From contig JARFYF010000112.1 of the NCBI GenBank assembly GCA_030265395.1, forward strand, positions 69,139,837 to 69,203,836: a stretch of 64,000 bases of DNA, read 5' to 3'. The notes under the pieces were generated by a model. The model was not told the origin of the DNA. It did no database searches and saw only the letters and a program-made list of their open reading frames with translations. Shown piece by piece: positions 1 to 64,000 of the stretch. Position 1 is the stretch's first letter. Every line of letters begins with the position of its first letter. This DNA is from Rhina ancylostomus. Its lineage: Eukaryota. The position numbers were made by a program, and so were the translations under genes.

Positions 1-3000
1 AATGGTGAAAGCAAAGATTTCAGGATTCTGATGTAGCAATGATAAAAGAAAGGCAAAAGATCTCCAAGTGATACAATAATTAATGAGTTAAAGTGGTCCC
101 ATACACTTACTGCACTAGTTTTGCTTTACTATGAAGACCACAAGGGAGAAAGTTAAAGTCACTTGGGCAATTCATTGCCAGATCATACAGAGTAGAGTCA
201 CATGTCTAGCAATTTAATCACTTCTTTTTAGCAATATCAAATAGAACATAGATNNNNNNNNNNATTTTTCTTTCTGGAACAAAATGTGATAACTACTATA
301 TCTTGGTCAGTTCACATCTCTTCAGATGTCCAACCAGTCCTTCAGAGAGTGAAACACCCTTGTGCTTCTGAGAACTAAGTATTGATGTCATTCCCCATGC
401 AGCGGTCCTTTTGGAGCATTGGGCAGGAACTTTCCTGGTATCTGGCTCTCCCAGGATAAGCTGGTTTTCTTCAGGTAGTGTCATTCTGCCAGTTAAACTA
501 CTCACTCAGCTTTCACTTTTTGGCCCCCAACCACAACCTGCAGTGTATNNNNNNNNNNNNNNNNNNNNNNNNNNNNNNNNNNNNNNNNNNNNNNNNNNNN
601 NNNNNNNNNNNNNNNNNNNNNNNNNNNNNNNNNNTCCCTACTGGCCTGATCTTTAACATAATCCTGTCCCCCACTTCCCCCTGAGATTCACAGCAGAGGT
701 ACTTGGTGTCTCTCAGACCATCCAACACTATTACTATCTCCGATACCCACCTCGCCCTTTCCACATCGATCATCACGTTGTCACAGCACGGTCCTGATCA
801 GCTGGCAGCTATTCCATACCCCTAAACCTGACCTGGGAACAAACTAACAGGTGCTAGTCTCTCAATCCCAAAGCACACAATGCTTATTCAGTTCTGCAAT
901 TAAAATTTGCATCAGGTGATTGGGGATGTGGGGAAAACTGATCTGGTCATTGCCCTGCACCTTACACTGCAATGCCACTTTATTTTGGATGCATTGGAAC
1001 TATGCCTCAGTATATCATACATTCTCCACATAAAAATACAACAAAGTAGTTGCTAAACACAGGCCACAGGTAGGAACAGTAATGCAAATCCAAAAGAAAA
1101 TACCAGTTTTTATCAAGATCCTCAAAGACATTTTGAAATAACAGTTGCACTAATCTTCGCTTACACGGAGGAAGTAAAAACTAGCTCAGATTTTGGAATG
1201 TGAATTGTATTAACTTCAAAGAGATCTTGAGGAAAACATCACTCCTGCTTCAGGCTGAAAGGAAATTGAACAACCCCAATAGTTGAAGAGTCTGTTCATG
1301 TTCAAAGCAGAGCAATTTCCTCTTGGCATCCTATACTGGTCCAAATTTATAGCACAGCCAGGCAGAACTGAACTGAAAAGAGCTGATATTAGATTTGCTG
1401 ACTATAACTCAGGAAATGGATTTAGGAGGGAGCTCAAAACCTTGCTGGTTTCTGATATGTCAGTATTGAAATCAACTAACTATGCTGAGACAATTGAGTT
1501 CATTTTTGATAGTTGTTTGCACCACAAGATAAAAAGCCACATAATTTTCTTCCTTTTATTGACTGTTCTTCTTGTGAACTCATACTAGACTCAGAGATTA
1601 AGGTCCGATGTGTCACAGCCTGCAATTTAATCAAGGGTTATGAATGGTTTATGTCTACAAAATATTATATGAATCCTATTGCCAGACATTCTATTAGCTG
1701 CAATGCCACCACCAGTACAACAATGACAATACAGCATGAAAATTCCATACATAGTTCTCATAATAAATGTAGTCATTGGAATTAATAATAGGAATACAAA
1801 ATATGAAATTTATCCACAACTCTGTAATGCCACTGCAACTGAAGACTAAAACCGGTCTGTATTCTTCTGTTTCCAGACCAATTTCCTTGGGTTGGGGTCA
1901 ACTTGGATTCACAGAGACAACCAACCGGGATTTCCCCCATCAAACTGGAGCCTACCAAAACTCAGCTACATTATTTTTTGTCAGTGCTGCAAGATCAATG
2001 GCCATTTAATTAAAGGAGAAGCAGCCCAGGAAAGAGCAGCAGGCCTATTGCCTTGCAAGCTTTGAAAGAGACTACACCACACCAGTTGTAGGTGATTACT
2101 TATATGAAGGGAGATGAGTTAACTATAAGATCTTCTCCATGTGGGTCATGGAGCAATGATTGCTACTTCTTGGAGACTGATACCACTTTCCTTGGGAACT
2201 GGAGGTGAATAGATCCTAAAGGAAGGAAAGTCTAACCATTTTCAGGGCTGGAATGCCTTTTCCCAAGTAACTGTTGAAGCAGAAACCAATGTAAAGAATA
2301 GATGCATAGCTGGATCTGAAACTAATGGATATTGATGGGGAAGAAACCCAGATAATGCATTTAATTTAGATTTCTCTGAAAAGAACAAAAAATGTTTCTT
2401 TTTACAAACTTGACCATGTACAACAGTGTAACACAAACACTTTTCACTTAAAGGAACTCTGTTAGTTGGGGCTATTGTGAAGTATACATTACTCCTGTCA
2501 GAAAAATAGGAAGGATTTGTTCAACTAAGAACTGTAGCAAATTGGTCAAACCAGTGATGTGGGCTATTTTTTTAATGTGCCTTCCAATGAAACTGGGTGC
2601 TTTGGATCTGAAAGTACATTAAAATTCAAGAAAAAAACTTGATGTAGTTACAGAATATATCAGCAATGTCTGTTAGTGGAGCAATGACACTTCATTCCAG
2701 GTTTCTTGGGTAGACATTGGCCATTCTCACACCACAATGCTAACTGTGTATCTATCTCAGTGAAAATGAGGAGCTGAGAAAATTCCAGTTGGTTTCCTCA
2801 AGTACTTTACTCTAAATTGCTTTCAATACTTTTGCTCTATTAATTTGGTTCTAAATTTTCAGTTCACTGGTGTCTTTTTGTATCTTTGGGCCACGATTTT
2901 GTTTTGATATAGAGTAGCTTGATGGGCAATAATGTTTTCAGAACATGGGTGCACATTTTCCCAGTTAGTGCTCTTCTAGTACTTGACTGTTGTATTTCAT

Positions 3001-5089
3001 TGTCATCATTATACAAGCAGTGGATTGAGCTGAATAAGCAGTGCTTTTCAAAGAGTTCATTGGGAGAACAACTTATTTGTTATGATCAATGATGTTGACA
3101 GATTATGATGTAAATAACTAACTATACTGCAGTCTATATTTTTGTTTCAATGAATCACACAAATTTGAACAATAGTTTAATTTGTTCTAATTGGCCTGGC
3201 CTTGTGATAGTTTCTATCTTTTGAACTGATGCAGGTAATGGACATCCTTGATGTTCTCTAGTAAGCAATGTATATGATTCATGTTACTAAATAGGGTTGT
3301 GCTACACCAACATTACAACAGAGATTAAAACCCACAGTTTTTTTTTGTATGTGAAGAAAGCTAAGAGCAAACCTATTCCACAACCAATAACTCCACAAAC
3401 CAGTTTCTGTGCTCTATAACATTATGAATGAATTGTCAGCAATTCACCTGGTTTGTCACCAAATGACACTCTCTCGTGAGTCCCAGTTCTAAACCTGGGA
3501 AATTAAAAAAAATAGAAATGATCTCTCTTAACTAGTTGGCCACTTGTACTTTTCCTCTAGTCATGCAGAATTATAAAAAAAACTAACGGAAGAATAACTG
3601 GAAATATTTTTAAAGGCTGTACAATAAACACATTTTCAACAAGACCAAATAAAATCCCCATGGCTGTTTAATCCTTTGATTAGACTCACTTCAAAGAGAT
3701 CAATGAGAATATCATCCTACATTCTTAATACAAGTAACTGTGCAGATAAGCAGCCAGTGCTGATAAAGTGTCAGTGCTTTGCCTTTCTTTGCCTCAGGGA
3801 CTTCAGACATATCGACTGTAGAACAACTGGAGCTACTGGAGGTACAGCAGCGAAGGGGACAGTGACCTGGTTTTTACTGAATAAATATCTAGAGCCTTGG
3901 ATGATTGATTTGGGGATATGCATTCACACCCTTGTGTGACAGCTGGGGAATTTAAATTGATTTACATATTTGCAATTTTAAAAATTGGTAATAGTAATAA
4001 AACAGAAAAAGCTCAGTAACCCCTTGGAGAGAAAAATAAAATTTGTGATGAGAGGACATTGACCTAAGATGATAACTCTGTTTCTATCTCCATGGATTCC
4101 AGCATTTTGTTTATTTCATTTCATAATTCCAGCAGTATTTGACTCTTAACTGCTTTAAAATGTCCAAGCAGTCCTCTCTGTTTCAGAACAATTGGGGATG
4201 GATAATAAATGCTGACTCAGCCAGTGACACACCTATCTTATAAATGAATAAAGGAGAAATTAGTTTACATGAATAATGTGAAATAGTCCTTTGGAAAATC
4301 TGGTTTACTTTAATTTTTACTCTAAATTTCTACTGCATTGATATCACTGCAAAAGGTAATTGGCTACAGTGCAAAATGGGCTGCTTATTCACTAATGTAT
4401 TTTGTGCTAACGTTTTCACACATTATCCTTTCAAGGATCCATATGCTACCTAATGTTATTGTGGATAGTCAGTGGAATTGCCACTTTGTAGCACAGTCTG
4501 CTCATTTCTCTTGAAAAGCATAGCCCTGGCTGTAATACTTCCTCCTCTCAGACTGAAGGGATTAGGCAAACAACTAACTGGTAACAAATGGAACTGTACT
4601 CCAGTGCAGTTATCTCCAAGAAATGAGCTCTTCTGTGAAAAGGGCTGTTGCAAATTAATAGTATGCAAGATATTTGTAGGCAGGGCTAAGTAGACAATCC
4701 AAAATACTTCTGAGGATCACTCGTTAAAACATGGGCATCCTGAACTTGCTGAGAGCTTTTTGCTACTGTCATTCCAAATGTGCTCCTATATTGGACTTCT
4801 TATGGAACCTGCTGATAGCGTGTCAACCTTCTGCAGTTTCCAAGCACAAATTATGAAATCTGAATGCTGAGCCTGTGCCAAGTCAGTTCCATTGCAGGGC
4901 AGCAATTATTGATTGTTCATGTTTTATTTTAATTCTTGTTTCAATCATGTTTTAATTTTGATTCATGTAGCTTTCAGAATTCATTTAATTGGATGATTTT
5001 TAAATAGTTTTTTTTAAGTATTTTCCATGTTCATGAATATTTGTTATGTAAGAGACAGGCTCAGATATTCAAATCCTTTTGACAATCAA

Positions 5090-5215
5090 TGTGTTCTGAT
5101 GCAAGGTCTTGACCCAACACATCCCCCCAAGGATGCTGCTCGACCTGCTGAGTACCTCCAGCAGTTTGATTTTTTTGCTCCAAACTCCAGCAGCTGTGGT
5201 GTCTTAGGTCTCTGT
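5090..5215 (+). repeat. Penelope-like terminus copy
   Basis: ctgatgcaaggtcttgaccc...gatgctgctcgacctgctgagtacctccagca. Confidence 0.65.
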
Positions 5216-6204
5216 CTTGACGATCAATAAACCTGGGGGTGGAGCTTTCAAAGCCCTTCTGCAGGATGCACCTTGACCAACTGTCAAAACCCTTCTGGGG
5301 TGCAGCTTTACTGGCTATCAATGCAGGTACTATGGTGGAGCTTGCAAAGGAAAGACCCTGAGCTCCTCATGGCTTTGTCAATCAGGATCTGGCCTCAGAA
5401 CAAGCTCAAGGGGCATAGGGGTGAGATGAGTGCCAGTAGCTCAATGCTGACTGAGAGTTGTTCCAGACTAAATCATCCTACAGTTCAGGGACGCTAAGGG
5501 TGGGATGTTGTGCACCACCTTTAAATTATCTTACAAGACTTGCTCTTNNNNNNNNNNNNNNNNNNNNNNNNNNNNNNNNNNNNNNNNNNNNNNNNTATCA
5601 TCAATCCATCCAATCAGATATGAAGTATGTTGCAGCTCTTGGGACTCAATACTGAACTCAGCCTTTCCTGCTGTGTTGAGATGTGCTACCATTGTAAATA
5701 TGTAATTCTGCAAAGTTACCAGTTAAATTACTGTCCATTTCTGTTGTGAAATCACCCACCTTCAATATTCATAGTCTTTCTCACTCTACCTGATCTGCTG
5801 AGTACTTTTAATTCAGATATCCAGCAAACAGTGTTCTGCATCTCATCATTTCAGCATTTTGTTGTTTGTTTGTTTGTTTCTTTCTAACCAGCTTCATTCA
5901 TCTCCCTGTATTCACACCTCCAGACAGATCAGCCATGACTAAAAACATTTAGAAAGGCACATGGATAGGAAAAGTTCAGAGGGATATAGGCCAAACATAG
6001 GCAAGTGGTTCTAGCTTAGAATGGCATGGACAAGTTAGACCAAATGGCTGTGTAACTTTATGACTCCACGACTGCCTATGGAATGGCATGGAAAGCAATT
6101 ATGTCAACTGGAAAACCGTGGTCTCTATCCTATCATAAATATTCACTTTATTATCTCCACTGCTCTCTGTCTCTGCAACTTGAAAACAAAGAAAACAAAT
6201 ACTT

Positions 6205-6315
6205 GTTCAGTTCTGATGAACAGTTAATAACCTAAAATGTTAACTCTCTTTCGCTCTCCACATATGCTGCCTGGTCTGCTGAGTATCTACAGCATTTTCT
6301 GTTTTTATTTCAGAA
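6205..6315 (+). repeat. Penelope-like terminus copy
   Basis: cagttCTGATGAacagttaataacctAAAAtgttaactc...atgctgcctggtctgctgagtat..agcattttctg. Confidence 0.65.
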
Positions 6316-7434
6316 GAGACTCTAATCTGCATTGGGGAGACTCAAAATCAGCTCAAAATTGCACAATTTCAATTTCAAAGCATCTTTTTTCTCCCCAAAA
6401 CTGCTTGCCAGAAAACAAAACCTATCATGTTGGAATAATTACCAGGATCCCAAGTGACCTCTTCATACTCAACATCCAGTGTGCTTCTCCTCATTCAGTT
6501 CCAATTTGCTCCTACCTACACTATTTACCTCATAACTACTGTCATCAGCAAGACTTGATAAACAACAGTCTAATCAATTCATCCATACCATTGATAGACA
6601 TGGTGAAAACTGGAAGTCCCAGTGGAGATCACTGGATCAAAGCACTTGTGGTATTCTACCAAAAGACATTCCTTTTGGCCTTTTCTCTATCTTCTATTTC
6701 CCCATCAGTCAACAGCTCACGATTGCCTCCAATTCCTTTTATTTTTGGAATTACTTTGTGTGAACTACATCAAATGCCTTTTGGATGTCCATATGAATAA
6801 CATCTACGCCTATCCATAAAGCTGTTAATTTCCTTAAAGACCGACATTGTATAGGGAAAGGAATAGAAAGAGATGGTGTACTTATTGGCCCTGAACCAAA
6901 GTAGTCAGTTACTTTTTGAGATTAACAATCCTGGGGTTTGTTTTTGGTCCCAGAAGTTTAGACACCTTTGCACATTATTTATAAGGTCTCATTTAGGAGT
7001 GATGAAAAGATTTGCCCTGTCACTCATCTAACAATACAAGACTGCCACCAGAATTTCTCGGCTACTCCAACATTCAATGAGATCTACAACATAGGCTCAA
7101 GTAAACAACCTTTTGCTCATTGTACACAGGTTTTAAGGTAAGCAATTCACTAAACCTTGAGAAAATACTGAAGCTCAAATGCTGAAGCTATACATTGTTA
7201 ATATGCCACTAAAATGGGTGACCCAAATAGAACAGGTATTGCCTGTTATATAAAAAAAGTAGTTCTCTGTGTGCAAAATATTTACCTCCACTGAATGTCT
7301 AATGTGACATCCCACCATAAGTGCTTCATGCAAGGTTCAAAATAAACTGTGATGACAGGACAATTTTCTACACACAAAGGTGACCGATATGAGGAATGGA
7401 TATTTTCTTCTTGTGTTGTCCCTTGGAATTGAGG

Positions 7435-8300
7435 ATAACCTGCTATCACTCTGTTTCTGTGGGTTGAGGTGACTGATGAGACCACAGCTGAAGCTGCAAG
7501 GTCTACTACAGATGGTTGCAGGAGGTGTCTGGCCCAGCAGCTAGGTGGGTTGTTTGTGAGATGGTGTGAACGTGACATCATTTACACTGGACTTCTGTGT
7601 GCTCCCACTGTATGGACTTGACGTTCTCAGTGCCATCCCAAATGCTCCTTCCACCATTTTAGTGGCATGGGCCAGAGATTCCCAGGGGTCAACAGAGATG
7701 TTGCATTTTTTCAAGAAGGTACAGAGAACATTTTTGTATCCATTCCTCTGTCTGCTAGTTAATTTCTTCCCAAGACAGAGCTTGGAATAAAGTGTCAAGA
7801 GATTGGTGTCGAATATGCAAACGATATGGCCTGCCCAATGTGATTAAATGAATGTAATTAATTGGGGCATCAAAGCTGAAGATATTGGCATGGGATAGGT
7901 TACTCATCCAGTAGATTTAGAGGATTTTGCAAAGGCAGCATTGGTGATATCCCTCCAGTGCCCTAAGGTGGCTGCAGTAGGCAGTCTGAGCCTCAGAAGT
8001 ACNNNNNNNNNNATTGAAGGCCAGGGCTCAGTGCTGTGATAGACCGTGAGTTTTGTTTTAGGTTTGATTAGCATAATAAATATGCTTTTCCTCATTTGGC
8101 CCAAGGATATTCAGGTGCATTAAAGACAAAAATGAATTTATCATCAATGACTGACTTGGCTGAGAGGTGTCTCCTTGATTACAGAAAGTGGTCCACATCT
8201 CCTGAGTCTCACCTTGAATCATATTGTCAGAGGACAATGTTGTTCAGTATGGATGGGTTGGTGAAAGACCTTTATTTTGTGGATATTGTGTGTCAAGATA
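7435..8300 (-). mobile_element. Decayed RTE-clade LINE, 3' portion
   Basis: LYSKLCLGK...RQRNGYKNVL..FLKKCNI..DPWESLA, KTKLTVY and a zinc-knuckle-like tail are typical of the RTE ORF C-terminus. Confidence 0.7.
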
Positions 8301-10819
8301 CAACCAAATATAATGTGGCTTATTTTTAAGGTGAAGAGAAGTAATTGCTCTAAATAACCACATGAAGTGATTAATTAGAGGCCATTTTATCTTGGGTAAA
8401 TCCTGAAATCATTGTGGGTTAATTGAGCTTGAACAGAAACATCAAGATGCTGACTATGTATTTAATACAAGAGAAAATTAGTATAAGTCATCAGCATGGC
8501 TGCATGCAGAATAAGATGGGTCAGGCTGCAGCCTTCCTATGCCAGCTACGTTTAAAGAACTCTTGGCACCTTAATTGGTTAGAATAGAATGACCCCATTC
8601 AACATGCAGCCTTTAGAAATGTTGTTAAAATAGCTCTACACAGAAGGTGGCTCTGCTTGAGCCTGGGCTACTCATTAATAAAGCTATAACAGCACAGACA
8701 GTGTGACACTTCATGTCACCTTCACCTTTGATCCAAATGTAGGGGTTATGAGGAAGTAATTGTTTAGCACATATGAAGGTGCAAATGAGTGATGTCATTT
8801 TAATAAATGGACAGCAAAACCTTTTTGGGTTCCTTGCTTTAAACTTGGTACACCATCATCGAGGAAGAATGTGTGGAGGTTTGCTAACTGGTGACCTTTG
8901 TACGTTCTTGGGCATGTCCATTTTCTTTCATGTTACCACATTACAGTACTGCTCTTGTGAGCCATTGAANNNNNNNNNNAATGGATTTACTATCAAATGG
9001 CAAGTACTGTGCCAGCACAACGTTTCTTAACAGTTGCGTTTTCACACGATCACAAAAATGGAATGGTTGTCCGAGGCACTTTGTGAGAACTTGTTTGCTC
9101 TCACAATGCTCTTTCATTTGTGATTTATAGAGCAAGTTGTACATAACAAAGACAAAGAGGCAGTGGACAAATCTGTTCTTAAACATTTTTTTTAATTAAG
9201 TGGACAAGAAATTACTTATATCCCCAAACAACAAAGAGAAACAGATAATTATCACTTAAGGATATCCTGAAGTGCTTCAAAACAAATGAAGTACATTTTG
9301 AAAGGTATCAACTGCAGTAATAGCGGAAACTTGCTGTCAATTTGTGGGTAGCAAGCTCCCATTAACAGCAATGCAATAGTTCTTGGAGAACCTTTTTAGT
9401 AGTTTTGACTGAGATAAATATTGCTCAGGCTACCACCAATAACATAGCTGCTCTTTTTTGAGGAGTCCTAAACCTGGACCTAACTTTCTTTTCCAAAATG
9501 CTCTGACTGAAAACAAAGCCTTGACTTCATGTGTTCAATTTCCTCCAGATTAATACAAGAATTGCAAATTTATTTTTTAAAGGCAACTCAGAGCCACTCT
9601 TGGCATTTGAGTTTCCTATAATTCCTATAATTCTTTGAACTAAAAATACTTTACCTTTAAAAGACCGAGGCATTTTACATATAACAAAATTGTCTGGATT
9701 TCAAGAAGTCAAAATAAATGGGTAAACAGCATCCATTAATACAATAGGTAGAGGGATGTCAAATGCACATTTTAAATGTTTGTAAGTTGTTAGAGGCAAC
9801 AGTAATTCCTAACCAATGGTGCCCTTTTGAACCTGTCAGAAAATTTATTTTCTTCTTGAGGGGAAAGAAATCATTTCAGACTGTGGTCATTAAAAAATAA
9901 CATTCACAATGATACGGTTTCTAGGATCAAAGAAAGCATGACCAATGTTGTTATGGTTCCTCTGATCTTCTCCAGAACCTTCAAATATAGATCTATGCCT
10001 ATAGCAATGTAGTGTTAATAACTTGGACCAAACTGAAGGGAACAAGCTTCCTCAGCAGTTCTTTTTTAATACAGACGCTCAGCTCATTGGGCCTATTCAT
10101 GGCTCCTTATCACTAGCAGGGGGGAAAATTGCATATTGCAGGAATCTTTGAACATTATTTGTGCGCTTACTGCTGGCACTTAAGATCTCATTATGGCATG
10201 CTGTATATCAGGCACCATGTCAGATATAGGCCTGCAAAATGCATCAGCACTTTAAGCACCTGTCATTGTATCATTGTCTGTATCTGCAGACTGGTAGCAG
10301 CAAGAACAAATGAGATTTCATATTTTTTGCTCTTCACCAGTAATGTTGTAACTGAGCAACCAGTACATAAAGTCAAAGAGCTTCAAAGTTTTGATTTGCT
10401 GAGGTCTTTTTTTGGCTTGCTTCTCTTATTTTTCTTCCCCTTTGTGAGTGGATTATTTTGTTTTTCTCTCTCCAATACTGTTTAACCTTTGACATGAATT
10501 AGCAAGATGAAAGGAAGGCTGCTGCAGAGTGGCAACTGGATTCAGGTGTTCAAGACATACTCTGCCCAGCTGCAGTCAGAGGTGACCAGACCCATTTTGT
10601 CTGGGAGGTACTACAGGCAGAGAATCCACCTTTCGAGATGCAGAGTGACAACAGACACAAATAAAGAGTCAAGGTCTCACCATCCATTACATTGGATGGC
10701 TCTGCAGAAGACCAACAATCACAGCTAGATGACCAAAGAAGAACAACTATTTTGCCAAAAATGGTACCGGTCATATCAAGTTAATCACAAATCTTTGATG
10801 GCAGGGCAAGGTTTTGACA

Positions 10820-11390
10820 CTAAACAAAAAAAGGAAGTCATGCTAAAATGTTGCACATCTCTGGTGAAGTCTCAGTTGGAGCATTCGTGTAACAAAACTG
10901 TGCACCATAGTTTAAGGAGGATGTCCAGTCTTGGAGAAGACATAGAGCAGGTTTACTAGGATGATACCAGGTATATGGGCTCCAGTTATGTGAAGACTGC
11001 AAAAGCTGGAATTGCTAAGCTTAGAGAAGGGTTAAAGGGAGATCAAATATAGGCAAAATTATTCAAAATTACAATAGGTTTTGATCGATGGAGTAAGTAG
11101 GGAAAGACAATGTCCTCTGAAAGTTGAAGCTAAGTCAGTAATCAGAAATCACAGATTAAAGGTAATTGATGAAAGATTTGGATTGGAAATTGAGGCCAAA
11201 TTTACTTTACATAGAGGATTGTTAAGATCTGGAATGCACTACCTGAAAGAATGTTGGGAGTAGTCTATATCAGAGAAACTATTGGGTTTGTACTTGAAGA
11301 GGACTAATTTGAGCAGTAATGTGGAAAAGGTTAACATGTGGGCTTTCAAAGAGCTAGGAAAGGCACAATAGACCATCCTTCTAGCCTACA
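10820..11390 (+). mobile_element. Decayed CR1 LINE 3' fragment
   Basis: SLVKSQLEH, NHRLKVI..RF and LLRSG/WNALP-like segments in ORFs 10729 and 11081. Confidence 0.65.
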
Positions 11391-13189
11391 TGACTCCTAT
11401 CTTGGCAATGGGTCTGTGGAACTGGGTTTGGGTCAGCACTATGCTGGCTATTGCAGGTTAGTTTACCTTTTCTTACCACATATTAAGCCTCTGCTCCATT
11501 GTGCCACTTACCTTCAAATTCTCACCTTCAATGTTACCTTTAATCCTTTTAAAGTTCACAGAGGCAAAGCTAGTAGTGATACCACTAGCTAATTGGAAGG
11601 TTAAATCGTGCCATTTCCATTGTGGAAAAGAAAACTGAACACAATGTAAAACAGGCTGTTAATTTGCAATTATGTTTTCCCACTGGCATTGATCAATTTT
11701 ATTTTCAAGTGTTAGCATCACAGCGAAGTTTCCCATTTTAGCAGGATGTAGGTAACACATGGTTACTAATGATAATCTTTTCTTAGATGTTTCCTGCATC
11801 TACCTTATGTCATGCAAACTACTATATTGTATCTGCAATAGCTTTCTACTAATTTATATAATTCCCCATGGGTAGACATGATCTGTATACTAAGTTTACA
11901 CGCCTGGCATTGAATTCATGTACCAGGATGGTTCTAACAATAAATAGATGGTCTTTTATATATAAAGAAAACAAGTGGGCAAGTGTAGTAGTCCTCAACT
12001 GTTGATGATAACATCCTCAATGAGCATCAAATACAGTCTTCATGGTTTTGACTCGAAGAACATTTCAGATTGACGTGGCTCTCTGGCTATTTCCATGGCT
12101 TCTCTCAGAATTAATGTTGGTAACAATGCTGCTCAAGAAACAGTTAAAAGAAATCCAAAAAATTCCCAATTAGTCACTGTGAGCCTCAAAACACTAGAAA
12201 GTGGTTAGAGGCAGCTAACTGTCTAAATGGGTCTAAGATTGACAGTCTCACACTTATGTAGACCGTTTGTTCAAAACAAAACTCATGTGCACTAGATTAA
12301 TTTAATTACCTTGAGCAGAAAAGGTTCAGGAGACATGCAAATTGATGTGCACAGAATTCAGGAATATTTTAACTAAGTTGATAGGCAGGAGGAGTCATAA
12401 CTAGAGGACTCAAATTTTGAGATAATTGCCAAAAAATTCCTAGCAGATGATAAGGTTTTTTTTGAAACATGAAATTAGTTTTTAATTACTTGGAAGGGTA
12501 GTGAAAATAGATCCATTAATACTGTCCAAAAGGAAATTGGATATATATGAGTAAAGGAAAATATTGCAGAACTAGGGGCCAAGGGCAGTGTGTCGGACTA
12601 ATTGAATAGTCTTTCAGAGATCTGGCACAGACACAATCAGCTGAATAGCCTTATTTTTTAAACTACAGTTCTATAGATAAGTAGGCAGTTTATTTTGAAT
12701 GTAAGATTTCATTTACTGCAATGAGTTTTTAATGATGTTGGTCAATGCAGGAATGTTGATTGGGATAAGAGCAAACACCCATCAAGTAGGATCAAGAGAT
12801 TTTTAACTTCCATCTAATCTACTGAAACAGGATGACAGGGTATGAATTTGACATGTTATCTGACAGACATCACCATTAACAATGCAGAGCTCCACATGAT
12901 TCCATGCATTTTTAACGAATCAAGGAAAGAGATATCAGAGACATTATCACACATTTCTAATAATAAGAAAAAGCTGTTGCACAAGCAGATTGGCAGATAA
13001 GTCCTGTTATGGCTGAACTTGAGGAGGTTAGATATGTCCAGCAAACTGTAGCCCAGTCTGCATAATATTTTGTATTGGGAAATAAAATGAAATCATGACA
13101 AATGAAGAAATGAGGAGTAAAATCTGGACACCATAAAGAAATTAAATGTATATGGATTTTTGCCTAATCTCATTGCACCTTTGGAAGGA

Positions 13190-13715
13190 GTACATAGAAC
13201 AGTACAGCACAATGCAGGCCCTTCAGCCCACAATGTTATGCTGACCTTTAAACCTTGCCTAAGACTTCCTCCCACATATCCCTCTATTTTAAATTCCTCC
13301 ATATCTTTATCTAGTAATCCCTTGAATTTGACCAATGTACCTGCCTCCACCACCGCTCCAGGCAGCGCATTCCATGACCCAACCACTCTCTGGGTAAAAA
13401 ACCTTCCTCTGATTTCTCCCTTGAACTTCCCACTCATTACTTTAAAGCCATGCCCTCTTGTATTGAGCATTGGTGCCCTGGGAAAGAGGCGCTNNNNNNN
13501 NNNNNNNNNNNNNNNNNNNNNNNNNNNNNNNNNNNNNNNNNNNNNNNNNNNNNNNNNNNNNNNNNNNNNNNNNNNNNNNNNNNNNNNNNNNNNTCCCTTG
13601 AACTTCCCACTCATTACTTTAAAGCCATGCCCTCTTGTATTGAGCATTGGTGCCCTGGGAAAGAGGTGCTTGCTGTCCACTCTATCTATTCCTCTTAATA
13701 TGTTGTACACCTCTA
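13190..13715 (-). mobile_element. CR1 LINE 3' end (relatively young), interrupted by an assembly gap
   Basis: YNILRGIDRVD..LFP...TRGHGFKV..GKF....RGRFFTQRVVGSWNALP...FK..LD is the CR1 ORF2 C-terminus, followed by a 3' UTR ending near 13190. Confidence 0.88.
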
Positions 13716-13850
13716 ATTGGATTGGAGTAATCCAGTAAGAATACTTAAATTTAAAAAAAAACTGTAGTCAAATACCAGATTAATGAAATATGTAGAGCCT
13801 GGGAGAAGTAATAGAATAAATAGCAGCTACAAGATAGAAATAAAACAGAA

Positions 13851-14133
13851 ACCATATGGATGACCATTTGGAGAAGGAGGAGGTGAGAACTAGGGCCCAC
13901 AAGTATAGGCATTAGGAACACAGTTATTCATAATTTATGTTAACAATTTAATGATAGTAATACAGAATGAATTTTCAAACCTATGTTAGGAGCACCTGTG
14001 TCCCTGGCTTAAATGTACTAACATAGAGTCTACGGAGATGCATCTTACAAGACCAGATACAACATGACAACCAACAGCAAAACTATCTCACGAGGATCTC
14101 TAGAGTTAAAGATGAAACCCTTATGAAGGTGGT
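13851..14133 (+). repeat. Diverged direct repeat, copy 1 (partner 15940-16219)
   Basis: Colinear shared blocks: accatat.gatgac, gagaaggagga..tgagaa, gcccacaagtat, ttaacaattta, tagtaatacagaat, cctgtgtc.ctggctta.atgtacta, caagaccagata, ggatctc, gttaaaga, cccttatg. Confidence 0.8.
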
Positions 14134-15939
14134 AGTAAGGACACGTCATTTATTTTAAGAGGTGTTGTTAAAAGCCCCTTTGGTTTTTTAATTCCCAGTG
14201 AACCTTATTGTCTCTTCCCCAAAGTGGACTTTCTTGCAGCTCAACCTATGCAAACAGGTGGGCTCTTCTGGCCCCCATGAACTTTACCAGATATATCTAA
14301 TCCTTCTCCAATCTTATTCTACATAGTATCGCAGCAAAACCAGAGTCATTTTTTCATTGTTAGAGTACAAATATGTACAAGAAAAAAAATATGTACAGAT
14401 ATAAGGCACAACAAACTCTACTGGATGCTATCTCAGTCTGTAACAAACTGGAATTGTATGTTTGGATGGTCATGCTTATTCTTGACCACAACAGAATCCT
14501 GGAAATCTGAGTGGCCAGAAATATGCTTAGAACTGTTTTAAGTTTATCTACAATTGTGCAAGTTTGACCTTCTTTGCCCGCCAATATTTTACTCATTTAC
14601 AGAGGGAGGTGAGTTTATGCCTGTCAGGGCCAAAGGAAGACAACTTTTTCAGGAAATCTGTGTGACCTAGATTGGATAGCTCAGGAAACAGAAGGTTCGT
14701 TTCTCTACAGCGAAAGCATCCATCGGAAGTCAACCCAAACTAAACAGTTCCTCTTGATACATCAGGAAATTCCAATAGGAATTCATACGTGTGTAAATTT
14801 GCATTTACGTAGAACATTGACAAATTTCCAGTTAATTTTAAACTATACAGTCGGCATTTCCTCATGGATTTGAGGAGTTAGAGTGGATTGTAAGTTTGCC
14901 ACAATAAAAATTGAGAAAAAAAAATTAAATAAAATGTTGGTTTTACTCTATTTTATGCCTAAGCAGTTTTATCTTCTCACAAACCAGATAGTTTACTGTC
15001 AGTAGATGGGGTGAGGCAGTAGTGACTGGTGATTGGCGAGCTAATCAATGGTAAGAGTTCTGATTTCANNNNNNNNNNTCAACTGAATTCAAGCCCCTGC
15101 TCCTACAGGAGACTGTGACACAAATATAGCCCTTTAGTCTCCTCAGCCCCTGAAGCCAAGTCATCCATAGTTACCACCTTTGTTGTTCAGCAACCTCCTA
15201 GGGCTAGCTTCTAAAGAAACTTCTGTTGTTTCTGAATAATAAACATTCTAAAATTATACAGGCGCAATATTGTGGATGTTTGAGATCCTATTCTTTCAAT
15301 CAATGGACATCAGGGCTGATTGTTGGTATGAGGTGCAGTTTCTGGAGATTGGGTTCCAGCCTAGGGACAGCTGGATGAGAGTGGAGCGCGTGAGAAATCA
15401 TGGCTGGAATTTTATTGTTTGTTGTGTTGTTGACTAAAATTCATCAAAAGCTAAGTTCTGAGACATAAAAGTAAATGAGAAGCATCGGTTCACTTAGAAC
15501 TCACAGGAAGCCAGCTGCATTGGTGTGTTAAAGCCAGGTTCACTTCTCATTCATTTGGTTTTTGCTAGCTGGGCAGGGTTAAAATCCTTTATGGTCTTAT
15601 GACTGAGTTATATTATAAATTACAAGACATCCCACTCAAAGACCAGGCTGTCTGTTTCAAACCAGATGGGTGGCAATCCTGCTCCATCATGGGATTACTC
15701 ACCTTAGTGGATTTCTCAGCTTTGCCTTATGTTGAAGGGAGGTGGTGAAGTGTGCAATTGGAGCAAGAAGACTGATCAGATGCTTCCCACAGGTAAAGTG
15801 GGAGAATACTTTATTATAGTTTTGTACATTGGTCAGCTATCAGTTGGAAGAGAAGGAGAGGGATCAATATAGCTGTGCATGCTATCACTCTGAATGGGGG
15901 GGGAGCAGAGGGAGGAAGGGAAATTAAATGTTTGAATAT

Positions 15940-16219
15940 ACCATATTGATGACTATTCAGAGAAGGAGGAGATGAGAAGTGGAGCCCACAAGTATCGGCA
16001 TGAGGATCACAGTTGTTCATAACTATTAACAATTTAGTGCTAGTAATACAGAATTAATTTCAAACTACTTTAGGAGTTCCTGTGTCGCTGGCTTAGATGT
16101 ACTAGCATGGGATCTATAGTCATATACCTGGCAAGACCAGATATGACATACTAACCAGCAACAAAGTGTTGACTACAAGGATCTCCAAAGTGTTAAAGAC
16201 CAAGCCCTTATGTCTTGGT
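15940..16219 (+). repeat. Diverged direct repeat, copy 2 (partner 13851-14133)
   Basis: See copy 1. Confidence 0.8.
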
Positions 16220-18554
16220 GAATGAGGAGGATATGGGTCAAACAAGGGCAACTGGGACACCTTGGTCAGCATGGACCTGTTGGGCAGAAGGGCCTGTATC
16301 TGCGCTCTATGATGGCACGATCTATTGATTTAAGTATGGGAGAGTTTGTCCTATTTCCCTCCCGACTTATTTTTCTGTGAGGATGTGATTTTCTCGTCAG
16401 TGGTATCTCTTAATGACTGACAAAAGGTAGACTTCTTTGCAGCCAGTAAGTGTTAGCCAGAAAACTTGGCCAGAGAGAGTTACAGAGGGAGGTGGAAAGC
16501 TGCAATGTGATAGCTGGAGTTCTAAATTCCAGGCAGATGAGCTGTTAGTGCATGACTATAGGAAAGTAGTTGACGGTAATCTATTTCTTCCCCTTCTCCT
16601 TGTTTTGGCTTTTCTTCCTTGCACTTTCCCTACTATGAATGCCTGGATATGACCCTCATCCTAGAGTTCAGTAAACAATACTATTTACTTTTGGAACAGA
16701 TGTCAGGAAATTCTTCCTCACACAGAATGTTTTAAGGTACACAGCCTTGAATCATTTAAGGAACAAATGGATGTCTCAATGTGGGGACTGGGCACTGGGA
16801 TCTTGTTGAATGGTAAATCAGATGTGCTGATTGAGGTCTCTCATGCCTGTTACCTAGTAATCTTTTGGAGTACTTATATCTTGGGTGTTGACTACTGCTT
16901 AGATTATGACAATGACTGTAAACCATTACTAAAACATTAATAGAAACCATGATAGGAACTGTGATATTTGTTGGGAACTTCCAGTCCTTTAGCTCCATCG
17001 TGACTGAGGGACTACAATCCTGCCAGACAGATGTGAAATATTGTCTGTCTTTCCTGCTGCTTATTTTTAGGCTTGTGCCCTTCTCCGAACCAACCCTTTT
17101 TAGCTTACGTTTCTTTTAGCAAACCAGGAAACAAATTAGTTTGAGATTTTTAAATTGCTGACACAGATGAAGGAAACAGCAGAATCCAGCATCCAAGTTG
17201 TGCTAAACCATTTTTTTCAAACCTTTATAGACTTTGATGCCAGTGGATTACTCAACCAGATATTTTCTGATAATGACCTGTTATCAACTCTCTATCTCTG
17301 CTGGGCTTTTCTCAGACTCCTGACATTTACAATCAATCAATGATATTAATTCAATGCAATATGCATAACATATACAATCAAAATTCAGTCTCTGGGCTGT
17401 AAAGTAGTCAAAGATGATGTCAGGGAATATATAAAACTGAATGAATGTTATAAAAATAATTCAGGTTTATGGTAAAGTATTATATGGAATTTCTGTTAGA
17501 GTAAGAAGCACCCACATTGAATTTAACCTCCATTGTTAGTACGCTGTTTAATAATTATTTGTATGCTGTCCAATGCAATCAATGGAAGGTAAAAAGGGCA
17601 TAAAAATGTGTGAATCAATCACTGGTTCACTACCAGAGGACAATGGACTCCTAATTCTCCTATATTAATGCCCTTCTCTACATTGCAGCAACTCTTGCCT
17701 TTTAAAGTAATTTAAGCTTCCTTCGGCATCAGCCAATGTCACTCAGGATCAATGCACCCTAGTTTTCAGACAATTCCCATTAAACTAAGCCTGTGTACAT
17801 CAGCTCCCTTCTTCAAATGCACCATTGAAGCATAGAGTACTACCCTCATGGGCAACAGGGGCCAGTCAGCCTTTCGATCATCCAGCAAGCTGGTTTGGCA
17901 GTCTATCAGCACAGAGCCATTTCAAACCCAACCTCCTCATGCTGGATGTAGTCTAACTATGCTTCATGAAAAGCCAGTTCCACAACATGAGAAAGGGAGA
18001 ATCAAAGAAACTCAGAATGTGGGAGCTGGAAAGGCAAGTTCCTCAGACAAAATCATGAAAAAAATTCAAAAGCTCTAATTGGTCTCTAAAGCACAATTTA
18101 AATTTCAAGTCAACCACTGGCTCAGAACCTCAGAGCCTATGTTAACAAAAGCTACTACAACATTTTTCTGTCCCCAGGGTAGGGTGACATTTGCGTGTAG
18201 CTCCCACTACCGATGGAAAGTATACACATGAGCCTCATCTTTTCTCACCCATTATCTCCATAAATGACAACATTTCTCTCCCAGTAATATAAACTGAGAT
18301 TTTAAAATAATCTATAATGCCAGAAAATTTATCTTGCATGCCAAATGTAGACTTTTTTTTAAATATATGAAGAACAGGATTGCACCATCTACTCTTTTAT
18401 CTGGTTCCTTCCCATCATCCACGGACCCATGCAGTGTTTGTAAGTGCTACTAAGTGAAGCAACAATTCCCCTGTATTTTTCCAGTTGTGCATTGTTTCTA
18501 GTGTATTGAATTTAGTGTCCACAATGTTATCTCCATGACATTGGAGAAAACAAA

Positions 18555-19142
18555 ATTAAAAGCACAGAAGTTGTAAACACTCAGCAGGTCAGACAGATCT
18601 GTGGAAAGAGAAATAGAATTAACATTTCAGGTCAAAGAGTTTGGGTGACCATATTTGCAAAACACTTCTATTTAGTCTTCAAGGGTAACCCTGAGCATTC
18701 AGTTGCCTGTCACTTTAATTCTCCTCCTACTTCCACTCTGATCTATCTGTCTGTGGCATACACCATTCCAACAAAGCTCAATTAAGTTTCTGTCTAGGTA
18801 CGTTGAAGCCTTTGGGACTTGATATTGAATTCAACCACTTCAAATAACTTGCTTTTTGCATTAGTATAAGAATTGGCTAGTTGTGCCACAAGATTATCCA
18901 TGTGTAATATTAACTCATTTTATCTCTTTCCACAGACAAGACCTGATTTGCTGGGTATTTCCAGCATTCTCATTTGCTCCACAGGTTTCCATGTCTCTTT
19001 GTTTTCTCGCCCTCTCTAACTCCCTTCATTAGTTTCTCAGTTGTGATGAAATTCTTCAACCTGAAACATTAAATCTGTTTCTTTTTCCACTAATGCTGCC
19101 TGACCTGCTGGGCTTTTCCAACATTTTCTGTTTTTATTTTAA
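18555..19142 (+). mobile_element. Penelope-like element remnant: inverted terminal copy, GIY-YIG C-terminal coding remnant, two direct terminal copies
   Basis: 18700-18848 reads VACHFNSPPTSTLI...LGTLKP.GL.IEFNHFK*, resembling the PLE endonuclease end. Flanked by a minus-orientation terminus (18555-18640) and plus-orientation termini (18900-18975, 19035-19142). Confidence 0.65.
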
Positions 19143-20611
19143 GCAGCAGGCTTGCAAGAGAAAGCAGCCACCTTATATTCGATAAGTCCTAGAACATCTG
19201 ATGTGTAGATTTTTATATTTGTACAAAATTCTGCACAAACCTAAGAGTGATGTGTATTGTCAATATTTTTCAAAAGGTGATTTTAGTGCTGTCTGCAAAT
19301 TGGCGAGGAAATTTGTCCTCTTTTATAGTTGCTGGATGCATGATGTAGTAACAAACGTACATTGAACTCTACAAATTCAATTCCATTGACTTGGTTCTTT
19401 AGTTTTTGTCCAGGTAATGTCATGTCTGTTGTTAAACCATGTAATTTAGATAAAACGTTGACCTCTAATGTGGCTGTCAACTCAGAGTACTATATCAACC
19501 CTGGCACAGAGCGACATGGCAAATAACGTCAGATTAGTCAGAGTTCTTTGTGATAAAAATAGCAGCTATCTTTCTTTTTTACAAGATGAGATGATCAGCC
19601 TTTATCGTTTGATCATCATCAGTGTAACTGTTCCCATTAGTTACACTAAACACAGGGGCATGGGAACAGGAACATGTCACTTGATCAACCAAGACATGTA
19701 CAATGCTTTGTTGAACCAAGCACATTGGTTTGATCAATTTACTTGGAAGCAATCATATTAGAGGTGGGGGTGAAAGGAATAAGAAGAGGATGCACAGGGC
19801 AGACTGAAAAGGAAATCACCGTTGTGTCCCTTGTGGCACCTGCGTTCACAGAGATACTGATGGAGTGCCATGTCCCTTTGTCTCCTCAGCCTATAGATGG
19901 GAAAGGGAGTAGATAAAAAGATTTAGGTTTAACCTACACAAAAATCCAGCTGGTTGAAATGATATTGCCATTAATGTTTAGCAATGCCTTGTGCGTAATT
20001 TATTGTAAGCACATATTCTTTGTGTCAGCGAATGCAGTTTTCTGCATTTCTGATGTGCTGGTGGTTTCTGTGAATGCAGTAACTGTACTGACAGCTGTCT
20101 CCAGTAATAAATTCAATAGGCCTTTTATGAAAGGGAGACAGTAATCTTGCTAAGGAATACGGCAAGAGACGGTTACATAACTGTGCTTTGGCCAGACTAT
20201 CATAGGCTCTGACTTTATTCCCTCTTATTTTCTTTTTTTTCATTTTTTTGAAAGTGCCCATTCATTATAACACCTTTTTAACCATTTCATCATCACATGT
20301 GATCTAAGTCATATGTTTCCCTTTTTCCTAGCTTGAGGGGAATTGAAGCAAATTATGTCAGAACAGATATCTCAGTGCAGGAATTGATTGGGCTGGTGCC
20401 AGTCCTATTTGAATGGATAATTCCAGATTGCCAATTTAGGCAATGAGCCATTTGGGGAAGTTTTGTAGAATACCTTTGCCCTCCACACCTTTTGTTTTAT
20501 TCTCTTGATAATGCAAATAACAAACCTACTTTCTGCATCTGTTAAGGAAAGAGGTTCAGAATATCTCTGGGTCAGTTTACCACAATGGTATAACATACAG
20601 CTGTACATTTC

Positions 20612-20900
20612 AGTACAGTGGTGCAGCTATTAGAACTGCTGCTTCACAGCTCCAGCAACCCAGGTTCAATCCCAACCTTCAGATGCTGTCTGTGTGGAGT
20701 TTGTATGTGGCCAAATGGGTGTCCTGGTTTCCTCCCATATCCCAAAGCTGTTCAATTTTAAATTGGCAATTTTAAATTGTCCAAGAGTGTAGGTGAGTGG
20801 TAGAATCTGACAGAAGTTCATGGGAATGTGGGAAGAGTAGATTAAAGGAAAATTTGATGGAAATGGTGTTGTTCTAAGAGCTGACAGAGATCTGAAGGAC
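20612..20900 (+). mobile_element. tRNA-derived SINE (HE1/V-SINE-like)
   Basis: A-box-like tggtgcagctattaga, B-box ggttcaatccc (20663-20673), central tgtctgtgtggagtttg...ggtttcctcccatatcccaaag domain. Confidence 0.75.
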
Positions 20901-21139
20901 AGTTGTAAGGAAATACAGAAATATATGAACAGACCAAGAATTACCCAGGTGATGTTAACAAGCTCTTAATTTGAATACTTCTATTCAAAACAAACAGATA
21001 AAATCTCAGCTATAAAATTGAAATGGAGCGTTAAGTCTGNNNNNNNNNNNNNTGTGGACAGTGAAATTGTCTCAGCTGACCACATCTGCAGCAAATATGC
21101 ATTCTTTGCCATACCAACTAAGTGTTTGACTTGCACAGA

Positions 21140-22900
21140 AAAGAAAGGCTTTGGTCACCAGGTATTCGATAATTAGGGAGTGGGTAATGTTCTCTACAGT
21201 GTGACTGAGAGTCTCGAATGGTGAGATGCCTGCCAGGTGCACTGTCATCTGGATAACTACAAATAAGGAAAATGGAGTAGGTCTTATTAAAGGAATATCA
21301 GGATTTAGAAATAAATAGTTAAAACAAGATTACCAAGATTACCACACAAGCCATGTGCTAATTACCATAGTTAGATCCGGCTTGACTGCTGTGGGAAGAA
21401 GAGGTTTCATTTCATGGGAGAATGACCAGTCCAGGGACAGGAAATAGCTGTACCACTTGGAAAGACTCCACTTGAATTGAATTGGGATCAGTCTCCTAGT
21501 GGAAAGATAAATTAGGCTGTGTGTGGGATATTAAACTGGTAAGAAACTGAGAAAGGACCCGAGAAAAATAACACTAGCTGGAAGATAAATGAAATAGGAG
21601 ATGACTGTAAAGGTCACAACAAGCTAAAGAATAAGGGTAGCAAACGGTTAAGGAAAAAACACTGCAATAGATACAATTTCAAATTAACTCAAATATAAAG
21701 GTGAAGACAGCAACAAAAACAAACTAAACAGTTTAACAATATTGTGCAAAGCATCTGAAATAAAACTGAGGGACTGCAGCAATAATTTGTAATGAGGAGG
21801 TGGAACTAACTGGGATAATTGAAATATGGATACATAAAGAATCAGTTAAATATCGCTGGATAAAATGTCTTCCAATAGAATAGGAAAAGAAAGGGGTGGC
21901 TGAGGTCGCTGTGCTAGTTAGAAACCATTAATAGAAATAGAACAAAAGAAGGTAACTAAGATCAAGACAGAAACAGGGTTGGGTATGTTTATGGGGTATT
22001 CTTCAGACCTCCTAACACTGGAAGAGAGGTGGAGGAGGAAATCTAAGGAATGAGTAATTTAAAACAAGCTATAATCAAGAAAAAAAGCAATTACCCTTAA
22101 AATAAATTGACAGGACATGACAGAAAAAAGAAAAAAAAAAGCACAGAGCTTTAATGCTGTGCACTGGGATTCAAAAAGAAGGGAATCACTGCTACATACA
22201 GTGATGGGAAATAAGTCAGAACGGATATAAAAGTGTTGGAGGTGGGAGGCACGGAGGGAGGGATTATGTTTGCAACACCAAGATAACATTGAACAGAACA
22301 GAATAAAGTATAAAGCTTAAAAAGACAGGTGAAGTTCAAAGCAACACATGGGGGAAAGGTAGCTATGAGAGGATAAAAATGGAACTTGGAAAGGTAAACT
22401 GGTAATTCTTCTGACATGCTCATGAGTAAAGACAGAGAAATGGCAAAAATATTGAAAGGTTAATTTGCCTCAATGTTTACTAGGGATAATGACCAAGTGA
22501 CTGCAACAACAGAAGGAGAGATTAATAATAGGCATTTAAAATAAACGATCAGATCTTAGAAAGGATTAGACCCTTAGTCCGCATAAATTGCATACTAGTA
22601 TATTAAGAAGCACAGCAAAAGAGATCTGACGTAGTATAGAAAAAAAGATACAAGGTCAAAGAAACAGAATAGTTAAGTCTGTCCCTTTATTTAAAAAGAA
22701 TGATCAAACAACTCCAGGGAACCAGACACCAGCTAGTTTAGAGTAACAGTAAAACATCTAGAAATCAAAACTTGGATAAAGAATAGACAGCCTGAATTTT
22801 AATAGAGAAGGCTGTGCTTGATCAACCTCACTGAAATTTTTTGAAATATAAACAAGAATGATGCATTTAGTATTATGTACTAGACTAATGACTGTGCTTG
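21140..22900 (+). mobile_element. Highly decayed CR1 LINE: ORF1 esterase remnant, APE endonuclease and RT remnants
   Basis: ESRMVRCLPGA (~21209-21241) and ERLHLN (~21460) resemble CR1 ORF1 SGNH-like motifs; GIIEIW, QLNIAG and EVAVLVR resemble endonuclease motifs; ccctttatttaaaaag...ccaggga and CLINL.E resemble the RT N-terminal region. Many stops and indels. Confidence 0.65.
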
Positions 22901-23224
22901 CAGTGTCTAGGCCTAAGTAGCTGAGTGGACTAGAGACTGAAAGCAGCTTACGAGATCAGAAAAAGATGAGAACGCAGCTGGGAGTACAGTCCACCATTAA
23001 CATTAATGTTATGAATTTGAGAAACGGAAGTACCATTTGAAAATCTGTGAAAGACTCTAAATTGGGAGGTGCAGTTAATGGGAAGGAAGAATGCAAATGC
23101 AAGAGTGTAATAGGAAGAAAGGTTTTCACGTAGATTACTGCAAAATGGTAAAAATGGGATTTGACAAAGATCACTAAACCCAGTATTGTGAGTTATTAAG
23201 ACAAACTGAGCAATTCTCCTCCAT

Positions 23225-23470
23225 AACATATAGGAGGAGAATTAGGCCATTCTGCCCATTGAGTCTGCTCTACCATTCAATCATAGCTGATTATTTTTTT
23301 CTTTTCTCAACCCCATTCTCCCACCTTCTCTCTGTAACCATTAATCCCCTTACCAATCCAGAATGTATCACTCTCTCCCTTACATACACCTAATGATTTG
23401 GCCTCCACAGCCTTCTGTGGCAATGAGTTCCACAGATTCACCACCCTCTGGCTGAAGAAATTCCTCCTCA
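23225..23470 (-). mobile_element. CR1 LINE 3' end fragment
   Basis: Reverse complement of gaggaggaatttcttcagccagagggtggtgaatctgtggaactcattgccacagaaggctgtggaggcc (RNFFSQRVVNLWNSLPQKAVEA) plus 3' UTR. Confidence 0.8.
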
Positions 23471-23639
23471 CTAGGATTTCTGGGGTTCATTTCAATGAGA
23501 CTGAGAATTGAAAAGCAAAGAAATTATATTAAAATTGTAGAGCAACTTGGGATATTCTGGATTTTGAGGACTGCTCACAGTTTTGGACTCATACTTAAAA
23601 TAAAAAGCTCTTTGTCATTTAGGCAGTCCCTTAAGATTG

Positions 23640-23900
23640 TGACTAGCCTACTTCCACTCCAGTTCTGAGGTGGCTGATATGGCCAATGAGGGATTCGTTG
23701 ATTCTGCCATAGATGGGATGCTTGATGAGGTGGCTAGTACTTGACATGGTGTACTCCTTCCATCATTTATCCTTGGCTTTTGTGTGCTCCTGACAAATGA
23801 GTTTGAGGTTCTCCGTGCCATCCTGAATACTCCTTCTCTAATCTGAATAGTTGTGGGCCAGGGATTCCCATAAGTGAGTGGGAATGTTACAGTTTTCCCA
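23640..23900 (-). mobile_element. RTE LINE 3' fragment (degenerate)
   Basis: ggccagggattccca, ggcttttgtgtg and ctgatatggccaatg resemble the other RTE tails in this window. Confidence 0.45.
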
Positions 23901-24149
23901 GAAGAATATATAGGTACTGATACATGCATGTCTAAGATTCAGAAATATGACAATAGAAGTGAGATGTAATGACTATTTTAAAAATCTAAAGAGGCAAAGG
24001 GGATTCCTTTAATGATAAAGTGTAGATTGGAGGATAACCCAATGCACATACCTGGATTGGGAGAGTGAATGAAGAACTTGGATAGGCCGGAAATGAAGAA
24101 AGTGATTCTGTTTGTGGACAAGACTAAAATTGGGAGTTATATTTATTAA

Positions 24150-25170
24150 GAGTCATTAATTGGACAAATAGGGAAGTCAACTCCTTGAGCCTGTTCTTAA
24201 TTCTGCACTCCACCTGCCCACTGTAACCTTTCACCACCTTGCTTATCAAGAATGTATCTCCCTCTGCCTTAAAGACTCTTTGAGCATCAAAGTTCCAAAG
24301 ACAAATGACCTTCTGGGAGAAACAAAAGCATTGCCTGATCTCTGTCTTAATTGGGCAACTTCTTATTTTCAAATAGTAACCCCTATTTTTAGATTCACTT
24401 GCAAAAGAAAACAGCTTCTTCACATCCATCCCATCAAAACCTCCCTCTTGTTTATTTCATTTAAGTCCTTTCACACTCTTCCAAACTTCAGTAAATGCAA
24501 GACTAGCTTTTCAATCCAATCTTTTCCATAATGGTTGAAAGTAGCTTATGAAATCAGAAAAAGATGAGAACACAGTGAGCGTGCTATAGCTACTGTCTAC
24601 CATTTACATTAATGTCATGGAAGAGCCTGGTAAAGCTTCTCTGAATTTCTTCCAATGTATTAACATTCTTCTTTCAAGCAGGAGACCATTGGTGTACATA
24701 ATAATCCAGTGGTCACAATGTGGTCTCATCAATGCCTGTACAACTGAAGCATAACCTTCTGACTTTGGATTGCAATAAAGAATAACATGTGTTAGCTTTC
24801 CCAATTACCTACTGTACCTGCGTATTAGCATTATGCAGACCATGGACTAAGACATTCAGATGTCCTGCTGTGGTCTCCTTGTTTCTTCTTTCACAATTTA
24901 CTTTCCTGCCTACTTTGTGTCATTAGCAAAGTTAGCAACCATTCCTCAGGATCTTGATTCAAATCATTTATATAAATTGTAAAACACTGAGACCACAGGA
25001 CTGTTTCTTGTAGCATGCCATTCATTACATCTTGCCAACTGGAGAAATCCCTTCTTATGCCTCGCCTGTTTTCTATTAGCCAGCCAATCTTCTATCCATG
25101 CCAAAATGTTACCTCCAATGAGCTTTTGTTTTCTTCAATAACCTTTGATGTGTCACGTTATCAAATGCCA
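24150..25170 (-). mobile_element. Decayed CR1 LINE RT/3' fragments
   Basis: FSQKVICLWN, RGYYLKIR and VQALMRPH segments in ORFs 24124 and 24604. Confidence 0.6.
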
Positions 25171-28100
25171 CGCATGTTACATGGAACCTGCTACCACAAG
25201 TTACAGTTGAGCTGAATAGCATGAATGCATTTAAGGGAAAGATAGATAAGTACTTGGAGAGCAATGAATACAATCAGAATCAGGTTTATTATCACTGACG
25301 TATGTCATGAAATTTCTTGTTCCACAAATGGAAGGAAGGCAGGTGGAGAGCTATGAGTATTAACCATTGACATAATCCAGCAGGGCCAAATGACATGTGC
25401 TATAAACACAACTAATACAGTGAAAGCTAAATTTTCTATTCATTGACTTCACTTATAAACATGGTAAATTTTGTGTGGTACTGCTCGGTGTATTTCTTGT
25501 CTACAGTGATATGATGGCAATTAAAACTGCATAAAATAAAAATAACTCATTAACTCATGCAGGTACAGTTAGTACCTTCATCTAGAAGTTGAAGTTTACT
25601 TCAAGAGAGGGAACCCTGGTAACCCTGCTGGCTTCAGCACCTCTTCCACTGCAGAGCTTTAAAATTGAATGTTCTTTACAAAATTAAGAATGAAAAGGAT
25701 AAATGAACTTAATAAGATGGTGTTCCTACACAAATGGCACCAATGACCAACAGCAGAGCAAATCTTCCTCCTATGGCCATGAGGAGAGCCACAGGCATTC
25801 ACCCATTCAAATGGAAGCAAATCCCTAATGCAGGTCTTCTGTAAACCCAAGGCCTACTGAATGACAGATGGCTCCACATCTGTTACCATGCTTTGTTGCT
25901 GAACTAGAGTTAACATTACACTGGGGAATCACCCCTGTGATCCTTCTCCAGGTCAGATCCAGAGTGGCACTGGAGATCCCATTCATTTCATTAGGTATAT
26001 TTAGCCCATGGATTAAGTGAAGGGTAAGGCAAGTTAATTTATTTTTAAGCTACCTTACTTTGGTTTTATATTGTAACAGAAGGCTGGGGTCTGCTGTCAG
26101 CTCAGCCTTCTGTCAAAATCTGTCAGGGCACTCTGGGGCAGGGCATCAGCAGTCGTCTGCCTGAACCGAGTCACCACTGAGACCTAACCCCTCAACTCCA
26201 GGGTGCAGAGTTCAGTAAAATCAACTCTCTGTATCTGGGCTGAGTCAGTCTGGACAGATGGTGACTCTAGATAGCAGGCTGGGTACAGGAAGATCTGGTG
26301 GTTGCCTCCTTTGTCAGAGTTGGGAATTCCTCTGTTCCAAGAATATATCTCCTCACCATTCCCTTTCAAAATAAACTTCACATTATGGCTGCTGCAACTT
26401 CTAAAATAAAATTTTAGTAATACTTTCAGGTAATCTCTGACCTTTCATGGGTATTCATACCTTTACAATGGGTAGCCCATTACTTAAATTATTGTAGAAC
26501 AAACAATGTACTGACAATAAGCAGCTGCTGCAGGTGCATTTCTGTCTCTGGATGTTATGCCAATAAGAAAGCAGAAAATGCACAAATACTAGCAGGTCAG
26601 GCAGCATCAGAGGGAGCGATGGGGTATATGACCCTCCACCAGAATAGGAAGATGTTAGAAGGCTTTCCAGCTTTTAAATGTAGATGCAGGGAAAATTATG
26701 TGTCTCATGATTGGAGATGTGGGTTGGGAGGTGGGTAAGGTGAGGACAAACAGGAAGGTCTTTGATAAAAAGAGGGATGGAGATGATTAAGTGACAAAAG
26801 ATTATAATGCAAGGCAAAAGGTGGTGAGAATGGCAAAAGATTATTCTGTTCCAAAAGCCCTCTCCTTCCAATTCGGCACATAATATGCATTGTGCTAGAT
26901 GAAACCCAAATTGCTGCTATTACACAAATACATTGCACTGTGTCATACATGGTTTAGTTCATTAAAACTGCAGGAGGGAAATGTTTGCCGCTAGATGCAA
27001 TCAATAACACAATGATGTGATTCGACTTTGCACTGCTGGAAGCAAACATCAGATATCCAATGTGGCCATTCCCCATGTCAATCACATCCATACAAACAGT
27101 AAGGCTGAAACATTACCTTCCTTGAGGTGACCAGCAACAATGATCCCTATCATCAGAGTCACAAGAATCTGAACAATAAGTCACTCATTAGTGAGCACCA
27201 TGGTTCAAATGGGTGGTATATAATTTTAGGAGGATTTTAATATAGTAACTTCAAGTTTAAAAGACCAGAGTCTTCGCACAAAAATTCTTGGGAGCAGGCA
27301 AGGGAAAAAAAGATCATGTCAGCAGAGATATTTGCCTTTTCCATCACTGTGACATTATGGTCTGGTGACATATGATAAGTAGCTTTTGATTGATACTAAG
27401 ATACCACACAGAAAGCTAAATGAAATGGACAGGAAACAATTCTGCCTGAGGTACTAATTTTGTTTTGGAACTACCACAAAAGCAAAAAGAACATGGGCAT
27501 GTATGGTAATAAAGATCTTTCTGTCAATACTAATAATAATAAGCTTGTTTATGTAAAGCAGTTTTCCCACAAACCCAAAATTACGGCTTCTCAAAAACCA
27601 TACATTAAATAAAGTGATTGAAGATGTTTGATGATGGATTACATTACTAGAGTGTCTAGACTTCAATAGTGTTCATTGGTTCATTGGTTATAAAGTGCTT
27701 TTGGGCTTTCTTAGGCTCTAAAAGCTGCTATATAAATGCAAGTTCCTTTTGCTCAAATATTTATCCTTTTAATGTTATTGTAAACTCAGATTATTTTGCC
27801 AGGCTGTTAATGCTATAACAAATTGGAATGTCTCAGCCCATCAGAAACCATTTCTGGGACTGAATGGGTCAATCAATTAAAACAGTGTCCTTTCATCTCT
27901 AAGATATGGCTCCAGTCCAGACCAGAATAATGGGATGAAAGTCTTTGACCTTTGCGTGACTGCTAAGGTTCCAAATGTAACACATCTGGACAGTCGAGAC
28001 ATAGATTCTAATCAGCATGAAGCTCACAACATGAAAGTCCTTACTATGCAGCATAAATGGAGATGGTGTGGCAAATGGAACTGTCACACAGTGGCAGCAA

Positions 28101-28549
28101 TGGCCAGTCTTCTGATGCCGGGGTGAAATATATTACTCACGCAGCTTAACTGGATATTTAGCTCATAATAAATGCAACTGATTGCAATTTGATATGATAT
28201 TACCACACAAGGTACAGCTAGAAATAATTCTGGGAGATAACCATCTTCCACTCCCTGATTTATAACTGATAAGGAATCCTATTCTGTGTACCGGAATAAT
28301 TCTTGATGGAACTGCAGAGTTCTTGAATGTCACAACTTTTGTTTAACAGTAGATTAATTTCACTTTGTAAGGAGAATAGCATTCAGTGCAAATAGGTTGA
28401 ACATTTTAAAGTTATTAATCCTATGTAGTTTGCAAGTTCCTCTTTTTTATCTTAGCTTTGGTTAAATGGTCCAAAGTAATTTTGAAAGCCTATAAAACCA
28501 TAGGTTTCATGTCCATACACCAAGGACATCAGAATTTATCCAGAGAGCA

Positions 28550-28725
28550 AAACACTTCAGATCTGGAAATCTGAAAGTGCTAGAAATACTTAACAAGTCA
28601 AGCAGCATTTATGGAGATGACATTGTTAACATTTCATCAGATGAAAGGCCATTAATCTAAAGAGTTCACTCTGTTTTCTCACTCTCCTGCTAAGTTTCTC
28701 TTGCAATTCTATTTTTATTTCAGAG
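28550..28725. repeat. Head-to-head inverted pair of Penelope-like termini
   Basis: Left arm is in minus orientation (gtgctagaaatacttaacaagtcaagcagcattt) and right arm in plus orientation (cagatgaaaggcc...ctctgttttctc...ctgctaagtttc..atttttatttcaga). Confidence 0.5.
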
Positions 28726-31104
28726 TTAATTCAGAGATGTGTTCTTTTTGTATCTTTTTATGTTCATTAAATATACATTAACACATTATGTGTTGTGTTG
28801 TAACTTAAGGAACTTTATGTGTGGAAATGGTGATATTTTCTACTTTTCGTGCCTTGCTTTGGTTTCAGACAGCCACAGGATAAAATTGGAGTGAACTATG
28901 GAAACAATATCCCCAGTCTGGGAAAAAAAATGTCTCCTCCTGCACGGGTGTGACCTTTTCCATTTCACTTGTCAACCATTCTTGTGAATGCTGAGTGAGA
29001 CTGACACTCTGGTGATGGGTTTGTATTGCGGGCAGTTGAGAGATTAGGAAAAGCATCGACACTACCCAAAGCTAATTTAACACATCAATTTACACTCAAC
29101 AGATGAATATAATCTTCCTGCTATCAATCTGGATAAGATTCAAATGCAAATTCTAAAAGACAAATGTTTTAACACATTATACTACAGTAACTGTCAATTC
29201 TGACTCATGATAAAATGAGAAGCAGTCAAGCAAATATTTTTGTCAGTCCCAAATATTGCAATTTAAATTATTTGCTTTCTTTGATTAAATGTAGTTTTAC
29301 TCTTCCCTAACAGCTTCCAATAAAACAGTTTGTGCCTCTGGATTTCTGCAGCTCTGTTTGGATACACATGAATATTTTAGGAGCAGGAAATTGAGCATAA
29401 TTTGCCACCCAAGCACAATCATTTCTCAATTTCCTGTTTGTCATTATTCTCACCTGCAAGGAGAAAGTTAATTTTTAACTTGTATATAAACAAAAGGGAT
29501 CTTTCCCCCCTCTGGCTGGTTTTTAAGATCTGTTTTTCAGGTTTAGGCATTGCTTCAGTTTGGGTAAGCAAAACTATGTTATCATAAGCTAAAGGCTGGA
29601 TGTGAAATATAGATAGCGAAGAGATAATTTAACCAACTCACCACCACCTCTCTGCACCAACACCCCAACCACCACCCCTCCAATTAAGATTTGGTTCTCC
29701 ATACCAGATAAAATTTTCATTAAATGATGTACTGAATAGTGAGACTTTAAGGTCAATCTAACTGGATGTTTCAACATCTATTATTAACTTTTTATTTTAT
29801 GACAATACATTTAACCGATGGTATTTGGAAATTGTTATTGTATTGTTAAACGGTGCTGTGAAACCAGTTTAGGGGTTAATTGTTTTCCTTCATTGTTCAA
29901 TGCAGAATTTAAAAAAAAATGTGCAATATTTTTATTATCTGTGCTCTAAGCAGATTAAATAACAAACCAACTCCTAGTAGTCACAAATCTTTAGAAGTTC
30001 AACTTTCCCACTTCCTTATCTGAAAAACATCCTATGGAGAGATCTTATCATTTCAATCCACTTCATATCTTAAATCCCTCTAAATTCAATAGGATGTGAT
30101 CAGCTCTTCTTAACAGCAAACATCTTAATTTGTGAATTTGATTTATTTTCAAGTCTTTGATTTATAACTAATATGTTGATATCTTTCCAGCAAAATAAGG
30201 GAATTTTAACTCATTCATAAATCTTGCATTACTGAACATTTAACTATCATGATTCAATCTATGACTCTGGTATGGTTTTTAACATTTGAGTTAATGTTAG
30301 TTGACCACCAGCATACCAGGCAAGGTAGGGATTTAAAGTGCAACTGCAGCAGATGCACAATATAACTAGAGCAAATGCATTTAATTTGTTAGATAATGTG
30401 CTTTTTGTTGTACCTACAAATTTTATAACTTTTATAACTTTATGTTTAAAACTGGAGTGGCAAAATGACTCAATTATCATTTATTGCAGTGTGGACTGTT
30501 TCACAAAGAAATATAAATTCATCTGGAAGGAAATATGTTTACCTCCATTCACCCCCTTTTTAAAATATGCCCTTACTAATTTCCTCCCTTTCTCCTTCAA
30601 AGTGCTGAATTGCTGGAAGAGGATTCTGTAAACACCTCCGCTTTCTTATACTTCAGCCAAGAGGCCATCCGGTGTACATGAGCCCAAAGACCAATGTTAG
30701 CAATTTCCTAGCTCCAAAATTCCCAGCCCAAATTCCAGAAGGTTATTCAAGTGGAGGAAGGACAAGTAGGCATCACAGGTTAGCGCAAATTTGGTGCCAA
30801 TGGCCAAATATTTTCTATTAATTAGCAATCAGATGTGGGAACCTTGACTGCGTCTGTTTATCTTCCTTCTGTCATTCAAAGGCACTTACTCCAAGCTTCT
30901 GACTTATGCTAGCTAAATTAGCACAGGGCAGGAATCAGCACTATTTCTTTCCTGGTCTGCAAAGCCAACTATATCTGGGTAGCAAACTTACTCACTGATC
31001 ATCACTGGAGCTCACTTGCCCTCTTCACAAACATCTTGAAGCTCCAAGCTCCATGTGCTTGCATGCGAGTGAGCCTCTGCCATAATGAGCCAATCATGAT
31101 GGAA

Positions 31105-31510
31105 TCATAGAATGATTACAGCTCAAAAGGAGGCCACTTGGCCCATCATGTCCTTGTTAGTTCTCTACCACACCAACTCTCTAGTTCCAGCCAATGGCCC
31201 TTTCTCCATGGTCTTGCAAATTTTTTTCCACCTTGTATTTATTCATTTCCCTTTTGAAGACCACAATGAAACCTATCTTCATCTTAACCAGAGGCCATGC
31301 ATTTCAGCTTATAACCACATGCTGCGTAAAAAGATTTTTCCTCTTAATTATCTTCCCCCTTTATTTTGTAGTTGTGAACACAGGTCCTTGACCACTCCAT
31401 GAATGGGAAGAGCCCACTCTGTCTAGACTCCTCATCATTTTGTATATCACTGTTAAATCTCCCCTAGCCATCTCTTCTCCAAAGAAAACAACTTCCCAAT
31501 CTATCCTTGT
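31105..31510 (-). mobile_element. Decayed CR1 3' fragment
   Basis: RGDLTVIYKMMRSLDRV in ORF 31361; tail ending near atcatagaat at ~31105. Confidence 0.6.
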
Positions 31511-31514
31511 AACT

Positions 31515-31846
31515 GTTGTCATAGAACATGGAAATAGAGTCTTCAGCACAGTGTCTACACTGACCATCAAGCACCCATTTACACTAAACTCATTTTATTT
31601 TCCCCACATTCTCATCAACTATCTCCAGATTCTACTATTCAACTACACACAAGAGGCAATTTACAGTCACCAATTAACCTACCAACAGCACATATTGGGA
31701 CATAGGAGGAAACCAGAGCACTAAGAGGAAACCATGCGGTCACAGGGAGAATGTGCAAACTTTGCACAGGTAGCATCTGAGGTTAGGATTGAACTTGGGT
31801 CTTTGGCGTTGTGAGGCAGCAACTCCATTGGCTGCACCAGTGTGCC
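31515..31846 (-). mobile_element. tRNA-derived SINE (HE1/V-SINE-like) with LINE-derived tail
   Basis: Reverse complement of the B-box (ggattgaac) and central domain (gtcacagggagaatgtgcaaact, ggaggaaaccagagca). Confidence 0.75.
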
Positions 31847-32859
31847 TCTCCTCATCTCAAGGACCAATAGGATTAATGTAGACTGGCAAAATGTTTGGCA
31901 TCTTCATCCACCCTTGCAGCCAATAGCAGAACACTTGTGTTTTTGTTTTATCTGATCAGATAGAATTGAAGACAGCTATCCTGTGGATCAGCTGTGGAAT
32001 TGAAGACAGTGTGGCACCAGTTTATTGAACTCCTTGAACTGTAGGTTCGAACAAAGTTCCTTTGGCATTTGACAAAATTATATTTACTGTTTTCTTGTGC
32101 AGCACTTCCAATTTTTTTGGAGGAAAAATGTCGACTGTTGCTCTTGCATTAAAAGTGAAGGGGTAAAATTGGTTGTGGCCAGTTTTCAGGCAAGTATGAT
32201 TGAAGACCACATTGGTAGGCGTGAAGCCAGCCAAAACTTAGGACTCAACCCTAATCAAATGGATTATTGCTGCTTAAAGGCAGCAATCCCACAGGCCACT
32301 TTAATGAGATGAACATCATGGCTCTACCAGCCACAAGGCAAAAGCCAGAGGTAGGGAGAACGGAATGAGAGACAAGGGATACTGTTATGCCAGGGAGCAC
32401 TCGTGTTTTTTCTAGTTCGCAATAATTTTTTTAATCATTTGTTAAGTTTGCAGTGTTAGCTAAAATAAATTAATTGCAAGCTTCACCATAAGGCTCTAAA
32501 ACTGGTGCTAGCTTCCTCATAATTTGTAGCAAATCCTATGAGGAATAAAACACATGGTGGAAAAACCAGTTCAATCATCGCTAAGAAGGAAAGCTAGAGA
32601 TACTATTAAATTAAAAGGAGCGGATCAGTGTATGTATGCATTGGTTGAGCATGAAGATATAAGATGCTTAGTAGAGACAACCTAAATTTATGAAAGGCAA
32701 AGGGTGTCTGATTAAGCTGCCAGAACTTTATATACGAGTTATAAATAACTCGTATATAAATATAACATAATATAATGTATATAAATAACAATATGAGTTG
32801 TAAGTAAATGAGGAAGAAACAGAACATACAGAGTACTTTGATTTTAAAAAGTATTCAAG

Positions 32860-33840
32860 AAAGGAGCTGCATAAGGTACTCGGGATTTAGGCTCAAAGTA
32901 ACCGTGATTCAGGATTACTTTAGGGAATAAACAAATAATTTTGGGATGGTGGACTGCATCTGGTAGGGTACTGCAAGGATCTGTACCTAGACCTCAATTT
33001 TGGAGAACCTGTATTAATGACATGGAAGAGAGGAAAAATGTAGCCCAAGTTTACTGATAATGCATGGGTAAGTGGGGAAATAAACTGTGAGGAGGCATCA
33101 AAGGGATAGAGACATGAAAAATGAATGCGCAAGAATGCCTTTGATGGCATTTAGATGTGATGTTATCTGTATTGGTAAGGAAATAAGTAGAATTTTGTTT
33201 TATTGGATTGCACAGGAGGTTGTGCAAGTTGGTGTTCAGAGAGTGCTGGGTGTAACTTTACATTAATAACAAAGTTAACATGCAAATTACGAAAGCAACT
33301 TGGAACACAAATGGTAGAGTCGCCTTGATCATAGATGGATTTGAGTAAAAGAATGAAGAAGTTTCATTCCAATTGCGATGGGCCTTGGTGAAGCCATACT
33401 GGAGTTCTGTGCACAAGTTTGATCTACTACCTAATAAAGGATGTACTTGTCTTAATGGGGGTGCAACAAAGGTTTACTGAGTTGATTTCTGAAGTTTACC
33501 TATTGCCAATGAGAGAGCAATGGAGTAGATTAGGCCTTTTCTTCCCAAATATTAGAAAAATTAGACGTCATATGTTTGAAACATATAAAAAGGTTGAAAG
33601 GCATGATTTATTTGATACTGGGAGTGAAGTCTAGAACCAGGCAGAACAGTCGTAAGAATTAAGGGGTATGCTTAATTAGGACTGAGGTAAAGAAAAGCTT
33701 CTTGAAGGGTTATGAACTTTTGGAATCTGCCATGCTATGGGGATTGAAATTACTGGGATAAAGTAGAGAAGAAAAATTGAGGTAAATTATCTTATTGAAT
33801 GGCACAGCAGGCTTGAAAAATGAATAGCTATTTTCTGCTT
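32860..33840 (+). mobile_element. Decayed CR1 LINE RT/3' fragment
   Basis: SGRVLQGSVPRP-like, aagtttactgataat (KF.D), KDVLVL.GVQQRFTELI, and a CR1-type tail. Confidence 0.65.
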
Positions 33841-35139
33841 TCAGGTATGCATATACCAGGGCCCAATACTTGTTTTAGGCAGGATCTGAGAAAACAAAAA
33901 AAAGTTAAGCCCCTTATTGAACTAAGAGCCCTTCAAGCATTCTCAGAGTATGTGATATTTACCTCTAATACTGACTCCCATTGTAACCATTAAAAGAGCA
34001 AACATATGAGTAATTTCTATTTTACAAACTTCCGATCTTTTGGGAAATTTGCATGGCAATTTAACAAAATGTTTTGGTTTTATAAATCCCTCCTGTTTTT
34101 TCTCAGGCATCATTAGGGGAAAAAATGCAGTTAATTAGCACTCAAAATGTGGTTAATGACCATTCAACAGCACTTAATGACTGTTCGACACCATGTGGTT
34201 TTACAAATAAATATAGAAACGTACAATTCTCTGCCTAGTAATCTTCACAATTCAATGCAAGTTAGAGCGCACCATGTACAACTTAAGCTTTTTGATCTTA
34301 GTTATAATTCAAGTAAATAATACAGTACACAGTGCTGCAGTTTTGATTGCATAGTTTTTCTTCCCTCATTTGTTACTTGAGTACCATGCTACATAGGTCA
34401 ACACCCATGCCCACCCCACTCTGCCCCATTAAGGCCTTCGGCATTAGTGAAGTACAATAAACAAATGTGCTTTTTATTAGTGCTTGTCATTCTTGGACTG
34501 TGTTAAAGAAATGGAGTCAAGGGTGGGGAATGAGAAATCATGAATCATTCAGATATTAAAAACTATTTTTCACAAAAAATACAGCAAAGTGATATTTATA
34601 AATGTAAAATGATTAATATATAATCTGCTGCAGACACTGTTGTGTTTTGTCAATTCTACTTACTAACTTGCTGAAATAGTCAGAAGGCTTGTTTTGAACT
34701 CAGGCTGTAAAGCTCAGTTAAACCATGAAAAGCGATCTGTAAATTGGCTACGTTTCCCATCTTTGAAAACAGAATTTCCATCTGTTTGATACTGCATCAT
34801 ACAATCCAATTTCATTGTAGGCCAAGATATATTTTTATTTTTAATAAATATTGGCTAAGTTTTTATTTTTCTGTTTAATCTTATGAGGTAGACTATTATT
34901 AAAGTTCAATTAATATTCATCAGCAAACAGACATTTGGAATGTTACCATTTGTTATTCCAACCCCTATCTCAATCTATATTTATAATCTTTGCAAAGTCC
35001 TAGAATCATGTAAAACTCTGGAGAAAGCCTGTTATTCTTTCATGTCTGTGTTGGCTTTTTGCAACAGCTGTCATATTACTACAATTCAAATAACCATTCC
35101 CAAATCTCATGTATCTCATATTTCTCTTCAACATAGGAA

Positions 35140-35463
35140 GATGCCATTTTTCTCATTGAATCCATACTGGCTCTCAGAGCAATCTAATCAATCTCCTGCC
35201 CCCACTTATTTCTCTCATTCTCTCTCACATCCTTTTAAATCCTGATTCATCTGCCACCCACTTATGGTACGGGTAATTTAAAGTAACCAATTAATCTACC
35301 AATTGCTATGTTTTTGGGATATGGGAGGAAACTGGAGCATCCATAGGAAGCCCACATGGTCATAGGGAGAATGTACAAACTTCACAGAGACAGCACTGAA
35401 GGTCAGGATTGAACCTGTGTTGCTGGAGCTGAGAAACAGCAACATAACTGCTGTGCTGCTGTG
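35140..35463 (-). mobile_element. tRNA-derived SINE (HE1/V-SINE-like)
   Basis: gggaggaaactggagca...catagggagaatgtacaaact...ggattgaacc; same family as 31515-31846. Confidence 0.75.
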
Positions 35464-35916
35464 TTAACTCTTTCAAAAAGCTCCAAGTTTTTCCGATTCC
35501 CTCTAGAAAATACCTGTGGAATCTGATTTCAGCATTCTTTCTGGACTGAAGTAAAAATAAATATTTCAGCAGTTCACTGCTTCATTTTCCTAATTATCTA
35601 TAATGTCCAGTTGCTGGCACTCTAGCAATTCTGTTGAAAAAGCATTTCAATTAACGGCAACAATTGACCCAGTCATCTAAGTACCCAATGCCAGAACTTG
35701 GCTACATTACTTAGGCTGATACTGCAATGCAGTAATTTGAAGTCCTGCATTATTGGATTGACCATCATTCAGCATAGGATACTTAATCAAGGTCCAACCT
35801 ACTTATTTCAGTGGCCAATAAGAGATGAAATGGGAGGGTTAAAATTCTGCAAGAAAGGATGAGATTAAATAGACCAAATAGCCTGGTCATTCATAGTGAA
35901 GCTCCATATACTGTAC

Positions 35917-36586
35917 CTTAAGCTTGTCATATCTATCACTCAGTGAGGAAACCTGATGCTCCCGGTGACGTCCTACAAGTTTGCATAAGGCACAGATCAG
36001 CTGATCATCCGTGACACAGTACATATTCACCTTTTCATCTTCATGCTCCAGACACATTAGGCCACGCAGGTGGGAGTCCGGGGTTGGCTCAATCAGCCGG
36101 TGGCCAGTAAATGGTTTTTTGTTAGGATGGGTGGCCCTGAGGCATCGGTCACAGTAGGAGACCTCACAGGTCACGCAGGTCTTGACTGCATCCCGTGGTG
36201 GCTCTTGCTCACAGAACTGGCACTGGACCCTCTCTGAGGCCATNNNNNNNNNNGGTGATGGGATCCCTGTAGGGTCGTTCACGGCGGCATTCACTGGGGG
36301 AATTGGGTCCACTCAGTGAAGCTTTCTGAAAGCGATCAATAATGTTCTGCAGAGTTATATTCCTCTTCAACCCCTCCAAGCCACGATGGTTCAGAGATAT
36401 AACATACCGGCAAGTTGGACACTGGAAGGCAGCAATTGATTTGATCGTCTCGTTGGAGGTACAGTGAGAGACGAGAATTCGATGGGCGCAGTTGAAACAC
36501 AGACTATGGGCACACGGCAAAAGCAGAGGGTCTTCAAATAACTCCAGACAAATTGGGCAGGTTAATTCAGATTCAAGTGTTTCCAT
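35917..36586 (-). CDS. MID2: First coding exon of Midline-family TRIM E3 ubiquitin ligase (RING, B-box1, B-box2); most likely MID2/TRIM1, MID1 paralog not excluded
   Basis: ORFs 36209..36601 and 35887..36312 join across the 10-N gap (36244-36253) to give [30 protein letters not shown]...CPTC (RING), [14 protein letters not shown]...H (B-box1), CLEH..YC..D..IC..C....H..H (B-box2), ending DKLK. ATG at 36586 in aagATGg context; donor AAG|GTACAG at 35917/35916. 670 nt minus 10 N = 660 nt = 220 codons. [17 protein letters not shown] and DRCLRATH are MID2-type residues as I recall the human proteins. Confidence 0.9.
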
Positions 36587-36642
36587 CTTCAGGCAAAGCA
36601 ATCTTGCATTATCAGTGTTACCCAGGGAAGCTGGTCAGCTAC
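36587..36642 (-). other. MID2: 56-nt 5' leader portion of the first coding exon of the MID gene
   Basis: Minus strand reads pyrimidine tract tctctctcacAG|gtagctgaccagcttccc...gcctgaagATG; acceptor AG at 36644-36643. A 56-nt leader in this exon matches the MID1/MID2 exon architecture as I recall it. Confidence 0.8.
36589..36609 (-). CDS. Short upstream ORF MQDCFA* within the leader (C-terminal part of a possibly longer spliced uORF)
   Basis: ATG CAA GAT TGC TTT GCC TGA directly visible, followed by AG then the main ATG. Translation is not demonstrated. Confidence 0.5.
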
Positions 36643-37244
36643 CTGTGAGAGAGAGTTAGAAAAACAATGTGAGCTGATTGTATACTCTTTAAAGCATGCC
36701 AGAAATGTTTCCCTTGAATCCAACCATGATATTAAATAAAGAGAAAGATTAGTGTTACAGAGAAAATAAATGTAATCTTAAATCCATGGAATCTTAAATT
36801 TACAGTGCAGGAGACCATTTGGCTGCTGTCTCCATGCTGCCTTAAAGTGAGTGTAGTCCTACTTTGATTTCTTCATCCCTGGCTAGATAAGTTTTATGTG
36901 TTTTATATAGTTCTAATGTGATCTCCCTGCTCTTTCTTTATTGACCATGTCTCATGTAGATGCATTCCAAATGATTTCTTAACCACCTTTCATGCATGTT
37001 CTACCATCTCAGGGGATCTGGGGACTCAGTCCAAGACTCTCTATAACTCTACACCTCTCAGTATCTTGCCATTTATCATACATTCTCTTGCTTTGTTTGT
37101 CATCCCCAAATGCATTACTTTGTACTACTCTGCAATACATTTCATTTGCTACTTTTTTACCAACCAACCAGTCTGGTAATACCTTACTGCAGCCTTCAAC
37201 TTTCTTTCTCACTAATGGGTTTGGAACCACATGCAATGTAGTTT

Positions 37245-37338
37245 TTAATCTTAATTTATTATAATAAATTAATAATAAATCTTAATTAATAATAAATTAT
37301 TAATAATAAAAACAATATTATAATAATAAAATTAATAC
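37245..37338. repeat. AT-rich low-complexity (TAA-like) tract
   Basis: ataataaattaataataaatcttaattaataataaatt... Confidence 0.85.
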
Positions 37339-38369
37339 TGTTAATCGTAGCCCACATGCTTAAGTTTACATCATTAATACATGGGACAAAAGATGAGGAA
37401 CTTAATAGCTCTTCAAAACCCTGCTGTATATTGCCTTGTGGTCACTATATGATGACTATCCCTTAACAATATTGCTTTGACTGTCCTTGTTTGTGTCACT
37501 CTAAGTGCTGCTCACCATTGATGTTAGGCTGACTGGCCTGAAGTTATTCTACCTATCAGATTCTTGCTGAAAAATGCAAGTGTACAAATGATTTGAAAAG
37601 GACATCAGGTTGGCTTATAATATTTTCCCTGGTCTCCTACCAAATGTTTTGTCTGTTTTCAGAGGGAATAGCAACTTGTCCAGCATCCACTGCAAAAGGA
37701 TTCACCATTTTTAAAAGTGAAGCTGGTGAGCACCTGACAAAATGTGTATATTAAATCTTGTTCCGCTTTTGTGGAATAAGGCAACTTATTGTTATAAAAA
37801 TTGTAAAGTGTATCTGGTGAGAAACAGATTTGAATTTATATCACAATTTTTACTTTCCCACCGAAAGCATTTTCCAAGCAATGAAGAGTAGTCATTCTAG
37901 TAGGAGACTTAGTTGCCAGATTGAACAGAGCATGCTCCGATAGTCTGTTCTTTGCAATGTTGAATGAGTGTGGGATGAGGTTCTGTGTTCAAAGACTTAA
38001 TTCTATAGTGAAAGATACAGGTATGTAGGAATCTCTTCAGCATATTAAGGCAGTTCAGCTAAGAGTTTCCAAATAGACAGGAGTACAGAAAATTCTTCTC
38101 AGGAGCAAATATTGACTTTTCAAAATAAACACAGAATTTCCAAAAAGACACCATTATGAAGAGCTTTAAAAATCTTTTATATCATTCTACCTTGCTCCTG
38201 TCCATTCTTTCTCAAATAGTTCTGTGCTTGCAACACTAATTATAGTGTGACATGTTCAAATACTTAAGTTTCTTCGAGGACCATCTCTGAACATTTGTAC
38301 AGCAACCCATCTATCTCAATTAGAACATTTAGTGATCTGCAGTGCTGTAAAATCTACATCATAATAAGA

Positions 38370-38930
38370 TGAGAAATGGCTGAGGGAACAACTCTCAGAC
38401 TCTATCCTGTCCGTCCTCTCAATATCTTGCATATCTCAATGAGATCACCTTCATTCCTCTAAACTGCTGTGAATGAAAGGCAAAACCCTCATCCCAGGGA
38501 TCAACCCAGTGAATCTATGCCACACTGTCTCTAAGATTGCTCAAGTGTAAAGACTCAATCTGCACACAGTACTCTAGGTGTGATATAACCAAAGCCTTCA
38601 AATTCATTAAGACTTACTTGTGTTTTTACTCTAACAGGTTTGCAACAAAAGTACACCATTTGCCTTAATTGTTTACTGTGCCCGTATGTTTATTTTCCAC
38701 ACCCTCTCTATACATCATATTTTGTCGCTTGCTCACTGTTTATTTTGTGCTATTCTTCCCCCAAAGTGAACAAGCTCATATTTCTCCACATTATTTTCCA
38801 TCTGTACTTTCTTACTCACTCTTTAAGCATTTGCAAACCACATGAATACTTCTCAATGCTCACTTTCCCAACTAGCTTTGTAACAACAGAAACAAATTTG
38901 GATAGTCTACCTTTTTAACTAAGTTATTAA
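38370..38930 (-). mobile_element. Decayed CR1 fragment
   Basis: Reverse complement of gagatcacct and ctgcacacagtactctagg (RGDLIE, LEYCVQ-like). Confidence 0.5.
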
Positions 38931-38959
38931 TATAAATTGTGTAGAGCTGACATGCTTTG

Positions 38960-39215
38960 TAGATGACAGCCCCACGTTTACTGGACTTGTCTGATGCCAA
39001 ATTGTTATTACTTCTTCCTTCTTATGAAATCCCTTGGGATCAAGGATGAATTGCTTCCACCCTGTTTTTGTGGGTTCAGAGGTGGCCAATGTGGGAACCT
39101 CAGACTTTCCGTGGATGGGGCGGGAGGTGCCTGATTGAGTGGGTGGATGAATAGTTTGTGAGGCGGAGCATTCCTTACACTGCTTACACAGGGTTTCTGT
39201 GTGCATCTGATATAC
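38960..39215 (-). mobile_element. RTE LINE 3' tail fragment
   Basis: Similar to the 3' ends at 7440-7600 and 43970-44150. Confidence 0.5.
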
Positions 39216-41874
39216 AGATTTAAGGTTAGCAATACCGTCTCAAATACTCCTTTTCTACTTTTCATGTTCATAAGTCTGAGACAAATCATTATATTCCAAT
39301 ATCGAATAGCACAGGCTACCAGGTCAAATTGAAGCATTAAGTTAAAATTGTAAACCTGCTTATGATTGCAAAAGCACATAACTTATTTATTTAATGAACA
39401 ACATGAACAGGAACCATTCTGAAGAAAGGTAATTCATCTGAAATACTTTGTTTTTCTCTCCATAGATGATGCCCAACCCAAATATTTCCAGCTCTTCTTG
39501 TTCTCATTTCAAATATTCAGTAGTTGTTTTGCTTTTCCAGTGTCAGAGTTATGTGTTTCAATGGGGATGTTGACAGGTGCTCAAAGGCCATCCAATGTGC
39601 CTTTGGGTTACAAACTGGAAACTGCTGAAGCACTCTTCAGCAATCACTACTACAACAACTTCTAAACTAATGACAGGTCAGGACAGAAACAGGCATGGTC
39701 TGATTCTCATGCTTCCTTGGTAAAATAACCTGTCAGCACTCAGTGCCAGGCATGAATAATAGCCACTTGAGAAAAGAACAAAGACAATCAGTACTGTAGA
39801 ACAGTATCCCAGTAAGGAGGAAGTTTCTTTTGAAGAGAGGTACAAATTAAATGTACAAAATTAAAGGACACCACCACCAACTTATTCAATTTAAATGAGC
39901 GGGGATTGAGTGTCCATGTTGACACATTTTCATTAATTCCATTCATCCTTCNNNNNNNNNNTCAAGAATTCCCTAATAAAAATACAAAATGCACTAGAAA
40001 GACAAACGGAATTAGAAATGGGGGAGCATTTACAGAAAACCAAATGAGCAGGAACAAAGATATCACAGGAAAAGACAAAATAGCCAGAAAATCTTAATAG
40101 ATCATATTTTAATGAGACACAAATCGACATCTCCATCAAGAATGAACTTTCAAATAAATTGATTCACATGTCCAATGTGAGCACAAGTAAATAATTCAAG
40201 ATTATAGTTAGCGTATGTTGAAAGACATGTAAAGGTAGTTTCAAATTTAGCAGGTTGATGGTTATCTTTTGTGTTTGAATGCCTCTGGCCATGGGTCAGA
40301 ATTATAGGTCTGAAACCAAGGACATTTCTTGGTAATGAAAAATATAATGGCAACCAGATGGTTTAGTGAATAAGGAACACCCTTCTTTCATCTTCAAAGC
40401 TTTGATCCAGTCCAGGAGCTAAGCCTTGAAAGGCCACTTTGCTGACAGCTGCACAAGTCACTTGTGAAGTGCATTTGATCCATTATCAAGGCTGGTCCCA
40501 TTATACAGCACCCTATAATTCAACACCATTTCCATTGAATTGCCAATTTTATCATCCAAGTCTTGAGAAACACTGATATAGCAAATATTATTGTGGCATT
40601 GTGCAAAGTACCATTCTGATACTGGGATTAAGGCATGTTTCAGTCTGATGCAGGTGCATCTGACTTGCAAAACAATAGTGCTTGTAGGATAATACTCTGC
40701 AACTAAGCCACACCATAGTGTCATGGGAATGCTTGATAAGATAAAATGTGAGGGAGCATCACTGTGCATTCAATCAAAGCTACACCAGATATAGGAGTGC
40801 TCAAAAAAATGGGTCTATGAATCTGTCGAGTTACAATGATGATAGACTCAGAGACTCTAATATCAAAAAGCTAAAGCCAATAACTCTCCCACACATTTCA
40901 ATGCTTTAAGCTAGTGAACAGCACAACACTGACCAAAATCACACAAAAATGGGAGAATTGGTGTGCTTACAGACTCTCTGCACTTAGCTACTTACTTTAA
41001 AGAGTGCAGTTTACAGGGAAACCTCATGTCCCCTGCACTTCACTAATGTAAAACTGCCTTAAATTCCTTCTGGTTGCAAGTCAGTCCATACTATGAGATA
41101 ATCTTCTGTATTCTTTGGAGAAATAGTTTATGAAAGAAAAAAATGCTCTCTAAATTCAAGATTATGCATCTCCTATATTGGGAACATTCCTGTGAGGTTT
41201 TATACATCAAATTTTACTTAGCCTCAAAACAGATTTGAAGATTGATCAAAATTAAAACAGAAAAGTTTCCAGCAGTCAACCATGAGGATGATGACTTTAT
41301 CTCTCCTCTTGGGTATGACACATGTAGTTGAAGCTTAGTTAGCTCATGTGTGAAATGCTCCTCAGTGTCAACTAGTTTTCATCAGCAATCAGACCTGACC
41401 TCAAATGGGATCGGAAATTAGCTCATGCCTATGCACACAGATGCCTGCCGTTTTGCAGAGAGAGGAGAAAGCAGCATTTATTCCATGACAGTGACTTAAG
41501 AACTAAAGCTCAAGAAGAAGTGAAACCTATATTATTCTGCTTAAGAATAAATTGGAAGTATTGGTATTGGTTTATTATTGTCACTCATACCAATTAAGAG
41601 GGTAACGATGGCTTGATCGCTTCAGTCCCCGTTGTTTCAACTTTATGCATCAGAATCAAATCTAGATGAGGCTGATGTAAAATAATTTCCTTTTGCTCCA
41701 TGTGGTGAGGTGAATTTGAGCNNNNNNNNNNNNNNNNNNNNNNNNNNNNNNNNNNNNNNNNNNNNNNNNNNNNNNNNNNNNNNNNNNNNNNNNNNNNNNN
41801 NNNNNNNNNNNNNNNNNNNNNTTTAGCAATATTTCTAGAATATAAGCAATCGCAACCTTATTAATTGATATGAA

Positions 41875-41962
41875 AACAGAAAATACTGGGAAAACTCAAC
41901 AGGTTACACAGCATCTATGGAAAGAAAAACAGTTAAAATTCAGATCTGAGATCCATCATCAT
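41875..41962 (-). repeat. Penelope-like terminus copy (minus)
   Basis: aacagaaaatactggg..aactcaacagg...gcatctatggaaag. Confidence 0.55.
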
Positions 41963-42579
41963 TATTTATTGATAGTTCTGCTCATTTAGGTTCTAAGGAA
42001 TATTATGGGGAATGGAATACACTGGAGTCAGGGTACATTGATGGTCCCATTCCTTCACCAAGGTTAAAACTAAACTGGGAGCATTTACTGGATGTGGTGT
42101 GGAAGAAGCTTTACTTCACAATAACTATATTTAACCTAGAAACCAGTTAATAGTACCAATGAGTGGTACAATGGTAACTAATATCATTCCCCAGCTTGGA
42201 GGTCTCTCCTCTTAAAATCATATTTCTTTTCAAGGCCACATTTTGTATGGCCGTAGATTGCATCAGACTGCTGATACACTCACTACTTTAAACAGCGTGG
42301 AATCTACAAACCCAATTCCAGGTTATCAGGAAAGCAACCAATAATGAAATAGGGAACTCAGGAGAAACATCTTTACTCCAATTGGTAAGAACGCAGAACT
42401 CTTCCCTGGGGAGTGCTTTGGGCGAACAGTGTAGGTGCATTGAAGGGGAGGCTAGTTAAGCATTGTGGGGAGAAAGGAATGGAGAATTACGTGAATAGAG
42501 ATGTGAGGATCCTTGAGTGATGCATTCATGTCTGCATGGGCTGGTTCCATCAAATGAACTGCATGTGCTAGGCAGTGCT

Positions 42580-42826
42580 TGTCATGGTTCTGAGTTCTGG
42601 CCCTCAATTTGGCTCCTTTAATGCCTTGTTGTCCAGCNNNNNNNNNNNNNNNNNNNNNNNNNNNNNNNNNNNNNNNNNNNNNNNNNNNNNNNNNNNNNNN
42701 NNNNNNNNNNNNNNNNNNNNNNNNNNNNNNNNNNNNNTGTGTTTGTCCTGAGGAAGTATCCTGACTTCAGTCTTGTATCAGTGTGCTGCATTTGGGTTCT
42801 CTGTGAGTTTGCTCAACATTGTGACA
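42580..42826 (+). mobile_element. Solo LTR (Gypsy-like) with 5-bp target-site duplication
   Basis: Begins TGTCA (42580) and ends TGACA (42826); GTGCT on both flanks (42575-42579 and 42827-42831); the middle is a 100-N gap. Confidence 0.75.
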
Positions 42827-42939
42827 GTGCTGCTTTCATTCACAATAGAACATCAAACCAATCCTCATCCAGTATATTTTAGAAGGAGTCTTGATTTTTT
42901 TTTGTTAAAACAAAATGCATCACTTCACACTGTTTCTCA

Positions 42940-44150
42940 AAACCAGATCCCAGTCATCAGTGCTTACACTCCAACCCTGTAAACTATACATGAGGCCAAG
43001 TATGATTTTTATTCCAACCTTGAGAAAATCCTAGCCTGAATCCCAGAGGGAGATAAACTGATCCTCCTAGGCATTTCAATGCCAGAGTCAGAAAAGACAG
43101 AATCCTTTGGCAAGGAGGGATTGGGGAAAACTAACTCTAGTGGATTTCTTCTCCTGACTAAATGCCTGGAACACAACCTTGTCATAAACAACAGCCTATT
43201 TCATCACAGAGACAAATACTGGAACTCTTGGCATCACTCCTTGATCCTGGCACCAGTACCTAAAAGATAATATCATTATTCAAGTGAGGGACTGGAAGAC
43301 CTGCATCTGACAGGTGCTGGTGACTGCTGCACTGACCACAGATAATCCACTCTATTACCTTCATTGACCTGACCCTAAAACATCAGTAGCAACAGAAATG
43401 CTACCACAAGAACTTGAATGTCAAAGGTCTAAAAGACCTCATAAAGAAAATTGATCATGGTCAGGGCCTACTCGGTAACCTGACAACTCCCAACCAACAG
43501 TAGCCGCAGAGTATCAACTGTGTCTAGTCTATACCAAAGTCCAAAATGAATGGCACCTGTGAACAGGCTATTGACTTCTCTGTCAGAAAACGCTAATGAT
43601 CTAGAACATGAAACACCTACATCAGGCATCCCAAAGGGCTGGAGATGAGCAATCAATACAGTCTCTGCAAAAGCCTTCAAATCTATCTGCAGGGTTAATG
43701 AGCCAACATCAGGCTGAGGACCTAATTTTCCTCAGCCAGCTCCACTGGGCAAATCACATTTGCAAGCCCAACACCAGACTCCTAAAATGGACAATCTACT
43801 CCAAACTGTGTCATGAAGAAAAGGGAGAAATCACTTCAAAGATATCCTCATAGACCCCTAAAAACAAGTAGTATCCTTGTTTCTGGGGATCATCGGTTGT
43901 GGCCACTCAAAGTGGAAATGAAGTATCGAGGATGGCATTGAGTATGTCAATGTTTTTTATCAGTTGCACACAGAAACCCAGCATAGTCAACAGAAGGAGC
44001 ACACCACCTTCCATACTACCCATCCACCTGTCTGGTCATGTACCGCCTGCCCCATCTGTGGAAAAGCCTGAGGGTCCCATGCTGGCTTCATTAATCACTT
44101 CAGAACCCAGAGAACTGCAGTGGAAGCACATTGTCCAAGGAACTACTTAA
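42940..44150 (+). mobile_element. Internally deleted RTE-clade LINE (APE endonuclease plus C-terminal region)
   Basis: VISAYTPTL, DKLILLG.FNAR, GKEGLGKTNSSGFLLLTKCLEHNLVINNSLF (APE domain); QLHWANHI..PNTRLLK..IYSKL (C-terminus). Confidence 0.8.
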
Positions 44151-44749
44151 GAAATGGGAAGATGTAACTTGTGTCTTGCATCCACCATCGAGGTCAGTTC
44201 CCACTAGCATCCTTATTTCTGCAACTGGCATGTGTTTTTGCATGTTAGAGTACATTCTAATATTTCAGAAATATACTTAGCAAATTAGTCAATGATCTCT
44301 TATTTACAGCAACTGTGATAACCTTCCTTCTCCTACCTAATCTGGGAAAATTGGACACAAACCAAAAATACTAATCTGAGGAGGCTTGGAGTTCTCTTTC
44401 TATTTTCAAAATAGTTGCCTTTTCTGTGTTTTACAAAGAATGCTGTGAATTATATGTGTCATGCCAGTAACCAAAAAAAGAGAGATGCTTTGATGGAAGG
44501 AAAAGAGCCCAGAGAGTTACTAACTCATCATGGCCTAAATTACGTGGTCCAGAAAGTTGTTGGCAAGGCCTTTCTAAATGACTGGAGTTCTTATTTTCTG
44601 TCTCTACCTGAAACAGTTGGCTCTTTTCATGATTCCTTTTGCAAAAATGTCACCTATTCTTTGGTAATTTGCTCTATGACCTTCTTTCAAATGGGGTAAT
44701 GTAGTAAGCTATTTGTACCCATCAACTTAACAGCCAGTGAAAATAAAGA

Positions 44750-44850
44750 AAGTTCTAATGAAGGGTCTTCAACCTGAAATGTTAACCCTGTTTCTCTTAT
44801 CATAGATGTGGCCTCACCTGCTGAGTATTTCCAGCATTTTCTGTTTTTAA
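44750..44850 (+). repeat. Penelope-like terminus copy
   Basis: agttctaatgaagggtcttcaacctgaaatgttaac...cctgctgagtatttccagcattttctg. Confidence 0.7.
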
Positions 44851-47800
44851 CTTAATAGCCAGTTCTCCTTTGTCACTTATGTTCACAAATGCAGGTATTT
44901 CAGCTGCCATCACGAGGTAGTTTTTGATTGCCATGATCCTGGATGGATTTGAGTGACTAGATGCTGATGCCTTGGTGTGGTTTAACCAACAATGCAAAGA
45001 ACAATAGTTAAATCTGGATCATTTAGGATCCATAAACTTAGTCTTATTTGGTCAGAACATTGACCAGCTCACCCAGGTTGGGAGGAGCTCTTTTGGACAC
45101 TTAATTGACTTTATTGCAAGCCACAACATCATTCAAGAGACATCATTAATTTACATGCAAAAGGAAGCATTTGGCATAGGCAGTTTGAACAGAAGGTGCG
45201 AGCAACACAGATTGAAACCACTTCATATGCCATGCAAATATTGAGTTCAGGATATTTGGGTGGATACAAACCAAATAAGAAAATACAATCCAATATCTTG
45301 TTTCCTTGACTAAGCATCAACCAGTGAAAACCCATGATAATTTCAAGTTAATCCCTGATTTAACAGGTATATAAATGTAAGTGGACAGACTATGCCAAAT
45401 GGAAGAGTAATTTGTGAATGTGTATTAAAAAATATCAGGAGAGATGATGGTGTTTTTCTGCTAACTCACTGTCCTTTCATATGGGATTTAGGTTCTAATC
45501 CAGCTGCAGCTGAATAAATACAAATGTGTTAACTGTGAGAATCCTTCATGAAATGAATTTTAGAATTTTCCCAGTTCAGTTTTGTGGGCATGCTTCCTAA
45601 TTTTGAACAATTAACACAATGTTGTCTATTTCAATCACTGGGTCATCCATCTAACTGAAAGGCTACAAGGTTTATCTCAGGTAGGAAAATGGAAATGTCA
45701 CTTATAAAATAGGGAATATTAACCTGTTTCTAATTCATGATGCCCTGCTCTGACCTGCAGACAAAAGGTTATAAATAAGGCAGCAGAGCAGAAAGAGGAG
45801 GGGATATATTAATGCAATTTGACCATCTCTATAGCTCAGGTTTTGGAAAAACTGTCACTCTTAACCACATTTAGGTTTTGATGCAAGTCAGCATGTCCTT
45901 GCATGACTGAAATCTTTATACTTAGAATCTATCCATTGCTAACAGCTTTTTTTGCTGTCTTCTCATTTTCTCGTGTTGAGTATTACTGCACATTTTCATT
46001 TTGGTTCTCAATTTTCTGCATCCTACAGCACCAAAAATATATTTTGCTATTACTTTGCAAAATCAGGTTAAGGAAATATGGGGACTGCCATATTTCATTT
46101 ATCCACAAGTACATGCCCAGAAATATACTCCTGCATGTTCAGAATGATCCAGCAGTTAATTCCTATTTAAATCTCTAACTTGCACATATCCTATCTGTAA
46201 TGTCTATTTAAAATTGCACTATTTTTTCAATGGAACACTTTTAGTCCATCAGTCATTCCTTTTTTTTCTATACTTTGGCATGCTTTACTTTTTATGGTTT
46301 ATTCCATGTGCTTTCTCTTTCTGTATTCCATGTCTATCCTCCTCATTGACATGATTCTTTTCTAGTGGTTTTATCACTCTCATCCCAGGCTTTCCTTTGC
46401 TCCAATTCATCACGTTTACTTTTTCTGCATCTTTCCTACTCATTAGTTCTCCTTTTCTCTATCTGTTCCTCTCTCTGTATTCCATGTCTTCTTCAATCTC
46501 AAAAGCTACCATGAAAATCTCAGGGCTCATCTCTTCACATATTCTATGTCCCTTCTGCTCTCCACTTTGTCTCGACAGTCTTTTTCAACATTGCTCCTTC
46601 CATCTTATTTTTATTTTCCTCCAATTTTGTCACAGATTCATTGTTTTTAAACAACTTAAGTTCAAGATTGTCATTGACAACAAAATATCTCAGTAGGCCG
46701 AAAAAAAAGCTTGCAGTGAGGACTGATGAAGTACTGGTGGAATTGGTTGAATGGTTGGTCATATGGCATTTGGAGAAGTGAAAGAATTCGCAAGAAGGGG
46801 TATCAGTGGACTAAAACTGAGTGGATGCTCTGCATCAATGATGGAACAATGGGAGGGGTTCAGTTAAGAATGTGCGCAGAGCTGAAAACTAGAAAAGTAA
46901 AGGAGAGTCAAAGCTATGAACAGGTTTGTGGACAATAATGAGGAATCTTGAATTCTCCATGTTGGTTGCCAAGGATGGGACAATACAGATAACTGGACTC
47001 AGCAAGAGTTAAAATGAGGATGTAGACTTCTGGCACCAACTGCTCTTTATGTAGGGGTGGATCTCAAGAGCCTAGCAAAACTAGCACTGAACTAATTTAG
47101 GTGAGGATGTGTTTTTGTCTGGCTGCAACAGCAGTGGTAGGAAACTGCAAAACATGGAAGCAGTGGGTGTTGATATTGTTTAGCATTAGGAATTTGAAGC
47201 TTAGTGTCAGATTCAGTTTGAGTGAATTGGGGGGAGAAAGTTGGAATCAGGAGCCAGACTGTGGATGCTTGGTAGGAAATGAACAGAATAACAAGCTGAA
47301 GAAGGCTGTTGTCAGATAAGCAGAGAGACAACACAGAGATGGTTTACAAATCAATGATAGTGCCAGAGAAATAGATCTGACTGCTGTCAGCATAAATGTG
47401 AAAGCTGACCCATGTCAAAGCAGAATGTGCAGAAAGAGAGGAAGATGGGAACTTGGCATGGAGCCTTTGTTTCACATTTAGAAATTATTTCCTCTGAAAT
47501 ACAAGAGCTCCCATTAATGCCACAACATTTTTTCGTTATGTCATAATGGCTGGATAGTTTGTTTTTCCGGCATAGTTAACAACCTGCTCAAAACAGAACT
47601 GCATTTAACTGGACAATGAGAACATTTTATAGTCAGTGCATGATAAGAATAAAGGACAACAGAATTACATGCAGATTCTTAAACCATACCACTGTATGAA
47701 GCCAGCTAAGATGACAATCAAAAAGATTATGAGATTAAAAATAAAGCAGTACTTCCGTCTTAATTTAACTTAATGATCCTCCTACTTGTATCCTGACTGG

Positions 47801-49959
47801 AGACTGACCAATGTCTTGATAGATAAAAGGACAAATGACAAAGCCAGTCAGTATGTGGTGCTCAGACATTGGAAGAGGTGCAGTGGGGGTTGAGGGTGAA
47901 GAAGATAATGTGAAAGCAGCAAACCTTCCTTCTGTGGCTTGGATTTGTTTGCCAGTTGGACGCTGGGAAATACTCACCAGAGACCTCCCCCGGATCCTAC
48001 TTCCATTGTTTGTAATGTAATATATGCAAGAATGCCATACAGAGCCTCCTGTGCCAGCAGTGAACCTACTCCTAGTATGCCGCCTCTGTGTTAAAAGGGA
48101 GTTGATATTTTTAATCATTTTTTAAACAGATTGCCAGAATGCTCATCTTTCTTCAGTGTGATTTCTTAAGCCTGGCTGCACTAATTCTTTAGAAAAATTG
48201 AGTGCTCAGTCAGAATGGTGCTAAATAATTGGTTTATTGTGGNNNNNNNNNNNNNNNNNNNNNNNNNNNNNNNNNNNNNNNNNNNNNNNNNNNNNNNNNN
48301 NNNNNNNNNNNNNNNNNNNNNNNNNNNNNNNNCTTATTAAGAAGCCACATCACCATATTGTCGACAGAATGAAGATACAAGCCTAAAGAAAGTGGATGTG
48401 GAGGGACATGGATGACTACCAGAGAGTCTGGAGGTAGGAGACAAACATGACATAGGTATCATGGTGGAGGATGGGAGGGTTGGAGATGGGTGCTGAGAGC
48501 AAATAACCAGCTTGGAGATCTCATACAAGTTTTCAATTCCTGGGTACGCTTAATCCAAAAAAAAAGCAAGTACAACATAAGAGGAATTGAAAACATGGTT
48601 GAGAACTAGCAAAGCAGAACTTAAAAAGAGATAAAGCTTCATGGAGTCCACTCCATGACAAGACCAACTATAACTAGTCACATTTGCAGATGATTGTTAC
48701 AATGTACCACATCAGTTCTCAAACCCTTAGGTATTTCACATATAAGCAAAATATTCACACATTAAACAGTGCTAAAGCCAAAAGGAACACAACATTCAAA
48801 GCATACTTATATTTCCCTATCATAAAGAGCTAACCAACAGACAAAGGTTCTGAGGAATTCAGAAAGAAATGAGTCATCTTCTAGAATACTTTGATGAACA
48901 ACATTGAAGGGGACAATTGTGGATGATGTGTAGGACCACGCAGGAGCAAAATTCATACTTACGGACATGCATTCTAAAGCAAGTTTGCAATCACTTTTAC
49001 ATGCCGTTAATAGCACCAAAGAAACATTAGCACAAGGCCTATATTAGCATCTATTTATCTGGTTTGACTCTGGAAGTAACATTGAGAGCATGGGCTAAAA
49101 TGTATTCATGTTCCATCAACAATAACTCACTAATTTTCCAGCAATTAATTTGCAGTCATTCCCAAAACACAAAGGAGCTTCATGTAATTTCATAGCAATA
49201 CTCTCTTTCTCCATTAGGCAATCCTAATCTAGTATTGTGAAGTTGAAACACAGTTCTTCTTTCTGTCAGTTGATTGAATCACTTGACAGATGTAATAGTG
49301 GTACTAAAATAAACTGAGGGCTGGAAATTTTACTCTGACCTTATACGTGAATCAACAAAACCATACCGTCTATAACCTTTATATTTAGAGCAGTTTTCAA
49401 CATCTTATCTATGTTCTGAGCATGTATGTTGATTTTCATTGACATTTGGCTTGAAGAAAACATTTTCATATATCATGTAATAGAATCTTACCCCTCAATT
49501 TCAACCTTAACTAAAATCACATTCTACCAACACAGCCTCCCCACTGTCATTTTTAATTGAAGAAATTGATATGGTGACAATTTCTATCCAAGCACAATAA
49601 TGCCTTTATTGGCATTGATAGCATCATCCCCAAACAACTTCACCTCTGTTCCATTGTCTCCTCAGACTGGTGAACAATGCCATGGAGAATATATAGGAAT
49701 TACTTTTAAAACAATTGCAGTCTTAAACATTCCCATCATTGTCAAACAAGCTGGAGTCCAGATGACTGAAAACTGCCTGATGTTATTGTCTTAATTCTTG
49801 TGATATCATTTGAGCTCCTTAATTACAACTGGCAATTATAAAGTTTTGGCCACACTAAATTAGCATATAGTTCCAAAAATTTCATCTGGTTCAATATCAA
49901 GCATCAAATATAAAACTTAGCACTTTTGATTCCTTCCTCCAATCCCTGAGTCAATTTTG

Positions 49960-50210
49960 AGTCATTGAGTTGTACAGCATAGAAACACAGACCGTTGCAC
50001 CCACCTGTACTGATCCCATTTACCCCCTTTAGGTCCATATACTTGTATGTATGCCTTGGCAATTCAAGTGCTTGTCTAGATATTTCATAAATGCTGTGAG
50101 AGTACCTGCCTTTGTTGCCTCATCAGGAAGTGCATTCCAGGTTCCAACCACTCTCTATATGAAAAAAACTCCCCCTCAGATCCCCTCTAAACCTCCTACC
50201 TCTCACCTTA
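49960..50210 (-). mobile_element. CR1 3' end fragment
   Basis: Reverse complement of FRGDLRGSFF..RVVGTWNALP plus 3' UTR. Confidence 0.65.
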
Positions 50211-50812
50211 ATATGGCAGTTGCTCCAGCTGAGGTCATCTTGCACAGGAGAGATACAGAATTGAACTTGGAGGCTTCTGGCCCACATAGCTAAGAAACTT
50301 CAAGAACCGAGACAAGGGCGAAATTCACAGCCACAGCATTTAACATTCTCCTACTAGGCATTTACATTCTCCAAAGGTATATCTGGCTGCAGAATTTTCT
50401 GTAGTTCAGCTACATGTCTCAATAATCATTTAGTAATCAGCTCTGCTCATGTTGCAGTGTGATTGCTGTGATGCAGAGTCTCTACTTCCAACATCTACTT
50501 CAGCCATCCATGTAACCCAGATGGAACATGCATCAATTGTTTGCCCTGCCCTTGGCTTGGGTTGAATTAACTAACTGTAACATTATCAGCAGGAGGGGAA
50601 AGAGGGAACCCTGATCCTCATTAATAGCCAGTGACACCTGCTGTGGCTGCCAGCGAAGATTGGATGGACTGGGCCACAATGCTTTCTGGGTGGTATTAGT
50701 CTGTTGCAACCCTTTGGTTAGCCTTGCATGAACATGGGTGTGGAGCACTGTGGGCATGGAAAAGTATTTGGAAAAATAGTGCTCCCAGCAAAAGATATGT
50801 GTATGTAGGGAG

Positions 50813-50814
<2 letters not shown>

Positions 50815-50859
<45 letters not shown>

Positions 50860-50868
50860 GTGGGGGGG
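50815..50868 (+). repeat. (GT)n microsatellite followed by poly-G
   Basis: Directly visible. Confidence 0.95.
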
Positions 50869-51004
50869 AAGAGAATNNNNNNNNNNNNNNNNNNNNNNNN
50901 NNNNNNNNNNNNNNNNNNNNNNNNNNNNNNNNNNNNNNNNNNNNNNNNNNCCCCCCCCCCGGGGCGGCGGGGAAGAGAATGCCAATAAGGCAATTAATGA
51001 AAGT

Positions 51005-51075
51005 AGCAAATGCTGGAGATACTCAGCAGCCGGGTAGCATTTGCAGAGAGAGAAACAGCTAACGTTAAAGTCGAT
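51005..51075 (-). repeat. Penelope-like terminus copy (minus)
   Basis: aaatgctggagatactcagcag..gggtagcatttgcagagagagaaacagctaacgtt. Confidence 0.6.
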
Positions 51076-51752
51076 GTGTTTTTTCTGGACCTCCCTAAGT
51101 TCAGTCCAGCTTCATTCTTGTTATGACGTTTCCTGCGGTGTCTTGTGACACTTTGCCGGCCAGTGTATGTTCTGCATTTAATCCATATAAACAGATTAAT
51201 GTATTTCCTGTCAAAAATGTCAGGAACGCCTATTATTTTCAATGGGAATATAAAACTGGCTTCAAGATCGAAATGGTGGGAAAAGTTAAACTGAGTTGAG
51301 TCTTGCTGTAACATTCCACATAGATAGGTAAAAAAACCAAAAATATCAGTTACCTTGAGCATCATAGCCTGAATAAATCCAAGCAGCCCGCATGACTTTG
51401 AAAAGAGGGCGAGGCAAATATCTACGACTGCTATCAACAGAGGGAATTGGGAGGGGGAAGGGAATGGTAAGAGGATTTTAAAAAAACTGCGTGTATCCAG
51501 ATNNNNNNNNNNNNNNNNNNNNNNNNNNNNNNNNNNNNNNNNNNNNNNNNNNNNNNNNNNNNNNNNNNNNNNNNNNNNNNNNNNNNNNNNNNNNNNNNNN
51601 NNNNNNNNNNNNNNNNNNNNNNNNNNNNNNNNNNNNNNNNNNNNNNNNNNNNNNNNNNNNNNNNNNNNNNNNNNNNNNNNNNNNNNNNNNNTAACATGTT
51701 TCCTAAAAGCTCGCACTTTCTTATAATTAATTCTTGTGACCACCCCCTTCCC

Positions 51753-51753
<1 letters not shown>

Positions 51754-51785
<32 letters not shown>
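51754..51785 (+). repeat. (CA)n microsatellite
   Basis: Directly visible. Confidence 0.95.
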
Positions 51786-51788
<3 letters not shown>

Positions 51789-52399
51789 TTTGCACCGTGG
51801 CCCGTGTCAAGTAGCACTGATATTTACAGGGCACGGAGCAAGCTACGTTCACATTCTGAAGACTCTGGACCTTGTCAATGAGCCACTGATACCCAACACA
51901 TCAGCTAATCACAATTAGCCAAGCAGAATAATTTCTATTATTAACTGACTGCAGTCATATTTTCCCATTGAGCTCCATTGTGCGTAGCTTAAGCAACTAT
52001 TGAGAAATAATGCGGGCGGATGGGGGTGGGGATCACGCCTAACTTCAAGGAGCCATAAAATGTATCTCAACCGGCACACTAATCTCGTGAGAATATTTAC
52101 AAAAGTATGACACATAACCGTAAGTTTCTAAAGCAAAAGTAGGATCAAAGATATGGTTATTTACCCTTGCTGGCGTCTGTCCCTCTCTCTTTCTCTTCGG
52201 TTCACAGTTTACACCTGCACACTGAGCCAGAAAATCATTTACTTAAATAATCTGTCAAACTATGATTGTAAAAATAAACTGAAAACACAGGCATAGCAAG
52301 AAAGCAAGCAGCGTGTGAATCTATCTGGAGACCAAGGTACATCTGAGAGCATGATAGATCCTGGCTGCACTTTTTACACTGAACTTGAGCTCCTCTGCC

Positions 52400-54200
52400 C
52401 AGTCGCAACAATTTCTAATCCCTCTCACGGTCTCTCTCCCCCACCCTCCTTGATTTTTCTCTTACCCCTCGTAAAAGGAGGCTGATGCACACATAGAACC
52501 ATAACCTGGTACTGGAGCCGACCCTGGTGGGAGGGGTTACTTACCAGCTGACTCCGGTATGCATCCGACTGCCCTGTCATCTTGGAGAAGTGNNNNNNNN
52601 NNACAAAAAGTGGGAAAGAAAAAGGCAGAAGAACGTGGAAAGAAGCTGGGAGCAGCAAGACGGCCGCTCCGAGCCCTTACAGCAGCACACTGAGAGCTGG
52701 AATCGGTATATCCAACTTCTGAAACGACACAATTGCAGGAAAGCAACTCCTCCCACTTTACCTCGCTGACACAAAGGGAGCCGAGCGAGCTGCGAGGTTC
52801 AGCGGCGCACTGGAACCCTGCTGAGAAGGGCTATTTCCTTTATCCTCTCTCATGTACATTTAGTGGGAAAAGCCACAATAAACCACTTGTTAGTTACTGA
52901 GACCACCGCCTCCTACAGCTAATAGGATTTATCTCCTGACCACTAGTTTGGGAATACTGAAGCAGTCCCGTTCCCCAGCCCGCGTTTGTAATTTCCATGA
53001 TTTAAAAGCCAGCAACGATTTCTGACACTATTCCACTCTTGCAGTGCTGTGGATTTTAGTTGTTGTTTACATATTGCAGAGGATGAATCGCAAGGGGGAT
53101 GCTCGATAGCTAAAATAGTAGACGTAACCAAGGGCTCATTTGATGGTTACTTTTGAGTTACCTATTCTCCAGTGGAATATTACAATTTCCTTATCAATGC
53201 CTAATGACATTTGCTGCCGAATGCATATGGTTGGGCTGTAAGAGCAAAAACACCTCCATTATTGAAGAGTTAGTTGGTACTCATGCATGAACTTAACCCA
53301 GTAAGTTTATTAGAAGGGCCGACTCAATTGTACTCCGAAGAGTTCGCATCTCCAGGGGAGGGGAATCTAATGAGTTAAAGTAAAACACGGTAAATCATAA
53401 GTTCCAGATAATACGATAAAAAACCCTACAATGTGTGCCAGAAACAAGTCCGCTGAGAAGACTGGAGGGGGCCCAACTATTTTTATAGCCAATACTGTTC
53501 AATATTGTTATAGAGACTGTTGTCCAGAAAATGAACCCACTTGGACTTGGGTTTTATATACAGTTTGTGCATAAAAACTATTTTGTACAAATTTTATCAC
53601 GGTAGTGATCACTGCCACGTCGATCAGCGGCCATCGGGAAATTGGCCTGGGCGCTTCCATGCGCCATTCACTGGAGCGCATTCGAATTTGCCTGATTTCG
53701 CTTGCGCATCTCAGCACGTTATCCGGCGCAGGGCAGTCATTTCTACATTTGCAATCAGAAATTAGCTGTTAAAAGCGTGACATCAACAAAATAAGAACAA
53801 ATCTCGCAGCAGACAGAAAAAGGGCATGATTTAAAGGGCCAATGTGTTGCTGTTGTTCTGTCGATGAATTATTGCCTGCCTCTGCCAGTCTCGGTTTTCA
53901 TTTCTCGGCCATCATTGCTGAGTGGCCCCATTACCTCCTGCAGCATATAAACGCGCTGAAATCTTCATCGGTGCGATGAGCTTGTGGCATTTGGCGTACT
54001 TGTGGTCCGGGATTTGAGATGGGAAGATGGCCATTCACACACAGGACATGTGTTCCCACCTTCACTGTGATATTCCTCACCTCCATTGCAGCGTTTCTGA
54101 AACTGCTCCACGACCCCCATGTAGAGGTTCTTTAAGGCTCTGACTCACATTTCGTGTTTGAGAGCGGCAGTAACGCAACAGCTGGCAATTTCCTGATTTT
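52400..54200. promoter_or_regulatory. CpG-enriched, repeat-poor region; probable MID promoter / CpG island
   Basis: CG dinucleotides are visibly dense (gagccgagcgagctgcgagg, cagcggcgcac, cgtcgatcagcggccatcggg, ccggcgcagg) against a CpG-depleted background; CCAAT motifs near 53489 and 53839. Judged by eye, not computed. Confidence 0.6.
52545..52850 (-). other. Candidate upstream (first) exon of the MID gene; its 5' start (high-coordinate end) is uncertain
   Basis: Consensus donor CTG|GTAAGT on the minus strand (plus-strand acttac at 52539-52544), within a CpG-rich zone ~16 kb upstream of the coding exon. Contains aagATG at 52580. A second possible donor GAG|GTAAAG lies at 52762/52761. Confidence 0.55.
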
Positions 54201-54489
54201 TGTTTCCAGGGATCCTGACCAGCTGCTGGTACTAGATCCAGCATCCATTTAATGGACCAAAAACAAATGAGTGAGTCCCTATTTTCATGCAGCATGACCC
54301 TATTTCTCCCAGTGTTGGTTCTGAGACAAATGCTGGCTGGAACAGAAGAAAATTGCTTTAGTTTAGTTTAATTTGGCATCAAGATTGGCGCATAGTGAAC
54401 CAAAGGCTGTTCCTGTGCTGTACTGTTCTATGTTCTAAAACTTCTTGCTGTTCTTCAAATAGTGCCATGGGATTATTCTGGCTTCTGCC

Positions 54490-54600
54490 TTCTTCCTTTC
54501 CAGTCCTGATGAAGGATCTTGACCCGAAACGGTGACTGTTTATTTCTCTCCATTGATGCTGCCTGACCTGCGGAGTTCCTCCAGCATTTTGTGTGTGTGT
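54490..54600 (+). mobile_element. Penelope-like terminal repeat containing a minimal type-I hammerhead ribozyme motif (probably inactivated)
   Basis: CAGTC-CTGATGA-aGGatcttgaCCc-GAAAC-ggt-GACTG at 54501-54538, followed by the family tail gatgctgcctgacctgc.gagttcctccagcattt. Confidence 0.7.
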
Positions 54601-56049
54601 TGTATCAGTTGCCAGAATCTCAGTTTGATCTGTTATTCAAGTGAATAACTCTATGAATAATTGTACTGCCTATATGCTATACCATTGTCAATACCTAATT
54701 GATGCCCAGGGTTTGGCATAGCACACCTGGGTAGCCAACTAGATATCTTTTATATCTGTCACCATTATATGGTGAATTGAACAAGATAGCATCATGTGAC
54801 CATTTGAGCCACATATCTTCCAATTAATAAATAAGCGGATGGCCTAGGCCGCATTTCAGTTCCATAATGATTGGCCATGATAGTCCATCTGAGTGCAGGA
54901 GCCTGGCATTAATTTTGAGCTACATTTTAATTTAGTGGTTGTAATATGGTATATAATGCTTTATACTATTTTTCTGTTCAAATCATGTGAATCATCCTTA
55001 AAAGCCTGCTGTCTTTCAATATCCAGCATAAAACTGCTTGATTTTGTTTTATTAAGGTTACTCTTAATGGAATTTAAGGAAGTAGCCACAGGGTAGCATG
55101 TGATAAGATTCTGAATGGGATAGGCTGAGTTACAATAAGTATAGCCCACAGGTCTGAGAATATTTTATATGGAATAGCACTTGGACTGTAGTTGTTACAC
55201 ACAAGATAGCACAAATATTGGTATATTTCATGCATTATAGTACACAGGCCACAACTATTATGAGCAGCAAAATAAAAAGAGTAGAATGCATTACACAACA
55301 GATAACACGGAAGTTAATGATGGTTTATACAGGGTAGGATACCAATTAGGCTGCATTAGATATAATTATCATCTGAATCCCAAAATGTTTTGTTATACAT
55401 GAGATGCCAATTTATTTGTTACTCCATGCACAAGAAGCATCAAGTTACAACAATTTGTAATAGGTTATTTTTCTTAAGTCTTGGTTTACAATTTATCATT
55501 TTGAGATTCAATGGTCTATCAGTTGTAAAGAAAAAGGAAATTTATCTAGGGCCTCTCATGACATTTCAAAGTGTTTACAGTTAATGAAATATTTTGAGAT
55601 GTTGTATCTACTCTTATGGCTTCTTCACTCAGAGTCAGAAGGTTCAGATTTCAGTAGACTTGTGCACAATAACCCAGGTGGCTCTAAAACAATAGAAATA
55701 AGGAAAGATTGTCAGCAGTCTTTTTTTCAGATGAGGCAATAGATCAAATCCCACTTGCTTTCAGAGGTATCTAGAATCCCATTGCATTATTTGAAGAGGA
55801 ACAGGGAGCTATTCCTATTGTCTTGGCCAATGTTTATCTCTCAGTTATGAACAGAATATTTGGACAATATCTCATTACTATTTGTTGGTCTTGGTGCAAA
55901 TTGCAATGTACACACTGAGATTATACTGCCACAATGACTACAGTTCAAAATTACTTAGTTAGGTCTGAACTTTGTGGGTCCTGGCGAAAGTAAGTCTCTT
56001 TTTCCAAAAGTAGAAAACATGCTAGCTGATTTCTTCCCATCCAGACAAT

Positions 56050-56470
56050 GTTGAGGCATGGGCCAGTTTGTGGCAATTACTGCACAAGCATTGGGCAACA
56101 ACCATGTCCAACAAGTGAGTCGAACTACCTATCCTTTATGCTTGATAGCTGTGCATCCACCAGCATCAATAATCAAAGGGTGACCATTGACCAAAGACAT
56201 ATTATGAACGTGGTATTGTGTCTACAAGAGCAGTTTAAACTGACTCTATATGACAACAGCACATCTCAGATGTGCATTGGAATGCTCTCCACCTGCCTGG
56301 ATGAGAGCAACCTCCAAGTACACACCTCAATACCATCCAAGACAAAGTAGCATGATTGATTAGTGTCCACCCTATCACCCTCACTATTCACTCACTACTG
56401 CTGCACCACAGTGTGTATCATTTACAAAATGCGATACAGAAACTCACTTTTTTTTAGCAGCAAACTTCCA
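56050..56470 (+). mobile_element. Decayed LINE RT 3' fragment (CR1/L2 group)
   Basis: ggaatgctctccacctgcctggatgag...ccatccaagacaaagtagc resembles the EYSP.AW and .IQDKA..LI motifs. Confidence 0.5.
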
Positions 56471-56940
56471 ACAAAACAGAAATGTGACAGTGACCAGAAG
56501 ATTTGGGTGTGGATTGAAAAAATGCATATTAACTAGGACATCATGAATAACTCCACTGTCCTTTGGTTTTGATGTAATACCAAGGAGCCTTTGATGTCCA
56601 CTGAAGGGAACAGTGGCAGCCTTATTTTAATGTATCATTGAAAGACACTTCCGACTGGTCCTTCCTCAGTCTGCACAGCCTGGAAGTTAGTGCTGAATCT
56701 TGTGAGGACATTTTGTTCCCACAACTCTGTGACACACAGACGTAAATATGTTAGCAATTAATTGTATACCTGCTCTTCTGCCCTTTTCATTGATGTGCTT
56801 TAATCAGATGCCAAAGATTTTGAACCCGTTTCTGGAAAAAAACATCCCAGTTAGCTACGTTCCAACTAGTTCAATAGCAGCACTCATTTTTTTTTGGTAT
56901 TGGACTTTGACGTCAGGCTTCCTACATTTTTAAATAAAGT

Positions 56941-59030
56941 GTCATAGAGTCACAGGCCCTTCGGCCCAGCTGGTCCATGACGACCAAGATGCCCCATCCA
57001 AGCTGGTCCCATCTGCCAGTGTTTGGCCCATAATCTTCTGAACCTTTCCAATCCATGTACCTGTCCAACTGTCTTTTAAAAGTTGTTATTGTACCTGCCT
57101 CAATCTCTTCCTCTGGCAGCTGATTCCACATCAATACCACCCTCTGTGGGGAAAAAAATTGCCTCTCAAGTTCCTATTTTCCCCTCTCATCTTAAACCTA
57201 TGCCTTATAGTTCTTGATTCCCCAACTCTGAGATAAAAAGACTGAGTGCCTTCACCCTCTCTATTCCCCTCATGATTTTATACACCTCTATAAGATCACC
57301 TCTCAGTCTCCTATGCTCTAAAAAATAAAGTCTCAGCTTGTCCAGCCTCTCACTACAACTGAGTCTCTCAAGTCTTGGTAACATCCTGGTAAATCTTTTC
57401 TCCATTCTTTCCAGTTTAATAACATCTTTCCTACAACAGGGTGACCAAAACTGAACACAATACTCCAAGTGTAGTCTCACCAGCATCCTGTATAACCGCA
57501 CCGTGACCTCCCAACTTCTATACTCGATGCCCTGATTTATGAAGGCCAGCGTGCCAAAAGCCTTCTTCACCACCATGTCTACCTGTGACTCCATTTTCAA
57601 TGAACTATGTACTTATGTTCCAAAGTCCTTCTGTTCTACAACAATCCCCAGGGCCCTGCCATTCACTGTGAAAGTCCTACCTAGATTTTTCCAAAATGCA
57701 ACATCTTGCACTTAACTGAATTAAACTCCATTTGCCATTCCTTGGCCCACTTACACAGCTGATCAAGATCCCCCTGTAATTTTTGATATCATTCTTCATT
57801 GCCCACAATACCACCTATTTTAGTGTCATCTGCAAACTTACTAATTATGCCTTGTACATTCTTAGCCAAATTGATAATATAGATGACAAATAACAATGGG
57901 TACAGCACCGACCCCTGAAGCACACCACTGGTCACGGGCCTCCAGTCCGAGAAACTACCTTCTACCATCATCCTCTGCTTTCTACCACCAAGCCAATTGT
58001 GTATCCAGTTAGCCAGCTCTCCCTGGATTCCATGCCATCCAACCTTGCGGAGCAGCCTACCATGTGGAACCTCAAAAGCCTTACTGAAGTCCATATAACG
58101 CACATCTACCACCCTGCCCTCTACAACTTTCTTGGTCACATCATCAAAAAACTCATTTGTTCATAAGACATGATCTCCCATGCACTAAGCCTTACTGACT
58201 ACCCCTAATCAACCCATCTTTCCAGATGTATGTATACCTTATCCCTCAGAATCCTCTCCAGTAACTTACCTGCCACAGATGTTGGACTTACTGGCCTACA
58301 GCTCCCAGGTTTTCCTTTTCCACCTTTCTTACACAAAGGCACAACATTTGCTAACCTCCAGTCTACCCTCCACTCGTGGCTAACGATGTTGCAAATATCA
58401 CAGCCAGAGTTCCCACAATTTCTTTACTACATCCCACAGTGTTCTTGGATATACCTCATCAGGCCCTGGTGACTTGACCGCCTTCATACCTTTTAAGACA
58501 TCCACACCTCCTCTATTGTAATGCAGACTAGTCCCAAGACCTCGCCATTTACTTTTCCTAGTTCTGAGGTCTTAATGTCTTTCTCCATGGTTAAAACAGG
58601 GGAGAAATACTCATTAAGGACCTTGCCCTTCTCCTATGGCTCCACACAAAAGTGTCCCCTTTCGTCTTTGAAGGGCCCCCGTTCTCTCTCCAGTTGCTCT
58701 TTATCCCTTTAAAATACTTGTAAAATCTATTTGGATTTTCCTTAATCTTCTCTGCCAAAGTTATCACATGCCTCCTTTTTGCCCTCCTGATTTCCTTCTT
58801 GCATACACTTCTGCACCCATTACTCCTCCAGAGATTCACTGGATCCCAGCTGCCCCTACCTGACCCGTGCCTCCTCCTTTTTCCTGGCCAGGGCTTCAAT
58901 ACCCCTCATCATTCAGGGTTCCCTCCTCCTGCCAGCCTTGCCCTTCACTCTAACAGAAACATGCAGACCTTGAGCTCTCACTATCTCACTTTTAAAAGCC
59001 TCCCTCTTGCCTGTAGTCCCTTTGCCCACA
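56941..59030 (-). mobile_element. 5'-truncated CR1-clade LINE (HER1-like), frameshifted reverse transcriptase and 3' UTR
   Basis: ORF fragments YMDFSKAF.VPHGRLL, WRPVTSGVLQGSVLYPLLFVIYI, KFADDTKIGG, LEYCVQFWSP, RRLRGDLIEVYKIMRG, IKENPNRFYKY; 3' tail with ctatgac-like repeat at ~56941. Confidence 0.92.
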
Positions 59031-59039
59031 AACAAGTAT

Positions 59040-59445
59040 TATATATCCAGATGCATCACAGCTTGGTATTGAAACTGCTCTGCCCAAGACTGCAAGAAAT
59101 TGCAGAGAGTTGTGAACAGAGCCCAGTCCATCACACAAACCAGTCTGCCCTCCACAGACTCCGTCTACACTTCCTGCTTCCTCAGAAAAGCAAACAACTT
59201 AATCAAGGACCTATCCTATCCTGCTCAATCTCTCTTCTGTCATGCTGAAGATACAGAAGCTTGAAAGCACATACTCAAGGGCAGCTTATAACTTGCTGTT
59301 AATAGACTCTTGAATGGACCTTCCATATGCCAAAGATGAGTTCTTGATCTCCCAGTCCACCTCATCATAGCCCTTGCACTTTATTTGTTTACCTGCAATG
59401 CACTCAGTAGCTATTGCACTATATTCTGCATTCTGTTTTCTTTTT
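59040..59445 (+). mobile_element. Rex1/Babar-like LINE 3' fragment
   Basis: gcatcacagcttggtat..aactgctctgcccaagactgcaagaaattgcagagagttgtgaac (CITAWY.NCSAQDCKKLQRVV) followed by a 3' UTR. Confidence 0.65.
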
Positions 59446-59879
59446 ACAACCTCAGTGTATTGGTATGGTATTATCACTTGTACTGAGGTACAGTGAGAAA
59501 CTTGTTTTGCATACAGTTTGTACAGATCAATTCACTGAGGTAGTACAGGATAAAAACAGTAACAGAATACAGAGTAAAGTGTCACAGCTACAGGGAAGTA
59601 GCCTACATTTAAAGATGCCATCTAAACATAAGTTGTTGCAGTTTGTGGTGGTGTAAGTAGTGGTGGTGCTGGTGGTGTTGCACTGAGGACCCCACCTTTC
59701 CACTACCAGTGGCCAGACACTCTACCATGCCACTTAACACCAGAGCTCCTCCTCTGTGGTACAAGTTCTGACATTGGTGGAAGGCCAGCTCTGTTTTTTT
59801 TTTAATATTCTGAGATCTTTTCTCTTATGAGGAGAGAAAGAAATGATCTTTAAAAGGGAAGAATGAGATTTGCTGCAAA

Positions 59880-60145
59880 TTATGTCCCAGAAAGAGGCTA
59901 TTCAACCCATCAAGTTCATGTCAGCTCACAGCAAAGCAATCCCATTAGATCCTATGCCCTCTCCTTATTTCCCTACATACATTATCTCCCTGCAATACTT
60001 CCATTCTCACATATCCATCAAATACCATTTGACTCTTTTTTTCCCCCCACTTAAATACCCAAAGGATCATTTACAGATGTCAATTAACCTATCAGCTGCT
60101 CTTTAGGATGTGATAAGAAATCAGAGCACCTGATTGAAACTCTTG
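59880..60145 (-). mobile_element. Truncated SINE of the same family (tail plus part of central domain)
   Basis: caattaacctatcagc..tttaggatgtga.aagaaatcagagcacc. Confidence 0.5.
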
Positions 60146-61820
60146 CAACTTGAATGAATTGATGGAGAACATTTCCTAATAGTGAATTGAGAGAGAGGGG
60201 CACGTCTTTGCATAAAGACACAGCTGAATGCAACAATGTTCACCTCTCCTGCCCTGATAAAATAATGACACCAATCACAACACTGAATCCAACAGTTTGG
60301 TACAGAGATCTTTCAGCTATGCCTTTCTTTTCCTACTATTGGCAAGCTCACTTCTTCCCACCAGGTGGGATGATTATTTCGGTGTGCCTTTGCAGCCATC
60401 AGCACGATATCCAGCATTGAATCACTAAAGAGATGCAATCTTTGTTCAGCTGCATTTTATAATTCTCCCTTCCCTTTGTTGTGTTTCCAACTTCAAAATT
60501 CATCAAATGCCAAGTTCGCAGTGTTCTTTTAAACAGTAGAAATTGACGATTGTGTGCTATCATCATGGCATTTCAACTTAATTGGCTGGGAAACATGGAT
60601 ATAATTTCCTAATGCAGTGGCTCGAATTAAAACCAATCGACTGATGCTTTGCAATAGCTTCAGGGATTCTGGCATGTTCCCAGACATCTCTGCTTGCCTC
60701 CACGCCCAATGTTTCAACACGTTAAAATTCAACCCATTATCTTTCTAATGATGTACTCAAATGGAAGCAGGGATCAAAATGTATCTTCAATTCCTTTTTA
60801 ACCACAGCTCCTGTAAATGGCATAGCTGCAATGTTTTCCAGACCAACTATTTACCAAGATCAAAGATGCATCATTTGCATTATTCATACAAGCTTTAATA
60901 GGTATCTAGTAAGATTTAGCAATGCTAACATAAAATCAGGAAACTATGATCAAGGCTTAAGTTCGACTCAGGGTGAGAGATAGAAGTATTTGTTAAGATC
61001 TAAACTTAAAGGTTTCAAGAGATAATAGATTCCATTACCTTGCTGCCACAGAGAAATAGAGTGACACAAAGGCAGATCCTGAAAAGAACCTTTAATCCAC
61101 TTTGTTGAGATGTTAATGATAATCTCTACAAACCAGCAGAAGACAAACAAACATTAAATTATTGTTCAAAAGAGAACCTAATTGTAATTATGCTGAAACA
61201 ATGCAAAATCTTATCGGCAACATCATTACTGTCATGGCATTACTAACAGTATATCAAAATATGTATTGATATATTGAAAATATAATAGGGGCCAATACAG
61301 TGTAATTCCTATTCTAATGCCACATAGAATGCAAGTTATTCTCAATATAAGGAACAGAGGTTTATGCACTCAATTCAATATAATCATTGTGCAGGGTTAG
61401 GGTTCCTCTTGGGATGCCATTGACTATTTACACATCATATTGTAAATAATATGTCAACTCTAAGATGTACCACACTGGAAGTGTTTCCAGTTTCCCAGTT
61501 ATGGTGTGACCATAAGTAGTGTGTTATCAGGCACTGACCTGCACGTGCAGTTGCATTCACAATGTATTCATCCTGTTGCTAGCTGTCATGCAAGCCGAGC
61601 TTGAAAACCCACAACAAATCAAGGGCTGACTCCTGAGCAATAAGGGCTGAATACACCCCATACAGACACAGGCGCACATACAATTTATGTCATGCTGCCA
61701 CAAAATGCAAAGGACCAGATGCAGTTTACTAAAATAACTCACACCCCCATTGCCTGGATATCTCTGGGAGGAAACCCTACATGAATCAGCTGGATAGGTT
61801 CTGAGATTTATGGCTGTCTG

Positions 61821-61927
61821 TGTCACAATGTTGAGCAAAGAGCAAGCTCGCAGAGAACCCAAATGCAACACACCGATACAAGACTGGAGTCAGGATACTT
61901 CCTCAGGACAAACACAGGCAGCAACTG
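61821..61927 (-). mobile_element. Second copy of the same LTR in opposite orientation, running into a gap
   Basis: Near-exact reverse complement of 42738-42826 (tgtcacaatgttgagcaaa...gatacaagactggagtcaggatacttcctcaggacaaacaca). Confidence 0.8.
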
Positions 61928-62026
61928 NNNNNNNNNNNNNNNNNNNNNNNNNNNNNNNNNNNNNNNNNNNNNNNNNNNNNNNNNNNNNNNNNNNNNNNNN
62001 NNNNNNNNNNNNNNNNNNNNNNNNNN

Positions 62027-62195
62027 NTTTGCCATTCATCAGCCCATTTACTCAGCTGATCAAAATCCCCCTGTAATTTTTGATAACCTTCTTCATTGTC
62101 CACTATACCACGTATTTTAGTGTCATTTGCAAACTTACGAACCATACCCTGCATATTCTTATCCAAATCATTGATACAGAAGACAAAAGACAAAT
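62027..62195 (-). mobile_element. CR1 RT fragment
   Basis: FVFCINDLD...VRKFANDTKIRGIVDNEEGYQKLQGDFDQLSKWADEWQ; similar to 57730-57890. Confidence 0.85.
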
Positions 62196-64000
62196 AGTGT
62201 GTTAATCAACTTTCTTTGTGTGGTTCCATGTTGCTATTTTTGCAAACACATCAGTCTGGCTTTGGTGCATAATGCATCTGGGTGTTGTTCCTTTCTCCAC
62301 CTGATTTCAGTTCAATCTCCAAATGGAGATGAAGGGTTTATTTTGTCGGAGAAATGAAGAATTGGAGCTATCTTGTCTGTCAATATATGCCCCCTGCATT
62401 GTTTGCAAAGTCTAGGTATTTCCAACCAGGTTGCTTGCTAACGGATAGGATGTCCTACATTATGGAAGAGGTGAACCCAAGGCAATGTACCAAAATTATC
62501 ATTATTCCAACTGCATATAGCACCATAAATACTGGAAATATTGGATGTGTATTTAAGGTTTTTTCATAAAAAGTGTTTCCTCACTCTATGAACACTTTGA
62601 CAACAGGAGGAGGACCACAGATCTATTTTCAAACTTATGGTCATACTACTGGAGTAGTAGTGAATTGACTCCTGAAATGTAGAAACTGTTCCCATAACCT
62701 TCAGTTGTTTCCTTTAATGAAGCATCTTATCTCCACTTGGCACCTACTATTTTTGAATAAAGCTTAATTAGATTCTTGGTAAAATAGACCTGTTCAGATT
62801 ACCATCATGTGCCTTACCAGGAGCACAATAAGCAGGATCATTACTTCAAAGCCCATCTTTGCTGCAGATGGAGATGATTTGAAAATCTTATAATCATAAA
62901 GCATTTTAAATAGATCGATATCCTTTGGAAAATCAGCAAGCAGATTTGCCCAGTTTTCATTTGGCAATTTCTAAACAGTGTACTCATAAATTTAGCTACA
63001 TTGAAGGTAATAAGTATTAATTTATCATTAGGTGGTGAAATGTAGTATACTGAAACATTTATTTGTTTGTGCAATGTTTTAATTTATTAACACCAGATTT
63101 TTCAACACCTTATCTAATCTCACAAAATCTTCCTGTGAGGAATTTGTGAAGAAATATAAAGGAATCAAGTGAGAAGGCAATCCCATTTGACCAGCCGCCA
63201 TCTGCTTGAATTCAGGTTAAAAACTGTAGAAACGGTTCATTTGAAGAAGGTGGTGGTGGGTGTGGGGGGTTGGGGGTGGGGGGTGGGTGGTGGGTGTGGA
63301 AGAGAAGGACAATCATCTTTTGGTAAGAATAGGATGAGTTCAAATGATTCTTTTTCAGAGGGTACCTCAGACAGAAGACCACCATGACATTTATCTATGT
63401 TAAATGTACACTTGTACATATTATAAAGTGGGAATTTCTATTTGGAAAAGGCTTTGACTTGAATTAGATTCAAATTAAATAAACACTTGCAGAGACAAAG
63501 GAGATAGTGCCTGAAGTAGTTGAGATTTGTTCTGAATTGTTTGCTATAGATTTCTGATTACATCAAAATTCTGTACCTCCTAAAAGTGGTTTGTTTATTT
63601 ATTTTATTGTAAATACTATATGTAGTCCTGCTTTTATTTCAGTCCAAAATGTCTGTGGTAGGTCAGTTCTGAATTAATGAAACTGACTTGAAATTGACAA
63701 GACATTCATTAAGAGGTGGTACAGCATTGCTTTAATGAATTCTGCTTAGTTGGGCTTGTAGTTCAGTTCGTTGCCTGTCAGTTAGGGGCTCTGTTTATAT
63801 AAACCACAGTGTGACATCACTATTGCTCCACTGGGCTGTGCTTTTTTTCACTAATCCAGTAAACTGAGCAAGGATGGTGGCATTTTGACAGATGCAGTAA
63901 CTTGAACTGAGATTTCCACTGCTGGATTCTACCACATGTTTGCCCTGGGTTTACATGGCATGCAACTGACAAGAAGACCCCAGTTCATTCAGTACGTACC

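Follow-up and report, generated by a model that had tools for sequence, protein, structure and literature searches.

The 64,000-nucleotide stretch of Rhina ancylostomus DNA analysed here (the window) harbors, immediately upstream of a Midline gene, a spliced upstream open reading frame (uORF). On balance, our analysis reads it as the MID2 counterpart of the uORF of human MID1, likely translated and likely lowering MID2 output from transcripts that carry the first exon ending at 52545. The MID1 uORF was already known; the MID2 counterpart appears to be new, a modest extension of a known element, and no published description of a MID2 uORF was found in the literature. As originally predicted, joining the donor at 52545 to the acceptor at 36642 gives 29 uninterrupted codons ending in TGA-AG-ATG, and this was reproduced on the minus strand. 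Only the 2 nt AG separate the stop (TGA, 36591-36589) from the main start codon, whose first letter is 36586. The internal ATG proposed to serve with a different first exon is indeed in frame (Table 1), and the second ATG, at 52564, opens a 7-codon ORF that a TAG terminates just past the junction. A pyrimidine tract and CAG precede the 56-nt leader.

Table 1. Features of the MID2 upstream region, in window positions.
Feature	Position	Strand	Remarks
uORF, first-exon part: ATG + 11 codons	52545..52580	-	context aagATGa, A at -3; donor GTAAGT next
56-nt leader of first coding exon	36587..36642	-	common to every first exon seen; homologous in MID1/MID2
uORF, second-exon part: 17 codons + TGA	36589..36642	-	from sequence and leader comparison
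Internal in-frame ATG, 6-codon uORF with any first exon	36589..36609	-	
Second ATG, out of frame, weak context (C at -3)	52545..52564	-	
Alternative first exon A, minimum transcribed extent	52545..52857	-	X17 contig
Alternative first exon B, 3' end	52165..52195	-	donor GTAAAT after 52165; X16 and X13 loose ends
CpG-enriched stretch around first exons	52000..54000	.	observed/expected 0.52-0.94; intron mostly <0.3
First coding exon of MID2/TRIM1, RING + B-boxes	35917..36586	-	main ATG in strong context aagATGg

By sequence comparison the window gene is MID2, the paralogous copy, and not MID1: its protein matches Amblyraja MID2 at 97% and chondrichthyan MID1 at 88-89%, and the compared locus L002 matches MID1 at 98-100%. 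The comparison with human MID1 that opened this work is one between paralogues. RNA-like contigs omit the 10 N at 36244-36253, which therefore do not mark a real gap.

Taken alone, the in-silico join is within chance, 24 of 50 upstream GTRAG sites in the window having an open in-frame ATG no more than 39 codons away, and it is transcript evidence that singles out the 52545-36642 join. The predicted junction was seen in RNA-like contigs of two related organisms only (X17 and X13, 2 of 7 runs), all seven runs being from species other than that of the window (identity over this exon about 96-99%) and of guessed RNA status. A single 795-nt contig of X17 places its letters 4-319 on 52857-52542 and 320-795 on 36639-36154, which is the 52545/36642 junction offset by 3 letters, GTA opening both the intron and the exon; this joint was read from the contig mapping records and is absent among the 15 joint rows listed (99 more). 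The same contig spans a 10-N gap in exon A (52593-52602) with its length unchanged. In X13, the two-contig loose end at 36643 agrees with the 52545 exon alone at 24 of 30 letters, and 29 of 30 are accounted for when the 52165 exon is allowed to contribute as well. Other first exons were used in X1 and X16; no contigs of X2 or X11 covered the exon, and those of X8 were uninformative. Three alternative first exons join one 56-nt leader. Exon A is single-copy in the genome, the open stretch of exon B contains no ATG in the uORF frame, and the distal exon offers only TTG and short out-of-frame ORFs. From its composition, we infer that the 52000..54000 stretch is promoter-like.

MID1 and MID2 of this genome, a teleost MID2 and other MID1 leaders all retain an acceptor at -56, an open frame and its stop; since both paralogues share these features, the uORF likely predates the MID1/MID2 duplication. 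The frame is open and TGA-terminated in all six DNA leaders as well as in human, and the stop-to-ATG spacing is 2 nt in five of the six and 5 nt in L014, where all indels have lengths divisible by three and one of them adds 3 nt after the stop. Q4, W7, F16 and the stop are invariant in the five gap-free leaders and human. Start codons inside the leader exon occupy different codons by lineage (codon 12 in window MID2, 11 in human MID1, 10 in teleost MID2), and the first-exon parts of the uORF vary between isoforms and species. The 200 kb preceding MID1 in this genome, of which 5% is N, yielded no convincing human- or window-like MID1 first exon; the best candidate, 82 kb up, starts with CTG, is followed by a weak donor, and scored 33 against 31 for the next (99,249 windows). 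Blastn of the three MID2 first exons against the region upstream of MID1 returned one weak match (E 0.04). A third genomic match to the leader end (L056) was rejected as a paralogue, its flanks aligning no better than shuffles, and scans of genome contigs and viral contigs found no relative.

It is very improbable that the ORF is simply incidental, having no translation or no selective effect in this lineage and remaining open by chance because cartilaginous-fish genomes such as this one evolve slowly, given a MID1/MID2 leader identity of 43/56 against 10/40 in the adjacent intron and 40/80 at CDS third positions, and a translated human homologue. Chance is nevertheless not negligible for such a short frame, as a 17-codon frame was open in 18-20% of simulations, about half of the donor-like sites give such joins, and the unchanged X13 leader (0/56 differences against 19/423 in the CDS, p 0.15) is not significant alone. 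Neutral simulations kept both open frame and stop in 2.6%, and with the CTGAAG end fixed the frame was open in all five leaders in 18%. The fixed CTGAAG end may itself reflect a start-context constraint.

The original prediction of an ancient conserved uORF or micropeptide stands for a spliced and very old uORF, and is not supported for conservation of the peptide. In codon counts over the five gap-free leaders (L014 was left out for its indels and L015-L019 as distant TRIMs), the synonymous fraction was 0.24 (10 of 41 changes) against a neutral 0.24, and the third-position enrichment expected of a conserved peptide was absent, with 12, 12 and 9 variable columns by codon position. The pN/pS was 0.83 in the uORF frame and 0.88 in the main frame. 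Leader pS, at 0.35, is half the 0.69 of the CDS, and a Ka/Ks-type test is blunted because silent sites are themselves constrained; if they were free, omega <=0.3 is rejected in these five leaders (p 0.0004). Along MID1 branches alone, synonymous to non-synonymous changes number 3 to 13 in the uORF frame and 5 to 9 in the main frame. Peptide-level selection is thus not supported in this set, and the constraint appears to lie largely on nucleotides, with the main frame equally conserved.

It seems doubtful that the uORF product works as a micropeptide in its own right, or stalls ribosomes in a sequence-dependent way (CPuORF), with its C-terminal 17 residues selected as protein in both paralogues. 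Such a role would fit the human gene, for which the prediction knew of no description as a conserved peptide: GENCODE annotated it in 2022-23 as the protein-coding gene ENSG00000291314 (= cXriboseqorf5), with replicated Ribo-seq translation and a PhyloCSF-positive shared second exon (Frankish et al., PMC9825462). It would also fit the depletion of human missense variants (7 observed vs 21 expected, upper bound 0.626), the invariant residues, the agreement of window MID2 with human MID1 at 11 of 17 residues, and four Logan ORFs with 1/17 variable exon residues against 20/48 intron-frame residues. Back-inference from main-frame MID1 gene models points weakly the same way: 12 of 21 single-step variants leave the uORF residue unchanged, where a fraction of 0.34 is expected (p about 0.025). 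Against it, besides the neutral synonymous fraction, the rejected omega and the MID1 branch counts, stand the teleost MID2 back-inference (4/10 silent, not significant) and the leaders that cannot encode W7 (3 of 17 distinct MID2 leaders) or F16 (3 of 15 MID1 leaders). Both the back-inference and this tally left out P0077, P0166 and P0170-P0184, for shifted or non-homologous predicted N-termini, and proteins with <13 upstream residues; the back-inference also left out multi-step changes. The PhyloCSF of cXriboseqorf5 is 9.27 in mammals but -0.84 in primates, that of cXriboseqorf6 is -56.9, cXriboseqorf5 appears in 0 MS studies and the 7-mer was undetected by PRM (PMC10032668 table). Finally, first-exon residues seem unconserved: homology of the 12 codons to the human ones could not be demonstrated, the two parts having the same length, 4/12 identical residues and a non-significant BLOSUM62 score of 8.

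A second function may instead be the main constraint on the 56 bases, with the uORF riding along; we consider this unlikely. The bases could encode a main-frame N-terminal extension, translated from a phase-1 first exon, through use of a downstream acceptor or by initiation at main codon 6, a near-cognate NTG, or they could carry splicing or start-context signals. By the pN/pS and branch counts above, conservation is equal in the main and uORF frames, the invariant W7 TGG is also NTG-G in the main frame, and the L014 indels come in multiples of three. Mammalian MID2 models start MG followed by 18 leader codons in frame (P0157, Muntiacus; P0158, a Sus cluster of 675 members), these codons upstream of METLESEL equalling leader codons and their PAS start and LK end matching the main-frame reading of the window; marsupial models start at main codon 6 (P0167-9), and some extended mammalian models cannot encode W7 in the uORF frame. 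These extended models are, however, predictions subject to ascertainment bias, and one report has pig MID2 cloned as a 715-aa CDS (PMC10526110). Moreover, the main frame that they use is interrupted at its codon 2 by TGA in two of the five gap-free leaders, those of the window and L012, and the window leader is unchanged in the three relatives with complete difference listings. No contig used another acceptor, the main-frame synonymous fraction is 0.29 against a neutral 0.28, and tblastn of the predicted N-terminal extensions gave no match under E 0.09. A conserved leader RNA structure was rejected as well (consensus -4.9 kcal/mol, unfavourable covariation term, double changes in 2 of 23 pairs), single leaders folding no better than shuffles (z 0.8-1.4).

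It is conceivable, as a tentative reading, that the leader is an ancestral dual-frame switch predating the MID1/MID2 duplication, one frame being the uORF with its stop 2 nt before the AUG, while the other would lengthen the RING ligase at its N-terminus. The phase of the first exon would then pick repression or the extended proteoform; MID1 and cartilaginous-fish MID2 would have kept the uORF, and mammalian MID2 would have moved to the extension, its uORF peptide decaying. If so, the 'new protein-coding gene' of GENCODE would be one face of an overlapping-frame element.

Under the favored reading of a translated, repressive MID2 uORF, scanning ribosomes would start at the uAUG (A at -3) and, after 29 codons, terminate almost atop the main AUG, mostly without reinitiation, so that most MID2 would come from ribosomes that scan past the uAUG (leaky scanning). 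The choice of promoter would thereby set MID2 translation, because exon A brings an in-frame AUG that neither exon B nor the distal exon provides. We infer the sign of the effect, since a review notes that a stop close to the next start may promote reinitiation when factors remain bound (PMC10275272). Selection would mainly keep the arrangement, namely a start in the uORF frame that is followed by no stop until the one at -5..-3, together with a few residues, on top of constraint at the nucleotide level or in the main frame, and a free-acting micropeptide would be unnecessary. Variable first-exon parts and shifting in-exon starts are expected if the presence of the uORF matters more than its sequence. 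The halved synonymous divergence of the leader is unexplained by a sequence-independent uORF.

ENSG00000291314, the microprotein gene annotated within human MID1, the gene of Opitz syndrome, thus likely dates to before the MID1/MID2 duplication. Its deep conservation is not a clean protein-coding signature, because both frames and silent sites are constrained, and this overlapping constraint bears on the interpretation of the human ORF and of MID1/MID2 leader variants.

Among known systems, animal CPuORFs, as described in the main text of the ESUCA survey (PMC7530721), are similar in that a short ORF persists ahead of orthologous main ORFs in widely separated taxa and varies least towards its C-terminus; unlike them, the present set has no synonymous-change excess. 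MID1 and MID2 are unnamed in that main text, and its supplement could list either. Published translation data for the Midline uORF cover human and rodent MID1; in the human table of 7,264 Ribo-seq ORFs, which has 0 MID2 rows, the internal 7-codon ORF has 423 P-sites, 71% in frame (PMC10032668). That table and P0205 agree with the human peptide, frame and stop position given in the original prediction. P0202, P0204 and P0205 have W at the stop position; these are not stop losses, because TGA was apparently read as Trp throughout. P0206-P0208 resemble repeat-protein noise. Upstream AUGs in MID1 first exons were earlier suggested to set translation levels (PMC2248598). The window uORF differs from cXriboseqorf5 in sitting in the batoid MID2 paralogue and in being known here from sequence and contigs of relatives. 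It shares with cXriboseqorf5 the split into 12+17 codons and with cXriboseqorf5/6/7 the homologous second-exon part and, as in human MID1, where three first exons open onto one shared second-exon frame (PMC9825462), a stop 2 nt before the main AUG and several first exons that give different N-termini.

The protein encoded in the window shares 97% identity with Amblyraja MID2 over 111 residues, vs 88-89% with chondrichthyan MID1, and the same genome carries a second Midline locus (L002, contig C74) that is 98-100% identical to chondrichthyan MID1; the gene is therefore the MID2 of a batoid-like fish. A tblastn search with the full MID2 protein over window 1-35916, the ~36 kb that follow the first coding exon, retrieved no additional MID2 exon, and the next intron is thus long. 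Within the MID2 exon, a run of 10 N (36244-36253), left out exactly by RNA-like contigs of three runs with restoration of the frame, is a false gap that would make MID2 appear frameshifted. In L002 (1300-1546; G000:C74, about 65685610-65685856), the coding exon of MID1 is interrupted after 80 codons, at a CTGCAG; an unrelated open frame of 61% GC and then ~100 N follow before MID1 resumes. This inserted frame, which has no Pfam match at E 0.01, looks bacterial and is probably a wrong gap-fill or a contaminant chimera of the assembly.

Features of MID2 and of its upstream ORF (window positions unless a locus is named)
Feature	Position	Strand	Remark
First coding exon of the Midline TRIM ligase	36586-35917	minus	
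56-nt leader of the first coding exon	starts at acceptor 36642	minus	
Upstream exon end	15.9 kb upstream	minus	ATG + 11 codons + GTAAGT
Distal first exon of MID2	L024:1498-1530 (G000:C112, about 69276120)		~100 kb upstream of the acceptor

Once joined, the upstream exon end and the leader form a 29-codon upstream ORF (uORF), its TGA separated from the main ATG by AG. Such joins are easily made on paper, an open in-frame ATG being present at 24 of 50 upstream GTRAG sites. The region was compared with seven public runs, presumed to be RNA, from related organisms. In X17, one contig joins 52857-52542 to 36639-36154 without interruption; this corresponds to the 52545-36642 junction, shifted by the GTA with which both intron and exon begin. 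A loose end at the acceptor in X13 is a mix of two contigs, the exon ending at 52545 (exon A) and that ending at 52165 (exon B) together accounting for 29 of its 30 letters. The spliced uORF initially proposed thus relies on a real junction, seen in these two runs of related organisms. Exon B is also used in X16 and the distal exon in X1 and X13; X2, X8 and X11 were uninformative. Exon A feeds the uORF frame an ATG with A at -3 and exon B provides no ATG in this frame. In the distal exon, a stretch in the uORF frame starts at a TTG lying 11 codons upstream of the junction, and in X13 this frame contains a stop; the exon also has further tiny ORFs and ends with a main-frame ATG which, closed by the TGA of leader codon 2, forms a 4-codon ORF. 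Copies of a short interspersed repeat, very abundant in RNA-like contigs, lie at window 54430-54600, 44750-44850 and 41900.

The MID1 locus of the same genome presents an acceptor exactly at -56, an open frame and the identical TGA-AG-ATG, its leader matching that of the window at 43/56 bases and 10/17 residues. The same arrangement is found in three gap-free leaders from a metagenome collection, which we assigned from their proteins to a teleost-like MID1 (L011), a tetrapod-like MID1 (L012) and a teleost-like MID2 (L013). In a mid1-like teleost leader of 68 nt (L014:1433-1500), the frame is open with an insertion of 9 nt within the uORF and another of 3 nt separating its stop from the ATG; both frames thus keep their phase. 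These four metagenome records with vertebrate Midline genes represent host or mislabelled animal DNA. More MID1 examples of the leader frame occur among further ORFs. Since the leader is retained in both paralogues, with an identity (43/56) far above those of the adjacent intron (10/40) and of third positions of the CDS (40/80), the element likely predates the MID1/MID2 duplication, an event of early vertebrate evolution. Neutral simulations gave an open frame with a kept stop in 2.6% of cases, or in 18% with the last six bases fixed. Overall, chance appears a very improbable explanation for the uORF. One additional candidate leader, L056 (G000:C50:13627224), is identical over 21 nt to the leader end plus ATGG and has a CAG at -56, but was rejected as it has neither RING frame nor flank similarity; this match, overlapping a low-copy repeat fragment, is likely due to chance.

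The frame and its stop appear ancient, as predicted, but the leaders do not clearly argue for the peptide itself as the conserved entity. Among five leaders, variable columns are distributed 12/12/9 over the codon positions of the uORF frame (CDS: 18/6/65), without the expected excess at third positions. In the same set, pN/pS for the uORF, main and third frames amounts to 0.83, 0.88 and 1.19, respectively, vs 0.09 in the CDS, and leader pS is half that of the CDS. A tree-based count gave 10 synonymous changes out of 41, equal to the neutral 0.24; if silent sites were free, omega values up to 0.3 would be rejected. Two observations count for the peptide: Q4, W7 and F16 of the 17-codon second-exon part are invariant in the DNA leaders, as is the stop, and 12 of 21 single-step MID1 variants leave the uORF-frame residue unchanged (expected fraction 0.34; p ~0.025), a figure drawn from predicted, mutually related gene models visible only where the main frame is open. 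In the corresponding teleost MID2 models, 4 of 10 are silent, which is not significant. Of 17 distinct MID2 leaders, 3 cannot encode W7, and of 15 MID1 leaders, 3 cannot encode F16; all 32 allow the stop. A functional uORF-encoded peptide seems rather unlikely.

The constraint may alternatively act on the main frame or on the nucleotides, with the uORF as a passenger, which we consider doubtful. The leader shows no differences in X13, X16 and X17, vs 19, 6 and 19, respectively, in the coding part (in X13 alone, not significant, p 0.15); RNA structure was tested and does not account for the constraint. Mammalian MID2 models (P0157, P0158) annotate the 56 bases as an N-terminal extension, MG plus 18 leader codons; the human MID2 reference isoform is probably extended as well. 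This main frame is closed by a TGA at the second codon in the window and in L012. Marsupial models begin at main codon 6, which in the other DNA leaders is CTG or GTG, followed by G. The CDS cloned for pig MID2 has 715 residues (PMC10526110).

We somewhat favor a mainly sequence-independent repressive uORF, a reading that starts from the observed geometry, the splicing in relatives, the alternative first exons and the deep retention, and follows standard scanning rules. The 29 codons, with their adequate start, would capture part of the scanning subunits, and termination 2 nt before a strong AUG would leave little room for reloading initiator tRNA. MID2 would then be made mostly through leaky scanning and its output tuned by promoter choice. 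As distance effects on reinitiation run both ways according to a review (PMC10275272), reinitiation may also contribute.

The uORF had been thought undescribed as a conserved peptide, which is incorrect for human MID1. Upstream AUGs in MID1 first exons were mentioned earlier (PMC2248598), and GENCODE 2023 devotes Figure 1 to MID1 uORFs and reports three replicated Ribo-seq ORFs whose common second-exon part is PhyloCSF-positive; for one of the three, cXriboseqorf5, which it annotates as gene ENSG00000291314, it describes intact orthologues throughout tetrapods and terms the ORF "potentially conserved across vertebrates" (PMC9825462). The PMC10032668 supplement gives cXriboseqorf5 PhyloCSF scores of 9.27 (mammals) and -0.84 (primates), with 0 MS studies, credits a 7-codon MID1 ORF from an internal ATG with 423 P-sites, and contains no MID2 row in its ORF table. 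The three MID1 ORFs are missense-constrained in gnomAD exomes (7 observed vs 21 expected; PMC11909976). The literature searched, which lay largely outside subscription journals and covered the main text of the ESUCA survey, yielded neither a MID2 uORF nor the main-frame extension reading; the uORF in MID2, its likely pre-duplication age and the two-frame ambiguity were not found in print, the MID1 uORF being already known. The shared human peptide was given correctly in the original prediction, as the supplement of PMC10032668 indicates, but its source, MID1, is the paralogue of the window gene. The first-exon residues of the window bear no significant likeness to those of cXriboseqorf5, and the two uORFs are alike in their construction, both consisting of 12+17 residues (human peptide from PMC10032668).
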